A DNA stretch of 64,000 nucleotides from positions 32,001 to 96,000 of the forward strand of contig JAXHVD010000012.1 in NCBI GenBank assembly GCA_034189385.1. Direction: 5' to 3'. The stretch is from Thermodesulfobacteriota bacterium. GTDB taxonomy: Bacteria; Desulfobacterota; Desulfobacteria; Desulfobacterales; C00003060. Both the position numbers and the translations under genes were made by a program. The notes beneath the pieces are model-generated. The model saw only the letters and a program-made list of their open reading frames with translations, did not search any database and was not told the DNA's origin. Positions within the stretch are counted from its first letter, which is position 1; each line of letters begins with the position of its first letter. This document shows positions 1 to 64,000 of the stretch, one piece after another.

Positions 1-675
1 TTCAACCCCATGTTGGGCCACCGGGGTTGCCGGTTGGGCATCACCTATCCTGAGATTACGGCCATGCAGGCCCGCGCCATCTTTCAAGCGGTGGTCAAAT
101 GCCGAAAGCAGAAGATCAAGGTGTCTCCGGAAATCATGGTACCCCTTGTGGGCACCTCCGAAGAGTTCAACAATCAGAAGGCTGTCATAGACGCAGTGGC
201 AGCAGAGGTCATGGCCAAATCGAAGATGAAGTTCCCGTACATGGTAGGCACCATGATTGAAATCCCTCGGGCTGTCTTGGTGGCTGACAAAATCGCTGAG
301 ACAGCGGAGTTCTTCTCCTTTGGCACCAACGACCTGACGCAGATGGCTTTCGGGTATTCCCGGGATGATGCAGGGGTTTTCCTGCCTGAATATGTGGGGA
401 ACAAGATCCTTGCAGATGATCCTTTCCAGGCCATTGACGAGGGCGGTGTAGGACAACTCATGAAAATGGGAGTGGAAAGAGGTCGTTCCGCGCGCAAGAG
501 GCTCAAGATTGGGATCTGCGGTGAGCACGGTGGAGAGCCGAACTCGGTGGCATTCTGCCACAAGATCGGTCTGGATTACGTGAGCTGCTCACCTTTCCGC
601 GTGCCTATTGCCAGGCTGGCAGCGGCCCACGCCGTTCTGGCCGAAAAGGCAAAAAAGAGAAAGCAGAAGAAATAG
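1..675 (+). CDS. ppdK: Pyruvate, phosphate dikinase, C-terminal part (5' end outside the window)
   Basis: Frame is open from base 1. Motifs [39 protein letters not shown] and [17 protein letters not shown] match the PPDK PEP-binding domain. Confidence 0.97.
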
Positions 676-706
676 GATTTGCAACGGCCCAAGACACGAC
701 ACAGAC

Positions 707-738
707 TGAAAGCCTCGGTCTTCAAGACGGGGCTTCAT
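707..738. terminator. Hairpin between ppdK and the desulfurase gene (possible terminator or processing stem)
   Basis: AAGCCTCG-GTCT...AGAC-GGGGCTT imperfect inverted repeat just after the ppdK stop; no strong U-tract. Confidence 0.4.
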
Positions 739-749
739 ACTTTGAGCAG

Positions 750-1877
750 ATGATCTATCTGGACCACAATGCCACCACCCCCATAGCCCCGGAGGTGGCA
801 GAGGCCATGAGGCCGCACGTAGGCAAGGCGTATGGGAACCCCAGTAGCAGCCATGGACTGGGGCGTGAGGCCAAACAAACCTTGGAAGGGGCTCGGGCCG
901 AGGTGGCAAAGCTCATCGGCTGCCAGCCACGGGAAGTGGTGTTCACGAGCGGCGGCACTGAGTCCAACAACATGGCTATAAAGGGGGTGGCTTACAGCTT
1001 TGCGCGCAAAGGTCGGCATATTGTTACCACGGAAATTGAACACCCTGCTGTAACAAATCCCTGCCTTTTCTTGATGTATCAAGGCTATGAAGTTACCTTT
1101 TTGCCGGTCGACCGATTTGGGTTGGTAGATCCTTTGGCCGTGCGGGATGCCATCAAGCCAACGACCACATTGGTTTCCGTCATGCATGCCAACAATGAGA
1201 CAGGGGCCGTGCAGCCCATCGAGCAGATCGGCGAACTGGCGCAGGCTGCTGGCGTCCTTTTTCATGTTGACGCGGCCCAGTCTGCAGGTAAGATACCTGT
1301 GGATGTCTCAGAATTGCGGGTGGACTTTCTCTCCCTGGCAGGCCACAAGATGTACGCACCAAAGGGCATCGGAGCCCTATTCGTAAGGGATGGATTGGAA
1401 ATCGAGCCCTTTATGCACGGAGCGGGCCAGGAATCGGGCCGCAGAGCGGGCACAGAGAACGTGATGTTTGCAGTGGCCTTGGCAAGGGCCTGTGCTCTGG
1501 CCCGTATGAAGATGTCAGAAGAGGCTGAGCGCATAAGGGATTTGCGGGATCGATTCCACGAGCTTCTTACCGGGCATATTCCCGGACTTGTCTTGAACGG
1601 ACATGCACATGCGCGTCTTCCCAACACTCTCAATGTCTCCCTGCCCGGTGTCAACGGTGCCACTCTCCTTGATGCCATTCCCAAGATCTGTGCATCCACT
1701 GGCGCGGCCTGTCATGACCATTCAGTAAGCCTCTCTCACGTCCTTGCAGCCATGCAGATCCCAGAAGAAATAGGACGAGGGGCCATTCGGTTGACTCTCG
1801 GCAGGGAGAATACTGAAGCGGAAATCGAGACAGCTGCAGAAATGATTGTACAAGCGTACAATAGGCTAAAAGGGTGA
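750..1877 (+). CDS. Cysteine desulfurase family protein (NifS/IscS-like class V PLP enzyme)
   Basis: IYLDHNATTP, GNPSS, FTSGGTESNN, HVDAAQ, GHK (PLP lysine), RAGTEN, catalytic Cys in STGAACH. Confidence 0.93.
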   Translation: MIYLDHNATTPIAPEVAEAMRPHVGKAYGNPSSSHGLGREAKQTLEGARAEVAKLIGCQPREVVFTSGGTESNNMAIKGVAYSFARKGRHIVTTEIEHPAVTNPCLFLMYQGYEVTFLPVDRFGLVDPLAVRDAIKPTTTLVSVMHANNETGAVQPIEQIGELAQAAGVLFHVDAAQSAGKIPVDVSELRVDFLSLAGHKMYAPKGIGALFVRDGLEIEPFMHGAGQESGRRAGTENVMFAVALARACALARMKMSEEAERIRDLRDRFHELLTGHIPGLVLNGHAHARLPNTLNVSLPGVNGATLLDAIPKICASTGAACHDHSVSLSHVLAAMQIPEEIGRGAIRLTLGRENTEAEIETAAEMIVQAYNRLKG

Positions 1878-2162
1878 CACACTCGCCTCTTTTGTAGAAG
1901 TCACTCCACCTTGGCATCATCATGGCTATTAACGCCACAAAAGAAATCTGGCGATGTAATCAATTGACAGCGCAGGCATGTCTTGTAAGGCAAATCATCC
2001 CATGGGAGACGGAGAGATCCATGACTGACGTTATCCCAAGATGCCTATCCTGCGCTGCAATAGCGCACAGTGTCTCATGGCAGCGGGATTGAAAAAACCG
2101 AAGATTGAAAAGAAGATGACCCCCATACCGAAGAAGCATTGAAAAGGAGGTATGGATTTCCT

Positions 2163-5100
2163 GTGGGTAGACAAAGAAGGATATGGGGCCGGGTGGCTGG
2201 AGGGCTGGGGGCTCTTTTTTTCCTCTTTATAGTCGTTGCGCTTGCCTTGCCCAAGCTCATCAACCTTTCACCCGTGAGAGAGAAGATCCTCGCCAATATC
2301 TCCCAGGCAGTGGGAGGCGAGGTGGCATGTGGAAAGGTTGCTCTCTCGTTACTGCCCCGCCCTAAAGTGCTGATCCACGAAGGAAGCATATCGATTCCCG
2401 CAAGACTCGCCGGTTCCGTCGAGTCCATAACGGTTTACCCCAGAGTTTTACCTCTTCTCAGGGCGGACGTTCGGCCTGCTAAGCTCCTACTTGAAGGACC
2501 CGCTCTCAGAGTGACAATCCCGCAAAGTCTCCAAAAGCACAGGGAGGGACAAAAAGAAGGCTCTGGCCCAACCCTTGAAGAGAAAATGGCGGCTCCTTTG
2601 GCTGTCATTGCATCCAAAGCACCCGGCATTGTCGTGCAGTTAAAAAGGGGGACGCTAAATCTACGACAAGAGGACCAGTCCCTTCTGAGCCTTCAGGATG
2701 TTGACGGATGGCTCACCCTCCAGCCAAGTAAAATGGCCTGCCAGCTTACCTGTAAATCCCATTTTTGGGAGAGCCTTTACCTGGAGGCACAGATGTCTCC
2801 GCAGGTCCGCTTGGAGCTGGAGGCCAGAAGGGTGGATGTGCGTTCCACACGGAAAGCAGCCCTGGCGTTGGCAGGCAACATTCGCGAGATCCAAAACATT
2901 TTTGATATTCTTCAAGATGGCGAGGCGACGGTGATCACGTTCCGAACCCATGGGAGTTCTCTGATTGATCTGGCAAAACTCCAGAACATGTCTATTGAGG
3001 GCAGCCTGAGAGGAGGGAAGATCTCTATTGCCCGGGTTGACATGGCTCTTGAGGAAGTCAATGGGAATGTGGTCATTTCGCAGGGCATCTTGGAGGGACA
3101 CAATCTTGAAGCACGGTTGGGTGACGCCCAGGGGCGCAAAGGATTGTTGAAATTGGGCCTCAGGGGAAAAGACGCCCCTTTCCATCTTGAAATAGACATA
3201 GAGACCGATCTGGTTCAACTTAGGTCAACCCTGCGACAGTTTGTGAAGAATGAAGCCTTTCTAAGAGAAGTGAATGGCATACAGGACATCAGAGGCAACG
3301 CTGTGGGAAGGTTGATCCTGGGAGAAAGCATGAAGACCATCACGGCAAGGGTCGATGTGTCCAGGTTTCACCTGTCCGGCGATTACCAACGCATTCCTTA
3401 TCCGGTGGAGGTTCATGGAGGGCACTTCGCCTATGAAAAATCGGGCGTCTGCGTAGAAAACGTGAGGGGCATGTTGGGGAAGTCTACTTTTTCCGATCTT
3501 TCTGCGGATCTCAAGTGGGAAATAGAGCCCCACCTTGAGGTCACATCCGGGAAGCTCAGGCTCGTACTAGACGAGATCTGTCCATGGCTTGCCTCATTTG
3601 AAGAAGTGCGCAACGCAGCAACAGATATAGGCAGTGTGGCTGGCAGCCTCACCCTATCTCACTTGAGCGGGAAAGGACCACTTCACAGGCTCAAAGAATG
3701 GCACTTCAACATCACTGGTGAAGTTGAGGGGCTGGCTGTTGAAAGCAGTCTCCTTTCAGGGCCAATAAAGGTGACGAGGGGGGGCTTTCACGCCCTTGAG
3801 AATGGAAAGAGGCAAGAACTCTCTCTCGCAGAGGTTCAATTGACCGTGCTGGATGCCTCGCTCAAGGTCTCGGGGGTTTTGAGGGACTACCTGGCAGGCC
3901 TCAATGGGGCAGACCTAAGACTTGAAGGCGAACTGGGTTCAGAATCTACTGAATGGTTTTCAAGGGCTATTGGCATGTCGCCTTTGCTGAGACCTGGGTC
4001 TCCTCTGAGCATTTCGAAGGGCCATCTCGCCTATTCCAGGAATGCCGCAGCATCTTTTCGAGGAGACTTGGTCGTGCAAGGGGGTCCTAAAGTCACCATC
4101 GACATTATTAAAGAGGACAAAAAGCTGTGCATCCGGAACATACATGTTCAAGATCAGGACACCAGCGCCACCCTAAAACTTGATGTCACGAGAGAAGCGT
4201 TCAACCTGGAATTTTCGGGCAACTTGACAAAGACGACCATGAACAGGCTCTTCGAAGAAGCGAAAGCTGCCCAAGGGTGGGTGGAAGGAAATATGCTCAT
4301 CCATTTTCAGAGGGATGAGCCGGCAAAATCAAAAGCCCATGGAAGACTCAAGGGCGGAGATCTTCTCCTACCTTTGGGTGTGAAAGCGCCTTTGGAGATC
4401 GACAGCATTTCTCTAGACGTGAAAGAGAATGCTCTCCGGGTGCATTCCGCAGTTTGCATGTGGGAAAACAACCGGATGGCTGCCAAAGGTGGTGTCCACT
4501 TTACCGACGAAGGGCTTCAAGTCGACATGGACCTTTCCACAAAAGACCTAGACTGGAAGACCATAGCAAATGCCCTTGGTCGGGGAAGTGAAACAGAGAA
4601 AGGGGAAGGACATTTGTGGGCCCTTCCTTTCTGCGGGAAGGTCAGGCTTAATGCAGAGCGTTTCACCTATGACCGCTTTGTGTGGACCCCTTTCCATGCA
4701 GACGTGGCCTTTACCCCGGACGAAATAGACGTGGCGATTTTAGAGGCAAATCTATGCAGCATTGCGACTCCAGGGACTCTGAGGGTAACGCCTCATCAGA
4801 TATCACTGGATTTCAAACCCGCTTCTACGAATCAGGATCTGGGCGCAGCCTTCACGTGCTTCCTGGAAGAGAAGAAGCAGATGACGGGAACCTTTTCTTT
4901 CGCAGGGCAAATCAGGGCCCAAGAAAAGCCTGAAGCGCTTCTTGAATCAACCTGGGGCGCTCTGGAATTCATGGCCAAGGACGGGCGGATTTACCGTTAC
5001 GGACTGCTGGCAAAGGTCCTGGCCTTTGTCAATCTCACTGAGGTCTTTAGGGGCAAGGTTCCGGGCTTTGCTGAAAAGGGGCTCCCCTACGATTCCGTGG

Positions 5101-5477
5101 AGGTTGAGGCCCTTGTAGAGGACGGCAGACTTGCACTGAAAAAGGGATTGATGATGGGCCCATCAGTAGAAATTGCCTGCACTGGTGCGGTGGATCTCAT
5201 GAACAAGAAGTATGATCTCACGTATCTGGTAGCCCCTTTAAAGACTGTGGATTCTCTGGCAAAAAAGATTCCTGTACTGGGCCGTATCCTGGGGGGGACT
5301 GTTGTCTCCATTCCGGTCAAGGTCACGGGCGATTGGTCCAATCCCACCGTCAAACCCCTTTCGGCTTCAGCAGTTGGATCCGGGGTTTTGGGAATCATGG
5401 AAAGGGCTCTTAAGCTTCCCGTTGAGGTCATGGAATCAATACCTATCAGAGAGAGGCGGGAACACGGCGTTGACTAA
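2163..5477 (+). CDS. AsmA/YhdP-like membrane-anchored bridge protein
   Basis: ~1100 aa; single N-terminal TM after a basic stretch; beta-rich body; C-terminal 'VAPLKTVDSLAKKIPVLGRILGG...VKVTGDWSNPTV' typical of AsmA-like C-termini. GTG start at 2163 chosen from AGGAGG at 2145-2150 (uncertain). Confidence 0.8.
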   Translation: MGRQRRIWGRVAGGLGALFFLFIVVALALPKLINLSPVREKILANISQAVGGEVACGKVALSLLPRPKVLIHEGSISIPARLAGSVESITVYPRVLPLLRADVRPAKLLLEGPALRVTIPQSLQKHREGQKEGSGPTLEEKMAAPLAVIASKAPGIVVQLKRGTLNLRQEDQSLLSLQDVDGWLTLQPSKMACQLTCKSHFWESLYLEAQMSPQVRLELEARRVDVRSTRKAALALAGNIREIQNIFDILQDGEATVITFRTHGSSLIDLAKLQNMSIEGSLRGGKISIARVDMALEEVNGNVVISQGILEGHNLEARLGDAQGRKGLLKLGLRGKDAPFHLEIDIETDLVQLRSTLRQFVKNEAFLREVNGIQDIRGNAVGRLILGESMKTITARVDVSRFHLSGDYQRIPYPVEVHGGHFAYEKSGVCVENVRGMLGKSTFSDLSADLKWEIEPHLEVTSGKLRLVLDEICPWLASFEEVRNAATDIGSVAGSLTLSHLSGKGPLHRLKEWHFNITGEVEGLAVESSLLSGPIKVTRGGFHALENGKRQELSLAEVQLTVLDASLKVSGVLRDYLAGLNGADLRLEGELGSESTEWFSRAIGMSPLLRPGSPLSISKGHLAYSRNAAASFRGDLVVQGGPKVTIDIIKEDKKLCIRNIHVQDQDTSATLKLDVTREAFNLEFSGNLTKTTMNRLFEEAKAAQGWVEGNMLIHFQRDEPAKSKAHGRLKGGDLLLPLGVKAPLEIDSISLDVKENALRVHSAVCMWENNRMAAKGGVHFTDEGLQVDMDLSTKDLDWKTIANALGRGSETEKGEGHLWALPFCGKVRLNAERFTYDRFVWTPFHADVAFTPDEIDVAILEANLCSIATPGTLRVTPHQISLDFKPASTNQDLGAAFTCFLEEKKQMTGTFSFAGQIRAQEKPEALLESTWGALEFMAKDGRIYRYGLLAKVLAFVNLTEVFRGKVPGFAEKGLPYDSVEVEALVEDGRLALKKGLMMGPSVEIACTGAVDLMNKKYDLTYLVAPLKTVDSLAKKIPVLGRILGGTVVSIPVKVTGDWSNPTVKPLSASAVGSGVLGIMERALKLPVEVMESIPIRERREHGVD

Positions 5478-5512
5478 GAAGCAAGGCTCTTTTCTAGGAT
5501 GGGGTGAGGATT

Positions 5513-6439
5513 ATGAATCGGCAAGCATGGCCCATCAATGCAAAGGGAAACCGTTGGAGCATAGTCTTTTTCCTAAGCTCTCTGCTTGTTCTATGTTGCT
5601 TGCTGTCGTGCACGCCAAACGTGGGCATAAAGGATGGGCAAGATCATTTTGTGGAGCTTGATGGTCTTCGTCTTCACTACGTGCGTTATGGAAAAGGCCA
5701 AGAAGCTGTTGTTTTTATCCATGGGTGGACCTGCGACTCCAGTTTTTGGCGGTTTCAGATTCCTGCCTTTAAGAAAGGCAGCAACCTGATCGTTGTGGAT
5801 CTTCCTGGCCACGGCCAGAGCGACAAGCCTCCAATCGTATACACACAAGACCTGTTCGCAAGGGCGGTGAACGCTACGCTCGTGGACGCGGGAATTGAGC
5901 GTGTCGTGCTCGTGGGCCACAGCATGGGGATGTCTGTTGCCAGGCAGTTCATTAGGAAGTACCCAGACAAGGCAAGAGCCCTTGTCAATGTGGATGGTGC
6001 CTTCTATCGTATGCCAAAGGATCAGCTCAAACTCAGGGTATGGATGAAGGGCAACGCTAGATTTGTTCAGCGTTTCAAAGGGCCGGACTACAAGGCCTTT
6101 GCCGGAGGCTTCATTGATTCCATGTTTGTGGAAGAAACGCCTGTCCAGCTTCGCGAACAGATAAAGTCCGTCATGCTGAGCACGCCACAGCATGTGGCAG
6201 TTAGCGCCTTGGAAGCCTTTGGCGATCCAAGGCTGTGGCAAGAAGATGCCGTGACTCTGCCGACCCTTGCCATCTATGCACAAACGTCGGACCTTCCTGA
6301 GGACTCTGGATCCTATCTTAGAAGGCTCTTTCCCGATTTGGAATTCCAACAATGGGAAGGTTGCGGTCACTTTCTGTTTATGGAGCAGCCGGCAAGGTTC
6401 AATAAGACACTCCTGGAATTCTTGGCCGAACAGGGGTAA
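5513..6439 (+). CDS. Alpha/beta-fold hydrolase, probable lipoprotein
   Basis: FIHGW, DLPGHGQS, nucleophile elbow GHSMG, C-terminal GHFLFMEQP. Hydrophobic signal ending LLSC. RBS GAGGA before ATG 5513. Confidence 0.9.
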   Translation: MNRQAWPINAKGNRWSIVFFLSSLLVLCCLLSCTPNVGIKDGQDHFVELDGLRLHYVRYGKGQEAVVFIHGWTCDSSFWRFQIPAFKKGSNLIVVDLPGHGQSDKPPIVYTQDLFARAVNATLVDAGIERVVLVGHSMGMSVARQFIRKYPDKARALVNVDGAFYRMPKDQLKLRVWMKGNARFVQRFKGPDYKAFAGGFIDSMFVEETPVQLREQIKSVMLSTPQHVAVSALEAFGDPRLWQEDAVTLPTLAIYAQTSDLPEDSGSYLRRLFPDLEFQQWEGCGHFLFMEQPARFNKTLLEFLAEQG

Positions 6440-6724
6440 GGGACGGGGCTGCTTTTTTCCTCTTTCGTCCCTCGCAAGCACTGCTTCTCTCACCATTTCT
6501 TATTCCGCTTTTCCGTGTGCACGGAACACAGAAACTTGCTGGGCACTTTTGTTGTTTATAGAAGCAAAGAGGGCTTTTCAGGCAATTGGCACATGGCACT
6601 GACTCTAGGCAGAACTATCTCAACAAGGACAAGTTCAGACTGGAGGGCATTGAGGGAGAAAGGGTCACCGTGAGGCTGGAACCAGACCCAGGAGGAAATT
6701 GGAAATAGCGGCCTTTGAGGCAAA

Positions 6725-7738
6725 TCAAATCCCCAGGCCGTCTATCACTGCATCACACTTCGGGCACTTGCCATCTTTTATGACATTCTTGGATATGTGA
6801 TAGCCCCACCGTTGAATCAAGATTTCGCCGCAATGGTAACAAATCGTATTCTCCCCTTCGTCTCCGGGAAGATTTCCGCTGTATACATAGCGAAGCCCAG
6901 CAGCAAGGCCGATTGTCCTGGCCTCGTGAATGCTTTCCGCCGAGGTCGCCGGACGGTCGGTGAGCCTATGGGTCGGATGAAACCGGCTAATGTGCCATGG
7001 CGTGTCACGGCCAAGTGCGTCGCCAATAAAGGTGGCCAATTGTCCCAATTCTTGCCTGTCGTCATTGAGACCAGGAATAAGCAACGTTGTCACCTCTACA
7101 AAGATACCAGCTGATTTCATGACTCGCAGTGTTTCCATCACATGTTTTCGCTTCGCGCCACACTGTTCTCTGTAGAACTTATCGTTAAAAGCCTTTAAAT
7201 CCACGTTGGCTGCATCTAGATACGGCGTAATCATGTGGACGGCCTCTGGGGTCATGTATCCATTAGTCACAAACACATTAACGATGCCCTTTTCATGGGC
7301 AAGCTTGGCAGTATTATATGCGAATTCAAAAAAGACCGTTGGCTCCGTATAGGTATAAGCAATGCTCCGACAGCCAGCCTGCGCTGCAGCCGTCACCACA
7401 TCTTCAGGGCTGTAATGGTCCCCGATGATGGCGCCCTTGCGGTCTGCCGGGAACTGGGCGATATCAGCGTTCTGACAAAAACGGCATCTGAAATTGCAGC
7501 CCACTGTGGCAATGGAATAAGAAAGGGTGCTGGGAAACACGTGATAGAGGGGCTTCTTCTCAATGGGATCGACATGCCGGGCGATAAGCCTTCCATATAC
7601 GAGTGTCCTCAGGACCCCTTTCTGGTTTTCTCGAACTCCGCACAGGCCCAGCTTTCCCTCTTTGATGATACATCGGTGATGACAAAGATCGCATCGGACT
7701 TTTCTTCCGTCCAGTCTTTGGTACAGATAGGCCTCCAT
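6725..7738 (-). CDS. amrS: AmmeMemoRadiSam system radical SAM enzyme
   Basis: N-terminal CxxCxxxC...GxCGVR, DPIEKKPLYH, radical SAM GCNFRCRFCQN, YTYTEP, WHISRFHP, C-terminal CxxC...CxxC. Confidence 0.93.
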   Translation of the reverse strand: MEAYLYQRLDGRKVRCDLCHHRCIIKEGKLGLCGVRENQKGVLRTLVYGRLIARHVDPIEKKPLYHVFPSTLSYSIATVGCNFRCRFCQNADIAQFPADRKGAIIGDHYSPEDVVTAAAQAGCRSIAYTYTEPTVFFEFAYNTAKLAHEKGIVNVFVTNGYMTPEAVHMITPYLDAANVDLKAFNDKFYREQCGAKRKHVMETLRVMKSAGIFVEVTTLLIPGLNDDRQELGQLATFIGDALGRDTPWHISRFHPTHRLTDRPATSAESIHEARTIGLAAGLRYVYSGNLPGDEGENTICYHCGEILIQRWGYHISKNVIKDGKCPKCDAVIDGLGI

Positions 7739-7769
7739 ACGGCGAGCCTCCCAAGTGCCTACTTCCTTC

Positions 7770-8564
7770 TTAGGTTTTCGCAGGTGGACACTGACTTGAA
7801 TGTGTTGGGGTCTGCATGAGGCTTGGCGCGGCCTTTGTCGGCTGGCGAACATACTCGTCTATGGGAATGTTCTTGGTTCGATACCGGGGTACCAGGGTGA
7901 CCGCCATGCCGATGAAGGTCCCAAAGGGAGACTTCTGAACCAGGAAGTACCTTTCAAGGTACTGAGTGTACTTCTTCAAACTGCCAGGAAACTGAGGGGC
8001 CGTACCCCAACGTACAGGTGTTTTTCCCAGGATTTCCCGGACGTATCTTTTCAGTTCCCAGACACTAAAGAAGCTTGCCCGATTGTAGACGCTTTGTGAA
8101 AACATGCCCTTCACCCTTCGCTCAATCGCCTTGACGGAATATCGGTTTAAAGCACCCAGAAAAACGCGGTCCTTGGCTACACGACAGGCCTCCTGAAGGG
8201 CCTTGTAGGGATCGTCTACAAACTCAAGGGTGGTCACCAGGGTAGCAATGTCGAAACTGTTATCTTCAAAAGGGAGAGCCTCAGCCAAACCCTGCCGCAA
8301 TTCCCCTCGATGGCCTAGCCTCTTTTTTGCCACTTCGAGCATGTGAGGGGAAGCGTCCAAACCTGTGACGTCCAGGCCCATTTCAAGAAACATGAAAAGG
8401 TCTCTTCCCGTGCCACACCCGATATCCAATACACGCTCCCCTCGGACGGGACGGAGCAATCTTAGCATCACGTGATCTTCAAGGTCAGCAACAAAGCGGT
8501 TCTGCGGGTTCACATACCAGTCGTCGTATCTCTGGGCCTCTTTGAAACCGAAAATATATCCCAT
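7770..8564 (-). CDS. Class I SAM-dependent methyltransferase
   Basis: VLDIGCGTG, GLDASPHML, AEALPFEDNSFD. Start 8564 or 8570. Confidence 0.9.
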   Translation of the reverse strand: MGYIFGFKEAQRYDDWYVNPQNRFVADLEDHVMLRLLRPVRGERVLDIGCGTGRDLFMFLEMGLDVTGLDASPHMLEVAKKRLGHRGELRQGLAEALPFEDNSFDIATLVTTLEFVDDPYKALQEACRVAKDRVFLGALNRYSVKAIERRVKGMFSQSVYNRASFFSVWELKRYVREILGKTPVRWGTAPQFPGSLKKYTQYLERYFLVQKSPFGTFIGMAVTLVPRYRTKNIPIDEYVRQPTKAAPSLMQTPTHSSQCPPAKT

Positions 8565-8962
8565 GACCATCACATCATGCCAAGCGCAGTAAGTCCCACC
8601 CTTGAGGTGGGCGTGGTTCCCTTGGTTCAAGCCTGCTCCCCATGCATAGCACGGGATTTCATCGCAGACAATCGATAACGATTCCATTATATTGAAAGCG
8701 GCCTGTTAATCAAGGAGAAATCAGAGAGGAAAGAGGCTTTGGAAGGTTCTCATCTCTTGGACAGGATTTGACTTGATTTTACACCCTTCATCGATTATGG
8801 TCCCCCGCAGTTTAGCCAGACAGCTCGGGACTTTTGGCAGCCCATCCTATAGAGATCCCAATGTCGTTGGAGCGGCTACAAGAGGCGTTTTGGGGAAGCT
8901 GCTAGCGCGAAGTTGGGCCCGACGGTCTACAAACATATACCTGTTGCCCAAAGGGGGTGCCC

Positions 8963-9382
8963 ATGGCTAGTGTCAACAAAGTGATCTTGATCGGAAACCT
9001 TGGCAGGGACCCAGAGGTTCGCTACACGCCTAGCGGAACTGCCGTTGCCAATTTCAGTGTTGCCACTACAGAAAACTGGACCAATAGGGAAGGCGAGAAG
9101 CAGTCTCGCACAGAATGGCACCGTGTGGTGGCATGGGGTCGGCTGGGAGAAACGTGCGGAGAATATCTTTCAAAGGGGAGCCCGGTCTATATTGAGGGCA
9201 GCATTCAGACAAACGAATGGGAAGATAAAGAAGGCAATAAACGACAGACCACAGAGATCAGGGCCTGGCGCATGCAAATGCTCGGATCACGGGGCTCAGC
9301 CAATGTCCCGCCCGAAGCGAACCTGGGTGGGGACGTGGAGCCAGCATCAAAAGAGCCCTCAGACGACGACATCCCGTTCTAA
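8963..9382 (+). CDS. ssb: Single-stranded DNA-binding protein
   Basis: [23 protein letters not shown], acidic C-terminal DDDIPF tail. Confidence 0.98.
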
Positions 9383-9464
9383 CCAGAAGGACTTCCCTTG
9401 ACTGTGAGGGGTATAGGAGACACTCGCGGGGACGCCGATGGTGTGGGCAGAAACGACAGTGGCT

Positions 9465-9662
9465 TTAAGTCTTGTTTTCCTCTTCTAGCCTTTCGGGCTC
9501 TTCAGACTTGGGATCTTCCTCCAACTCTCCAGAGGTGGCTTTCTTGAAGTTCTTGATCCCCTTTCCGATACCGCTTCCAATCTCAGGCAATTTTCCGGCC
9601 CCAAAAATGATCAAGATAATCACAAGAATGATGATCAACTCTGGCATACCGATTCCGAACAT
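9465..9662 (-). CDS. tatA: Twin-arginine translocase subunit TatA/E
   Basis: [49 protein letters not shown]. Confidence 0.97.
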
Positions 9663-10408
9663 AGAATCTCTCCCTTATTCTCAGTCCCCTTGATATAATG
9701 AATGTGAAAAGTGATATCCAGCTAACCAGTTTCCATCCATAAGTGGCCCTTTTCCGCGCTCTCGGAGCCTGCCCTGTACAATGCCAAGCCCATTTCTCGG
9801 GGGTCAATCAGCCGAAGGCTAAGAAATCTGGGGGATCGCTTGTGCCATCCGCCGCGGCGGACTGCCGCGCAATCCTTTGGTTTTCTTGACCTTGCGAAGC
9901 CCGCTGCCGCAGGACTGAATTGGAGACTAACGCCACTGCCTATTGATTCATAAGCACTTAATGGATGGGGACTAACTACGTAACGTTTTAACAATACCAA
10001 GAGAATTGCGGCCTGTCAATGGCCGCCCGAGGCATCCATCATACCTCCACTAGCTCTGGCAAAACCCCCTTGGCCTGAGGCATCTCCCCCCCTGCTACGC
10101 CCTGACCGGCTGAATTTGTATGCACAAATCTCTTCCCGACAGCCCTCAACAGTGGGTTACGAAAAAAGAAAGGCGTCAAGTAAAACTATGTATCATTTTA
10201 CAGGTCCAGTCAAGGAGAATAGCCCCCGGCACAAGAGTCTTCTTGCCTCAAGGTGCTAGACTGTGCTAGTCAGTGCCGATCTATACATGACCCATAATGA
10301 TAGAGCCTGGCCCAGAGGACCTGTTTTTCGAAAACTGGATGAGGATGTTGTCTATTCTCACCTTCTAACGCCTTATCGTTGTACCATGTTTCGATAAAAG
10401 GACTTGGC

Positions 10409-11476
10409 ATGGACCGATTTGAAGCTAACAGATTACCCGTACTCATTGGGAGCCTCCCCATTGCCGACCATGGGGCGGCCATCCGTATGGTCTTCGAATA
10501 CACGCCGGAAATCCCTCTTTGGGTGCAACTCCCAGCCTACCCAGAAGAGGGCATGATGGTTCAGTTCCTCCCCGGAATGCCAGGCGTTGTCCGCAAAGAA
10601 GGGCGGGCTTTTGTAGATACCATGGCATCGGGTTATGAGGAAGAGTTGCTGACATTTTATGAAGATTATCTGCTGGTTACAGAAGGCAATGCCCCCTTGG
10701 ACAGCACCCGATTTATCCTCACAGAGGACACTGCCAAGGGCTTTTTTGCTTTTCTTGATGCCCTGAAGAATACTTCCCAGATCCCTGTGGCCCTGAAGGG
10801 GCAGATTACCGGACCTGTAACCTTGGCCACAGCGTTGACCGATCAGGACAAACGAGCCCTTTTTTATGATGAACGGCTCCTGGACGTAGTGGTCAAGACC
10901 CTTGCCCTGAAGGCCCGGTGGCAGGTTGAGAAACTGAGTCAATGGGGCCTGCCGGCCATAGTCTTTATAGACGAGCCAGGCTTGGCAGGATTTGGCACCT
11001 CTGCCTTCATCAGCATCTCCCGTGAAGATGTTGGCAGGGTCCTTTCAGACGTGATTGAGGCTATCCATCTTGCCGGCGGCCTTGCCGGGGTTCACGTGTG
11101 TGCAAATACGGACTGGTCGCTCATCTTGGATTCTTCGGCAGACATACTCAGTTTTGATGCCTATGGTTTTTTTGACCGGTTAGCCCTTTTCCAGGAAGGT
11201 CTTAGGCGTTTCTTTGATCAGGGTCGGATCCTCGCCTGGGGGATTGTCCCAACCTCAGACGGCCATGACATCGAAAAAGAGACAGGCCCCAGCCTGGTAG
11301 CAAAATGGCAAGCCCAGGTGGCGCACCTAGAAAGCCTTGGAATAGACCATGACAGGATCTTGGCCCAGTGCCTCATCACGCCCAGCTGTGGGACCGGGTC
11401 CCTTACCGTCGATCAGGCCATGAAGGTCCTGGAAATGACCCAGCAGGTCTCTCAACTCCTCCGCTCCCAGTCCTGA
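10409..11476 (+). CDS. Short MetE catalytic-domain protein (core, MesB-like methionine synthase)
   Basis: IGSLP start, WVQLP, KGQITGPVT, FIDEP, Zn ligands HVC and ITPSCG; ~355 aa with no N-terminal folate-binding half. Confidence 0.72.
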   Translation: MDRFEANRLPVLIGSLPIADHGAAIRMVFEYTPEIPLWVQLPAYPEEGMMVQFLPGMPGVVRKEGRAFVDTMASGYEEELLTFYEDYLLVTEGNAPLDSTRFILTEDTAKGFFAFLDALKNTSQIPVALKGQITGPVTLATALTDQDKRALFYDERLLDVVVKTLALKARWQVEKLSQWGLPAIVFIDEPGLAGFGTSAFISISREDVGRVLSDVIEAIHLAGGLAGVHVCANTDWSLILDSSADILSFDAYGFFDRLALFQEGLRRFFDQGRILAWGIVPTSDGHDIEKETGPSLVAKWQAQVAHLESLGIDHDRILAQCLITPSCGTGSLTVDQAMKVLEMTQQVSQLLRSQS

Positions 11477-11637
11477 GGTCCCAAGTCTGATGCATCAATT
11501 TCTTCTGGAACTAAGCCTGGAATGCGGTTAAATGGACGGGGGGGTAAAACCTTGAGCAGTCTCCATGCCTTTATTGAGGCCATGGGACTCCGGACGTGTG
11601 CAGCAAGCTCGGAACAGGCCCTACGGCAAAGAAGCCA

Positions 11638-12066
11638 TTACAGGATAGCCAGTAGATCTATCTCAAAAAAGAGGTTCATGCCTGCCAGAGGATGGTTGGC
11701 ATCGAGCGTTACGTTCTGGTCTGAGATGTCTTTTACGGTAACTGGGGTCGTGTGACCGTCTGGCCGCACCATGTCGAATTGCTGTCCAATGGCGATTTCC
11801 ATGCCTGCAGGCACCTCTCTCCGGTCAATCTTGTGTACCTTCCGTTCCTGGTATGGCCCGAATCCCTCCTTTGCGGTGATGGTGGTAAATCTCGATTCAC
11901 CGGGACGCATGCCAAGGACAGCCCTTTCAAGCCCGGAGACAACTTGCGAGCCGCCTATCTCAAACTGGACGGGAGCAAGGTCCTCAGAACTATCCAGTAC
12001 AGTGCCGTCTGCAAGTCTCCTTGTGTAGTGAACTCTGACAGTGTCTCCTCTCTCTACCCTTTTCAT
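11638..12066 (-). CDS. FKBP-type peptidyl-prolyl cis-trans isomerase (SlyD/FkpB-like, no His-rich tail)
   Basis: GDTVRVHYT, DGTVLDSS, GLERAVLGM, LDANHPLAG; RBS AGGAGAGGA. Confidence 0.95.
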   Translation of the reverse strand: MKRVERGDTVRVHYTRRLADGTVLDSSEDLAPVQFEIGGSQVVSGLERAVLGMRPGESRFTTITAKEGFGPYQERKVHKIDRREVPAGMEIAIGQQFDMVRPDGHTTPVTVKDISDQNVTLDANHPLAGMNLFFEIDLLAIL

Positions 12067-12265
12067 GTCCTCTCCTGAATTCCACGCAAGGCCTCTCCGC
12101 GAAGGTGTCATCTGTTGAGCCAATCGAGTTGCCTAGGCGTCCGTTTCGGGTGATACACAGGGGTCAAGACTGCGCAATTGACTTGATTTAAGGTGGGAAG
12201 ACAGGCTATTCCAAACTTAACTTCCAGCACCAATTGTCCGAACGCAGATTATTTTAGCTGAAACT

Positions 12266-12292
12266 ATTATACCAACGAGGCGGCTTTGTCAA
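12266..12292 (-). promoter_or_regulatory. Possible sigma70 promoter for the FKBP gene
   Basis: Minus strand TTGACA-N15-TATAAT; perfect hexamers but a short spacer. Confidence 0.4.
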
Positions 12293-12719
12293 GCCGTCAA
12301 GGGCATATGGTACCTTTATGCAGCGGATTATCGCCGGAACAAGAGGGTATTTAGCTTCAAACCTTATTTATATTAACAGGTTGTTGGGTCGCGTATATCT
12401 GGATAGATGTTGGCAATAGGGGAAACAGCTTTTTGGGGCGTACAATCCCTCTTGGTGGCCTGTGGGTGGTGTAGATAGAAATGGCTAAGTGGGTGCTACC
12501 ATCACTATGGCGACAACGAGACCCCTTCTGTGGAGACCAGTTCTGCCACGAAATGCCCGACTATTACCTTGCTCTTGGCCTTTACCACTAGCCGGCGGGG
12601 GTCTGCCGTAACCCAACGGCAGAATAACGCTGCATTTACCACTTGTTGACATTTTGTCCCATACTTGACAACGTGTGGGAAGTCAAGATCGGAAGGCCGT
12701 CAGGCTGGGAAGGAGACCT

Positions 12720-12914
12720 ATGATGATTATTCCTCAGGACCAAGCGCGAGAGAAAATCTGCCCGCTCATGACTGCTATGAGAAGTAAGGATGAGAAAGAA
12801 AAGTATGGGCCGGTCTACTGTGTGGGACGGGATTGTATGCTTTGGTGCTGGGTTCGACAGAAAAGCGAATCCGATTTCGGTTACTGTGGCCTGGCCGGGA
12901 AATCAGAAGCATAG
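12720..12914 (+). CDS. Small Cys-rich hypothetical protein (possible metal-binding)
   Basis: RBS AGGAG before ATG 12720; 64 aa with CP...CxxxxCMLWxW...GYCGLAG. Confidence 0.65.
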   Translation: MMIIPQDQAREKICPLMTAMRSKDEKEKYGPVYCVGRDCMLWCWVRQKSESDFGYCGLAGKSEA

Positions 12915-13114
12915 GCTCTCACCAACAGAAGCCAAGAGATTGCTAAACCATCTCCAAGCACGCCATTTGATCATCTCAAAAATCACTTTCCACCCACCTC
13001 TTCACCGAGGCCGAAGTCGCCATCCCACGAATTTGGACGTCCTTCTCCGACCCCACAGAAATCGGTAACATGCCGAAAAGACATCTACACGGGTGCACAA
13101 AACTGCCTGCACCC

Positions 13115-13142
13115 TTGACAAGCGGCAAAATGTGTTTATTAT
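13115..13142 (+). promoter_or_regulatory. Putative sigma70 promoter of the gld-like/moxR-bat run
   Basis: TTGACA-N16-TATTAT, with GGGTGCA-N10-TGCACCC immediately upstream of the -35. Confidence 0.5.
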
Positions 13143-13365
13143 GTCTTCCAATTACACATATGTCTGTAAAATAAGCGGCTTAACCATCATACTCCCATGC
13201 TTTTTGTCAAAACGCTTGACATGATGACCGGGGAACCGGGTACAACTGTCCTTGAACGTGTCATAGCGCCTATTCCCATAACAATTGAAGCAAAGCGGCC
13301 TCGGCCTGATCTACTGATTCTATTCCTAACCCCCTGAGATGAGGGGGAAAGACAAGGAGAAAGAC

Positions 13366-14313
13366 ATGATCCATGTTGAGAACTTGACCAAGAACTTCCA
13401 TGATCTGTGCGCGGTGGATCAAATCAACTTCGATGTCCGCAAGGGGGAAATCCTGGGGCTCCTAGGGCCTAATGGGGCCGGAAAGACAACTACCCTTCGC
13501 ATGCTCACCTGCTTTTTGAAACCTACTTCAGGCAGTGTCCGGGTCAAGGACTTTACCATTGACGAGCATGCCCTTGAGATCAAAAAGCTTCTCGGATATC
13601 TCCCTGAATCCGCGCCCCTCTATCATGACATGTTGGTCTACGACTATTTGAACTACGTGGCTAATATCCGGGGACTCAAGGGAGATGAGAAGCTCTCGCG
13701 AATCCGAAGGTTAGCCGATCTTTGCGGTGTCAACGAGGTCATGCACCAGCCCATTAATGAACTGTCCAAGGGGTACAAACAAAGGGTCGGCCTGGCCCAT
13801 GCCATGATGAACGACCCTGAGATACTGGTCTTAGACGAGCCAACCTCCGGCCTGGATCCCAACCAAATCGTTGAGATTCGGGACATTATCAGACAGATCG
13901 GCAAGGAAAAGACCGTTATCTTGTCGACCCATATCCTCAGTGAAGCCGAGGCCACCTGTGACCGTGTGGTCATCATCAATCGGGGAAAAATCGCGGCAGA
14001 CAGCAGCATGGAAACGCTCAAGCAGTCGGCCAGTGGAGAATACTTCATTAACCTTTGCCTTCAGAATACCCGGTTTGAGCCGGTGAAGGAGGCCTTCGGT
14101 GCCGTGGGCGGCATTGGAGACATCTCCTTGACCCATGTGGACCAGGGCGATGATGGCGACACCCTACAGGTGAGACTTACCTGCCAGTGCACTGAAGACC
14201 TTCGAGGAAAGATCTACCAAAAGGTCAAACAGACCGACTGGGTCCTTTTGGAGCTTCAGCGGGAAAGCAAGACCCTTGAAAACGTGTTCCGAGAACTTAC
14301 CAGGGAGAGCTGA
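13366..14313 (+). CDS. ABC transporter ATP-binding protein (GldA-like)
   Basis: Walker A GPNGAGKTT, signature LSKGYKQRVGLA, Walker B LVLDEPT, STHIL. Confidence 0.93.
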   Translation: MIHVENLTKNFHDLCAVDQINFDVRKGEILGLLGPNGAGKTTTLRMLTCFLKPTSGSVRVKDFTIDEHALEIKKLLGYLPESAPLYHDMLVYDYLNYVANIRGLKGDEKLSRIRRLADLCGVNEVMHQPINELSKGYKQRVGLAHAMMNDPEILVLDEPTSGLDPNQIVEIRDIIRQIGKEKTVILSTHILSEAEATCDRVVIINRGKIAADSSMETLKQSASGEYFINLCLQNTRFEPVKEAFGAVGGIGDISLTHVDQGDDGDTLQVRLTCQCTEDLRGKIYQKVKQTDWVLLELQRESKTLENVFRELTRES

Positions 14314-14314
14314 T

Positions 14315-15019
14315 ATGCAACAGGTTTTACATGTCCTGAACAAGGAGTTTCGTGTCTATTTCGTCTCCCCCATTGCCTATATTGTCATCTCCATATTCCT
14401 TCTGGTGACGGGGTGGTTCTTCTTCACTACTTTCTTTCTCCACAATCAGGCCAATGTGCGTAACTTCTTTGCCATGCTGCCCATTATTTTCTCTTTTGTT
14501 GTGCCGGCCATTACCATGCGGCTCTTTTCAGAAGAGCTGAATGTGGGGTCCTACGAAACCCTTCTCACCATGCCGTTGACCTTCGTCGATGTGATCCTGG
14601 GCAAGTTTTTGGCTGCCGTGGCATTTGTGGGGGCTGCGCTGATCCCAACCCTTTCCTATCCCATTACGGTGGCCTGCCTCGGCCAACTCGATTGGGGTCC
14701 GGTCGTAGGCGGATACCTCGGGGCCGTTCTGCTGGCCGGGGCCTTTTCTGCCGTTGGGCTCTTTGCGTCATCTCTGACCCGCAACCAGATCATCGCCTTC
14801 ATTATCGGCGTTGCTATCTGCTTCAGTCTGACCCTAGTAGACAAGATGCTCTTCTTTCTTCCCCAATCACTGGTGGGGATCTTGGAGTATATAGGAGCAG
14901 ATTTTCACTTTCACAACATCTCAAAAGGCATCATTGATTCACGGGACGTCCTCTACTTCTTAAGCGTGAGCTTTGTCGGCCTCTATGGTGCGCATCTGGC
15001 CATGGAAGAGAAGAATTAA
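14315..15019 (+). CDS. ABC-2 permease (GldF-like)
   Basis: KEFRVYFVSPIAY, PAITMRLFSEE, ILGKFLA, SSLTRNQIIAF, GIIDSRDVLYF; about six TM segments. Confidence 0.92.
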   Translation: MQQVLHVLNKEFRVYFVSPIAYIVISIFLLVTGWFFFTTFFLHNQANVRNFFAMLPIIFSFVVPAITMRLFSEELNVGSYETLLTMPLTFVDVILGKFLAAVAFVGAALIPTLSYPITVACLGQLDWGPVVGGYLGAVLLAGAFSAVGLFASSLTRNQIIAFIIGVAICFSLTLVDKMLFFLPQSLVGILEYIGADFHFHNISKGIIDSRDVLYFLSVSFVGLYGAHLAMEEKN

Positions 15020-15030
15020 GGAGAACTAGA

Positions 15031-17244
15031 ATGGGCCTCAAAGACCGATCGGCAAAATATGTTAGATTCTTCGCCTACCTGGCGGTCATCGTCTTAGTCA
15101 ACGTGGCCGGCATCACCCTGTTTTTCAGGTGGGACCTGACGGGCAACAAGATCTACTCCATCTCCAAGGCCAGCCAAGAGGTCGTGTCCACCCTTTCTGA
15201 GCCTTTGACCATCAACGTTTTTTTCACCAAGAACCTTCCTGCACCCCACAATAATACAGAGCGGTATCTCCATGACCTGCTTCAAGAATACGCCATCTAC
15301 GGCAACCAGTACTTCAACTACCGTTTTTATGATGTGAGCCCAGACGAGGGAGACATCGACGAAAAAGCAAAGGTCAACCAGGAGCTGGCAAGAAACTATG
15401 GGATTCACCCTGTCCAGATGCAGGTCATCGAAGAAGACGAAGTCAAATTTCAAAAGGCGTACATGGGCCTTGTGTTGATCCATGGGGATCTCATTGAACG
15501 AATTCCCGCCATCACGTCCACCGATGGCCTCGAGTACCAGGTCACAACGGCGATTCAGAAACTCAACAACAAGATTAGTGCACTGCTGCGGCTACGGGAG
15601 AAAATACAGGTGAAGCTGTATCTCTCCTCCTCCCTTAAGATCGTGGCCCCATACATGCGGCTGAACCAGCTTTCCGATTTTCCGAAACAGCTTGAAGGCA
15701 TTGTGGAAAAGCTAAATAACAAAAACTATGGGAAGCTGGAATTTCAGTACATCGATCCTGCGCAGGATGAAGACCTAGAACCTGTTCTAAAAGAACACAA
15801 CATCATGAAGATCAAGTGGCCTGCCCTGTCTAACGGGAAGATCCAACCGGGTGAAGGCGCCATTGGCCTAGTCATGGAGTACGGGGAAAAGGCAGTGGAG
15901 ATTCCCCTCATTCACGTGATCAGGATTCCTCTCCTTGGCAAGCACTATGAACTGGTGGATTTGAACAGCATGGAAGAGATTGTCAATGAAAGCGTGGAAT
16001 CGCTCATCGACATCAACGAAGATCTAGGCTATCTGGCAAGCCATGACACCCTGAAGCGCTTTGATGCCTCACCTGCGGACCCTATGGCCCAACAGGATGC
16101 CCTGTCCAACTTCCAGGCCCTTGCGTCGCGGGGCTACACCATCAAAGATGTGGATCTTAAAGACGGCCCTATCCCTGAAAGCGTCAATTGTCTCGTTGTT
16201 TCCCGGCCAACAGAGACATTTACCGACTATGAACTCTTCCAGCTGGATCAGTTCTTGATGCGCGGCAAAAACCTCGCCTTGTTTCTGGATACCTTCAAGG
16301 AAGTCATGCCTCCCATGGACAGGGGGATGTCCTTCCGCCAGGGCCCAACCTATGAGCCCTTGGACACAGGACTGGAGAAGCTATTAGAACACTATGGTGT
16401 CCGTATCAAAAAGTCCTACGTCCTGGATGAAAATTGCTACAAGCAGAGAATGCCCGAAAGATTTGGAGGGGGAGAACAGGCCATCTATTTTGCCCCTATC
16501 ATCAAGAACCAGGCCATCAACCACGATTTGGCCTTCGTCAACAATATTAAAGGCCTCATTGCCATGAAGATTTCTCCTTTGGAGCTGGACACGGAACGGA
16601 TTAAGGAAAACGGCCTGACTGCGCGGCGGGTCTTTTCCTCTTCCGATCAAGCTTGGGAGATGAAGGGCAGAATCAATCTGAACCCCATGTTTATCCGCCC
16701 GCCCCAATCGGATGATGAAAAGAAGAGTCTCCCCCTGGCCTACGTCCTGGAAGGGGAATTTCCCAGCTATTTTGCCGGAAAGCCGATTCCTGAGAAGGAA
16801 GCCAAAAAGGATGATTCTGAAGATGATTCTGAAAAGGGTAAAAAGGAAAAAGAGAAGAAGCCGGCAGACGAGAAGCCTGATGTGGACCTGTCCGAGATCA
16901 AGGACGAAGGGGCCTTTGTCTCCAAGGGCAAGGCGGGGAAAGTCTTTTTGATTGCCACGTCCGAGATCCTAAAAGACAATATGCTGGATGAAACAGGAAG
17001 AACTCCCAACGCCATGTTCGTCATGAACGTGTTGGACTTTTTGAACAACCGGGAAGAGATTGCCGACATGCGGAGCAAGGAGCAGCTTTTCAACCCCCTG
17101 GACGACACGGCACCGGGGACAAAGACCTTTGTCAAGTCCTTTAATATTATAGGATTGCCAGTTCTTGTGGTCCTCTTCGGGCTCATGGTCTGGTTCCGCC
17201 GGCATTCCAGGAAGAAGCGTATCCAGATGATGTTTCAGAAATAG
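15031..17244 (+). CDS. GldG-family ABC auxiliary periplasmic component
   Basis: N- and C-terminal TMs, RWDLTGNKIYSIS, LEYQVTTAI, LDQFLMRG, C-terminal MRSK...PL. Confidence 0.9.
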   Translation: MGLKDRSAKYVRFFAYLAVIVLVNVAGITLFFRWDLTGNKIYSISKASQEVVSTLSEPLTINVFFTKNLPAPHNNTERYLHDLLQEYAIYGNQYFNYRFYDVSPDEGDIDEKAKVNQELARNYGIHPVQMQVIEEDEVKFQKAYMGLVLIHGDLIERIPAITSTDGLEYQVTTAIQKLNNKISALLRLREKIQVKLYLSSSLKIVAPYMRLNQLSDFPKQLEGIVEKLNNKNYGKLEFQYIDPAQDEDLEPVLKEHNIMKIKWPALSNGKIQPGEGAIGLVMEYGEKAVEIPLIHVIRIPLLGKHYELVDLNSMEEIVNESVESLIDINEDLGYLASHDTLKRFDASPADPMAQQDALSNFQALASRGYTIKDVDLKDGPIPESVNCLVVSRPTETFTDYELFQLDQFLMRGKNLALFLDTFKEVMPPMDRGMSFRQGPTYEPLDTGLEKLLEHYGVRIKKSYVLDENCYKQRMPERFGGGEQAIYFAPIIKNQAINHDLAFVNNIKGLIAMKISPLELDTERIKENGLTARRVFSSSDQAWEMKGRINLNPMFIRPPQSDDEKKSLPLAYVLEGEFPSYFAGKPIPEKEAKKDDSEDDSEKGKKEKEKKPADEKPDVDLSEIKDEGAFVSKGKAGKVFLIATSEILKDNMLDETGRTPNAMFVMNVLDFLNNREEIADMRSKEQLFNPLDDTAPGTKTFVKSFNIIGLPVLVVLFGLMVWFRRHSRKKRIQMMFQK

Positions 17245-17266
17245 AAGAGAATTGGGGAGAGCACTC

Positions 17267-18244
17267 ATGAAGGTGAAAAAAGAGTATATCATCCTTGGGG
17301 CCGTGATTGTGGCCCTGTCTGTGTATCTGGTTTTTCACGATCCTGACAGAACCCATTATGAGCTGCCCACGATCCCTGAGATGGCTGAAGTGGACATCTC
17401 CAAAATCGAGATCTCCAAGGCAGGCACCACCATCGTTTTGAACAAAAAAGACGATCAATGGTACATTGCCCCAGAGGGATATCTTGTTGATACCCATAGG
17501 GTAGAGGCCATGCTTGACGGCATGGAAACCCTTACAGTGACGGCCCTGGTGTCGGAATCAGAAAGCTTCGGCAGGTACGATCTGGACAGCGACAAGAAGA
17601 TTGCGGTGAAGGCCTGGCAGGGAGAAACACTGAAAAGGAGCTTTGACGTGGGAAAGACGGCCAGCTCCTTTCAACACACCTTTGTAAAGCTGTCTGGCGA
17701 TGACCGCGTCTATCACGGCAGGGGAAACTTCAGGGACCAATTCGACCAGACGGTTGATGGCTTAAGGGACAAGACTGTTATGGCTTTTGATCAAAAAGAC
17801 ATCCAGGAAATACAGATGACCAAGGGAAAAGAAACTTTTGCTTTCAAGCGTACCGAGATCCCAGTGGAAGTAACCGCCGGTGAGAAGGATGCCGAGGCTG
17901 CTCCATCCTCTGAAGGGGAGGCCAAAATGATCTGGCAGACCGCCGACGGCAAAGAGGGCGATGAAGCCAAGATCGACAGATTCCTCAACACCCTTTCCAA
18001 CCTTCGCTGTGAGAAATACATTGACGACAAGAAGAAAGAGGACTTCACTGACCCTATTTGCACGGCTCAGCTAAAGGGCATGGAAGAATATACCCTTTCC
18101 ATCTTCACCAAAAAGGATAAAGACGCCAATCAGTACCCAGCCATATCTTCTGAAAATGACTATCCTTTTCTGCTCCCGAAATGGCAGGCTGACAACCTGA
18201 TGAAAAAACCTGACGACATGCTCAAGAAGCCTGACGAATCATAA
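17267..18244 (+). CDS. DUF4340-like membrane-anchored protein
   Basis: N-terminal TM, repeated W-x..D...L..L..L units and LRDK motif; usual position after gldG-like genes. Confidence 0.8.
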   Translation: MKVKKEYIILGAVIVALSVYLVFHDPDRTHYELPTIPEMAEVDISKIEISKAGTTIVLNKKDDQWYIAPEGYLVDTHRVEAMLDGMETLTVTALVSESESFGRYDLDSDKKIAVKAWQGETLKRSFDVGKTASSFQHTFVKLSGDDRVYHGRGNFRDQFDQTVDGLRDKTVMAFDQKDIQEIQMTKGKETFAFKRTEIPVEVTAGEKDAEAAPSSEGEAKMIWQTADGKEGDEAKIDRFLNTLSNLRCEKYIDDKKKEDFTDPICTAQLKGMEEYTLSIFTKKDKDANQYPAISSENDYPFLLPKWQADNLMKKPDDMLKKPDES

Positions 18245-18322
18245 TCCTGCCAAGAGACGGTCTTTGTCCAGACCATACCGAGCCCCAAAGATGCACGTCC
18301 AATAGTGAAGAGGAGAGCGCTG

Positions 18323-19303
18323 ATGGATATACAGGAAACCACCCAGAGGGTCGAAAAGCAGAGCGTCATCTTTCGTCACATCATGGCGGAGATAGAAAAG
18401 GTCGTGGTGGGACAGAAAAACCTTGTGGAAAGAATGTTGATCGGCCTCATGTGCGACGGCCATCTCCTTTTAGAGGGCCTTCCAGGGCTGGCCAAGACAA
18501 CGGCTGTCAAGACCTTGGCAGCGGCTATCAAAACCACCTTTCAAAGAATCCAGTTCACGCCCGATCTCCTGCCAGCAGACATCCTGGGCACCCAAATTTA
18601 CAGGCCGGACAGGGCGACCTTTGAAATCAAGAAAGGCCCCATCTTCCATAATATCATCCTGGCAGACGAGATCAACCGGGCACCGGCCAAGGTCCAGAGC
18701 GCCCTCTTGGAAGCCATGCAGGAGCGGCAGGTCACGATCGGGGAGACCACCTTTGTCCTTGAAAAACCCTTTCTGGTTCTGGCTACACAGAACCCCATAG
18801 AACAAGAAGGTACCTATCCCCTTCCCGAGGCCCAGATAGATCGGTTCATGATGAAGATCAAGGTCGATTATCCCACGGCTCAGGAAGAAAAAGAGATCAT
18901 GGCACGGGTAAACAGTGGGGCAGCCGAAAACGTCACCGGTGTGGTGGAGGTCTCCCAGATGGAATCGGCCAGGCAGACCTTGCAGTCCATCCACATGGAA
19001 GAGAAGATTGCAGACTACATTATCCGTATTACCAGGGCCACCCGAAATCCTCAGGAGGCTGGCCTGGAATTGGGCTTCATGATCAGCTATGGGGCCTCAC
19101 CCAGGGCCTCCATATGGCTCGCCCAGGCTTCCCGTGCCCATGCATTCCTGAGCGGACGGGGCTATGTCACACCCCAGGACGTGAAGTCCATGGCCCCGGA
19201 CGTACTTCGGCATCGGCTCATATTGAGCTATGAGGCAGAAGCAGAAGGAAAGACCAGCGATGACCTGATCGACATCCTTCTGGAACGTATTGAGGTCCCT
19301 TAG
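18323..19303 (+). CDS. moxR: MoxR family AAA+ ATPase
   Basis: HLLLEGLPGLAKT, RIQFTPDLLPAD, LADEINRAPAKVQSALLEAMQE, ATQNPIEQEGTYPLPEAQ, GASPRA. Confidence 0.97.
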   Translation: MDIQETTQRVEKQSVIFRHIMAEIEKVVVGQKNLVERMLIGLMCDGHLLLEGLPGLAKTTAVKTLAAAIKTTFQRIQFTPDLLPADILGTQIYRPDRATFEIKKGPIFHNIILADEINRAPAKVQSALLEAMQERQVTIGETTFVLEKPFLVLATQNPIEQEGTYPLPEAQIDRFMMKIKVDYPTAQEEKEIMARVNSGAAENVTGVVEVSQMESARQTLQSIHMEEKIADYIIRITRATRNPQEAGLELGFMISYGASPRASIWLAQASRAHAFLSGRGYVTPQDVKSMAPDVLRHRLILSYEAEAEGKTSDDLIDILLERIEVP

Positions 19304-19304
19304 T

Positions 19305-20180
19305 ATGCTCTCTCAGGAGCTCCTGAAAAAGATCCAAAGGTTCCACTTTAAGACCGCCCATCTGGCTAGCGATCTTTTTGCCGGCCAGTACGAGAGCGCC
19401 TTCAAAGGCCGGGGCATGGAGTTTGCCGAGGTCCGGGAGTACCAGCCGGGAGATGACATACGGACCATCGACTGGAACGTCTCAGCCCGTTTCGGCCACC
19501 CCTTTGTGAAGGTCTTTCACGAAGAAAGAGAGCTCACCGTCATGCTCCTTTTGGATCTTTCCGGTTCCCACCTTTTTGGCACCAAGAACAGGTTCAAGCG
19601 GGAACTCCTGGCTGAAGTGGCCGGTATGCTGGCCTTTCTGGCCATACGGACCAATGACAAAGTGGGCGCCATCCTGTTCAGCTCCGGCGTAGAAAAATAC
19701 ATTCCTCCTAAGAAGGGAGCATCCCATGTATGGCGGCTGATCAAGGAGATCTTCACTTACGAGCCCCGGGACCTGACAACCGATGTCGATGCCGTGCTCA
19801 CCTATCTGAATCGGGTAACAAAGCGGCACGCCATTGTTTTTCTGATCTCTGATTGCATGGACACCGGTTTTGAGAAGTCCCTCAGGCTGACGGCCAAGAA
19901 GCATGACCTCACCGTCATTCGCATCTCCGACCCGGCCGAACAGGAGCTTCCTGATGTGGGCCTCATTACCCTTCGCGATCCGGAGACAGGAGAGGTGGCA
20001 GTGGTCAATACGAAAAGCAAGACCCTGAGAAGAAGGTGGCATGACTACCAATCAGAGCAGGCCGCCTACATCTCCCACCTCCTCAGCAGGGCGGGCATTG
20101 ACCTGGTAGACCTGTCCACAGACGGACCGGTGGTCGAACCTCTGACCGGCCTCTTTGATAGAAGAAGAAGGAGGATGTAG
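19305..20180 (+). CDS. DUF58 VWA-like protein
   Basis: GMEFAEVREYQPGDDIRTIDWNVSAR, EEREL, DLSGS, FLISD; follows moxR. Confidence 0.95.
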   Translation: MLSQELLKKIQRFHFKTAHLASDLFAGQYESAFKGRGMEFAEVREYQPGDDIRTIDWNVSARFGHPFVKVFHEERELTVMLLLDLSGSHLFGTKNRFKRELLAEVAGMLAFLAIRTNDKVGAILFSSGVEKYIPPKKGASHVWRLIKEIFTYEPRDLTTDVDAVLTYLNRVTKRHAIVFLISDCMDTGFEKSLRLTAKKHDLTVIRISDPAEQELPDVGLITLRDPETGEVAVVNTKSKTLRRRWHDYQSEQAAYISHLLSRAGIDLVDLSTDGPVVEPLTGLFDRRRRRM

Positions 20181-20199
20181 AATAACTGTCTAGAGTTCG

Positions 20200-20420
20200 A
20201 AGTGTCTAAAATGACTAAAGTTGGGAATGAAATAGGATCGGATTCCGAAGGTTCGAGGGTTCAAGGATTTGGGGTTCAAGTGGAGTGCCTGGCATTTAGA
20301 ACTCCGTGAGACCTTATTCCTAACTGAATCATAGAAGAATCGCATTTCACTTTCGGCCACTCTGGACGCTTTAGTCCACTCTAGGCACTTCCTTTTACTT
20401 TAGATCATTTTAGGTCACTT
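20200..20420. repeat. Intergenic element bounded by 9-10-nt-period inverted repeats
   Basis: Left arm AAGTGTCTAAAATGACTAAAGT (20200-20221); right arm ACTTTAGATCATTTTAGGTCACTT (20397-20420), whose reverse complement is AAGTGACCTAAAATGATCTAAAGT; internal GGTTCRAG copies at 20250-20280. Confidence 0.75.
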
Positions 20421-20427
20421 TTTTCTC

Positions 20428-21381
20428 ATGAAAAAGACCCACCAAATTTCTCATTCGCTCATCGCAACAATCCTATTGCTTCTATTCTGGCCGGCTCTTT
20501 CTTTGACCCAGGACCAATCCGGGTCTCCCAGCACAAACCTTAGGGCCTCCCTGGCACCAGACCCGGCCCCCTTCGGCAGCCTGGCAGTGCTTACCCTGGA
20601 CTATGATTTGCCGGAGCAAGGTCGCCTACTGGAGGGCCTGGAGATTGACGGTCTCCAAGGTTTGACCGTTGTAGAACGACAAATGGAGCCCGGCCGCATC
20701 ACCATCAATCTCCTCGTAGACCAGGTAGGTTCTCTTAAGACCGAACCACTGGCCCTGGCTTACGTGGACAAAGACGGCAACACACAAACCCTCACATCCG
20801 ATCTGGTCTCCATTTCCGTGGTCTCCGCCCTGGGGCAGCGGCCTGAGGAAGCTGAGCTACGGCCCATTCAAGGGATCATTCCCACGAAGGCTCCGTGGCT
20901 CAGATACGCGCCCTGGGTAGCCGGCCTGCTGTTTGTCTTGCTGGCTGGGGCAGGAATTCTGTGGTGGCTCAAAAAGGGACGCTTTCAGACCCTTTCTGCG
21001 GAAGTGATGGACCCGCCTCACATAAGGGCCAGAAAGGCAATCGAGGAACTGGAAAGGCAGGCCATTTTTGAAAAGGGTGAGATCAAGGGATTTTACTTCC
21101 GCTTCTCTGAGATTCTTAAGCGATATCTGGAAGGCCTGAGGGGCTATCCGGCGGCTGAGTTTACCACGGAAGAGATAGCCCTTCGCATAGACAACGAAGA
21201 AGACCGTCGGCTCCTGGGTTTGCTCCGCCACGCCGATCTTGTGAAATTCGCAGACACGGTCCCAACGCCTGCCAGAAAAGAAGAAGAAGTAAAAGCTGCC
21301 CTTTCTTACATCCAAGAGACCAGCATGGTCCTGGAGAGCGATCTCTCAGCAGACAGTAGCACCCAAAAGGGGGGGCCATGA
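20428..21381 (+). CDS. Bat-operon membrane protein upstream of batA
   Basis: Signal peptide, ELRPIQG..P then TM, PPHIRA, FYFRFSEILKRYLE, TTEEI, ADLVKFA. Confidence 0.85.
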   Translation: MKKTHQISHSLIATILLLLFWPALSLTQDQSGSPSTNLRASLAPDPAPFGSLAVLTLDYDLPEQGRLLEGLEIDGLQGLTVVERQMEPGRITINLLVDQVGSLKTEPLALAYVDKDGNTQTLTSDLVSISVVSALGQRPEEAELRPIQGIIPTKAPWLRYAPWVAGLLFVLLAGAGILWWLKKGRFQTLSAEVMDPPHIRARKAIEELERQAIFEKGEIKGFYFRFSEILKRYLEGLRGYPAAEFTTEEIALRIDNEEDRRLLGLLRHADLVKFADTVPTPARKEEEVKAALSYIQETSMVLESDLSADSSTQKGGP

Positions 21382-22373
21382 CCTTCCAGTTTGCATACCC
21401 CGTCCTCCTGGCTCTTATTTTGCCGGTTCTGGGATGGGTCCTTTTTTCCCTTTGGAGAAAACCGGACGGCATGACCTATTCCATGACGTCAAGACTGGCC
21501 CTTCTAGCCGGTGGCACCAGGCGGCTCTGGGACAAGGTGCCTTTGGCCTTAAGGACCGCCTGCCTAGTATTGTTGGTTCTTGCCGCGGCCCGGCCCCAAC
21601 TCTTTAATGTGTCCAGGGAAGCAAAATCTCCAGGGGTAGACATCATGCTCTGTCTAGACACTTCAGGCTCCATGCAGGCCCTGGATTTTCAGTTGAATGA
21701 AAAACCGGTCTCCCGCCTCACGGCCGTGAAAAAGGTGGTCAGCGAGTTTATCCGAAAAAGGGAAATGGACAGGATCGGCCTTGTGGTCTTTGGAGCAGAG
21801 GCCTTTACCCAGTCCCCCCTCACGGTGGACAAGGGCCTCCTGCTGGGTCTGGTGGAAAAAATGGAGGTCGGCATGGCCGGAGACCGCACTGCCATCGGTT
21901 CTGCCATCGCCGTGGGAGGGAAGAGACTCAAGGACCTGGAGGCCAAGTCCAAGGTGCTCATTATCCTCACAGACGGCAGACACAATGCCGGCGACATTAC
22001 ACCGGAAGAAGCAGCCCAGGCAGTGGGAGCCCTGAATATCAAGATATATGCCATCGGTGTGGGAGGAAAAGGCCCTGCGCCTTTTCCCGTCAATACGTTC
22101 TTTGGCCGTCGTGTGGTCCATCGAGAAGTTGACCTGGACGAGACAACCCTCAAAAAGGTGGCAAACGTGGGGGGAGGAGAATATTTCAGGGCAGCGGACA
22201 GCGAGCGGCTGTCGGAGATATACGATATCATAGACCGGCAGGAAAAGACGGAGGTAAAGGTAAAAGAGTTTCTTCATTTCCGGGAACTTTACCATCTCTT
22301 CCTTATTCCCGCTCTGGCTTTTCTCGGCTTGGAAATCCTTTTGACGTCCACATTCTTGAGGGTTATCCCATGA
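21378..22373 (+). CDS. batA: BatA-like VWA membrane protein
   Basis: FAYP N-terminus, AAARPQ, MIDAS DTSGSM, DRIGLVVF, TAIG, ILTDG, C-terminal TM. Confidence 0.9.
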   Translation: MTFQFAYPVLLALILPVLGWVLFSLWRKPDGMTYSMTSRLALLAGGTRRLWDKVPLALRTACLVLLVLAAARPQLFNVSREAKSPGVDIMLCLDTSGSMQALDFQLNEKPVSRLTAVKKVVSEFIRKREMDRIGLVVFGAEAFTQSPLTVDKGLLLGLVEKMEVGMAGDRTAIGSAIAVGGKRLKDLEAKSKVLIILTDGRHNAGDITPEEAAQAVGALNIKIYAIGVGGKGPAPFPVNTFFGRRVVHREVDLDETTLKKVANVGGGEYFRAADSERLSEIYDIIDRQEKTEVKVKEFLHFRELYHLFLIPALAFLGLEILLTSTFLRVIP

Positions 22374-23368
22374 CCATGGCCCATGTCTGGGTACTCCATC
22401 TCCTATGGCTTCTGCCCTTGGTTGCCCTGGCCCTTGTGTTTCATGGCAGGCAAAGAAAAAGGGCCATGGAGCAATTTGCCGATCCAGAGCTTCTGACCAG
22501 GCTGGCCGGCGAAGATCGGAAGCGGACCCGCTTTTTCAAGGGGCTGTTCTTGCTCACTGCCCTGGGCCTCATGTTCTTTGCCCTGGCAGGACCACGGTGG
22601 GGAAGTCATTTTCAGGAAGTCCATCAAAAGGGCGTGGACATCATGATCCTGGTGGACGTGTCCCCTAGCATGCTGGTAGAAGATGTGGAGCCTAATCGAC
22701 TTGAGCGGGCCAGAAGGGAAATCCTGGATTTCCTGAAAGTCGTCCAGGGAGACCGGGTGGGCATGGTGGCCTTTTCCGGAGCGGCCTTTGTCCAGTGTCC
22801 CTTGACGCTCGACTATGGGGCCTTGGAGATGTTCCTTGGCGCTTTGGAGCCGGACCTGATACCCGTGCCCGGCACAGACCTGGGCGCGGCCATCGAAACA
22901 GGAATCTCTTCTTTTGACTCCAAATCAGAGACAGACAAGGTCATCCTCCTGATCACGGACGGTGAGGATAACGAAGACAAAGGACTTGAATGGGCCCGCA
23001 AAGCAGCGGCTGGGAGGGTGAAAATCTTCGTCTTTGGTATAGGAGAGGTCTCGGGGGGGCCTATTCCGGCTGGAGACGGCAAAGGGGGGTTTAAGCAAGA
23101 CGAGAAAGGTCAACTGATCTTGTCCAAGCTCGAAGAACAGGGCCTCCGGGACATCGCTGCCGTGACCGGAGGGACCTATGTCCGGTCCGTAGGAGGCGAC
23201 CTGGACCTGGATATCCTCTACTTTGAAGGAATCAAATCCAGGACAGAGGCGGAGACGCTGAAAAGCGGCAAGGTCAAGGTCTACGAAGAACGTTTCCCAG
23301 TCTTCCTTTTGGCCGCCCTTGTGTTCCTGTTTCTTGAAGGACTGATTCGTGAAAGGACAGTTCGTTGA
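22370..23368 (+). CDS. batB: BatB-like VWA membrane protein
   Basis: ALAGPRWG, DVSPSMLVEDVEPNRLERA, CPLTLDY, LITDGE, YEERF + TM. Confidence 0.9.
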   Translation: MTMAHVWVLHLLWLLPLVALALVFHGRQRKRAMEQFADPELLTRLAGEDRKRTRFFKGLFLLTALGLMFFALAGPRWGSHFQEVHQKGVDIMILVDVSPSMLVEDVEPNRLERARREILDFLKVVQGDRVGMVAFSGAAFVQCPLTLDYGALEMFLGALEPDLIPVPGTDLGAAIETGISSFDSKSETDKVILLITDGEDNEDKGLEWARKAAAGRVKIFVFGIGEVSGGPIPAGDGKGGFKQDEKGQLILSKLEEQGLRDIAAVTGGTYVRSVGGDLDLDILYFEGIKSRTEAETLKSGKVKVYEERFPVFLLAALVFLFLEGLIRERTVR

Positions 23369-23750
23369 TTAGTCGATTGGTCAAATTGGTTCGCTACTGA
23401 AGTCTCATGCCTTTGTCAACTGTTTGAAATAACAGCTAGAAGCGTGCTGAGGTTTCCAGAAAATGGAAGATCCCCGGTTTGGGCCTTTTCTATGGAATTG
23501 AAGCCTCGGGATGGGGAAATTCGCTTCTCTTCGGCCTCCAATGCCTTGAGTAGCTGTGCGAAGGTTGTATGTTGCAATGGCTGTAGGCCTTTGTTCAGCA
23601 AATCTCCCCATCCCTCTGTTGCCAAATCAAGGGGGAGAAGTCTTGACAAGGCTACCATTTGTAGAAAATAGGAATACGAAACTTGGTTCCCTCTTAATCC
23701 GTTCAAGAACCCAACGACTTGACCATTCGACTGCTGAACGATCCAACGAA
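23361..23750. repeat. Intergenic element bounded by ~8-nt-period inverted repeats, with a degenerate REP-like hairpin inside
   Basis: AGTCGATTGGTCAA (23371-23384) matches the reverse complement of TTGACCATTCGACT (23719-23732) at 13/14; outer TTCGTTG/CAACGAA; internal CTCCCC...GGGGAG at ~23605-23638. Confidence 0.65.
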
Positions 23751-23759
23751 AAGACAACC

Positions 23760-24671
23760 ATGAACCCAAAAGTTGCTCTCTTGAAGACCGTTATGGGCAT
23801 CCTCCTCCTGGGAGTCCTGTGGTCTCCTCCCTCCCTGGCCGCTGAGGATCCTGACGCGCTTTACGAGCAAGGCCGGTTTGCTGAAGCTGAAAAGGCCTAT
23901 GCCGAGGCAGATATGGATCATCCAAAAGACGTCCGGTACCGGTTTAACCGGGGATGTGCCGCCTTTCAGAACGGTGATTTTCAGGGAGCCACGGCCGCCT
24001 TTTCCAGTGTCTTAAGAAGGGCTGAGGATGACGAGACACGGTTCAAAGCGGTCTATAATCTGGCCAATGCGGCCTTCAAGCAGGGTGATTTTCAACACGC
24101 AGCAGACCTCTACAGGCAAGCAATCCTTTCCAGTCCGGAGAGTAAAGATGCCAAGTACAATCTGGAACTTGCCCTTCGAGAGTTGGAAAGACTACAGCAA
24201 CAAGAAGATCAGGAGCAAGACACACAACCCCAAGGGGAGCCGGGACAGGGAGAAGATCAGCAAGATCAGGCCGGCCAAAAGAGTGAAGACCAGGACAAGT
24301 CATCCCAGCAAGAGGCCTCCCAAGAGCAGCCGTCTCAGGAGTCCTCTCAAGGTGAGGATCAGCCAACGGACAAGGACCAAGAGGAGGCCGAAGAAGAGGC
24401 CGCATCCGACGAGACCAAAGGTGCAGAACAGAATCAGGGAAAACAAGCCGGCGAAGAATCCCCTCAGGACCTTTCGGGGCAGCTTAAGGCCATGGATGCC
24501 CTGCCCCAAGACCGGGAAGACGATGAGGCCCCTGGTGCTGCCATGTCTATGGTTGACAAGAGGAAGGCTGAGGCCCTCCTTGACAACGTGGAAGAAGACC
24601 GTGCCAAATTCCTCCAGTTTCAAGTCCCCAAAGACAAGAGGCACGGCGTCTTGTCAGGGAGGGATTGGTAG
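23760..24671 (+). CDS. batC: BatC-like TPR protein with Q/E/D-rich linker
   Basis: Signal peptide, TPR repeats (YNLANAAF, DAKYNLELA), long Q/E-rich stretch, AEALLD..., terminal RDW. Confidence 0.88.
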   Translation: MNPKVALLKTVMGILLLGVLWSPPSLAAEDPDALYEQGRFAEAEKAYAEADMDHPKDVRYRFNRGCAAFQNGDFQGATAAFSSVLRRAEDDETRFKAVYNLANAAFKQGDFQHAADLYRQAILSSPESKDAKYNLELALRELERLQQQEDQEQDTQPQGEPGQGEDQQDQAGQKSEDQDKSSQQEASQEQPSQESSQGEDQPTDKDQEEAEEEAASDETKGAEQNQGKQAGEESPQDLSGQLKAMDALPQDREDDEAPGAAMSMVDKRKAEALLDNVEEDRAKFLQFQVPKDKRHGVLSGRDW

Positions 24672-24801
24672 GAATGATTAGAGGCTTGAGGCTCAAGGAC
24701 ATCGTGCAATGGGTCACCGTCACCACTCTGCGATTTCGGTGCTCTGGCGAATGAAGATAAGAATGATCAGCAATAGAGAAAGCCTGCAAAATCCGCAAGT
24801 C

Positions 24802-26646
24802 ATGACCAACCCTCATAAGGGTCATATACAGGTCTTGTCCAAGAAGGCTCCGTGCCTGCTTTCAGCTTTGAGGTTTGAGCCTTCAGCCCTCTTATTCCTG
24901 CTGCTGGTAAGCGTCCTCTTTGTATTGCTCTCCAGTGCGGCGGGCGCCGCCGTGTCCGTTGCCTTGCAACTGGACCGCAAGGAGGCCACCCTTTCCGATT
25001 CCATCAGGATGATTGTCAGCGTGGCTGGTGCAAGGGAGAGTGATTCCAAACCCTCAGTGCACGGTCTGGAGGCCTTTCATGTCACAGGAGGGGGAACCTC
25101 AAGCCGCCTTGAGATCATCAACGGACAGGTCCGCACCGGGATTGACTTTACGTATTTTATTCAGCCCAAAGAGTCAGGTACCTTTAAGGTCGGGCCAGCT
25201 GAAATCACCATTGACGGCAACGTGGTGAAAAGCAACAAGGAGACACTGAAGGTTACAGAACCGTCCAGGTCCTCAGGCACGGCCCGGGGGCCTCTTTTTC
25301 TCACCGCAGCCCTTTCTCCCAAAGAAGTCTATGTGGAAGAGCAGACCATCTACACCCTGAAACTCTTTCGCCAGACCAGGATAAGCGACATCTCCCTTGA
25401 TCTTCCGGAACAGGAACACCTTTCCTTTAAGCAGCTTGGAAAGCCCCTTGAATACAATAGCGTCCATAACGGGCAATCATACCAGGTACTGGAAGTTCGC
25501 TATGCCCTTACTGCATCAAGTGAAGGGGCTTACAAGATCGGACCTTCAAGTATGAATTTCACCGTGTATCAGCCCAGGACCCGATCACGGCGAAGCCCCT
25601 TTGATGATCCCTTTTTCAACGACCCCTTTCGCTCCTTTTCCACGGGCAGACCCATGACCCTTTCCAGTGACCCTGCGCAGATGAAGGTCCTTCCCCTGCC
25701 TGCCCAAGGAAGGCCTGCTGATTTCAGCGGTCTGGTGGGGACCTTTCAGTTGGAATCTGCGCTGGAGCCCACGGAGATGCAGACCGGCGAATCGGCCACG
25801 CTCACTGTCTTCCTCAGAGGTCGTGGGAATGTACACCGCATCCCTGACCTGGAGATGCCCGAGGTGGATCATACCAAGGTCTATGCCGATCAACCGGTCC
25901 TCGAAGTGGAGACGGACCAACAGGGCATTAGGGGCTCAAAGACCATGAAGTGGGCCCTTGTGCCTGAAAAGGAAGGGTTCTATCACATTCCTCCTTTGAC
26001 GGTGAGCTTCTTTGATACCAAAAGCCGGCAGTATCGCTCCATAGGCACGTCACCTTTCTCTTTTTCCGTTTTACCCGGCCAGGACAAGGAGGTACAAGCC
26101 ACAGCAGACTCTGTGGCCGGCCAGGGAGCTGAAGACCCCGCAAAAAAGGCCGTCAAGGAATTGGGCCGGGACATCCTGCCAGTCCACACGTCGGTCAAGG
26201 ACCTGGAACCCGCCCTTGGTGCCACACCGCAGGGCTTACTCCTCTGGGTCCTGCTGGCAGCGCCTTTTCTTATTTACGGGATGGCATTTTGCGGAAAGAA
26301 AATGAGGAACGATTCAGATAAGGCATCGGCCCTGGCAAAGACCAAAAAGGCAGCCGGCCAACTCATCAAGAAATGTGGGGACGCTGAGCTCAACTCGACC
26401 GATCTCAACGAAGCCATCAGGGTCTATTTCAATGATCGATTGCGCCTCTCCCTTGGCTCCCTCACACCAGGAGAAGCATTTGAGATCCTTCAATCAAGCG
26501 GCGTCAGGCCTTCTCTAGCCGGGAAGCTTCAGGCCTTCCTCCAGAAACTGGAAGATCACGTTTATTCGGGCAGAGGGCAGGATGTCTGTCATATGGGAGA
26601 AGACCTCCCCGCCCTCATCAAGGAAATAGACAAGGAAATCCGATGA
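24802..26646 (+). CDS. batD: BatD family protein
   Basis: SSRLEIING, FSGLVGTF, GRGNV, C-terminal TM; position in the bat operon. Start uncertain (24709-24802). Confidence 0.88.
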   Translation: MTNPHKGHIQVLSKKAPCLLSALRFEPSALLFLLLVSVLFVLLSSAAGAAVSVALQLDRKEATLSDSIRMIVSVAGARESDSKPSVHGLEAFHVTGGGTSSRLEIINGQVRTGIDFTYFIQPKESGTFKVGPAEITIDGNVVKSNKETLKVTEPSRSSGTARGPLFLTAALSPKEVYVEEQTIYTLKLFRQTRISDISLDLPEQEHLSFKQLGKPLEYNSVHNGQSYQVLEVRYALTASSEGAYKIGPSSMNFTVYQPRTRSRRSPFDDPFFNDPFRSFSTGRPMTLSSDPAQMKVLPLPAQGRPADFSGLVGTFQLESALEPTEMQTGESATLTVFLRGRGNVHRIPDLEMPEVDHTKVYADQPVLEVETDQQGIRGSKTMKWALVPEKEGFYHIPPLTVSFFDTKSRQYRSIGTSPFSFSVLPGQDKEVQATADSVAGQGAEDPAKKAVKELGRDILPVHTSVKDLEPALGATPQGLLLWVLLAAPFLIYGMAFCGKKMRNDSDKASALAKTKKAAGQLIKKCGDAELNSTDLNEAIRVYFNDRLRLSLGSLTPGEAFEILQSSGVRPSLAGKLQAFLQKLEDHVYSGRGQDVCHMGEDLPALIKEIDKEIR

Positions 26647-27437
26647 GACCCTCCCCTACAAGCCATCACGTGCACTTATTCTGGATTCCCTTGGCCCTTC
26701 TCGCAGCAGTTTTATTCCTAACGTTTCGCAGTGATGCCAGGGCCAACGGATGGGAGGAGGTTTTTTTCAAGGCCAATCAAGCCTACAAGGAAGGGCGTTT
26801 TCAAGAGGCCATTGACGCGTATGGCCGGCTACTCGACTCAGGACATGAAAATGGGCACATTTACTACAATCTGGGCAACGCCCACTTTCGTCTCAACCAG
26901 ATCGGGCAGGCTATTTTGAACTACGAGCGGGCCGATGTCCTTATGCCCCGAGATGCAGACCTGAATTTCAACCTGGGCTATGCCCGTGATCAGACACAGG
27001 ATGCAATTTCCCAACCCAAGGGCTTTATGGACACCACCTTTTTTTGGCTCCACACCATGACCCTTCATGAACTGTCTTGGGCCTTTGTAGTCCTAAATCT
27101 TGTCTTCTGGACCGTCTTTCTTATAAGACTATTTCGCCCGTCGGAGTGGACCTTCTACACTGCTCTCATACTCCTGGTCCTCTGGTTCCTTGCCGGGGCC
27201 TCCTTTGGTGTGAAGTACTTTCAGCAACAAACCGATGACCGTGCTGTTATTCTGGCAAAAGAAGCGGATGCCCTAGCCGGCCCAGACACGGAAGACACCC
27301 TCCTTTTCAAGCTCCACGAAGGCGCAATCGTCCTCCTTGAGAGATCAGAGGATGGGTGGTCCCTGGTAAGTCTGCCGGACAATAAAAGGGGCTGGGTGAA
27401 GAAGGAGACCATTGAGAGAATAAACCAGAGGACATAG
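26643..27437 (+). CDS. batE: BatE-like TPR + SH3-like protein
   Basis: FFKANQAY, YYNLGNAHF, AILNYERA..PRDAD..FNL, two TMs, LFKLHEG...GWV. Confidence 0.9.
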   Translation: MRPSPTSHHVHLFWIPLALLAAVLFLTFRSDARANGWEEVFFKANQAYKEGRFQEAIDAYGRLLDSGHENGHIYYNLGNAHFRLNQIGQAILNYERADVLMPRDADLNFNLGYARDQTQDAISQPKGFMDTTFFWLHTMTLHELSWAFVVLNLVFWTVFLIRLFRPSEWTFYTALILLVLWFLAGASFGVKYFQQQTDDRAVILAKEADALAGPDTEDTLLFKLHEGAIVLLERSEDGWSLVSLPDNKRGWVKKETIERINQRT

Positions 27438-27509
27438 TAGGAGCCTGAAAGCATCCGACTCTTTTCAAGCCCACAGGCACACGTACTGAGGAAAGAGGCA
27501 TGGATGACA

Positions 27510-27590
27510 GGCTCAAGGTGTAGGGCATGAGGCTTAAGGGAAAGCGACATGTCTGCAATCTCCCTGAGCCTTGCGCCTGCACCCTGCGCC
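27510..27590. repeat. Inverted heptamer-array hairpin
   Basis: GGCTCAA GGTGTAG GGCATGA GGCTTAA GGGA facing TCCCTGAGCC TTGCGCC TGCACC CTGCGCC. Confidence 0.7.
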
Positions 27591-27595
27591 GCAAG

Positions 27596-27626
27596 AAAGG
27601 CTGGGCCGAAACGACCCAGCCTTTTC
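27596..27626. terminator. Bidirectional intrinsic terminator between batE and the convergent repeat gene
   Basis: AAAGGCTGGG-N9-CCCAGCCTTTT. Confidence 0.75.
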
Positions 27627-27651
27627 CATGCTCGGTAGTAGCATCATACCA

Positions 27652-30294
27652 TTAAGAACTACTCGATATCCCAAAGCCCTGTGGCGCCGAAGGTGGCACA
27701 GTGTCAGGCGACACCGTGATGGTCACGTCTTCAGAGTCACTCTGCACGGGCGTGCCATCGTCTGTCACCGTAAAGGTCACTACAAAGTCGCCTGCAACGC
27801 CATATTCCGGCGTCCAGGTAAAGGTCTGCGTGGCCTCGTCAAAGCTGGCCCCTGTGGGAACATTGTCCGCAGAATAGGTCAGACCATCGTTATCAGGATC
27901 GCTTCCTGTCACCGTGAAGGTCAGCGCCTGGCCTTCGTCTATGCTCCTTGCGCCTATGGTGGTGAGCACAGGAGGACGGTTCACGTTGCCTACCGTGATC
28001 GTCACATCTTCAGAATCACTCTGAATGGGCGTGCCACTATCGGTGACCGTAAAGGTTACAATGTAATTGCCCCCATCTCCGTAATCAGGCGTCCACGTAA
28101 AGGTCTGCGTCATCTCGTCAAAGCTCGCACCCGTGGGCACATTACCCGCACTGTAGGTCAGAGCGTCATTGTCTGGATCGCTTCCTGTCACCGTAAACGT
28201 AAGCTCCTGGCCCTCGTCTACGCTCTTAGCTCCTATAGCATTTAGCACAGGAGGACGATTCACGTCACCCACTGTGATCGTCACATCTTCAGAATCGCTC
28301 TGAATGGGCGTGCCACTATCGGTTACCGTAAAGGTTACAATGTAATTGCCCCCATCTCCGTAATCAGGCGTCCACGTAAAGGTCTGCGTCATCTCGTCAA
28401 AGCTCGCACCCGTGGGCACATTACCCGCACTGTAGGTCAGAGCGTCATTGTCTGGATCGCTTCCTGTCACCGTAAACGTAAGCTCCTGGCCCTCGTCTAC
28501 GCTCTTAGCTCCTATAGCATTTAGCACAGGAGGACGGTTCACGTCACCCACTGTGATCGTCACATCTTCAGAATCGCTCTGAACGGGCGTGCCGCTATCG
28601 GTTACCGTAAAGGTTACAATGTAATTGCCCGCATCTCCGTAATCAGGCGTCCACGTAAAGGTCTGCGTCACCTCGTCAAAGCTCGCACCTGTGGGCACAT
28701 TACCCGCACTGTAGGCCAGAGCGTCATTGTCTGGATCGCTTCCTGTCACCGTAAACGTAAGCTCCTGGCCCTCGTCTACGCTCTTAGCTCCTATAGCATT
28801 TAGCACAGGAGGACGGTTCACGTCACCCACTGTGATCGTCACATCTTCAGAATCGCTCTGAACGGGCGTGCCGCTATCGGTTACCGTAAAGGTTACAATG
28901 TAATTGCCCGCATCTCCGTAATCAGGCGTCCATGTAAAGGTCTGCGTCATCTCGTCAAAGCTCGCACCTGTGGGCACATTACCCGCACTGTAGGCCAGAG
29001 CGTCATTGTCTGGATCGCTTCCTGTCACCGTGAATGTCAGCGCCTGGCCCTCGTCTACGCTCTTAGCTCCTATAGCATTTAGCACAGGAGGACGATTCAC
29101 GTTGCCTACCGTGATCGTCACATCTTCAGAATCACTCTGAATCGGCGTGCCACTATCGGTTACCGTAAAGGTTACAATGTAATTGCCCGCATCTCCGTAA
29201 TCAGGCGTCCACGTAAAGGTCTGCGTAGTCTCGTTAAAGCTGGAACCTGTGGGCACATTACCCGCACTGTAGGCCAGAGCGTCATTGTCTGGATCGCTCG
29301 CTGTCACCGCGAATGTCAGCTCTTGGCCCTCGTCTACGCTTTTTGCGCCAATAGTGACTAGTACGGGCGGCCGATTTACATTACTTACGGTGATGGTCAC
29401 CTCTTCAGAATCAGTCTTCACTGGCGACCCGTCGTCCGTCACTGTAAAGGTCACCGTGTGATCTCCTGAGGCATTATAATCGGGCGTCCATGTAAACGTC
29501 CGCGTGGCTCCATCAAAGCTCCCACCGGAAGGAACATTCTCCGCAGCATAGGTCAGAGCGTCATTGTCTGGATCGCTTCCCGCGATAGTGAACTGAAGCA
29601 GCTGGCCTTCATCGACGCCCTTGGCGCCAATCGCGTCGAGCACGGGCGACCGGTTTACATTACTTATGGTAATCAATACATCTTCTGAGTCGTTCTTGAC
29701 AGGGGTGCCGTTGTCAGTGACCGTAAAGGTAACCGTGTAATTACCCGAAGCGGCATAGTCAGGCGTCCACGTGAAGGTCTGGGTGACCCCATCAAAGCTG
29801 GCCCCTGTGGGCACGTTGCCTGCGGTGTAGGTCAGATCATCATTATCAGGATCACTTGCCGATATAGTAAACTGAAGGGTCTGGCCTTCCTGCCCGCTTT
29901 TTGAACCTATGGTGTCAAGGACCGGCGGACGGTTAGGTATGAACATTTCTTCTACTGAATCGTCACTTTCGTTTCCTGCCAGATCAAAGGCCTTGGCCAC
30001 AAAGTAGTGCGTGACCGTGTCATCCAGATCTTCTATGGTGCAAGTCGTCTCAGTCCCTTCCCAGGCAGGGGTGCTGTAATTGAAGCTTTGCCCTTCTTCT
30101 CGATGATAGACCCTGTAACCTGCAAGATCCTCTTCGCCATTAGGATTCCAGGCAAGCGTCACGTTAACGACGGCATGGGCAGTCTGGGGAAAAAGAAAGA
30201 CCAATAAGGCCAACATCACTACGGCTGGGGACCTGAAAAAGGACCGACGACAAGTAAAGATTTCAGACAGATGTGACATGGTGGGTCGAACCAT
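27652..30294 (-). CDS. Secreted FN3 + 8 tandem Ig/cadherin-like (He_PIG-type) repeat protein, probable adhesin or fibre subunit
   Basis: Signal peptide ending AHA; FN3-like VTLAW..DLAGYRVY..YFVAKAFD..GNES; eight 93-aa NRPPVL...FTWTP...VTFTVTD units; C-terminal DTVPPSAPQGF. Confidence 0.9.
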   Translation of the reverse strand: MVRPTMSHLSEIFTCRRSFFRSPAVVMLALLVFLFPQTAHAVVNVTLAWNPNGEEDLAGYRVYHREEGQSFNYSTPAWEGTETTCTIEDLDDTVTHYFVAKAFDLAGNESDDSVEEMFIPNRPPVLDTIGSKSGQEGQTLQFTISASDPDNDDLTYTAGNVPTGASFDGVTQTFTWTPDYAASGNYTVTFTVTDNGTPVKNDSEDVLITISNVNRSPVLDAIGAKGVDEGQLLQFTIAGSDPDNDALTYAAENVPSGGSFDGATRTFTWTPDYNASGDHTVTFTVTDDGSPVKTDSEEVTITVSNVNRPPVLVTIGAKSVDEGQELTFAVTASDPDNDALAYSAGNVPTGSSFNETTQTFTWTPDYGDAGNYIVTFTVTDSGTPIQSDSEDVTITVGNVNRPPVLNAIGAKSVDEGQALTFTVTGSDPDNDALAYSAGNVPTGASFDEMTQTFTWTPDYGDAGNYIVTFTVTDSGTPVQSDSEDVTITVGDVNRPPVLNAIGAKSVDEGQELTFTVTGSDPDNDALAYSAGNVPTGASFDEVTQTFTWTPDYGDAGNYIVTFTVTDSGTPVQSDSEDVTITVGDVNRPPVLNAIGAKSVDEGQELTFTVTGSDPDNDALTYSAGNVPTGASFDEMTQTFTWTPDYGDGGNYIVTFTVTDSGTPIQSDSEDVTITVGDVNRPPVLNAIGAKSVDEGQELTFTVTGSDPDNDALTYSAGNVPTGASFDEMTQTFTWTPDYGDGGNYIVTFTVTDSGTPIQSDSEDVTITVGNVNRPPVLTTIGARSIDEGQALTFTVTGSDPDNDGLTYSADNVPTGASFDEATQTFTWTPEYGVAGDFVVTFTVTDDGTPVQSDSEDVTITVSPDTVPPSAPQGFGISSSS
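27706..29934 (-). repeat. Intragenic tandem repeat, 8 x 279 bp
   Basis: GCACAGGAGGACG recurs at 27966, 28245, 28524, 28803 and 29082 (279-bp period); central units nearly identical at DNA level. Confidence 0.97.
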
Positions 30295-30502
30295 TGCTGC
30301 ACCCCCTGCTTTTCTTCAACCACCCAAAGTTGGTCTCCCGGAGGCGCCGCATGAGCCCAGAAGATCCCCGGCCCGTCCATACCTCTACACAGAGGTGCCG
30401 GGTGTTGGCTCCGCCCCCTTCGACGTGAAGGTTTTATCCCAGTTCGAAGCAAATATGATTTTACTAGTTTTACAAAAAAGCAAGCAGCCAATTTGACCGG
30501 CA

Positions 30503-30518
30503 AGCAAAATTTGCGCCA
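30503..30518 (-). promoter_or_regulatory. Sigma54 (-24/-12) promoter for the repeat-protein gene
   Basis: Minus strand TGGCGCAAATTTTGCT, exact GG-N10-GC. Confidence 0.75.
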
Positions 30519-30904
30519 AGCGAGGAGTAAATAGAGGAAGGTTTTAGCAATCTAATGGCAGCAAGATAAGTGTGTTATAGCCCCAAAAAGATTCCTCGGC
30601 ACTGTACCGTTTCACAGCAGAATGGAGATTTGATTGGAAACCACGACTGTCAAAAGGGGGTTTGACGTTACAAAACTGTAATTACCGTTTCAGTAATCCA
30701 GAAAAGCCGTACACAGGTGAATTCATCGTGTGTCGAGCCCGAACTCGAAAAAGCAATCCGTCTCCGATTTCCGAAGGCTTTTGTATCTTGCCATCTTGAA
30801 ATCCCTCCCGTCCTTGATTAACACGAGTATGGCTAACACGAGCTAAAAAAATCAGTGAAGCATTTTTCTGGTAACATAGGGCGCTGTTACATTGCCCTGT
30901 AAGC

Positions 30905-30920
30905 TGGCAAGAATTTTGCA
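30905..30920 (+). promoter_or_regulatory. Sigma54 promoter facing the PilZ gene
   Basis: TGGCAAGAATTTTGCA, exact GG-N10-GC; GTAACA-N8-TGTTAC palindrome just upstream (30871-30890). Confidence 0.65.
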
Positions 30921-31073
30921 GAACCCATCCTCACTTGGTTCGGCGAGCCTTTTGGCCCGTCTTCCGCGTTGTTTGCCGAATCGTGCGATACGTAGTGCCT
31001 CTGTTCGAGCCGTCCTGCGCGATCTTGCGCTGATCCTCGCCCCGAAGCAGCTTCAAGCACTACGCTTTGCCTA

Positions 31074-31200
31074 CTGCTGTGAGCTCCTCACAGCAGCCGG
31101 ATGGACACCTCAGGAACCTCACAACGAAGCTCCCCGCGGAAAGTCGCGGGGTACCTGACAAAGACATTTGAATTTCAACGCAGCAAGCTGGCGGGTATTA
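31074..31200. repeat. Cluster of GC-rich REP-like hairpins
   Basis: CTGCTGTGAG-CTC-CTCACAGCAG (31074-31096), CCCCGCGG-AAAG-TCGCGGGG (31132-31151) and a related copy CGCAGCAAGCTGGCGGG (31179-31195). Confidence 0.55.
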
Positions 31201-31288
31201 GGTCCTAAGACAAAATGAGAGCTCGAAGGCCTTATGCGAAGGTTTCCGGTCATCATGATTAACACGATTTGTAACAGGGTTTTATGCC

Positions 31289-31774
31289 ATGACAAATTCC
31301 GTCCGTCTATGCACCGAAGCATCTTGTGTCAGGGTCCGCCTAAAAGAGCTCGTCGCGGGCATTTCCCTCATCATTGACAAAGCGTCTGAAGACGAGCACC
31401 GAAAGCTGTTGGGCTTTCTGCAAAGGCCCGGCCTTGTGAGCATGCTGGAAGCTTGGCAAAAAAGGGAACGAAGAAAAGCATCTAGAAAACCCTGCTCTGA
31501 CGCCATAACCTGCACCGCAAAGGACGGCGCATTCAAGGGCTTTATCAAAAACATAAGCAACGGCGGTGTCTTTATTGAAACGCCCAGAACCTTCTCTATT
31601 GGTCAGCAGCTTTCGCTAATCTTCTCCCCTACCAGCCAGAAAGGTTCTTCATCCGTCGATCAGGAGGGACCGATCAAGATTACCGGGAAAATTCTCTGGC
31701 GCGTCCCAAGAGGAATCGGCGTAAGATTTGAGACTGCAAGCGACGACTTAGAAGAAATACTGAGATCCCTGTAG
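31289..31774 (+). CDS. PilZ domain protein (c-di-GMP receptor)
   Basis: RxxxR (RKASR) and NxSxxG (NISNGG) motifs followed by a beta-barrel ending GIGVRF. Confidence 0.9.
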   Translation: MTNSVRLCTEASCVRVRLKELVAGISLIIDKASEDEHRKLLGFLQRPGLVSMLEAWQKRERRKASRKPCSDAITCTAKDGAFKGFIKNISNGGVFIETPRTFSIGQQLSLIFSPTSQKGSSSVDQEGPIKITGKILWRVPRGIGVRFETASDDLEEILRSL

Positions 31775-31933
31775 TCTGGTCTACAAGGATTATGGAACCG
31801 GATCAATTGAGGGGAGTCGCTACATTGCAGCCATTACGTTTCAGGGAACCAAGACAATCATATCAGTAGGACTTAACTTATGAGGGGCAGTCACTGTGGG
31901 GCGTCCCTGCCCAGGGGATAGCTCATGAGGTGA

Positions 31934-32404
31934 CTATTCCAGTGTCAGGTCTTCCTCTGTTAAGTCTATCGTTTTCCCTTGCGCATGACGATCATGGCTG
32001 CCCACATAGTCCTTAACTTGAACCAACAAATCATGAAAAACATCACCGTAATCCCTGGCATATCTGACTTGCCCTTTTCTTAGGAGCGCCAGAAGGTCCT
32101 GAGCATATTCCTTGGAACGGCCATAGAAAACTTGGTGACGCGTAATTCCGTACTCGTTATCCAACTTGAAAAGCTCATTTTGGTGGGAGTCTTTTTCTTC
32201 CCGGTCCGATCTCAGAAGCGCCTCTTTGTGATGATTCATTTTTCGTCTCAGCTGAAGAAGTCTGATGACACCCCTCTCCATTTCCGCTTCTCGCGCCCTT
32301 TCACCCATGAACGTCGCCCCCAATTCTTGTTGGCAGATAAGTAAACCCCTCGCGTCATCAATCACAGCCTTGATGGTTACTTTATCATACTTGGGTCTGT
32401 TCAA
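31934..32404 (-). CDS. Hypothetical helical protein
   Basis: 156-aa ORF, charged and helical, co-directional with the upstream ORF; start uncertain. Confidence 0.6.
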   Translation of the reverse strand: MNRPKYDKVTIKAVIDDARGLLICQQELGATFMGERAREAEMERGVIRLLQLRRKMNHHKEALLRSDREEKDSHQNELFKLDNEYGITRHQVFYGRSKEYAQDLLALLRKGQVRYARDYGDVFHDLLVQVKDYVGSHDRHAQGKTIDLTEEDLTLE

Positions 32405-32471
32405 ACCGTCAGACCTCGGCCCCTGACTGACCTCTCATCAAGTCCGGACTACATGTAGCCGCACAGGCAGG

Positions 32472-32813
32472 CTACTCCTTGTCGATTTGTTCCTTCATCA
32501 TCTGCAAGAGCTTATCGAAGGCCATTCGATCATAGTCCCTCAGAAGAAGCAGCGCAAGACCGAAACATGGGCGTTCAACCTCCCGAATCGATTCCGCCCC
32601 CTTCACTATACTCGCAATGGTGCACATGAAGGTCTTAACAGCCTTAAGTACTTCGTCAGTGAACTTGATCGACGCGATTTCAGCCGCAAACTCTGCACCG
32701 GTCCATTGGCGCTCCTTTCTGCACTTTTTCGTGGCTTTCAATTTTTCCTGTGCCAGCAGCTTGTCGGCCCGACGCTTCAACAGGTCGATTGGCTCTTTGT
32801 TATTGTCTGTCAT
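32472..32813 (-). CDS. Hypothetical protein
   Basis: 113-aa ORF with AGGAG RBS; no recognisable motif. Confidence 0.65.
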   Translation of the reverse strand: MTDNNKEPIDLLKRRADKLLAQEKLKATKKCRKERQWTGAEFAAEIASIKFTDEVLKAVKTFMCTIASIVKGAESIREVERPCFGLALLLLRDYDRMAFDKLLQMMKEQIDKE

Positions 32814-32953
32814 GGTCTCGCTCTCCTGATGACTTCGGTCTCCAATGTCTTCCTGCTATAACCCATGTTCCGTAAAAGGAGCCCAAGACAATCGCCTTTT
32901 CACCCAGACTCTCTTGGGATAGGCAGAAAGAGAGACAAAAGGTAAAGTGAGAT

Positions 32954-34669
32954 CTACTCGCAAACACCGCAGGCCTTGCAGAGATCTGTTTGGCAGGGAG
33001 GGGAAGTCTCTGCACGAAGGGCCTTCTGGTATTCCTCAATCAGATATGCTTTCCGAATCCCGTGGTCGATGAAATCCCATGGAAGGATTTCATCAAAGGG
33101 CCTTTTCCTGTGCACATAGAAATCCGGATTGACGATAGACTCCTTCAGGGTCCGGGCCCAGTTACCATCATTTCTGTGCACACCTTCCAACAATTCTGCT
33201 ACTCGCCGATCCCCGCGAGAAAGCAAGGCTTGAATGTAAGCCCACTTTGGCAGGTCGGCGTGGACTTCCACGTTGGCCACGCGCCTTAATCCGTTTTTCA
33301 CATGCTTGATCTTTACCTTTAAAACCTTCACGTCCTCCATGGGAACCCACTGAAAAGGTGTGAAGGGTTTGGGAACAAAAGAGCTGAGGCTCACGATAAT
33401 CTGGCCAATCCTTGCCTTCTTTCGGCTTATTTTCAAAAACCTGTGTTTGATCTTCTTGCACAGACTCACGATCCCTTCAACATCGGCCATTGTCTCTTCG
33501 GGAAGACCTACCATGAAGTAGAGTTTAAGGTTAGGTATACCAGCGCGCACTATCAGCTCAGTGGCTCTGAGGATATCTTCTTCGTTCACTCCCTTGTTGA
33601 TCATGCGGCGCATCTGCTCTGAGCCCCCATCTGGGGCAATGGTAGCTGTCTTTACTCCAGCTCCTTTAAGACTCTTCAGTAATTCTGGTGTGAGAAGCTC
33701 CGCCCTCAGAGAGCTAAATGAAAGTTGAAGATCAAGATCTGTGGCCCTACTACACAAGTCTTCTAGGCACGGAACATCTGAAACGGCACTAGCCATCAGT
33801 CCAGCTCGTCTTGCACCTGATGCTGCCCGGTCCAGAGAACTCTCTAGCTGGGTTGCTGTCCTGAATCGTGGCGGTCGATATACAAATCCTGCTGCGCAGA
33901 ATCTGCATCCATGTGGACACCCGCGTGCTGCCTCTATTAAATACATATCGTTAAAGGTTGTGTGCGGGGTAAGAATGGCGCTGCAGGCATTACAGGTAGA
34001 CAAGTCCTTGGCCTTCGAAGGCCTAATTTTCACCGAGAAGTTATCCTTTGGTCGGAACGCCGCAATGGTCCCATCTGGCTCATAGTCCACGTCATAGAAA
34101 CCAGGCACATACGTTCCAGAGACTTGTTGGGAAAGGGACTCCAGGAGGATCTCTCTTTGTGAACACTCCCTGTAAACACGAAAAAAATGCGGCAGGATTT
34201 CTTCTGCCTCTCCTATGAGAAAGCAGTCCACAAAAAGAGCTATAGGTTCAGGATTAAGGAGGGTTGTGACCCCCCCTGCGATAATCAGGGGGTGGGGGGT
34301 ACGTCGCTCTGAAGACCGCAGGGGGATACCAGCTCCTGCCAGGACGGTGAGGAGGTTGGCGTAATCATTTTCAAAGGAAATGGAAAAAGCAATGATGTCA
34401 AAATCAGTCAAATACCTTCCGGACTCTACGGATCTGAGATGTCCCCGGCCTTTTCCTTTCTCTTCAGGAAGGAACGCCCGTTCACACACGACATCATCAA
34501 ATCCGTTTATGAGTCTATAAACTGTCTGAAGACCAAGGTTCGACATCCCAAGGTAATAGGTGTTGGGATATGCCACCACCACAGAAATTTTGCCCCGCCA
34601 GTCCTTTCTGATAGTCCCCGTCTCTGCGCCCAGCAATTCTCTGCGGGTTCTTTGTGCCTTGCGTGACAT
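32954..34669 (-). CDS. B12-binding-like radical SAM protein (TIGR03960-like)
   Basis: YPNTYYLGMSNLG, CERAFLP, RGCPHGCRFC, KLYFMVGLPEET, FVPKPFTPFQW, LPWDFIDHG, C-terminal CxxxxCxxCGVC. Confidence 0.9.
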   Translation of the reverse strand: MSRKAQRTRRELLGAETGTIRKDWRGKISVVVAYPNTYYLGMSNLGLQTVYRLINGFDDVVCERAFLPEEKGKGRGHLRSVESGRYLTDFDIIAFSISFENDYANLLTVLAGAGIPLRSSERRTPHPLIIAGGVTTLLNPEPIALFVDCFLIGEAEEILPHFFRVYRECSQREILLESLSQQVSGTYVPGFYDVDYEPDGTIAAFRPKDNFSVKIRPSKAKDLSTCNACSAILTPHTTFNDMYLIEAARGCPHGCRFCAAGFVYRPPRFRTATQLESSLDRAASGARRAGLMASAVSDVPCLEDLCSRATDLDLQLSFSSLRAELLTPELLKSLKGAGVKTATIAPDGGSEQMRRMINKGVNEEDILRATELIVRAGIPNLKLYFMVGLPEETMADVEGIVSLCKKIKHRFLKISRKKARIGQIIVSLSSFVPKPFTPFQWVPMEDVKVLKVKIKHVKNGLRRVANVEVHADLPKWAYIQALLSRGDRRVAELLEGVHRNDGNWARTLKESIVNPDFYVHRKRPFDEILPWDFIDHGIRKAYLIEEYQKALRAETSPPCQTDLCKACGVCE

Positions 34670-34993
34670 AGGGATACACCATTTGGGATTTGAAAGCGCT
34701 TCTTCGTCTCCCAACGACGATTCACCGTTACACGGTTATGGCCCGTCCCCATCCATAACCGGCTTGTGCACTAATAGGCACTGGCGCGAGTTCGCAATAC
34801 AGTCCGCCATAAGCGGATTCGCAAGGCAAAGCAAATTCAAGGGATGGACCAGTGCGCCGACACTCTTGGCAGATCGCACAAGTGATGCCTCAGACTTGTC
34901 AGCCCCAGGCTGATTGACCCCAGAGAAATAGGCTTCCCATTCTGCCGGGTAGGCGCTGAGACTGCAGCAGACCTTCTCTGGACGAAAACCGGC

Positions 34994-36163
34994 TCAATCT
35001 GCTTTTCTTCTCATGAAGGTCGGCACTTCCAGGTCATAGCGATCCAGGGCCATCCCGCCGTACCCTATGTGTGGCGTCCGACTTGCTTCACCGATCAATT
35101 TTTCCTCTCGGAGAAACGTCGGTGTGTCTAGATCTTCATGCTTCTTTAAGTCGGCTTCTGAAATGTCGTAGAGCTTCCCTGAAAACGGCGTTTTTTTCCA
35201 GTCCCCTTCAGGCTCAATACCGGTAGCAATGACCGTGACCCTGAGTTCATCACCTACGGAGTCATCCAACACGGCACCCCAAATAATCTCTGCACTGTCT
35301 CCCGCTTCGTTATGGATAAGATCTGATGCCTCTGTCATTTCCGCCATGGTGAGATCCGTCCCGCTGGTAAGGTTCATCAGCACCCCTCGCGCTCCGGCAA
35401 CGGAGATGTCCTCTAACAGCGGATGTGATATGGCCCTTTCAGCTGCCTCCAGTGCCCGGTTTTCTCCGCTGGCGATTCCAGTTCCCATGAGGGCCATACC
35501 TGCCTTGCACATGGTGGTCCTCACGTCAGCGAAGTCAAGGTTCACGAGGCCAGGCATCATGATGAGGTCTGTAATCCCCTTCACAGAGTGAAGGAGCACC
35601 TCGTCTGCCTTCCTAAACATGTTAAGCATGGTGTCGTTTCTAGATGCCAACCCCCGAAGTCTGTCGTTAGGAATGGTGATAACCGTGTCCACCACATCCT
35701 TAAGGGCCTTAAGACCTTCTTCCGCCTGCTTCATCCGCTTCTTGCCTTCAAAACCAAATGGCTTGGTCACCACTGCCACTGTGAGGGCCCCTAACTCCTT
35801 GCTAATTTCTGCAATGACAGGGGAAGCGCCCGTGCCAGTGCCGCCGCCCAACCCGGCAGTAATAAAAACCATGTGGCTGTCCTCCACCACGTTGCGGATT
35901 GCCTCCACGCTCTCCGTGGCAGCCTGACGGCCCACTTCAGGATTTGCCCCGGCACCAAGGCCTTCAGTCAATTTCTCCCCCATCTGGATCTTCACAGGTG
36001 CCTTTGACACCTCAAGAGACTGGACGTCCGTATTGGCGCTGATGAATTTAACCCCCTGGAGTTTTGACTCAATCATGTTGTTAACAGCATTGCCACCGGC
36101 ACCACCTACCCCAATGACTTTGATCTTGGCTGATTTCTCACTTTCGACAAAACTAAACATCAT
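34994..36163 (-). CDS. ftsZ: Cell division GTPase FtsZ
   Basis: IKVIGVGGAGGNAVN, GGGTGTG, NLDFADV, C-terminal LEVPTFMRR. Confidence 0.99.
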   Translation of the reverse strand: MMFSFVESEKSAKIKVIGVGGAGGNAVNNMIESKLQGVKFISANTDVQSLEVSKAPVKIQMGEKLTEGLGAGANPEVGRQAATESVEAIRNVVEDSHMVFITAGLGGGTGTGASPVIAEISKELGALTVAVVTKPFGFEGKKRMKQAEEGLKALKDVVDTVITIPNDRLRGLASRNDTMLNMFRKADEVLLHSVKGITDLIMMPGLVNLDFADVRTTMCKAGMALMGTGIASGENRALEAAERAISHPLLEDISVAGARGVLMNLTSGTDLTMAEMTEASDLIHNEAGDSAEIIWGAVLDDSVGDELRVTVIATGIEPEGDWKKTPFSGKLYDISEADLKKHEDLDTPTFLREEKLIGEASRTPHIGYGGMALDRYDLEVPTFMRRKAD

Positions 36164-36193
36164 TGTCCCCACCTCCTGTGTCTTTTTGTCCCC

Positions 36194-37420
36194 TCAAATG
36201 ATCTCCTTAAACCATTTCTTCATGCGTGCCATGACACGATTAAAGATGTTCTTGTCCCTAATTCTGAACTTCTTCTGTGGTTGTGACCTGGCGCCGTACA
36301 CCACAAGCCCAACGGCAGTTGCGTACATAGGATTATTCACCACATCGACCAACCCTCTGATGCCCATGGGCTTTCCAATCCGTGTGGGAAGGCCGAATAT
36401 GGCCTCTGCAATATCCGAGACACCTTCTAACAGGCAAGATCCCCCGGTCACCACAACCCCTGAGGTGACTATGTCCTCCATCCCCGCCCGATAGATCTCT
36501 CGGTTGATAAGATCGAAGATTTCCTCCACCCTCGGCTCTAAGATCTCAGCTAGAATCTGCCTCGACAGGGTCCTTGGTTTGCGGCCACCAACGCCGGCGA
36601 CTTCAATAGTCTCATCCTTGCTGACATTGTCTGCCAGACAAGTGCCGTACCTTATCTTGATCTTTTCTGCCTCTGCCATGGGGGTTCTCAGTCCTACCGA
36701 CACATCATTGGTTAGATTGTTTCCGCCCACAGCCAGCACTGACGTATGTTTGATGCTCTTGCCCTTGAAGATAGCCAGATCTGTGGTCCCTCCCCCGAAG
36801 TCAATCAATGCCGCACCTAGGTCTTTTTCTTCTTTGTTCAGCACTGCGTCACTAGATGCCAGACTCTGCAACACGATATCGCACACATCAAGACCGGCAC
36901 GATTGGCGCACTTTACTAGGTTGTGGGCTGAGGTGACAGCACCGGTCACGATATGGATCTTCGCCTCCAGCCGAACTCCTGACATGCCCAGGGGGTCCTG
37001 GATGCCACCCTGTTCGTCCACTATGAACTCCTGGGGGAGCACATGAATGACCTCGCGGTCCGGGGGAATGGCTACAGCACGTGCCGCATCAATGACGCGT
37101 TCAATGTCCTTCTGCGTGACCTCACTTCCCTTAACGGCAACGATGCCATGGCTATTAAACCCCTTGATGTGCCCGCCTGCAATACCAGCATAGACTGACG
37201 TGATCTCACAACCTGCCATCAACTCCGCCTCTTCTATGGCTCTTTTTATGGAGTCAACCGTTGATTCGATGTTCACCACAACACCTTTGCGAAGACCCAC
37301 CGAAGGATGGGTGCCAAGTCCTACAATATCGATCCCGTCTGGATTGACTTCACCTACCACTGCACAAATCTTCGTTGTGCCAATATCCAGACCAACGACA
37401 AGACCTTCGTCTCCCTGCAC
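36194..37420 (-). CDS. ftsA: Cell division protein FtsA
   Basis: VGLDIGTTKI, GMSGVRLE, IDFGGGTTD, YATAVGL, C-terminal amphipathic helix WFKEII. Confidence 0.98.
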   Translation of the reverse strand: MQGDEGLVVGLDIGTTKICAVVGEVNPDGIDIVGLGTHPSVGLRKGVVVNIESTVDSIKRAIEEAELMAGCEITSVYAGIAGGHIKGFNSHGIVAVKGSEVTQKDIERVIDAARAVAIPPDREVIHVLPQEFIVDEQGGIQDPLGMSGVRLEAKIHIVTGAVTSAHNLVKCANRAGLDVCDIVLQSLASSDAVLNKEEKDLGAALIDFGGGTTDLAIFKGKSIKHTSVLAVGGNNLTNDVSVGLRTPMAEAEKIKIRYGTCLADNVSKDETIEVAGVGGRKPRTLSRQILAEILEPRVEEIFDLINREIYRAGMEDIVTSGVVVTGGSCLLEGVSDIAEAIFGLPTRIGKPMGIRGLVDVVNNPMYATAVGLVVYGARSQPQKKFRIRDKNIFNRVMARMKKWFKEII

Positions 37421-37422
37421 TT

Positions 37423-38280
37423 TCACACCTCCTTTCGACAGCACATCTTTAAGGCAGACCCACCCTCTGATGGCCTGACCACCACGCGGTCCACATCCTT
37501 CAGATGTATGTAATCAATATTCAAAGCCTTACCATCCTGTTTGAAATGGGACATCAACTCCCCCAACCGGTTGAATTTTGAACTGTAATCCTCAAACCCC
37601 AGGTTTATGGCCACATTGCAGTCAAATGCAAAAAGGGTAAGTCCTGTATCCGTATCTGCCTGAATGCGATGGAGCATATGGACGGGCAAGACGCTTCCGT
37701 GAAGTCGGCTCAGGTGAAGGACTTTCATGACGGCCCCAAATATCTTGGACTCTGTTTGGTTTTCAGGATCAGTGTCTGCAAGTGTTAGTCCCGTCACCAA
37801 CGGCACGTTTATCTGGTCAGAAGTCTGGGCTGGCGCCACAATTTCCCCTGTGTCATCTAGATAGAAGGTTTTGCTTAGCTCAATTTTGGCAATAGGCACC
37901 CGTTCAGTGACTCGAATGTGAATCTTGTCAGGCAACTCTCGCCACACGTCGGCCGTCGTAATCCAAGGATTCGCCATAAGCCGATAGCGAAGCACCTTCA
38001 AGTTTATTTCCAAGATGTTATCGCCTGGTCTCACCTCGGCTTCGTTAAGAATCGCCTCTTTGGAGAGCCTTCGGTTTCCCTCCACAACGATCTCACGGGC
38101 ATTAAAGCATGAACTCTGCATCAGGGCATCATGGCCTAGAATAAAAAGAAGACTCGCCCCCCCCATGGCGGCCAACAAACACAATATCTTCATAGACATG
38201 ATAAAGCGTCTTATGAGCCGTTCTCGTCTGCGCGCCGGGCTGTTTTTATAGTAATTCTTACGAACCTGCTTCCTGGCCAA
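37423..38280 (-). CDS. ftsQ: Cell division protein FtsQ/DivIB
   Basis: Basic N-terminus, TM, POTRA domain (VEGNRRLS...PWI...RELPD...ERVP); upstream of ftsA. Confidence 0.92.
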   Translation of the reverse strand: MARKQVRKNYYKNSPARRRERLIRRFIMSMKILCLLAAMGGASLLFILGHDALMQSSCFNAREIVVEGNRRLSKEAILNEAEVRPGDNILEINLKVLRYRLMANPWITTADVWRELPDKIHIRVTERVPIAKIELSKTFYLDDTGEIVAPAQTSDQINVPLVTGLTLADTDPENQTESKIFGAVMKVLHLSRLHGSVLPVHMLHRIQADTDTGLTLFAFDCNVAINLGFEDYSSKFNRLGELMSHFKQDGKALNIDYIHLKDVDRVVVRPSEGGSALKMCCRKEV

Positions 38281-39196
38281 CGATCACAACCTCCAGGTCC
38301 AATTTGACGCCGAACCGCTTAAACACGGCCTTCTTCACATGCTCCACGAGTGCAATAGTATCAGCAGCCTTGGCATGCCCCTTGTTAACAATAAAATTTC
38401 CATGTCTTGTGGAGACCTCCGCCTCCCCTTTCTGCAACCCCTTAAGGCCCGCCTTGTCAATCAGTTCGCCCGCTGACAGCCCCTCGGGAGGATTACGAAA
38501 TACACATCCAGCGCTGGGCAGCGACAAAGGTTGAGTGGCTCTTCGTTTCTTTTGCATCTGGATGGCATCCCTCTGAAGGCCCTCTCGTTCCACACGCTTG
38601 AGTTGAAACGCACCTCGGAGGATGACACTGCCCTGTTCCAAATCCAGTGTCCGGTAGGAAAAGCGAAGCTCCTCCCTCTCCATGGTTGCTATGTCACCGG
38701 CCTTGCTGAGAACGGTAACGGAACTGACGGTATCTGCCATACATGCTCCCCAGGCGCCTGCATTCATCCGTAAGGCGCCTCCGACGGTTCCAGGAATCCC
38801 CAGCCCAAAGTTGAGGCCATCTAGTCCACGATCAAGGGCGTATTTGGCCAGCTGTCGCAGCAAGACACCTGCCCCGGCCTCAATCGTCATATACCCACTA
38901 GGACTTCCCTCAAGGTTCCGCTCAATGCCCCCAAAGCCATTGACAAGGCGCAGGACAAGACCTCGAATGCCTCCCTCACGGACCAACAGGTTGCTGCCGG
39001 CACCCAGAATCATTACGGGATGGCCCCGATCATTGGCCCACCTTGCCAGGTCCTTGATCTGCTGATCGGTTCTCACATACAAAAGGGCGTCGGCTGGCCC
39101 TCCGATGCCAAAGGTCGTATGACGTGACATGGGCTCGTCAAATAGAACTTCCTTGCCGAAGTGGTCTGAGAGCCACTTTTTGTCTTTTTTGTTCAT
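38258..39196 (-). CDS. murB: UDP-N-acetylmuramate dehydrogenase
   Basis: HTTFGIGGPAD, GAGSNLLV, GIPGTVGGALRMNAGA, FSYR, SAGCVFRNP, HGNFIVN. Confidence 0.98.
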   Translation of the reverse strand: MNKKDKKWLSDHFGKEVLFDEPMSRHTTFGIGGPADALLYVRTDQQIKDLARWANDRGHPVMILGAGSNLLVREGGIRGLVLRLVNGFGGIERNLEGSPSGYMTIEAGAGVLLRQLAKYALDRGLDGLNFGLGIPGTVGGALRMNAGAWGACMADTVSSVTVLSKAGDIATMEREELRFSYRTLDLEQGSVILRGAFQLKRVEREGLQRDAIQMQKKRRATQPLSLPSAGCVFRNPPEGLSAGELIDKAGLKGLQKGEAEVSTRHGNFIVNKGHAKAADTIALVEHVKKAVFKRFGVKLDLEVVIVGQEAGS

Positions 39197-39290
39197 GGTT
39201 AAGTCATCAACTGGCTCATTCGTAAGCGGATCAATTGGCTAAGTGCTGGGTTACCACTTAAGCCGTCAGTCAACTCGTCATGCAACGAAA

Positions 39291-40658
39291 TCATTGCTCA
39301 TCAAGGAACCTTGCGCCCACCTGCCATATATCTCCTGCTCCCAGCGTCAACAGGATGTCCCCCTGCCTCAACACGCCTTTCAAGTGAGACAAGGCAGCGT
39401 CCAATCCATGCTGAAATGACACCTCTTTATGGCCATGGAGGCGAATGCCCTCATATAGGGTCTGGCCCGTAACTCCTTCAATGGGGGATTCGCCTGCAGC
39501 ATAAATGGGGAGCAAAACCAAACTGTCGGCCTGGTAAAAGGCCCGGGTAAAAGCATCAAAAAGGGCTGCTGTGCGCGAGTACCGGTGCGGTTGAAATGCC
39601 ACAACCAGTCGACGATCCGGCCAACTTTGGCGAGCCGCCTGAAGAGTCAGCTTGATCTCTGTGGGGTGATGTCCATAGTCGTCTACGACAGTAATACCCC
39701 GAGCAGAGCCTTTCACCTCCAGCCTCCTCTGAACCCCCTCCATGTGAGCGAGTGCCTTCTGGATTGTCTCGAAGGCGATCCCAAGTTCCAGGCCAACCGC
39801 TATGCTGGCCATGGAGTTATGCACATTGTGCAACCCGGGCAGATTCAGATCTACCACGCCCAAGGACTTTCCATGATGGAAGACACGGTATCGACTTCTC
39901 AGCCCTTCAAAGGTGACGTCTTTTGCCTGATAATCCGCCTGAGATGTCAGGCCATAGGTGATAAACCGCTTCTCGATTTTTGGGATCAGATCCTGAACCC
40001 CTTCATTGTCGAGACACAGAACAGCCATTCCATAAAAGGGCACCTTATTGACAAAATCGAGAAACACTTCTTTGATCCTGTTCAGGTCAGGGTAGAAGTC
40101 CAGGTGTTCGGCATCAATGTTAGTGACCACCGCAATAGTGGGAGAGAGTCTCAAGAAGGACCCATCGCTTTCGTCTGCTTCAGCCACGATGAACTCACCC
40201 TGACCCAAACGGGCATTGCTTCCAAGGCTCTTTAGTTTGCCGCCGATGACCATCGTGGGATCTAGGCCTCCCTGCTCCAGTACAGAGGCAATAATCCATG
40301 TCGTTGTGGTCTTGCCGTGAGCACCTGCTACGGCAATGCCGTACTTGAGGCGCATTAGTTCTGCCAGCATTTCACCCCTGGGGATGACTGGTACCATTGC
40401 CTTTCTAGCCGCCACGACTTCAGGGTTGTCTGATCCCACAGCAGACGAGACAACTACCACATCAGCCCCTTCAATGAACTCTGCACTGTGCCCGGTGAAG
40501 ACCCTGCCGCCGAGTTTCGCCAAACGGATGGTGATATCCGTTGACTTGATATCTGAGCCGCTCACCTTGTAACCCAGATTCAAGAGGAGTTCAGCCATGC
40601 CGCTCATGCCAATGCCGCCGATTCCGACAAAATGGATATGGTATAATTTCTGATACAT
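39291..40658 (-). CDS. murC: UDP-N-acetylmuramate--L-alanine ligase
   Basis: [46 protein letters not shown]. Confidence 0.99.
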
Positions 40659-40667
40659 AGTCTGCGT

Positions 40668-41768
40668 TTAGACGGTTGCTCCCCCATGACTAACCACTTT
40701 GACCACCAGCCTCGTGCACTCATCTGCGATCACCTTCGCAGCGTTGGCACGTCCCAGGACCGAGGCTCGGAGGGACATTTTCTGCAAGGCGTCGCGGTTA
40801 GATTGGTAATGGTGTATTCTCCTAGCCAGAGACTCACCGTCTAAATCCTTTTCGAGCATGACCTCGCCGCCCCCCCGATCTGCCACATAGCGCGCATTTA
40901 GTTCCTGGTGGTTGTTAGCTGCAAACGGGAATGGAATGAAGAGGGCAGGCTTGCCCAAAGCCGCCAGTTCGGCCACCGTTGAAGCCCCGGCTCGGCAAAT
41001 AACCAGATCAGATGCGTGGTAAGCACTTGCCATATCGTCTATAAAGGGCTCAACCGCTGCCTTTATCCCATGCTCTTTGTAAACCCTGGCAACCCATGGG
41101 GCGTCTTTGGTCCCGGTCTGATGGATGAAGCTCATTCGAGAAGGCAAATCCAGATGTTTCAAGGCTTCCGCTAGGGCACAGTTGATGGTGTGAGCACCTT
41201 GGCTGCCACCCACCACAAGAACCGTAAAACTGTCTTTCCGGTCTTCACTGGACGCTGGCCTAAGCACTTGCTGCCGCACTGGATTCCCTGTCAATACTGT
41301 CTTCGAACTGGTGAACATGCCTAGGTCGTCCGGGAAAGAGATGAATATGCGGTGGGCAAATCGCCCCAACACCCGATTGGTGAATCCCGGCAGAAAATTC
41401 TGCTCATGAATAACCATCTTCTTACCCATAAGCCTGGCAGCCAGGGCCACGGGTCCGGAGGCGTATCCCCCGACACCAATGGTAATGTCTGGATTGAACT
41501 TCCAGATCATCTTCACCGCTTGCCCGAAGCCTATTGGCAGTTTAAGCAACCCGTGAGTTTGTCGCCAGATTCCTTGTCCCTTGAGCCCCCCTGCTGAAAT
41601 ACTCACGTGATCGAATCCTTTCCCCAAGAGTATCGATACCTCCAAAGGATTGTCCGTCCCGGCAAATAGAATACTCCCTTCCGGATCGGTCACCATAAAT
41701 GCCTCAGCAAGCGCCACGGCCGGGAAGAAATGCCCGCCAGTGCCGCCCCCCGCAATTAGGACTCTCAT
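40668..41768 (-). CDS. murG: Lipid II GlcNAc transferase
   Basis: GGGTGGH, GGYAS, HEQN, TGNPVR, GGSQGA, RAGASTVAE, HQELNA. Confidence 0.99.
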   Translation of the reverse strand: MRVLIAGGGTGGHFFPAVALAEAFMVTDPEGSILFAGTDNPLEVSILLGKGFDHVSISAGGLKGQGIWRQTHGLLKLPIGFGQAVKMIWKFNPDITIGVGGYASGPVALAARLMGKKMVIHEQNFLPGFTNRVLGRFAHRIFISFPDDLGMFTSSKTVLTGNPVRQQVLRPASSEDRKDSFTVLVVGGSQGAHTINCALAEALKHLDLPSRMSFIHQTGTKDAPWVARVYKEHGIKAAVEPFIDDMASAYHASDLVICRAGASTVAELAALGKPALFIPFPFAANNHQELNARYVADRGGGEVMLEKDLDGESLARRIHHYQSNRDALQKMSLRASVLGRANAAKVIADECTRLVVKVVSHGGATV

Positions 41769-41809
41769 TTTAGTAATGCTTCGCCAAGGGCAGCAAAGAA
41801 ACCGCCTCT

Positions 41810-42949
41810 CTAACCCATGGACTCCTTGCCCCCTTCAGCGTCATGGCGAGCCGAAATGTTCATCAATATCCCGATCATCGCCGCACATATGACGAGGGAT
41901 GTGCCGCCATAGCTCACAAAGGGAAGTGTCAAGCCTGTAGTCGGCAAAAGTCCCAAGGCCACCCATGCATTGACGCATGCCTGAAGACCGAGGGCTGCAG
42001 TCAAGCCTGTAGCCAAAAAAGTGGCGAAGAGATCTCCTGCCTTCATGGCAATGGAAAACCCTCGCCACAAGATAATGAAATATAGGCCCGTTATAAAACA
42101 TACGCCAACTAATCCCAGTTCTTCTCCCGCCACCGAAAAGATGAAGTCCGTGTGGGGCTCTGGAAGATAGAAGAGTTTCTGGTGGCCGTTACCTATGCCT
42201 GCCCCGAAAATCCCCCCTGACCCAAAGGCCATGAGGGAATGGACGAGTTGATAGGCGGCATCACTTTGATGCTGCCACGGGTCCAGAAAGCTGGAGACCC
42301 TTTCCCGGGCATACTCTACGTGTTTGAGCAAATGGTACGCAAGGGGAACCATTCCCATGACAGCCGCAAAGAGATAGGAAAGGCGAACACCACCGACAAA
42401 AAGCATGATCCAGACAACAAGGGTGATCATGGCTGCCATACCCAAATCCGGCTCCATGACGATGAGTGTGGTAAAAAAACCAAGCACAATGGCATGGGGT
42501 GCGAACCCAATGCTGAATGCCTTTATGCGCGCCTGCTTCTTGCTCATGGAGTAGGCCAAGTAAACAATGAGGCCGAGCCGGGCGAACTCTGATGGCTGAA
42601 ATGACATACCGAAGATCTTCAGCCAACGTTTGGCGCCTCCAACAGAATGCCCGACATGAGGCAAATGGAGAGCCAAGAGAGACAGGAAGGCAATAACGAT
42701 GATCGGATATGCCAAGGTCCTATAGAGGGAATAGGGTATATGTCTGCAACATATGAGTACCAGGATCGCGACAAGGGCGTTGACAACCTGCCGGTTGAAA
42801 AAGTAGGTATCACTGCCAAAGCGCTTCATGGCCACCATGGAGCTAGCACTGTAGACCAGGACCAGCCCAATACCCAGCAGGAACAGCAAGCTCAACAGCA
42901 GGTAAGGGTCATAGCTACTGCATTTCTTTGCGTGCCCGTCCGTTGTCAT
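41810..42949 (-). CDS. ftsW: SEDS peptidoglycan polymerase FtsW
   Basis: YSASS, GAKRW, FQPSE, EPDLG, LPEPHTDFIF, LPFVSYGG. Confidence 0.98.
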   Translation of the reverse strand: MTTDGHAKKCSSYDPYLLLSLLFLLGIGLVLVYSASSMVAMKRFGSDTYFFNRQVVNALVAILVLICCRHIPYSLYRTLAYPIIVIAFLSLLALHLPHVGHSVGGAKRWLKIFGMSFQPSEFARLGLIVYLAYSMSKKQARIKAFSIGFAPHAIVLGFFTTLIVMEPDLGMAAMITLVVWIMLFVGGVRLSYLFAAVMGMVPLAYHLLKHVEYARERVSSFLDPWQHQSDAAYQLVHSLMAFGSGGIFGAGIGNGHQKLFYLPEPHTDFIFSVAGEELGLVGVCFITGLYFIILWRGFSIAMKAGDLFATFLATGLTAALGLQACVNAWVALGLLPTTGLTLPFVSYGGTSLVICAAMIGILMNISARHDAEGGKESMG

Positions 42950-42975
42950 TTTCTAATACTTACATCTCCCCTCGT

Positions 42976-44379
42976 TCAGAGGCTCTGAACGGCCCGCTGG
43001 AATGCCTCGCCCCGTTCAGCATAATTGGCAAACATATCAAAGCTGGAGCCTCCCGGTGACAGGAGGACGACATCTCCTGCAGATCCCGTCTTCTCAGCCA
43101 AATGCACGGCCTCATCAAGACTTGTTGCCCCTTGGGAATCCGTAAGACCCGCAAGCACCGCCAAGATAGACTTCTTTGACTCGCCAAAGGCAATAAGCTT
43201 CTTCACGCGGGTTTTCACCCTCTCCCCTAACCCGGCGTAGCTTCCGCCCTTGTCCCGCCCTCCCATGATCAGAATCACTGGGGCGTCAAAGCTCTCAAGG
43301 GCCCGAACGACGGCATCCACATTTGTGGCCTTTGAATCGTCGTAGTAAGCCACACCGTTGATGGTCTTCACGTATTGAAGGCGATGCTCAAGCCCCTTGA
43401 ACCTGTCCAGTGCCTTCTGGATCCCCGATACAGAGGCGCCACTGGACAAGGCTGCCAAGCTTGCTGCCGCAGCGTTTTCAACGTTGTGCACGCCCGCCAG
43501 CCTGAATTTCGCAAGGCTCAACACGACGGCAGGATGGCCCGGAAGAGAACACATGATCTCATCGCCCCTTATTTGGGCTCCGTGGGGGCTTTCACCGGCA
43601 CCGTGCCCTCGGCCTCCGCGAGGCGGCCCTGTACTGGACGTGCGCGCAGGGATGTTGAAATAGAGCTTCCTCGCCGGCACTTTCTTTTCCAGCTCGCCTG
43701 TCCATGGGTCAGCCTGGTTCAGGATGGCAACATCGGTGGTTTCTTGGTTTTCAAAGATCCTGCCTTTTGATCGCACGTAGCCCTGGAAATCACTGTAACG
43801 GTCCAGGTGATCTTCCGTGATGTTCAAAAGAACAGCCACCTTGGGGCGGAAGCTTTCCATGGTATCGAGTTGAAAACTGCTGACCTCCGCCACGATGGTG
43901 TTCGTGCGCAACCCTTTATCCACATAGTCGATAAGGGGTTGTCCGATATTGCCCCCAACAAAAACATCCAGCCCAGACGCGCGTAGCATCTCCCCTACAA
44001 GACTCGTGGTGGTGGTTTTGCCATTCGTGCCGGTTATGGCAACAATCGGCTCATGTATGTGTCTGGCGGCCAGTTCCAACTCGCCCACAACAGGCACCCC
44101 TTTGGCCCGTGCCGTCTTCAAAGGTTCTATGGTATGCGGCACCCCCGGGCTCACCACGATAAGATCACAAGCAGAAAAAGTCTCTGCCTTGTGTGGCCCG
44201 AGATCAAGGCCGGCACCCATGGCAAGGGCCTTTTCTGCGTAATGACCAAGATCTTCTTGGCTCATGATGTCAGCGGCCACAACGCGTGCCCCCTGCTTTC
44301 TTAGGAATCGCACAACGGAAAGCCCCGTGTTGGCCAGACCAAGGACCACAACCTTCTTGTTTTCGAAGTTCAACGTCAT
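42976..44379 (-). CDS. murD: UDP-MurNAc-L-Ala--D-glutamate ligase
   Basis: VSPGVP, ITGTNGKTTTT, GGNIG, EVSSFQL, DDSKATN, GGRDKG, SFDMF. Confidence 0.99.
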   Translation of the reverse strand: MTLNFENKKVVVLGLANTGLSVVRFLRKQGARVVAADIMSQEDLGHYAEKALAMGAGLDLGPHKAETFSACDLIVVSPGVPHTIEPLKTARAKGVPVVGELELAARHIHEPIVAITGTNGKTTTTSLVGEMLRASGLDVFVGGNIGQPLIDYVDKGLRTNTIVAEVSSFQLDTMESFRPKVAVLLNITEDHLDRYSDFQGYVRSKGRIFENQETTDVAILNQADPWTGELEKKVPARKLYFNIPARTSSTGPPRGGRGHGAGESPHGAQIRGDEIMCSLPGHPAVVLSLAKFRLAGVHNVENAAAASLAALSSGASVSGIQKALDRFKGLEHRLQYVKTINGVAYYDDSKATNVDAVVRALESFDAPVILIMGGRDKGGSYAGLGERVKTRVKKLIAFGESKKSILAVLAGLTDSQGATSLDEAVHLAEKTGSAGDVVLLSPGGSSFDMFANYAERGEAFQRAVQSL

Positions 44380-44440
44380 CCTTTGTCGCTGATGAAGCGC
44401 TCTTCAGTTTTCTAATCAAGACACAGTGTTCCAGCGTCTG

Positions 44441-45520
44441 CTACCGCAGCTTCAGCGTGCTGATGGACAACAGGCCCAAGATGATGGCAATGATCCAGAA
44501 TCTGACAATCACCTTCGGCTCTGGCCATCCCTTTAACTCGAAGTGATGATGAATGGGAGCCATCCTGAAGATGCGGCGGCCTGCTGTCACCTTAAAGAAT
44601 CCTACTTGAAAGATAACGGAAAGCGCCTCTATCACAAATATGCCTCCCACCAGGGCCAAGAGTATCTCGTGCTTGGTCATAACGGCCACAGCCCCCAGGG
44701 CGCCGCCCAGGGGAAGAGAGCCCACATCTCCCATGAACACCTGTGCAGGATAAGAGTTGAACCAGAGAAACCCCATACCTGCCCCCACCAAGGCGCCACA
44801 AAAAACAGCTAACTCACCACTACCTGCCACGTAGCGGATTTGCAGGTAGTCGGCAATCTTGATGTGTCCAGCTACATAAGATAAGACCACGTACGTGGCC
44901 GCCGCCACGGTGACAGGACCTATGGCAAGGCCGTCAAGGCCATCGGTCAGATTCACCGCGTTGGAGGTGCCGACAATCACGAAGCACGCAAAAAGGATAT
45001 AGCCCCATCCCAAATCTGGATTAATCTGCTTGAGAAATGGAAATCCCACATGGGTGTCAAAGTCTTCGCGTGCATAAAGCAAGCCTCCGACAACCAATCC
45101 TATAGCCACCTGCATCAAGAATTTACTCCTTGCCCGTAGTCCAGTACTTTGCTTTCTTCGCTGCTTAAGGTAGTCATCTATGAATCCGATAACGCCATAG
45201 CCGATTGTAACGAACAGCACGGTCCATAAGAAGTAACTCCCTAAGTTGCCCCAGAGAACCGTAGCAGAAAAAACGGCGAAGAGAATCAACATCCCTCCCA
45301 TGGTGGGTGTGCCCGTTTTTGTAGTGTGGGTAGGAGGGCCATCAGCCTTTACATACTGGCATATCTGATACTCGGTGAGTTTTTTTATAACCCATGGTCC
45401 AAGGGCCAAGCATATCAACAAGGCCGTAAGGCTGGCATAGATAGTCCGGAACGTAATGTAGCGAAATACATTAAAGGCCGATATGGTCGTATGAAGCGGA
45501 TATAGTAGATGGTATAGCAT
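44441..45520 (-). CDS. mraY: Phospho-N-acetylmuramoyl-pentapeptide transferase
   Basis: [42 protein letters not shown]. Confidence 0.99.
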
Positions 45521-45604
45521 CCCTCACCTGTTATCCTGAATTCATGGTTGACAGTCTTTCAAAAACGTACAAACGACGCCCAGGTGGCAGCCATCTGCCG
45601 ACAA

Positions 45605-47026
45605 CTATGACTCCCGCTTCGCAATCTCCGAACGCAGGTCCTCAACTACCTTCTCCATGGCCATGAGGCGCGACCCTTTCACTAAGACCCAATCGCCAGG
45701 TCCCAAGTTTCCCATGAGGGTCTCCACGATCTCCTCACGGCTGCCGACAAAGGTAGCTTCAGCCTCCATCCCCGCCCCTATGGCCCCTTCTGCCAACACC
45801 CCAGCGAACTGGCCCGTGGCATAAAGACGAGCGATTCCGGCTCGGGCGACCAGGACGCCAAGCTCTCTGTGGGCCCTTTCGGCATGGTCGCCCAGTTCCA
45901 TCATGTCCCCCAAGACAGCGATGCTCCTGCCATTTCCTCTCAGCGAGCAAAGGGTGTCAATGGATAGTGCCATGGAGGCAGGGTTCGCGTTGTAGGTGTC
46001 ATTGATGACAGAGAGGCCTCCCGGAAGCATGAGAACCTCCATACGTCCAGGCATTGGGGCTGTCCCTTCCAACCCCTTTTTGACCTCCTCCATTGACAGA
46101 CCAAGGCGACACCCAACGGCCGCTGCAGCCAAGGCGTTATAGATGGCACCCCTTCCTGGGATCTCGAGAGATACGCGAACAGACTCATCGTACCAACCAA
46201 GGTCAAAGGAACAGTTCGATCGACTTTGAGATATAGGTACGGCCCATACCTCAGCGGAGCTGTGTATCCCGAAGCTGACGACACGTCCTTTAAATTCCTC
46301 CGCCAGCCGACAAACCCTCTGGTCATCAATGTTTAACACTGCCGTGCCATCTTCACCCAAGGCGTGGAGGAGTTCGCCTTTTGCCTCCATGACGCCATCA
46401 ATGTCCTTGACACCCTGAAGATGGCCAGCACCAATGTTCGTGACCACACCTATCTGCGGCTCGCATATTTCTGCCAGGCGGGCGATCTCTCCTGGACGAT
46501 TCATGGCGAGCTCCAAGACGGCCCAGTCATGATCCTCATGCAGGCCAAACAAGGTAAGGGGTAACCCAATTAGGTTGTTGAAATTTCCAGGTGTCTTTAG
46601 CACGGAAAAAGCCTCACCCAAAACGGACGCTGTCATTTCCTTGGTGGTCGTCTTGCCATTTGTGCCCGTTATGGCCACGACCGAGACTTCGCTTTGCCTG
46701 CGGCGAAAGGCAGCCAGATCGCCCAGGGCCTTAACGGTATCGGATACGGCAATCCAACACTTGTCTTTGTCCAGACCTGAAGAGGCCTCGGCCGTGTATG
46801 CTTCACTGACCATGGCGCCGATGGCCCCCTTCTCATGAGCCATTTTCACGAACTCGTGGCCGTCGCACCTCTCTCCGGAAATGGCTATAAAGAGCTCCCC
46901 TTGGTGAATGGAACGGGTGTCCGTGGAAATCCCAGCTACGGGCGTCTGGTGGTCTCCAGAGACCAATTGCCCTCCTGTTGCTGCGAGGACGTCTGAAATA
47001 GTCCAGAGGTGCTCTTCATCCATCAC
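45605..47026 (-). CDS. murF: UDP-MurNAc-tripeptide--D-Ala-D-Ala ligase
   Basis: ISTDTR, ITGTNGKTTTKEM, NFNNLIGLPLT, NDTYNANP, LVKGSR. Confidence 0.98.
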   Translation of the reverse strand: MMDEEHLWTISDVLAATGGQLVSGDHQTPVAGISTDTRSIHQGELFIAISGERCDGHEFVKMAHEKGAIGAMVSEAYTAEASSGLDKDKCWIAVSDTVKALGDLAAFRRRQSEVSVVAITGTNGKTTTKEMTASVLGEAFSVLKTPGNFNNLIGLPLTLFGLHEDHDWAVLELAMNRPGEIARLAEICEPQIGVVTNIGAGHLQGVKDIDGVMEAKGELLHALGEDGTAVLNIDDQRVCRLAEEFKGRVVSFGIHSSAEVWAVPISQSRSNCSFDLGWYDESVRVSLEIPGRGAIYNALAAAAVGCRLGLSMEEVKKGLEGTAPMPGRMEVLMLPGGLSVINDTYNANPASMALSIDTLCSLRGNGRSIAVLGDMMELGDHAERAHRELGVLVARAGIARLYATGQFAGVLAEGAIGAGMEAEATFVGSREEIVETLMGNLGPGDWVLVKGSRLMAMEKVVEDLRSEIAKRES

Positions 47027-48558
47027 GTGTCAGTGGCCAAAGACAGTTTTGACAGAATCTTCCTTGCCTCTACCCGGTCATCAAAAGGCAGAGTCCCCTC
47101 CTCCGTAATCTGGTAAGTCTCGTGCCCTTTGCCGGCAATGAGGACTGTATCTCCCCGACGGGCAGCACCCAGGCCCAAGGCGATAGCACGCCTTCTGTCC
47201 TGCTCCACAACATAGCCAGGCCCATTGAACCCCTTTGCCAATGCCATGGGGTCATACCTGCGGCTCTTCACAGTAACCATGCCGGCTAGGATGTCTTGCA
47301 GGATGGCCCCAGGGGACTCGGTACGCGGATTATCACTAGTTAGTACACAAAGGTCACAGAGCCGACCGGCGCTCACGCCCATCATGGGACGCTTGTCTCG
47401 ATCCCGGTCCCCGCCGCAACCGAATATGGCGATGAGACGGCCAGTGGTGAGTTCTTTTAGAGCCGTGAGCACGTTCTCCAGGGCATCTGGCGTATGGGCA
47501 TAGTCAACAAAAACGTGAATGCCGGCCCCGTTGGTCACGGGCTCAAGCCGGCCCGGAATCCCCTGAAGACTTTCGATGCCCCTCTTTATCGTGGCAAGAG
47601 GCAACCCCATGGCCAGGGCCACACCTGTAGCAGCCAAGACATTGTAGACATTGTGAAGGCCAATCAAAGGAGAAGCGAAATCAAAGTCCCCTTTAGGTGT
47701 CTTCACTGTGGCGGAGCCGCCCTCTAAGGTTATATGCCTATGCTCAGCACGAATCTGGGATCCCTCTGAAAGCCCCACCCTCAGGCATTTCACACCGACC
47801 TCTGAGGCAAGCTTCCTGCCCTTGTCGTCGTCCCAGTTGACAACTGCAGCGGCCTGCACCTGCTTTGATTCCGACCCCAAATACTCGAAAAAGAGCTTTC
47901 TCTTGCACTGCCAATAGACTTCCATAGCCCCGTGATAGTCCAAGTGGTCCCTTGACAGGTTGGTGAAAACCCCCACATCGAAATCACAGAAGGCTACCCG
48001 ATCTAAATCCAGGGCATGGGAAGAGACCTCGAGCACGGCGTGGGTCACGCCTCTGTTGACCATCTGACGCAGTATCTGCATCAAGTCAAGAGACTCAGGC
48101 GTGGTCACCGGATTCGAAAAAGTCTCACCTCCGAAGCGATAGTTGATGGTGCCAACGACTCCTACCTCAAAGCCAGCAGCATTTAGGATGGATTCCACCA
48201 GGTAGGCAGTGGTGGTCTTTCCGTTGGTGCCTGTGATGCCAATGACAAAGAGTTCACGGTAGGGCTCTCCGTAAAAGGCCGTGGACAAGGCAGCCAAGGC
48301 CCGCCGGGCATTTCCCACTTCTACTACACACACCGATGATGGGCCGACCCATGGTCTCTCCGTCACAATAGCTGCCGCCCCCCTCTGAACGGCATCATCA
48401 ATGAAAGCGTACCCATCAGCCTGAAATCCTGGCACTGCCACGAAGAGTCCACCAGGGGTCACACGGCGGGAATCATAGTAGATGCCTTCAATGACCTGAT
48501 CTTCCAACCTTGCCACACCTTTCACGATCAGAGCGTCAAGAAGCGAACGCAACATCAC
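47023..48558 (-). CDS. murE: UDP-MurNAc-L-Ala-D-Glu--meso-DAP ligase
   Basis: DSRRV, TGTNGKTT, TTPES, EVSSH, DYAHTPDAL, DNPR (DAP specificity), AGKGHE. Confidence 0.99.
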   Translation of the reverse strand: MMLRSLLDALIVKGVARLEDQVIEGIYYDSRRVTPGGLFVAVPGFQADGYAFIDDAVQRGAAAIVTERPWVGPSSVCVVEVGNARRALAALSTAFYGEPYRELFVIGITGTNGKTTTAYLVESILNAAGFEVGVVGTINYRFGGETFSNPVTTPESLDLMQILRQMVNRGVTHAVLEVSSHALDLDRVAFCDFDVGVFTNLSRDHLDYHGAMEVYWQCKRKLFFEYLGSESKQVQAAAVVNWDDDKGRKLASEVGVKCLRVGLSEGSQIRAEHRHITLEGGSATVKTPKGDFDFASPLIGLHNVYNVLAATGVALAMGLPLATIKRGIESLQGIPGRLEPVTNGAGIHVFVDYAHTPDALENVLTALKELTTGRLIAIFGCGGDRDRDKRPMMGVSAGRLCDLCVLTSDNPRTESPGAILQDILAGMVTVKSRRYDPMALAKGFNGPGYVVEQDRRRAIALGLGAARRGDTVLIAGKGHETYQITEEGTLPFDDRVEARKILSKLSLATDT

Positions 48559-50324
48559 CCCATGGGCACGTCCTCTCTTGACGCCGTAAAGGATCCTTTC
48601 TCCTCGGGCGTTATCAGCTCAGGAGGGATTCTCAAATATTGCAGCGTTTCTCGGGCAATCTCTCTGAATACCGGTGCCGCCACCACTCCGCCATAGTAGT
48701 GGCCCTTGGGTTCGTCTACAACCACCAGAATAACGATCTTGGGGTCTCCGACAGGGACGAATCCGACAAAGGCACTCAGGTGCTTGTCCGTCGCATATCC
48801 CTGTCCATTGGGATCAGTTTTCTGCGCTGTTCCTGTCTTTCCAGCTATCCGGTAACCTTTCAGGGCCGCCTGAACGCCGGTCCCTCCCTTGGCCACAACC
48901 CTCTCTAGCATAGCAGTCACTGCCCGTGCCGTTTCAGATGAAATAACCCGCCTGATGATCGTTGGCTCAATCCTTCTCACGAGCCGTCCTTGCCGGTCCG
49001 TCATCTCGTCAATCAGATAGGGTTTCATCAGGAATCCCTCATTGGCGATGGCAGCCACTGCCGTCGTAAGCTGCAAGGCTGAAACAGAGACACCTTGGCC
49101 GAAACAGGTGGCCAACGCGTCCATTGCTGATGAACTTCCAACAGGCTTCAGGATCCCGGATCTTTCGTATGGCCAATCAACACCGGTTCTGTCCCCAAAC
49201 CCAAAGGCTTTGAGTCTCTTGTGAAGCTCTTTGGGCCCGATCCTTTCTCCTACCTTGGCGGCTCCAATATTGCTGGAGTATTTTAGGATGTTACTAAGTG
49301 AAAGGATTCCGTAAGGATGGAGGTCGTGGATGACATGGCTTCCGACCTTGTATGCCCCATTCTCGCAGTGGAACTCGGCATCAGGCGTACAGAGCCCAGA
49401 CTCTATGGCTGCAGCTGCGAGGAATATCTTGAAAGTGGAGCCAGGCTCGAAGAAATCGGTGATTGCACGATTCCTCCAGTACCATGGTTCGTGGAGTCCA
49501 AAGGTGTTGGGGTTAAACTGAGGCACATGAGCCATAGCTAGGATAGCCCCCGTGCTGGGAACCATAACCACGGCCGTGCCTGACCTAGCTGAAAATTTCT
49601 TAATGCTATGAGACAGGGCTTGCTCAGCTATGTACTGGATGTCTTTGTCAATGGTTAAAATGAGGTTACATCCATCCCTATTCTCGATCGGTCTTGGACC
49701 CTCCGTGAACCAGTGGCCAAAGGCATCGCTGATGGCTGTCCAGCTGGTTTCCCGACCCCTTAATAAGTCGTCATAGTAGTATTCAAGCCCCTCCAAACCC
49801 TTGCCGTCAATGCCACAGAACCCGATAACCTGCGCGGCTAGGGCCTTTTGCGGATAAACCCGGCGTGACTCAGTACGAAAATCTACACCATCTAATGCCA
49901 TGTTTCTGACCGCCGACGCCTCTCTTGGACTTACATGACGCTTCACCCAGACAAAGCGTCTGCCCGAAGTAAGTCTCTGCAAGATAAGTCCTTGCTCCAT
50001 GTCCAAAACCTGAGACAGTGCTAAAGCAGTTCGTTTTGCAGAATAAGTCAGCTTGGGATAGGCACAGATAGAGGAGGCGTCAATACTGACGGCCAACTCT
50101 CTGAAGTTTCGGTCATAAATGGTTCCCCTTCTAGACGTCTTGCGAAGGGCTTTCTTGTACTGGCCTTCGGCGCGCTCACAGAGTTCAGGTCCGCTCAGAA
50201 TCTGTAACTGAACACCACGGCCTATGATGACACCAAAGCAAAGGGCCAAAATCGTGCCAACGACAACGATTCGAAAACGAATCCATTTGATGGCCCTCAT
50301 CTTTTTCCAACCGGCTGCTGTCAT
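48555..50324 (-). CDS. ftsI: Class B penicillin-binding protein FtsI/PBP3
   Basis: TM, RGTIYDRN, RRVYP, EPGSTFK (SxxK), SSN, KTGTAQK; no PASTA domain. Confidence 0.96.
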   Translation of the reverse strand: MTAAGWKKMRAIKWIRFRIVVVGTILALCFGVIIGRGVQLQILSGPELCERAEGQYKKALRKTSRRGTIYDRNFRELAVSIDASSICAYPKLTYSAKRTALALSQVLDMEQGLILQRLTSGRRFVWVKRHVSPREASAVRNMALDGVDFRTESRRVYPQKALAAQVIGFCGIDGKGLEGLEYYYDDLLRGRETSWTAISDAFGHWFTEGPRPIENRDGCNLILTIDKDIQYIAEQALSHSIKKFSARSGTAVVMVPSTGAILAMAHVPQFNPNTFGLHEPWYWRNRAITDFFEPGSTFKIFLAAAAIESGLCTPDAEFHCENGAYKVGSHVIHDLHPYGILSLSNILKYSSNIGAAKVGERIGPKELHKRLKAFGFGDRTGVDWPYERSGILKPVGSSSAMDALATCFGQGVSVSALQLTTAVAAIANEGFLMKPYLIDEMTDRQGRLVRRIEPTIIRRVISSETARAVTAMLERVVAKGGTGVQAALKGYRIAGKTGTAQKTDPNGQGYATDKHLSAFVGFVPVGDPKIVILVVVDEPKGHYYGGVVAAPVFREIARETLQYLRIPPELITPEEKGSFTASREDVPMG

Positions 50325-50611
50325 TTAAGCACAAAAATCTTGCTCGGGTCAGGTGCCTCCAAACCTCTTTCCTCAGCTATTGGCTTGATTCGCTCCCGGG
50401 ATCTCAACCAAGCCTCTTCTATTTTCAACTTACGGTGTAGTTCGGTCAGACGCTGTCTCGTTTGTCTGGCCTCTTCAATTTCGAATCCTGTCTGCACATA
50501 CTGGACCCTACACCAACTGTAGACCAGTAGTTGCGCCATGAAAATTACAATAAGTGCCACCCATATGCCCATTGATCCGCTGCGCCCCATGGTAGACTCT
50601 GGACTTTTCAT
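50321..50611 (-). CDS. ftsL: Cell division protein FtsL
   Basis: TM plus coiled coil, RI..IA...GL..P; between rsmH and ftsI. Confidence 0.88.
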   Translation of the reverse strand: MKSPESTMGRSGSMGIWVALIVIFMAQLLVYSWCRVQYVQTGFEIEEARQTRQRLTELHRKLKIEEAWLRSRERIKPIAEERGLEAPDPSKIFVLK

Positions 50612-50621
50612 TGGTTCCCCC

Positions 50622-51557
50622 CTAAATCCGTTCTACTGCCCGTAGCTTGGCACTTCGAGACATAGGATTCGCCAGGACCTCCGCCGAGTCTGGTTGCACG
50701 GGCCGTTTGGTCAAAATGCGCACTTGGGGTCTTTTGCCACAAACACAACGGGGAAAATCCCTTGGACACTCACATCCCCGGGCAAAGGCCCTGAAATGTC
50801 TCTTGACCATTCTGTCCTCAAGTGAATGAAATGATATAATGCAAAGCCGCCCCCCCATGTTTAACAGCCCCAATGCCCCCTCCAGAAAGATCCTCAAGGA
50901 TCTCAGTTCCTGATTCACCTCAATCCTTAGGGCCTGAAACGTGCGGGTTGCGGGATGAATTCGCCGGGAACGATATCGGGCTGGGATGGCCTTTTTCACA
51001 ACTTCGGCCAGATGCAAGCTCGATCGAATAGCCCCCTGGAGGCGCTCCCTCACAATGCTTCTGGCAATGCGGCCAGCCCAACGCTCTTCTCCATACCGGG
51101 CTATAAGCGTTGCAAGCTCTTTTTCTGACAGCCTGTTTACGAGCACTTCAGCCGGTTTACCTTTCTCTGGGTTCATTCGCATGTCCAAAGTTTCCTCACG
51201 CATGAAACTGAAACCGCGCATGCTCCTTTCCAATTGATACAGGGAAAGGCCTAGATCTAGCAGAATCCCGTCCACACCGGTTGTGTGCATTCGAGAAAGG
51301 ATTTCTGGGAGCTCTGTGAAATTCGCGTGAAAGATTCTAACGTTGGATTTGTACTGTTGGAGAGCTTCCCGGGCAAAGGCAACGGCCACGGGATCTTGGT
51401 CGACACCGATGAGATATCCATCTGGACCAATGGCTCGCAAAATGGCTTGGGCATGGCCTCCCCCCCCTAATGTACCATCCACGTATGTCTTGCCAGGCGA
51501 GCAGTCAAGATAGTCAATGACTTCCTTGACCATGACCGAAATATGGCGATATCGCAT
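50622..51557 (-). CDS. rsmH: 16S rRNA m4C1402 methyltransferase
   Basis: DGTLGGGGH, DLGLS, LDMRM, HPATRTFQALRIEVN, SFHSLEDR, SRSAKLR. Confidence 0.99.
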   Translation of the reverse strand: MRYRHISVMVKEVIDYLDCSPGKTYVDGTLGGGGHAQAILRAIGPDGYLIGVDQDPVAVAFAREALQQYKSNVRIFHANFTELPEILSRMHTTGVDGILLDLGLSLYQLERSMRGFSFMREETLDMRMNPEKGKPAEVLVNRLSEKELATLIARYGEERWAGRIARSIVRERLQGAIRSSLHLAEVVKKAIPARYRSRRIHPATRTFQALRIEVNQELRSLRIFLEGALGLLNMGGRLCIISFHSLEDRMVKRHFRAFARGCECPRDFPRCVCGKRPQVRILTKRPVQPDSAEVLANPMSRSAKLRAVERI

Positions 51558-51570
51558 GGCCCTGTTACCC

Positions 51571-52017
51571 TCAGAGCCCCAAAGCAGCGACCTCGTTTCT
51601 CATATCTTCTTTCTTCATATCGTTCTGGAGCTGAATATCCTGATCGAGGTATCCTTCTCTTGCCCATATCTCAAAGTGATCCAACACGCCAACTAGGACC
51701 ACCTCTTTGTTCAAGCCAGCGTACTGCCGCAGCGACGGTGGGATCAGAATACGTCCCTGCTTATCCAGCGCACATTCAAAGGCACCCCCGATGAAAATCC
51801 TCCGAAATCGCCGCATGTTCTCGCTCTTCACAGCCATGTTGAGGATGCGCTGCTCAACCTTGCTCCACTCTTCAAGGGTGTAGCACATCAGTGCTCCGTC
51901 CATTTTTGACACCATGAGCCCGTCTACGTCGCTCTCCTTCAAAGCGTCGCGAAAGCGGGCCGGTATGATCAATCGGCCTTTGGCATCCAGATTGTGGAAA
52001 GAACTGCCTCGAAACAT
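51571..52017 (-). CDS. mraZ: Transcriptional regulator MraZ
   Basis: LDAKGRLIIP and LDKQGRILIP (two DxxxR motifs), FEIW. Confidence 0.98.
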   Translation of the reverse strand: MFRGSSFHNLDAKGRLIIPARFRDALKESDVDGLMVSKMDGALMCYTLEEWSKVEQRILNMAVKSENMRRFRRIFIGGAFECALDKQGRILIPPSLRQYAGLNKEVVLVGVLDHFEIWAREGYLDQDIQLQNDMKKEDMRNEVAALGL

Positions 52018-52020
52018 GTT

Positions 52021-52092
52021 CCCACTCAACTCTACTTACCTCCACTTTGAACCACTTTTCACCCCAATATAGGCAAAAACTTAGAATGTCAA
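52021..52092 (-). promoter_or_regulatory. dcw promoter with MraZ-binding repeats
   Basis: Minus strand TTGACA...TATATT, then AGTGG/AGTGG/AGTAG/AGTGG at a 10-bp period before the mraZ start. Confidence 0.8.
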
Positions 52093-52288
52093 GTGAAAAA
52101 TATTTTCAGTGCATTCTTTTCTTAAATAATTCGAAAGTGTTAAAACTAAGCTTGCGATATGATGATAGGTGGTTCTTTGTGGTGCAAAGCTGACAAACAG
52201 GATGTAGTACGAGGGAGCCTAAGACATACTATATGAGACACAACGCCTGCCCAGAGAACCAGTACCTGGCAAACCAGAGACTCTTGAA

Positions 52289-53299
52289 CTAGTGCCGACT
52301 TGACCGGCGACGTTGATACCGGTCCACCATTATATTGTGCTCGGCCAGCGTGGAAGAAAAGTGATGGGAGCCGTCGTTCTTTGACACGAAATAGAGGTAG
52401 GGTTGCTTCGATGAATAAAGAACAGCCTCCATGGAGGCCTGCCCGGGATTTGAAATGGGCCCGGCAGGCAGGCCCGCAATGCGATAAGTATTGTACGGGG
52501 TGAAGGTTTCGAGGTCCTTGCGGGTCAAGTTCCCGTCAAAACCCTTGATGCCATAGATAACCGTCGGATCACTCTCCAGGCCCATACCGAGCCTGAGCCT
52601 ATTTAGAAACACGGCTGCAATGAGGGGCCGCTCTTCAGATTTGGCGGTCTCTTTCTCCACGATTGACGCAAGCGTAATGACCTCCTGGGTACTGAGCCCC
52701 ATTTCTCGAGCGCGCTCAGCCCATGCCGGCGTGAAGATCGAGCGGAAATGGGAAACCATTGTTCGTATGATCTTCTCGGCGGAAACCCCCTTGGCAAAGC
52801 GATAAGTCTCTGGAAAAAGATAGCCCTCAAAGGTGTCACCTTCCACCCCAAGGGCTTTTGTGAAACTGGGGTCTGACGCTTTCTCCAAAAAGGTCTCCTG
52901 TGATACAAGCCCTGCGGTTTCAAGGATCTGGCCAATCCTGAAGATCGTAGACCCTTCTGGGACAACCACTTTGTGCAAAAGCGCTTTGCCACGGACCAAG
53001 GTTTCCAATATAGCCGTAGGAGCCATAGGACTCCGGAGAAGGTATTCCCCTGCCCGGATTCGCCTCTCGTCCCCTTTAAGATAGGCAAGCCATCGAAATC
53101 TTTTCGGGTGTCGGACTATTCCGACTCTCTGCAATTGGACAACTGTCTCGGCAAAGCTCTCTCCCGGCCTTATCCAAACGGCAACCGTTGCCCCAGATGA
53201 CTGCTGGGGTGTCGTAGCGTATCGATAGAAAGAAAGACCCATCCACAGAGCTACAACACAAAAGACGGCCGCCACCACGAGGATGATGCTAGCTTTCAC
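52289..53299 (-). CDS. mltG: Endolytic transglycosylase MltG
   Basis: AGEY, VPEG, EGYLFPETY, LASIVEKE, VFLNRL, LESDPT, PYNTY, GLPAGPI, YLYFVS. Confidence 0.98.
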   Translation of the reverse strand: MKASIILVVAAVFCVVALWMGLSFYRYATTPQQSSGATVAVWIRPGESFAETVVQLQRVGIVRHPKRFRWLAYLKGDERRIRAGEYLLRSPMAPTAILETLVRGKALLHKVVVPEGSTIFRIGQILETAGLVSQETFLEKASDPSFTKALGVEGDTFEGYLFPETYRFAKGVSAEKIIRTMVSHFRSIFTPAWAERAREMGLSTQEVITLASIVEKETAKSEERPLIAAVFLNRLRLGMGLESDPTVIYGIKGFDGNLTRKDLETFTPYNTYRIAGLPAGPISNPGQASMEAVLYSSKQPYLYFVSKNDGSHHFSSTLAEHNIMVDRYQRRRSSRH

Positions 53300-53514
53300 A
53301 ACCCACTGCCCCTATATCAGACCCGTTGAAGCTGCAAGAAGTCTTACCTGAACCGGCCCTAGCATTTTTGGAAACCTCAGATATCATACAAAGACAGCTT
53401 GCCTCCCCTTTTCAAATGACGCTCTTTCCACCCACATCTAGAGACCGCACAATATTACGTAGGTGAAGTTCGGTCAAGGGTTCAGGGGCCTGGCTGCCAA
53501 GAGGAAAGCCCTTT

Positions 53515-54290
53515 TTGCCTGGCAGGCTATGCCTCGGGGTGGCGATCTGTACCTTGAGACCAAGAACGTATGCCTAGATCAGAACTACACCCAGGCCTTT
53601 AGTGTGAAGTCCGGCAAATATGTACAGATATCTGCCACAGATACAGGAATGGGCATGGGTGAGGAGACCCGGCAGAGGGTATTTGAGCCGTTTTTCACTA
53701 CCAAGGAGATGGGCGGGGGAACAGGCCTGGGTTTGGCCTCTGCTCATGGGATTATCAAGAATCACGGTGGGATCATCGACGTGTATGGCAGGCCAGGTCA
53801 GGGACCACTTTCAACATCTATCTCCCGGCCTCGGAAAAGGCCATAACAAAAAACAAGGAGCCGCTGGTAGACATATTGGGGGGCACAGAGCCCGTTCTTC
53901 TTGTGGACGACGAGGAGATGATAGTAGCTGTTGGCAGAGAGATACTAACAGCGTTAGGCTACCGTGTGATGGTAGCCCCAAGCGGCAAAAAAGCGGTAGC
54001 CCTTTACGAGAAGAACAAGGACAGGGGCGACATGGTCATCCTAGACCTGATCATGTTTGACATGGGCGGAGGCGAAGTCTATGATAGGCTGAAGGAAATC
54101 AACCCCAAGGTCAAGTGTCCTTTCAAGTGGGTACAGCATAGACGGCCAAGCAAATGAGATAATGGAAAGGGGCTGTGATGGATTTATCCAGAAACCCTTT
54201 GATATAAGTGAGGCATCGGAAAAACTAAGGGACATTCTGGGAAAAAAATGGATCTGCCTACTAGTAGCAGGCAAGATGAATCCAAGCTGA
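53515..54290 (+). pseudogene. 5'-truncated, frameshifted hybrid histidine kinase (HATPase_c + receiver)
   Basis: AWQAMP...DTGMG...FEPFFTTK...GTGLGL in one frame; TTFNIYLP...LLVDDEE...LDLIM in a second; LSSGYS...GFIQKPF in a third. Shifts near 53800 and 54115; no H-box or sensor region. Confidence 0.88.
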
Positions 54291-54322
54291 CGAAGATTAG
54301 GGTAGAAGGCTGAAAGCAATGA

Positions 54323-55087
54323 TCACAGTTGGCCCAGCATCAGCTGTATGGCCGCACTTGCTAAGCCTGTGGCCTTCGAATTTGGGTCTGACGGGTCACA
54401 GCCTCTTCGACACTCCGTCCCATCTGACTGACCGTCCCCGTCCGAATCCCTGTCCACCAGGTTAATGAGTCCGTCATTGTCATCATCGGCATCCCACTCC
54501 TCACCCCAGTAAGCCAACTCGTCGCCATCATTGAGTCCGTCACCGTCAGTATCCATTCTGTCTGGATCAGTCCCATATTCATTTATCTCATCATAGTCTG
54601 CTATTCCATCCCCGTCCCTGTCCGCTGGTATGAAAGTATAGGTTACCTCGTCAGAATATCCACTTTGATTGCCATACTCATCATAAGCGGTAGCAGCAAA
54701 GTAGTAGGTCTGGCCGTCTTCAAAACGTGATTCTGAGATGGCGCAAGTCGTATAGTCTCCCACATCAACACTCCATACATAGTCTCCACTAGATGTTCCG
54801 TAGTAAACCATATAGCCGGCGAGATCGGGCTCTGGATTGGCGCTCCATTCCAATATGACTACAGCAGAATAGGCCGAGCTAGGAATGAACATCAAGGCTA
54901 TTGGCAAAACACATGTGAAGGCTAAGGACCTGGCCAGTGCAAAGAATGGAATGAATAGCGAGAAAGGAAACACCAGGCGCAACGCGCGAGGATCAAGCAA
55001 CCGGTTGCATAAAGACACATGAGCAAGCCCTTTGTGTGAAGCCTTTTTGCCAGCTTCGTTTGTGTTTGACTCAGCAAACGCTGACAT
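54323..55087 (-). CDS. Secreted FN3-like protein with bacterial TSP3-like Ca-binding repeats
   Basis: Hydrophobic signal ending AYS; VILEW..EPDLAGYMVYYG..YYFAATAYD..GNQS; DxDGDGxxDxxE repeats; GGAGG RBS before ATG 55087. Confidence 0.85.
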   Translation of the reverse strand: MSAFAESNTNEAGKKASHKGLAHVSLCNRLLDPRALRLVFPFSLFIPFFALARSLAFTCVLPIALMFIPSSAYSAVVILEWSANPEPDLAGYMVYYGTSSGDYVWSVDVGDYTTCAISESRFEDGQTYYFAATAYDEYGNQSGYSDEVTYTFIPADRDGDGIADYDEINEYGTDPDRMDTDGDGLNDGDELAYWGEEWDADDDNDGLINLVDRDSDGDGQSDGTECRRGCDPSDPNSKATGLASAAIQLMLGQL

Positions 55088-55148
55088 CAGAGCACCTCCG
55101 TAGTTCCCTGAGCCGCGTAGACCGCAGCACTCTGGAGATGCTGAATCC

Positions 55149-55240
55149 ACCCGGCAGCCCTGCTGCCATACCCGCCTCTGGCGGCCTTAGGCCAGCGACT
55201 TTGCGTCCCACCCTTTCGGATGGTTTGCCTTTTTCGGACG
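55149..55240 (-). ncRNA. c-di-GMP-I (GEMM-I) riboswitch aptamer
   Basis: Minus strand GGCAAACCATCC-GAAA-GGGTGGGACGCAAAG...GCCTAAGG...TATGGCAGCAGGGCTGCCG: P2 with GNRA loop, tetraloop receptor and the conserved junctions; lies in the 5' leader of 54323-55087. Confidence 0.95.
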
Positions 55241-55275
55241 ATTATTCGTCTTGTTTCCCTTGTCCCTGGACATAG

Positions 55276-55291
55276 AGCAATTCCCGTGCCA
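55276..55291 (-). promoter_or_regulatory. Sigma54 promoter feeding the riboswitch leader
   Basis: Minus strand TGGCACGGGAATTGCT, consensus TGGCAC-N5-TTGC. Confidence 0.88.
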
Positions 55292-55545
55292 TCGCCACGC
55301 TTAGCGAAGGAAACCCTTTAACAGAAAGACTGTCTGCAAAACCGGGGCTGCTAGAGCAAAGATTCTGTTGGACCTTTAATCACACAACTGTAATTCGAAT
55401 TACTAAACGGTCATCTAGAACGATGCTACGGCTTAAAGAAAGGCGAGCTGAAAAAAGACCTAAACTCACAGGGTAGCCCAGCATATATATAGAAATGGGA
55501 GACCCAGTGCGTCATAGACAACTGGAATAGGAACAGGAAAAACGT

Positions 55546-55561
55546 TGGCATAAACCCTGCA
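55546..55561 (+). promoter_or_regulatory. Probable sigma54 promoter for the inhibitor-protease pair
   Basis: TGGCATAAACCCTGCA, GG-N10-GC, ~48 bp before ATG 55609. Confidence 0.6.
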
Positions 55562-55608
55562 GAGCATCTCAAGACATGAGAACAAATTGGCTAAGACAAG
55601 GGGGCATA

Positions 55609-56058
55609 ATGAGATTATTTAATGTATCAGGAAAGTTGGCTTTTCTGTTCATCGTGCTAGGCATTTTTCTGCCCTGTGAGATTGCCCAGCAAGCCGTGAA
55701 TTTCCCCAAAGCATACGCACAAGAGGAGTCCTTCAACCCGGATACCCGGGTATTCACTCTTGCCAACAACAATGATGCGGCGCCAATACGAGTAGGCGAA
55801 ACGTTTCACATCGTCCTGGAGGCGAACCCAAGCACGGGCTACTCCTGGCACGTTGGCGGGGTCGACACCTCCATTTTGCAGACAGGGAAAGTGAAGTTTC
55901 AACGCACCTCTGAACTGTTGGGAGCCCCTGAAGAGCAAATCATTCCTTTTTCTGCCTTAAAGAGTGGGAACACCACTGTAGACCTGCGCTACATGAGACC
56001 TTGGGAGAAACAGAGTCGGTTGCAGAATTACATTATAAACGTGATGGTAGCAAAATAG
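55609..56058 (+). CDS. Chagasin-family (I42) cysteine peptidase inhibitor, secreted
   Basis: Loop motifs NPSTGYSW, LLGAP and YMRPWE; N-terminal signal. Confidence 0.92.
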   Translation: MRLFNVSGKLAFLFIVLGIFLPCEIAQQAVNFPKAYAQEESFNPDTRVFTLANNNDAAPIRVGETFHIVLEANPSTGYSWHVGGVDTSILQTGKVKFQRTSELLGAPEEQIIPFSALKSGNTTVDLRYMRPWEKQSRLQNYIINVMVAK

Positions 56059-56074
56059 ACAGAGGGAAAAGAAG

Positions 56075-57625
56075 ATGAGGAGACTAAACGCTGCCCTGAT
56101 TATATGTCTAGGTTTCTTCTTCGGTCTATGCGGTCTTGTCCAAGGGACAGATCTTCCCACGAGATGGGATTGGAGAAACCACAACGGCGTCACAGCAGTC
56201 AGGAATCAGGGTTCCTGCGGGTCCTGTTGGGCCTTTGCCTCAGCGGCCACCATGGAATCTGCAATCCTGATCAATGACGGGTCTGAAGTCAACCTTTCCG
56301 AACAGCATCTTGTGTCCTGCAACCTTAATGGTTGGGGTTGTGGGGGTGGATGGATAGCCCTTCCATACTACTTAAATAGACAAGACTCCACCGGAGAAAT
56401 CGGCACCGTCATGGAATCGTGCTTTGCTTATTTAGCATCAAATGTAGCCTGCACGTGCGCGGGGTGTGATCGTGTTCATGAGCTTCTCGACTGGGGGCTT
56501 GTTCCCGGTGCCACTTATTGGAGTCCCCCTAGCGATGAGCAACTGAAGACCTACATCTACACCTACGGGCCTATTTTTGCTGCCTTGGACACGCACACGT
56601 GGTGTTTGCTAAACCCCAGTACGGGGGCATCGGGTTCATGCAGCGGAAATAACGGAGAGTGCAATCATGCTATTTTGATCGTGGGTTGGGATGATGATTT
56701 TAAAGGCAGTGGGAACGGATGCTGGATCATCAAGAATTCCTGGAATACGTGGTGGCAAGACGGCGGATTTGGATATGTCAAATACGGCACCGGTAGCGTG
56801 GGAACGGCCGCTTCTTGGGTAGAGTATTATGGCGCCGGTGGTCTGGAGTGCGACAACGCCATAGACCTGACCCCTTATCATCCCTATGACGGGACCACGG
56901 TAGGGGGCGCGTCCAGAGTTGATGCATATAGCTGTGACGACAACTTAACGGGCCCTGAAAAGGTCCATCGCATCACCACCACCACAGATGGTGACATTGC
57001 TGCAACGCTTAGCAATCATGCGGTCAATCTGGATGTGCTCATCCTCAGTGCCTGCGACTCTGATACCTGCTATGACTATGCCTCAGGAACTGGTAGCATC
57101 ACTGCTACCTATCCAAATGCCCCGGCAGGGACCTATTACATAGTGGTGGATGGTAGCTATGGTGCCAGCGGCTCATACACCCTCACCGTAGCAACGGGCT
57201 TAGACTGCGCAAGCGCTGTCAGCTTATCCCCCCGCGTAGCCTATGACGGGAACACGTCGGAAGGACCCTCTATGATCCATTCATATACGGGTACAGGCGG
57301 TTCTTATGAGAATATGACAGGCCCTGAGAGCCTCCATAAAATTATCGCATTCAAAGGCGGTGGAGACGTTACAGCAACCTTAAACGCCGGTCACGCATCG
57401 GGCCTTGAAGTCTTTATCGTGAGACCCTGTGACCCGGCTAGCTGCCTTGCCCATGCTTCTGGGACGGGGGAAATCACGGCGACCTATCCCAATGCTCCTG
57501 TTGGGACCTATTTTATTGTGGTAGATGGCAGCTATGGGGCCAGCGGATCATACACCCTCACTGCAAATGCCCTTTGGGCGGCAGGGAAAGGCCTGCCGTG
57601 GGTGAACTCCTTGTTGCTGGAATAG
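56075..57625 (+). CDS. Papain-family (C1A) cysteine peptidase with two PPC-like C-terminal domains
   Basis: LPTRWDWR, QGSCGSCWAF (catalytic Cys), LSEQHLVSC, NHAILIVGW (His), IKNSW (Asn); duplicated GTY(Y/F)IVVDGSYGASGSYTLT domain. Confidence 0.95.
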   Translation: MRRLNAALIICLGFFFGLCGLVQGTDLPTRWDWRNHNGVTAVRNQGSCGSCWAFASAATMESAILINDGSEVNLSEQHLVSCNLNGWGCGGGWIALPYYLNRQDSTGEIGTVMESCFAYLASNVACTCAGCDRVHELLDWGLVPGATYWSPPSDEQLKTYIYTYGPIFAALDTHTWCLLNPSTGASGSCSGNNGECNHAILIVGWDDDFKGSGNGCWIIKNSWNTWWQDGGFGYVKYGTGSVGTAASWVEYYGAGGLECDNAIDLTPYHPYDGTTVGGASRVDAYSCDDNLTGPEKVHRITTTTDGDIAATLSNHAVNLDVLILSACDSDTCYDYASGTGSITATYPNAPAGTYYIVVDGSYGASGSYTLTVATGLDCASAVSLSPRVAYDGNTSEGPSMIHSYTGTGGSYENMTGPESLHKIIAFKGGGDVTATLNAGHASGLEVFIVRPCDPASCLAHASGTGEITATYPNAPVGTYFIVVDGSYGASGSYTLTANALWAAGKGLPWVNSLLLE

Positions 57626-57787
57626 AGAAGCTAATGGGAAGGATAAAGGAAGCGATGAAATTCACACAGGGCAACCTGCTGAATAAGGGCGGTTGAATTG
57701 AAAAATGTGTTTTATATGAGCGTGCTGTGATATAATAAAGATAAATGCCTATAAAGAAATAAACAAAACATGAAGGAGGATAATGAC

Positions 57788-58126
57788 ATGAAGACAAGGA
57801 AGAAGTTGTTGGTCATGGCAGCTGTTTTTGGCGTAGTCGCCCTCTGTGCTGCAAGCGCCCATGCCGGGTGGAACTTGGCAACAGTCACACAGGCTGGTCC
57901 TGGATGGGGGACTACTTACCTTCGCCTGACGCAGGCATCACACCCTGGCAACCAGAATGGGCTCTTTACTGACAAGTGGTTTAAACCGAGAACGGATTCA
58001 GTAAAAGAAATGCTAGCCACAGCATTAACCGCAAAAACCAACAATGAGCATGTCTGGTTTTTCAGTGACTTTTCAGGCACCTATCCTTACATAAAGGCAC
58101 TGTACATGGGTCCGCCGCCCGAGTAG
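57788..58126 (+). CDS. Small secreted hypothetical protein
   Basis: GGAGGA RBS, signal peptide ending AHA, ~86-aa mature part with KEMLATALTA. Confidence 0.8.
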   Translation: MKTRKKLLVMAAVFGVVALCAASAHAGWNLATVTQAGPGWGTTYLRLTQASHPGNQNGLFTDKWFKPRTDSVKEMLATALTAKTNNEHVWFFSDFSGTYPYIKALYMGPPPE

Positions 58127-58824
58127 TAAGGCTCAAGCGTCACTGGAAAAGGACAGGATGGGGTAGGGAACAACCTACTCCATCCTTCTTGACGTTCGTA
58201 CTCACGCACGATCTTCGCTTTGGGGTTCCTGCCCATTGCAAGTGCAGGCTTAAACAATTTCCCCTGAATCCAGAACAATCTGTCGCTTGCAGGAGCAAGG
58301 CGCTTTTAATCTGCACATCAGACCCTGCCCCTCGACTCGGAAATGATTTGTAAACCCCTTCCCCCTCTGCACCAACCCTCAAGACACTTTGACTCACCAT
58401 AGCCTGGTGTATGAAGCTCGTGTATATCGACGGTGCTAAGTTGCCATAGGAATGAGCATGACCCAAGACGACTAAGGTCACTGCGGACAACGGATAACAA
58501 TGAAGGGCAAACCGTTATCGCCCAAGAACCATTCTTGCAGGGTCGCATTCTCACTGCAAACACGTGGAGGCCGCAAAGGAAACAAAATGCCTCAGCGCTT
58601 TGCGCCTTGACCGTGCGGGGCGAACAAGCCGTAAATAGGGATGACAACCTGATTCTCACCACATATGTGCAAAAAGATTTCAGTTGGTTAGCTCAGAAAC
58701 CTGCGCATTCGAACTATCTCGGACACCAATGGCTAGGGATATCTCTCTGAAATCTATTCACTTTCAACAACACCTGTTTTCACAGGAAAACACAAAAAAA
58801 CATGTTGACTATTTTTCCGGGTAT

Positions 58825-58851
58825 GTTATGAGTAGATATTCTACTCATAAC
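58825..58851. promoter_or_regulatory. Palindromic operator over the promoter of the wHTH gene
   Basis: GTTATGAGTAGA-TAT-TCTACTCATAAC (perfect 12-bp arms), downstream of TTGACT at 58805. Confidence 0.8.
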
Positions 58852-58861
58852 GAGGTCGCCG

Positions 58862-59419
58862 TTGGACAATCTATTTACAGGACTCATATCGTCAAAAACC
58901 AGGATCAAACTGCTCACCAGGTTCTTTTTCAATCCCAAGACGCGGGCATATTTGAGGGAGCTTGCCAAGGACTTTAACCTGTCCACCAACTCGGTTCGGG
59001 AAGAACTGAACCAGCTCAGTAAAACGAACCTGCTAAAATCTGAAAGAAATGGTCGCCAGGTCTATTACACTGCAAACCAGGAACATCCCTTGTTTCCCGA
59101 ACTCAAGTCTATGGTCAGCAAGGTCATGGGAATTGATCAGGTGATAGATGGTATTGCAAATAGGCTGGGCGATCTGGATTTCGCCTATGTGATTGACGAC
59201 TACGCTGAAGGCAAAGATACTGGAATCATTGATCTTTTGCTGGTAGGTGACGTCGACCACTATCATCTGAATGATTTGAGCAGAAAAACTGAACGATATA
59301 TCAAACGCAAAATCCGTTCCCTTGTCCTGAGTCGGGAGGAGTTTGAGAAGATGAAACCACAGTTGCGGCAGAAACCGCAGCTCCTTGTTTGGAAAAAACA
59401 GAGCGCTGAGGAATCATAG
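58862..59419 (+). CDS. Winged-HTH regulator fused to a nucleotidyltransferase-like domain
   Basis: SKTRIKLL..FF, YLRELA, VREELNQL, Y.AN..HPLFPEL; second domain DDYAEG..GIIDLLLVG. TTG start. Confidence 0.85.
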   Translation: MDNLFTGLISSKTRIKLLTRFFFNPKTRAYLRELAKDFNLSTNSVREELNQLSKTNLLKSERNGRQVYYTANQEHPLFPELKSMVSKVMGIDQVIDGIANRLGDLDFAYVIDDYAEGKDTGIIDLLLVGDVDHYHLNDLSRKTERYIKRKIRSLVLSREEFEKMKPQLRQKPQLLVWKKQSAEES

Positions 59420-59836
59420 GGTGACGACAATAGAGGGTTGTGACCCCAGACCCATGGGGACAAGCACAGGCATTTCTCCCCAGCCAATGCTGGTCCCGTT
59501 AGACTCCAAGGTCTATCTTAAGGGGATGCCCGTACCATAACGGTGTTACGGGGCTGCGAGTTGTGAGCTGCCACGCCCGTGAGAATCCCATAGGGCTCAG
59601 CGCCCTAGATTACGCAGCAAACTCACAAGATACAACAGAATATTGTAGAATTTCAGCTTGTTATGTTGGAACAGGCCCTGTAATTGGCGGGGCGGAGCTG
59701 TGTCTGCCCAGCAGAGTCATGAATCTCCCCTTGTTCACAAGTCAGCCCATGATTTTTGGGGTTTGTTGGCTAAGAATGACTCTGCCGATGATACTGGTCG
59801 CTCGATCCTTATCCAGATGAGCGCCTGGGAAAATAG

Positions 59837-60940
59837 ATGAAAAAGAAAGCAAAGGTCTTTGTGGCTGGCCATCGAGGCCTGGTCGGCTCAGCCATCTTGA
59901 GGCAACTGGAATCAGAAGGGTACCATAATCTGGTGGTCCGCACCCGGCGAGAAGTCGACCTTGCGAACCAGCAAGAGGCTGGGGCGTTTGTCGAAGTGGA
60001 GAAGCCGGAGTACGTGTTTTCGGCAGCCGCCAGGGTAGGCGGGATCTGGGCTAACAGTGCCTATCCGGCTGAGTTCATTTATGAGAACCTTCAAATACAA
60101 ATCAATGTCATCCACAGTGCTTATGTCCATGGTGTCTCGAAGCTCCTTGTTCTGGGCAGTTCCTGCATCTATCCTAGGCAATGTCCTCAACCCATGAAAG
60201 AGGAGTATCTCCTCACTCAGCCCCTTGAGCCCACCAACGAGGCCTATGCTATTGCCAAGATAGCAGGGATCAAGATGTGCCAGTTTTACCACCAACAATA
60301 CGGCGCCAATTTCGTCTCCGTAATGCCGACCAATCTCTTTGGCCCAGGGGACAACTTCGATCTTACCACATCCCATGTGCTGCCAGCCTTTATCCGTAAA
60401 TTCCACCTCGCCAAGCTGGCATCTCAGGGAGACTGGGAGGAAATCCAAAAAGACGAGTCACGGTTTGGAAAGATCCCGAAAGATATCATGGCCGGCCTGG
60501 TTGCCATTGCCCAGTCGCAAGGCCTGTCTATTCCAAGGTCTCTGAAGACCCAGGCCCCCGGTATGACACCTACGCCAGCCATAACCCTTTGGGGAACCGG
60601 ACGTCCCCGGCGCGAGTTCTTGTACGTCGACGATCTGGCAGATGCCTGCCTGTTTGTCATGGACCATGTTGATGCGAACTGGCTGCATGGAAAGGGAATC
60701 TCCCACCTGAATATCGGGACCGGTTCGGACATCTCCATTTCTGAACTGGCCAATATGGTCAAAGAAATCGTCGGATATGAGGGTGCCATCGCCTACGACA
60801 CCAGCAAGCCGGACGGTATGCTCCAGAAGATGCTGGATGTGAACAGACTGACCTCCCTCGGATGGAAGCATCGGACGCCCCTTCGTGAAGGGATTGAAAA
60901 GAGCTACACCTGGTATCTGGCACAGACCAAGGCCGAGTAA
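59837..60940 (+). CDS. fcl: GDP-L-fucose synthase
   Basis: VAGHRGLVGSA, GSSCIYP, LEPTNEAYAIAKIAG, MPTNLFGPGDNF, WGTG.PRREFLYVDD, KPDG. Confidence 0.97.
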   Translation: MKKKAKVFVAGHRGLVGSAILRQLESEGYHNLVVRTRREVDLANQQEAGAFVEVEKPEYVFSAAARVGGIWANSAYPAEFIYENLQIQINVIHSAYVHGVSKLLVLGSSCIYPRQCPQPMKEEYLLTQPLEPTNEAYAIAKIAGIKMCQFYHQQYGANFVSVMPTNLFGPGDNFDLTTSHVLPAFIRKFHLAKLASQGDWEEIQKDESRFGKIPKDIMAGLVAIAQSQGLSIPRSLKTQAPGMTPTPAITLWGTGRPRREFLYVDDLADACLFVMDHVDANWLHGKGISHLNIGTGSDISISELANMVKEIVGYEGAIAYDTSKPDGMLQKMLDVNRLTSLGWKHRTPLREGIEKSYTWYLAQTKAE

Positions 60941-61055
60941 GTCTGTATCAGGGTGCATCTGAGGATCTAACGGCTATCTACCTACGCCCTGCTGCCCCCC
61001 CCCTCGTCGGTAAACGGAAAGCCGTGAACTGTCAACAGAATGAATTGGAGTTGCT

Positions 61056-62243
61056 ATGTCATCGAATAATGTTGCATTGATCACGGGAATTACGGGCCAG
61101 GATGGCGCCTACCTGGCCGAAATGCTCCTCAAAAAAGGCTATGAGGTCCACGGCCTCATCCGGCGTTCCAGTACCTTCAATACTGATCGCATTGATCACA
61201 TCTACAGAGACCCTCACGTGCCAGATGCCAGACTCTTCTTGCACTACGGTGATCTTTCGGTATCAGGCCAAATGGCAGATCTCATCTACAACATACATCC
61301 CAGCGAGATCTATCACCTGGGGGCTCAAAGCCATGTGCGGGTCAGCTTTGACATGCCCGAATATACAGGTGATGTCACAGGCCTCGGTACGGTCAGACTC
61401 CTCGAGGCGATTAGAAAGACCGGTGTCAAAACCAGATTCTATCAGGCTTCCTCCAGTGAGATGTTTGGAAGCGCCCCAGCACCTCAGAATGAGCACACCC
61501 CTTTTGAGCCTCGTAGCCCTTATGCTGCGGCAAAGGTCTATGCTTACTGGCTCGTGAGGAACTACCGGGAAGGATACAACCTCTTTGCCAGCAACGGCAT
61601 CCTCTTTAACCACGAATCCCCTCTTCGCGGTGAGACGTTTGTAACCCGCAAGATCACACGAGCCGTGGCACGAATCAAGTATGGTTTTCAGGATTGCCTT
61701 TATCTGGGAAACCTAGACGCCAAAAGAGATTGGGGCTATGCCCCAGATTATGTGCAAGCCATGTGGCTTATGCTTCAACAAGATCGTCCCGGGGATTATG
61801 TGGTGGCTACCGGAGAATCCCATAGCGTTCGAGAATTCTGCGAGCAGGCCTTCAAAGAAGCTGAAATAAAGCTGGAATGGCACGGCTCCGGCACCTCAGA
61901 GGTGGGGATCATCGCAGGGATCAGTGGACATGAGGCCCCATCTGATGGTGATCTTCAGCCCGGCACACCGAATAGTGCGGGCTCTGGCCCCAAAATAGGT
62001 GGTGAAGTCGTGCGCATAGATCCTCGCTACTTCCGTCCCACAGAGGTCGAGTATCTTCTCGGCGACGCATCCAAGACCCAGAGGGAATTGGGATGGGAGC
62101 CAACGGTTACCTTCAAGCAACTTGTCAAGATCATGGTCAAAGCAGACATTCAAGAGCTGCAGAACCTTCGTCGTTGCCAGGACGTGATCGAGCGCATCAT
62201 TCATGACCAGGGGCAAAACCCACGGACCGACTCATGTTTGTAA
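61056..62243 (+). CDS. gmd: GDP-mannose 4,6-dehydratase
   Basis: [56 protein letters not shown]. Confidence 0.98.
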
Positions 62244-62294
62244 CGTTGCGGCAAAAGAAGACGACTTGCCTGTTACAGATTCAGGGCTCGTGAG

Positions 62295-63138
62295 ATGAAG
62301 GATAAGGCCATTACCACCAATGCTTTGCCTTGTATTTGTCCATACTCCTGAATCAAAGCTCCGCTCGCCCGTTACCATGGCCTAGGAGATGTGGCACGAT
62401 CTACTAGCTTCCCGAGAGTTGGCCTGGCGGCTAATGGTAAGGGATATCAGCGCCCAATACCGGCAGCCGGCAGTCCCTCCTGGGAGTCTTTTGGGCCTTC
62501 TTGCCCCCCATTGCAATGGCCTTGGTCTTTGTCGTCCTGAACAGCCGCAAAGTGATCAACATGGCTGAAACGAATATCCCCTATCCTGCCTTTGCCGTGT
62601 TCGGCACCGTTCTGTGGCAGGTCTTTGTAGACAGCCTCAACGCTCCACTAAAAGTGGTTGCCGCTGCAAAGCCTATGCTGGCCAAGATCAATTTTCCCAA
62701 AGAGGCACTCATACTCTCTGGACTGGGACAGACGCTGTTCAACCTTAGCATCAAGTTGGTGATTCTGATGGTGGTTATCATCCTTTTCAAAATACCCTTA
62801 ACGTGGGGAGTCCCGCTCTCCATACTGGCTATCCTGGACTTGGTCCTTTTGGGTACCATGTTTGGTCTCTTAATTACTCCCGTGGGAGTCCTTTATAAAA
62901 ACATAGCTCAAGGCCTCTCCCTGATCACCGGCCTCTGGTTTTTCGTAACTCCCGGTTGGCCATATTCAATGCCGTAAGCCCAATTCTTGTAGGCGCGAGA
63001 GATCTCGCCACGGAGCGAGTATTGCACAGTCCCATCCCATTTTTCGTGGTCACATGTACAATGCTTGTGGTGCTTTCTATCACCTGGGTGATCTATCGGC
63101 TGGCTATTCCAATTCTGGTTGAGAGGATGAGTGCGTGA
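62295..63138 (+). pseudogene. wzm: Decayed Wzm-type ABC-2 polysaccharide permease
   Basis: ASRELAWRLMVRDISAQYRQ...KINFPKEAL...VERMSA spread over several frames; in-frame TAG at 62383-62385, CCGGCAG duplication at 62460-62473, further shift near 62955. Confidence 0.88.
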
Positions 63139-63392
63139 GCCGTAACGAGGTCCCCATGAAGGCAAAGAATGTCTCCAAAAACTTTTGCAGGAGACTGAAG
63201 CGAGCCCTCTGGTACGGTGCGAAGGACTTGACTTCTGAGTTGCTGGGACCCAGCAATAGCAATGCTAAGTTGTGTGATGAGTTTCGGACGGTCAAGAGTA
63301 CACTGATCAAGCTGCTGAATGGCCTGATGATATGCAAGCGGGAACTATTCCCGATTGGATGGCTGGGAGAAGCTATCGAACACTCTGATTGA
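63135..63392 (+). pseudogene. wzt: Remnant of a Wzt-type ABC ATPase
   Basis: NVSKNFCRRLKRALWYG...EF joined almost directly to KSTLIKLLNGL (most of Walker A and the segment before it deleted), then truncated. Confidence 0.8.
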
Positions 63393-63399
63393 TAAAGGT

Positions 63400-64000
63400 A
63401 TGACAAAACCGGATAAAGACAACGCGACTTCGCCGTTCATCCACATTAGGGCCAGGAAGGGTTGGGAACTCATAGACTTCAGCGAGCTGAAGGAATATAG
63501 AGATTTATTCTACTTCCTTGTTCTTAGAGATATCAAAGTAAGGTACAAACAAACTGTACTCGGCGGGTTATGGGCTATCATTAGGCCTTTTTTTTCAATG
63601 GTGGTATTTACCCTTTTTTTTGGAAAACTCGCCAAGATGCCCTCAGACGGCGTTCCCTATCCTGTCTTCAATTATACTGCAATGGTAGCATGGACCTATT
63701 TCGCTGGCGCAGTTAGTGGTGCTGGAAACAGTGTCATAGGAAATGCAAATCTAATCTCCAAGGTATACTTCCCAAGACTGATCATTCCTTCATCACGAGT
63801 CCTGGCAGGCTTGCTGGACTTCTCCATTGCCTTCTTCGTACTAATAGGCATGATGCTCTATTTCCACATCTATCCCACCCCGATGATGCTTTTTGTTCCT
63901 GTTTTAGTTTTTCTGATGATTTTTAGTGCCACCGGCGTCGGTACATTTCTGGCTGCACTAAACACCAAATACAGAGACATCAGATATACTATACCATTTC
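63400..64000 (+). CDS. wzm: Wzm-type ABC-2 permease (open to the window end)
   Basis: ATG 63400; ELKEYRDLFYFLVLRDIKVRYKQTVLG, LISKVYFPRLIIP, ALNTKYRD; no stop before 64000. Confidence 0.92.
   Translation, partial: MTKPDKDNATSPFIHIRARKGWELIDFSELKEYRDLFYFLVLRDIKVRYKQTVLGGLWAIIRPFFSMVVFTLFFGKLAKMPSDGVPYPVFNYTAMVAWTYFAGAVSGAGNSVIGNANLISKVYFPRLIIPSSRVLAGLLDFSIAFFVLIGMMLYFHIYPTPMMLFVPVLVFLMIFSATGVGTFLAALNTKYRDIRYTIPF

Follow-up and report, generated by a model that had tools for sequence, protein, structure and literature searches.

The 64,000-nucleotide stretch of DNA analysed here (the window) carries on its minus strand, at positions 27652..30294, a gene of 880 codons plus a stop codon, identified from the list of open reading frames and its translation. 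The 880 aa product, P0001, opens with a charged n-region and a hydrophobic core ending in an AHA-VV motif. Inspection of the sequence with the -3/-1 rule predicts a Sec signal peptide at residues 1-41 (30172..30294, minus strand) cleaved between AHA and VV, so that mature P0001 would start at V42 with VVNVTLAW. Homologues have equivalent AxA-type sites, located 2-3 residues ahead of VTLxW. A Tat signal was discarded, since the RR of CRRSFF is not conserved among homologues, and a lipoprotein was discarded because the predicted cleavage site has no cysteine. The genes around P0001 look unrelated.

Regarding the first mature domain (residues 42-120; 29935..30171, minus strand), the Pfam fn3 profile and the AlphaFold2 model of a homologue both describe an FN3 running from strand B to strand G. 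Residues 4-65 of the mature domain align to profile positions 16-72 of 84 while positions 1-15 are unmatched; read from this alignment, VTLxW is strand B and the P0001 FN3 begins there. In the seven-strand A-B-C-C'-E-F-G arrangement of FN3, strand A is therefore missing at its usual place, and the homologue model has only six strands. Scored against Pfam PF00041, window residues 42-127 reach 21.1 bits (E 3.8e-4), under the 25-bit cut-off, and the whole protein gives no fn3 match in Pfam at E<=0.1. Because homologous domains do pass this cut-off (L034, 29.7 bits; P0346, 32.1 bits; P0355, 27.8 bits), the P0001 domain was treated as a divergent, truncated member of the family. A profile search of the PDB returned ordinary FN3 domains, the best being 1k85_A (2.2e-6). 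In tandem arrays, strand A is absent only from the first FN3 copy behind the signal peptide.

Residues 121-863 (27706..29934, minus strand), which follow the FN3 domain, consist of eight He_PIG repeats (cadherin/PKD-like Ig) in tandem, each about 93 aa long. Pfam assigns them to PF05345 in 8 stretches with 331.5 bits against a cut-off of 24, and TRF finds in this region a period of 279 nt with 7.7 copies and 86% matches. The protein then ends in ...SPDTVPPSAPQGFGISSSS, of which the last 17 residues, DTVPPSAPQGFGISSSS (residues 864-880; 27655..27705, minus strand), form a tail that corresponds to an inter-domain linker plus FN3 strand A and stops in the A-B loop, as judged by matrix score and by alignment with homologue tails. 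Neither a hydrophobic segment nor an NCBIfam sorting domain was found at the C-terminus. The original prediction had pictured just this arrangement, with a first FN3 lacking strand A, eight Ig-like repeats and a strand-A motif at a C-terminus devoid of transmembrane segment or other anchor, and the analysis confirmed it; it also placed the tail at the right coordinates but quoted its sequence two S short.

About 30 nt past the stop codon, a 13-bp hairpin followed by UUUCUU (27596..27624, minus strand) resembles a terminator, with a computed folding energy of -31.5 kcal/mol and a z of -2.7; it was missed by a pattern scan and found from the sequence and its fold. Since this hairpin follows the stop and the gene converges on an ORF ending at 27437, the gene end of P0001 was considered real. 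A truncated gene was accordingly rejected, given the terminator 3' of the stop and homologues stopping at the same point. The outer-membrane beta-signal, a motif that ends in an aromatic residue, was also considered for the tail and rejected, as the tails have a hydrophilic rather than aromatic end.

To score strand A, a matrix was built from 469 unique segments lying upstream of internal copies of the same FN3 subtype in 100 proteins; their consensus is DTTPPAAPTGLTATAGDGQ, placed directly before VTLxW. This matrix was used instead of a loose tail pattern, which caught mainly proline-rich ends. The P0001 tail scores 15.6 bits and aligns to positions -19..-3, and the mature N-terminus VVN fills positions -3..-1, making tail plus VVN one residue longer than the uncut A-B connection. 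By this comparison, the tail is the linker and strand A typical of the protein's own FN3 subtype and stops within the A-B loop. Across 45 tails listed by hand the median score is 11.0 bits, whereas 115 He_PIG proteins retrieved with a C-terminal query have a median of -1.7. Of the 10,274 stop-to-stop frames in the source genome that are 100 aa or longer, the P0001 frame ranks third by tail score behind two poly-proline frames, and it is the sole frame combining the tail with the N-terminal motif. In the PDB profile search, the tail part of the profile aligned to strand A of FN3con (4u3h_A residues 12-26) at a non-significant -1.2 bits. Sequence profiles thus reveal in a single subunit an incomplete beta-sandwich and a matching spare strand, with strand A and strands B-G located 820 residues apart at opposite termini.

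Both ends are kept in at least 46 relatives, 42 of which have 0, 1, 2, 3, 4 or 5 He_PIG repeats, the other 4 having PKD (P0024, the 800-aa protein of L064 and the two-FN3 P0213-like L213) or mixed (P0030) middles. Among close relatives, 82-85% identical across the first 125 aa, the repeat number is 3, 4, 5 or 8 while the type of tail stays the same. After hand correction, which removed 3 false positives and added 3 false negatives, the tail was counted in 44 of 102 proteins with FN3 as first domain, a fraction inflated because the query favours the window's clade. The ending was much rarer elsewhere: 2 of 26 ORFs having their stop within the fetched DNA of the relatives' genomes have it, which makes proteins with a leading FN3 mostly tail-less, and a scan of species-representative genomes found it in 0 of 83 motif ORFs, with a top score of 4.8 bits. 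No strand-like tail was found in 105 proteins lacking the N-terminal FN3, where one poly-proline end fitted the loose pattern. The survey of homologues suggested with the original prediction hence confirmed that the strand-A-less FN3 and the terminal strand occur together, but most relatives with a leading FN3 lack the tail. As they do, the strand-A-less domain is probably viable on its own. The accompanying objection, that homologues might continue into a full FN3 and reveal a simple truncation, falls away, since all tail-bearing homologues stop in the A-B loop.

Phage contigs commonly carry single-domain forms, some adjoining lysis genes; what use phages make of them is a separate question.

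An explanation requiring no function for the pairing of the two ends is that the gene represents one unit excised from a larger tandem array of FN3-repeat units and cut at both ends within the A-B loop, which would make the tail an unstructured remnant or leave it with an unrelated purpose. Tail and N-terminus together do make up one tandem-array period, duplication of units in the same phase exists (the second module of P0003 starts with VTLEW and has no strand A), and strand-A-less FN3 domains devoid of a tail are common. However, the tail pattern and its end point stay constant while tail sequence and repeat number vary, and the tail accompanies He_PIG repeats, PKD domains or no repeats at all. 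In a quick tree of the FN3 domains it lies on both sides of the deepest split, and explaining the well-supported branches takes at least 3 changes of state. In the same tree, the He_PIG-type tail bearers all fall in one clade and consequently count as one lineage, not many. Such an ending was also found in none of the 115 repeat proteins fetched with the C-terminal query, the four reaching 8 bits all having proline-rich ends.

Paired cysteines likewise speak against a leftover, because they covary. Six single-domain relatives have them at the mature N-terminus and at the C-terminus: P0338, P0351, P0353 and P0357 start with DC(S/T)... and end with ...C(N/D/AP), while in P0360 and P0362 the first cysteine has moved into VCLEW and the tail cysteine has moved the opposite way (NLRIIDC). 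This pattern is as would be expected if the end of the tail sits beside the start of strand B. Considering these observations, we judge the excised-unit explanation decidedly improbable. From their positions in the sequence, the cysteine pairs would fit equally well a tail bound in cis, to its own domain, or in trans, to that of another molecule.

The AlphaFold2 model of a homologue with one repeat, from L034 (189 aa; mean pLDDT 93.3), bears on this choice. Its FN3 is six-stranded, and tail residues 171-189 are free, unpaired and without secondary structure. Foldseek against the PDB matched only generic tandem Ig and cadherin structures, aligning both domains together to extended pairs such as cadherin EC1-2. 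In that model, with the domains extended and the tail unpaired, the tail is out of reach of its own FN3. For closure in cis, the tail would need to return to this domain, giving a circularly permuted, discontinuous domain whose repeats form a loop or ring with no polymer. Such a strand was indeed modelled in the monomer of the zero-repeat relative P0355 (residues 93-98), but its pLDDT is near 53 and that of the linker before it is below 50. Also against closure in cis, only about three residues separate the G strand from the PP of the tail in P0340 and P0346. The phage-borne single-domain relatives would be in line with an internal fold element, the strand-A motif being followed by more than 12 further residues (helix/strands) in 15 of 24 motif ORFs. 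For P0001, however, a circle would have to be formed by eight repeats joined through short linkers. Moreover, hairpin-type closure in cis would require a parity of the repeats, and the repeat numbers observed among tail bearers, 0 (21 proteins), 1, 2, 3, 4, 5 and 8, display no odd or even preference, which speaks against it. Closure in cis thus appears unlikely. Based on the unpaired tail and extended domains of the L034 model and on the lack of a repeat parity, completion by another molecule is favoured.

The other molecule need not be a second copy of the same protein. Acceptor-only relatives, with the strand-A-less FN3 and no tail, are in the majority, and three of them are encoded in the source genome, one at window positions 54323-55150 and the others being the C9 and C62 proteins. 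Some have CFI-box-CTERM or C-terminal transmembrane anchors and others lectin-like or TSP3 modules; P0022 (99.8 bits) and P0183 (84.7 bits) have CFI-box-CTERM and choice-of-anchor U domains. At L031, an anchored member adjoins a He_PIG-type member with an identical FN3 domain. These relatives would suit a tail acting solely as a C-terminal plug into the FN3 of cell-anchored or matrix-bound family members, with no homopolymer formed. Plain anchoring would nevertheless have no need of the acceptor domain that every tail bearer seen with a complete N-terminus also carries, and no CFI-box protein was found in the source genome. Polymers would in any case remain compatible with anchoring, and we consider anchoring as the only role of the tail to be quite unlikely.

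With slightly better than even confidence, we propose from the sequences and models that one FN3 is split between the two ends of P0001 and that the tail most likely enters the N-terminal FN3 of a different molecule, at the place of its missing strand A, joining subunits head to tail. Sec export and cleavage of the signal peptide would leave strand B with an open edge and the core partly exposed. The tail of a second molecule, pairing antiparallel with strand B, could then fill this site in another copy of the same protein or in an acceptor-only relative. The joint would resemble the ordinary He_PIG-to-FN3 junction of a tandem array, nicked in the A-B loop, and its repetition would yield a linear fibre, held together non-covalently and repeating about every nine domains, tail-less acceptor relatives sitting at the tail-accepting end of the chain. 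Strand A being an edge strand, its absence need not create a deep groove as in pilins.

Profile searches of the source genome (90.4% complete) returned no chaperone, usher, FimA-type pilin or CFI-box anchor, and no assembly or export machinery was found there for P0001. More tentatively, and with somewhat less than even confidence, P0001 may represent a new class of self-assembling fibre, a split FN3 clasp working with no chaperone or usher and having its period set by 0-8 Ig-like spacers. The tail would then join CFI-box and membrane anchors as one more "choice of anchor", and Desulfobacterales-type bacteria of sediments would share the clasp with many phages, which have the one-domain form.

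If correct, this mechanism would add the most common extracellular fold to those assembled by strand donation, in an unusual geometry in which a C-terminal donor supplies the first strand and a tunable rod separates acceptor from donor. It would also explain the widespread and so far unremarked absence of strand A in FN3 domains directly behind signal peptides, allow partners to be found simply by setting tail bearers against acceptor-only proteins, and provide a natural, genetically encoded protein polymer of programmable length.

Our literature search, whose coverage left out most subscription journals, found no description of an FN3 split between both termini. The internal FN3 copies in the tandem arrays of giant surface proteins have the same domain sequence as P0001, whose tail equals their linker and strand A, but there a single chain runs without a break from strand A into strands B-G. 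FN3-first CFI-box-CTERM and choice-of-anchor U proteins (NF041770, NF041766) share with P0001 the signal peptide and the strand-A-less FN3, and end in a sorting or anchor domain where P0001 ends in a strand-A tail; P0001 matches neither model, and the source genome has no CFI-box-CTERM match. Engineered circular permutants and monobody scaffolds suggest that the FN3 fold tolerates moved termini (10.1101/2023.03.28.534597, PMC6288478). They are artificial single domains closed in cis, whereas P0001 is natural and has inserted repeats.

In archaeal cannulae (CanA), threads, bundling pili and TasA, subunits of one or two domains carry N-terminal donor strands. To our knowledge, no split FN3 with a repeat spacer of variable length has been described among them. 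These secreted beta-sandwich subunits are reported to self-assemble by strand donation with no dedicated machine (10.1101/2024.12.30.630787, 10.1101/2022.04.26.489512, PMC12337348, PMC10516879). The assembly proposed for P0001 would be chaperone-free like theirs.

In chaperone-usher pili the absence of the C-terminal G strand opens a deep groove, the donor is an N-terminal extension, and both chaperone and usher are required. P0001, by contrast, lacks edge strand A at its N-terminus and has its donor at the C-terminus; Usher (PF00577) and PapD_N (PF00345) had no match in the 90.4% complete source genome. Chaperone-usher pili (Pap, Fim, Caf1) are described as non-covalent linear polymers in which the strand of the next subunit completes an incomplete Ig-like fold (PMC13655056).

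The same source describes the Type V pili of Bacteroidia (FimA, Mfa1), in which C-terminal donor strands replace an N-terminal strand removed by proteolysis and tip pilins have no donor strand (PMC13655056). Similarly, cleavage of the P0001 signal peptide would leave an N-terminal strand position empty for a C-terminal strand to fill, and the acceptor-only relatives recall the donor-less tip pilins. P_gingi_FimA (PF06321) had no match in the source genome. Type V pilins are lipoproteins with two transthyretin-like domains opened by gingipain, whereas P0001 has an FN3 fold, neither lipobox cysteine nor prodomain strand, and belongs to a family in which zero to eight Ig-like repeats separate acceptor from donor.

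The 880-residue protein encoded at 27652–30294 (minus strand) starts with a predicted Sec signal peptide (residues 1–41) ending in AHA, with cleavage before Val42 according to the −3/−1 rule. It is followed by a divergent FN3 domain (residues 42–120) which, taken alone, reaches 21.1 bits against Pfam fn3 (E = 3.8e-4), under the cut-off of 25 bits that homologous domains exceed (27.8–32.1 bits). Domain residues 4–65 align to profile positions 16–72 of 84, and positions 1–15, the site of strand A, have no counterpart in this alignment. Eight He_PIG repeats (331.5 bits in eight stretches) come next, encoded by a 279-nt unit in 7.7 copies with 86% matches, and the protein ends in ...VTITVSPDTVPPSAPQGFGISSSS. 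This gene end is genuine, since a 13-bp hairpin with a U-run lies about 30 nt past the stop codon and the next gene downstream is convergent. The gene is solitary: an operon converges on it from one side, and a spacer of 1 kb lies on the other. Elsewhere in the window, we take the ORFs at 34994–37444 (minus strand) to resemble FtsZ and FtsA, and that at 32954–34714 is presumably radical-SAM-like. At 55576–57625 (plus strand), a 160-aa secreted protein precedes one of 516 aa that contains the motif QGSCGSCWAF and that we assume to be a cysteine peptidase of the papain family, possibly preceded by an inhibitor gene.

Residues 42–125, searched against 1.84 billion representative proteins, gave 8,431 matches (E ≤ 0.001), and most of the best-ranked are giant proteins in which the FN3 is repeated many times in tandem. 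In these arrays, a PPxxPxxLxx segment precedes the internal copies and is missing before the first copy after the signal peptide. To build a strand-A position matrix, the 22 residues ahead of internal copies were taken from 100 proteins (469 unique segments); the consensus reads D-T-T-P-P-A-A-P-T-G-L-T-A-T-A-G-D-G-Q, then VTLxW. The window tail, DTVPPSAPQGFGISSSS, scores 15.6 bits at positions −19 to −3, and only two poly-proline frames among the 10,274 frames of its own genome outscore it. Positions −3 to −1 are filled by VVN, the mature N-terminus. Mature copies placed end to end would restore an ordinary tandem array nicked in the A–B loop, with one residue extra. Judged by sequence, the tail is the predicted strand A of the same FN3 subtype. 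The original prediction of an FN3 fold split between the two termini is well supported by comparison.

Two homologue searches with residues 1–125, one for near-length and one for shorter proteins, supplemented by the genome loci of relatives, revealed a series consisting of a signal peptide, the strand-A-less FN3, a variable number of He_PIG repeats and the tail. Repeats are absent from 21 proteins of 111–146 aa, and number one in L034, P0321, P0324 and P0328; two in P0315, P0317, P0319 and P0334; three in P0091, P0313, P0318, P0320, P0322 and P0323; four in P0004, P0007, P0009 and P0314; five in P0002, P0006, P0010 and P0228; and eight in the window protein. The tail also terminates PKD-repeat proteins (P0024 and an 800-aa protein of genome locus L064) and P0030, of mixed architecture. 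The split layout is real and common to a family: the combination of signal peptide, eight repeats and strand-A-like end holds for the window protein, and its relatives keep both ends. In P0003, the entire FN3-plus-PKD module is duplicated internally from residue ~480, and the second FN3, which opens with VTLEW, again lacks strand A; units of this phase thus do become duplicated.

The association runs in one direction. The expected co-occurrence stood for the tail, which was accompanied by the acceptor domain in every case seen, but the strand-A-less FN3 mostly occurs without it. A counter-search with residues 770–880 gave 116 further proteins, of which P0228 alone has a strand-like tail, and it has the FN3 at its start. 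Among the other 115, four scored at least 8 bits on the strand-A matrix, each through a hydrophilic end rich in proline, and P0290 and P0293 start with the FN3 and have aberrant ends. Across both residue 1–125 search sets, 44 of 102 FN3-first proteins bear the tail (after hand correction, with three false positives removed and three false negatives added), a figure inflated because the query favors the window protein's clade. The relatives' genomes hold 37 motif ORFs, 26 with a stop within the fetched DNA (three with masked letters at the end), and the tail is found in two of these 26 (L034 and L064); at 78 loci of species-representative genomes, all 83 motif ORFs stayed below 6 bits on the matrix. 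From these counts, a strand-A-less FN3 after a signal peptide is common and mostly tail-less. A quick tree of 104 FN3 domains, only weakly resolved, requires 12 changes of the tail label, at least three of them forced by well-supported branches, and groups every tail bearer of the He_PIG type in a single clade.

Cysteine positions bear on whether the termini come together. Among the single-domain relatives, six carry one cysteine in the first four predicted mature residues and another in the last six. P0338, P0351, P0353 and P0357 start with DC(S/T)VTLEW-like sequences and end in ...C(N/D/AP). P0360 and P0362 have both positions displaced, the N-terminal cysteine three residues deeper into strand B (VCLEW) and the one in the tail two residues earlier (NLRIIDC). 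On sequence grounds, this displacement is the one that would be expected of antiparallel neighbors. P0361, with the N-terminal cysteine only, and P0340 and P0346, with the tail cysteine elsewhere, lie outside the pattern.

Single-domain proteins made up of a signal peptide, the FN3 and a strand-A motif occur frequently in phage contigs, and look-alikes of this form in the Atlas were labelled viral. Scanning IMG/VR viral contigs (80 loci, L149–L228) yielded 46 distinct single-domain FN3 ORFs, of which 24 have the strand-A core motif (≥6 bits) after the FN3 body; in nine of these 24 the C-terminus lies at most 12 residues past it. A PHROGs check of six loci showed genuine phages that encode integrase, primase, terminase, tail and lysis functions. 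The FN3 gene is directly upstream of an endolysin in L153 (4929–5291) and two genes upstream of an amidase in L151 (4818–5285). In the small FN3 proteins of ten viral loci (L155, L159, L160, L165, L173, L174, L176, L187, L214 and L220), the PPxxPxxL motif does not end the chain but leads into a helix-like stretch of amphipathic or hydrophobic character, e.g. ...PKNLRIWIAQAIAWILRHLKFWG. Candidate dockerin-type repeats (DxNxDGxVNxxDLQ...) end small FN3-first proteins of viral loci L162, L163, L177 and L184 and of genome loci L080, L112 and L128. In a single-domain subgroup (P0363–P0365, L154 and L178), about 25 beta-hairpin-like residues follow the strand-A motif (APGVPxxFRL), and in this subgroup the tail may contribute two or more strands.

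The tail could fold back onto its own FN3 or enter that of another molecule. For the homologue with one repeat, from L034 (189 aa, 26-row alignment, mean pLDDT 93.3, pTM 0.72), the AF2 model shows a six-stranded FN3, a folded He_PIG domain and a tail (residues 171–189) without secondary structure (pLDDT ~70). In Foldseek, both domains align jointly to domain pairs in an extended arrangement, cadherin EC1-2 among them (TMq 0.42–0.50, 176–207 columns), so in this model the tail is distant from the FN3 of its own chain. Hairpin-type closure in cis would moreover be expected to favor odd repeat numbers, and none is favored among the relatives. In single-domain forms, closure in cis is possible: the AF2 model of P0355, which has no repeats (102 aa, mean pLDDT 76), gives the tail a strand at 93–98, which argues only weakly for it because pLDDT is ~53 for the strand and below 50 for the preceding linker. 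For the eight-repeat window protein, we lean towards head-to-tail joining in trans as the best explanation.

Other FN3-first proteins end differently. The source genome encodes three more, all tail-less: one in the window (54323–55150, minus strand), with a signal peptide, the strand-A-less FN3 and TSP3 repeats (40.1 bits), a 926-aa protein with a Glce beta-sandwich and TSP3, and a 582-aa protein that combines TSP3 with a module resembling 3-keto-disaccharide hydrolase. Further relatives have CFI-box-CTERM together with choice-of-anchor U at their C-terminus, or else membrane segments. CFI-box-CTERM, a term absent from the literature searched, is the NCBIfam name for the GCFI(S/A)T ending, often after a choice-of-anchor U domain; a glycine run precedes this ending in many relatives (P0012, P0022, P0183, P0347, P0358 and P0370, and at L054, L059, L060 and L063). 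In genome locus L031, adjacent genes (3865–4122 and 5722–5979, plus strand) are identical in signal peptide and FN3 domain; one ends in a membrane segment, and the other runs into He_PIG repeats until the contig breaks off. The acceptor domain seems to have been copied recently between an anchored and a repeat-type member.

Usher, PapD_N, FimA-type and CFI-box profiles had no match in the source genome (90.4% complete), and the window protein shows none of the family features that define known strand-donation systems. Its proposed joining would nevertheless be alike in principle to these systems, the closest being the type V pili, whose donors are C-terminal (PMC13655056).
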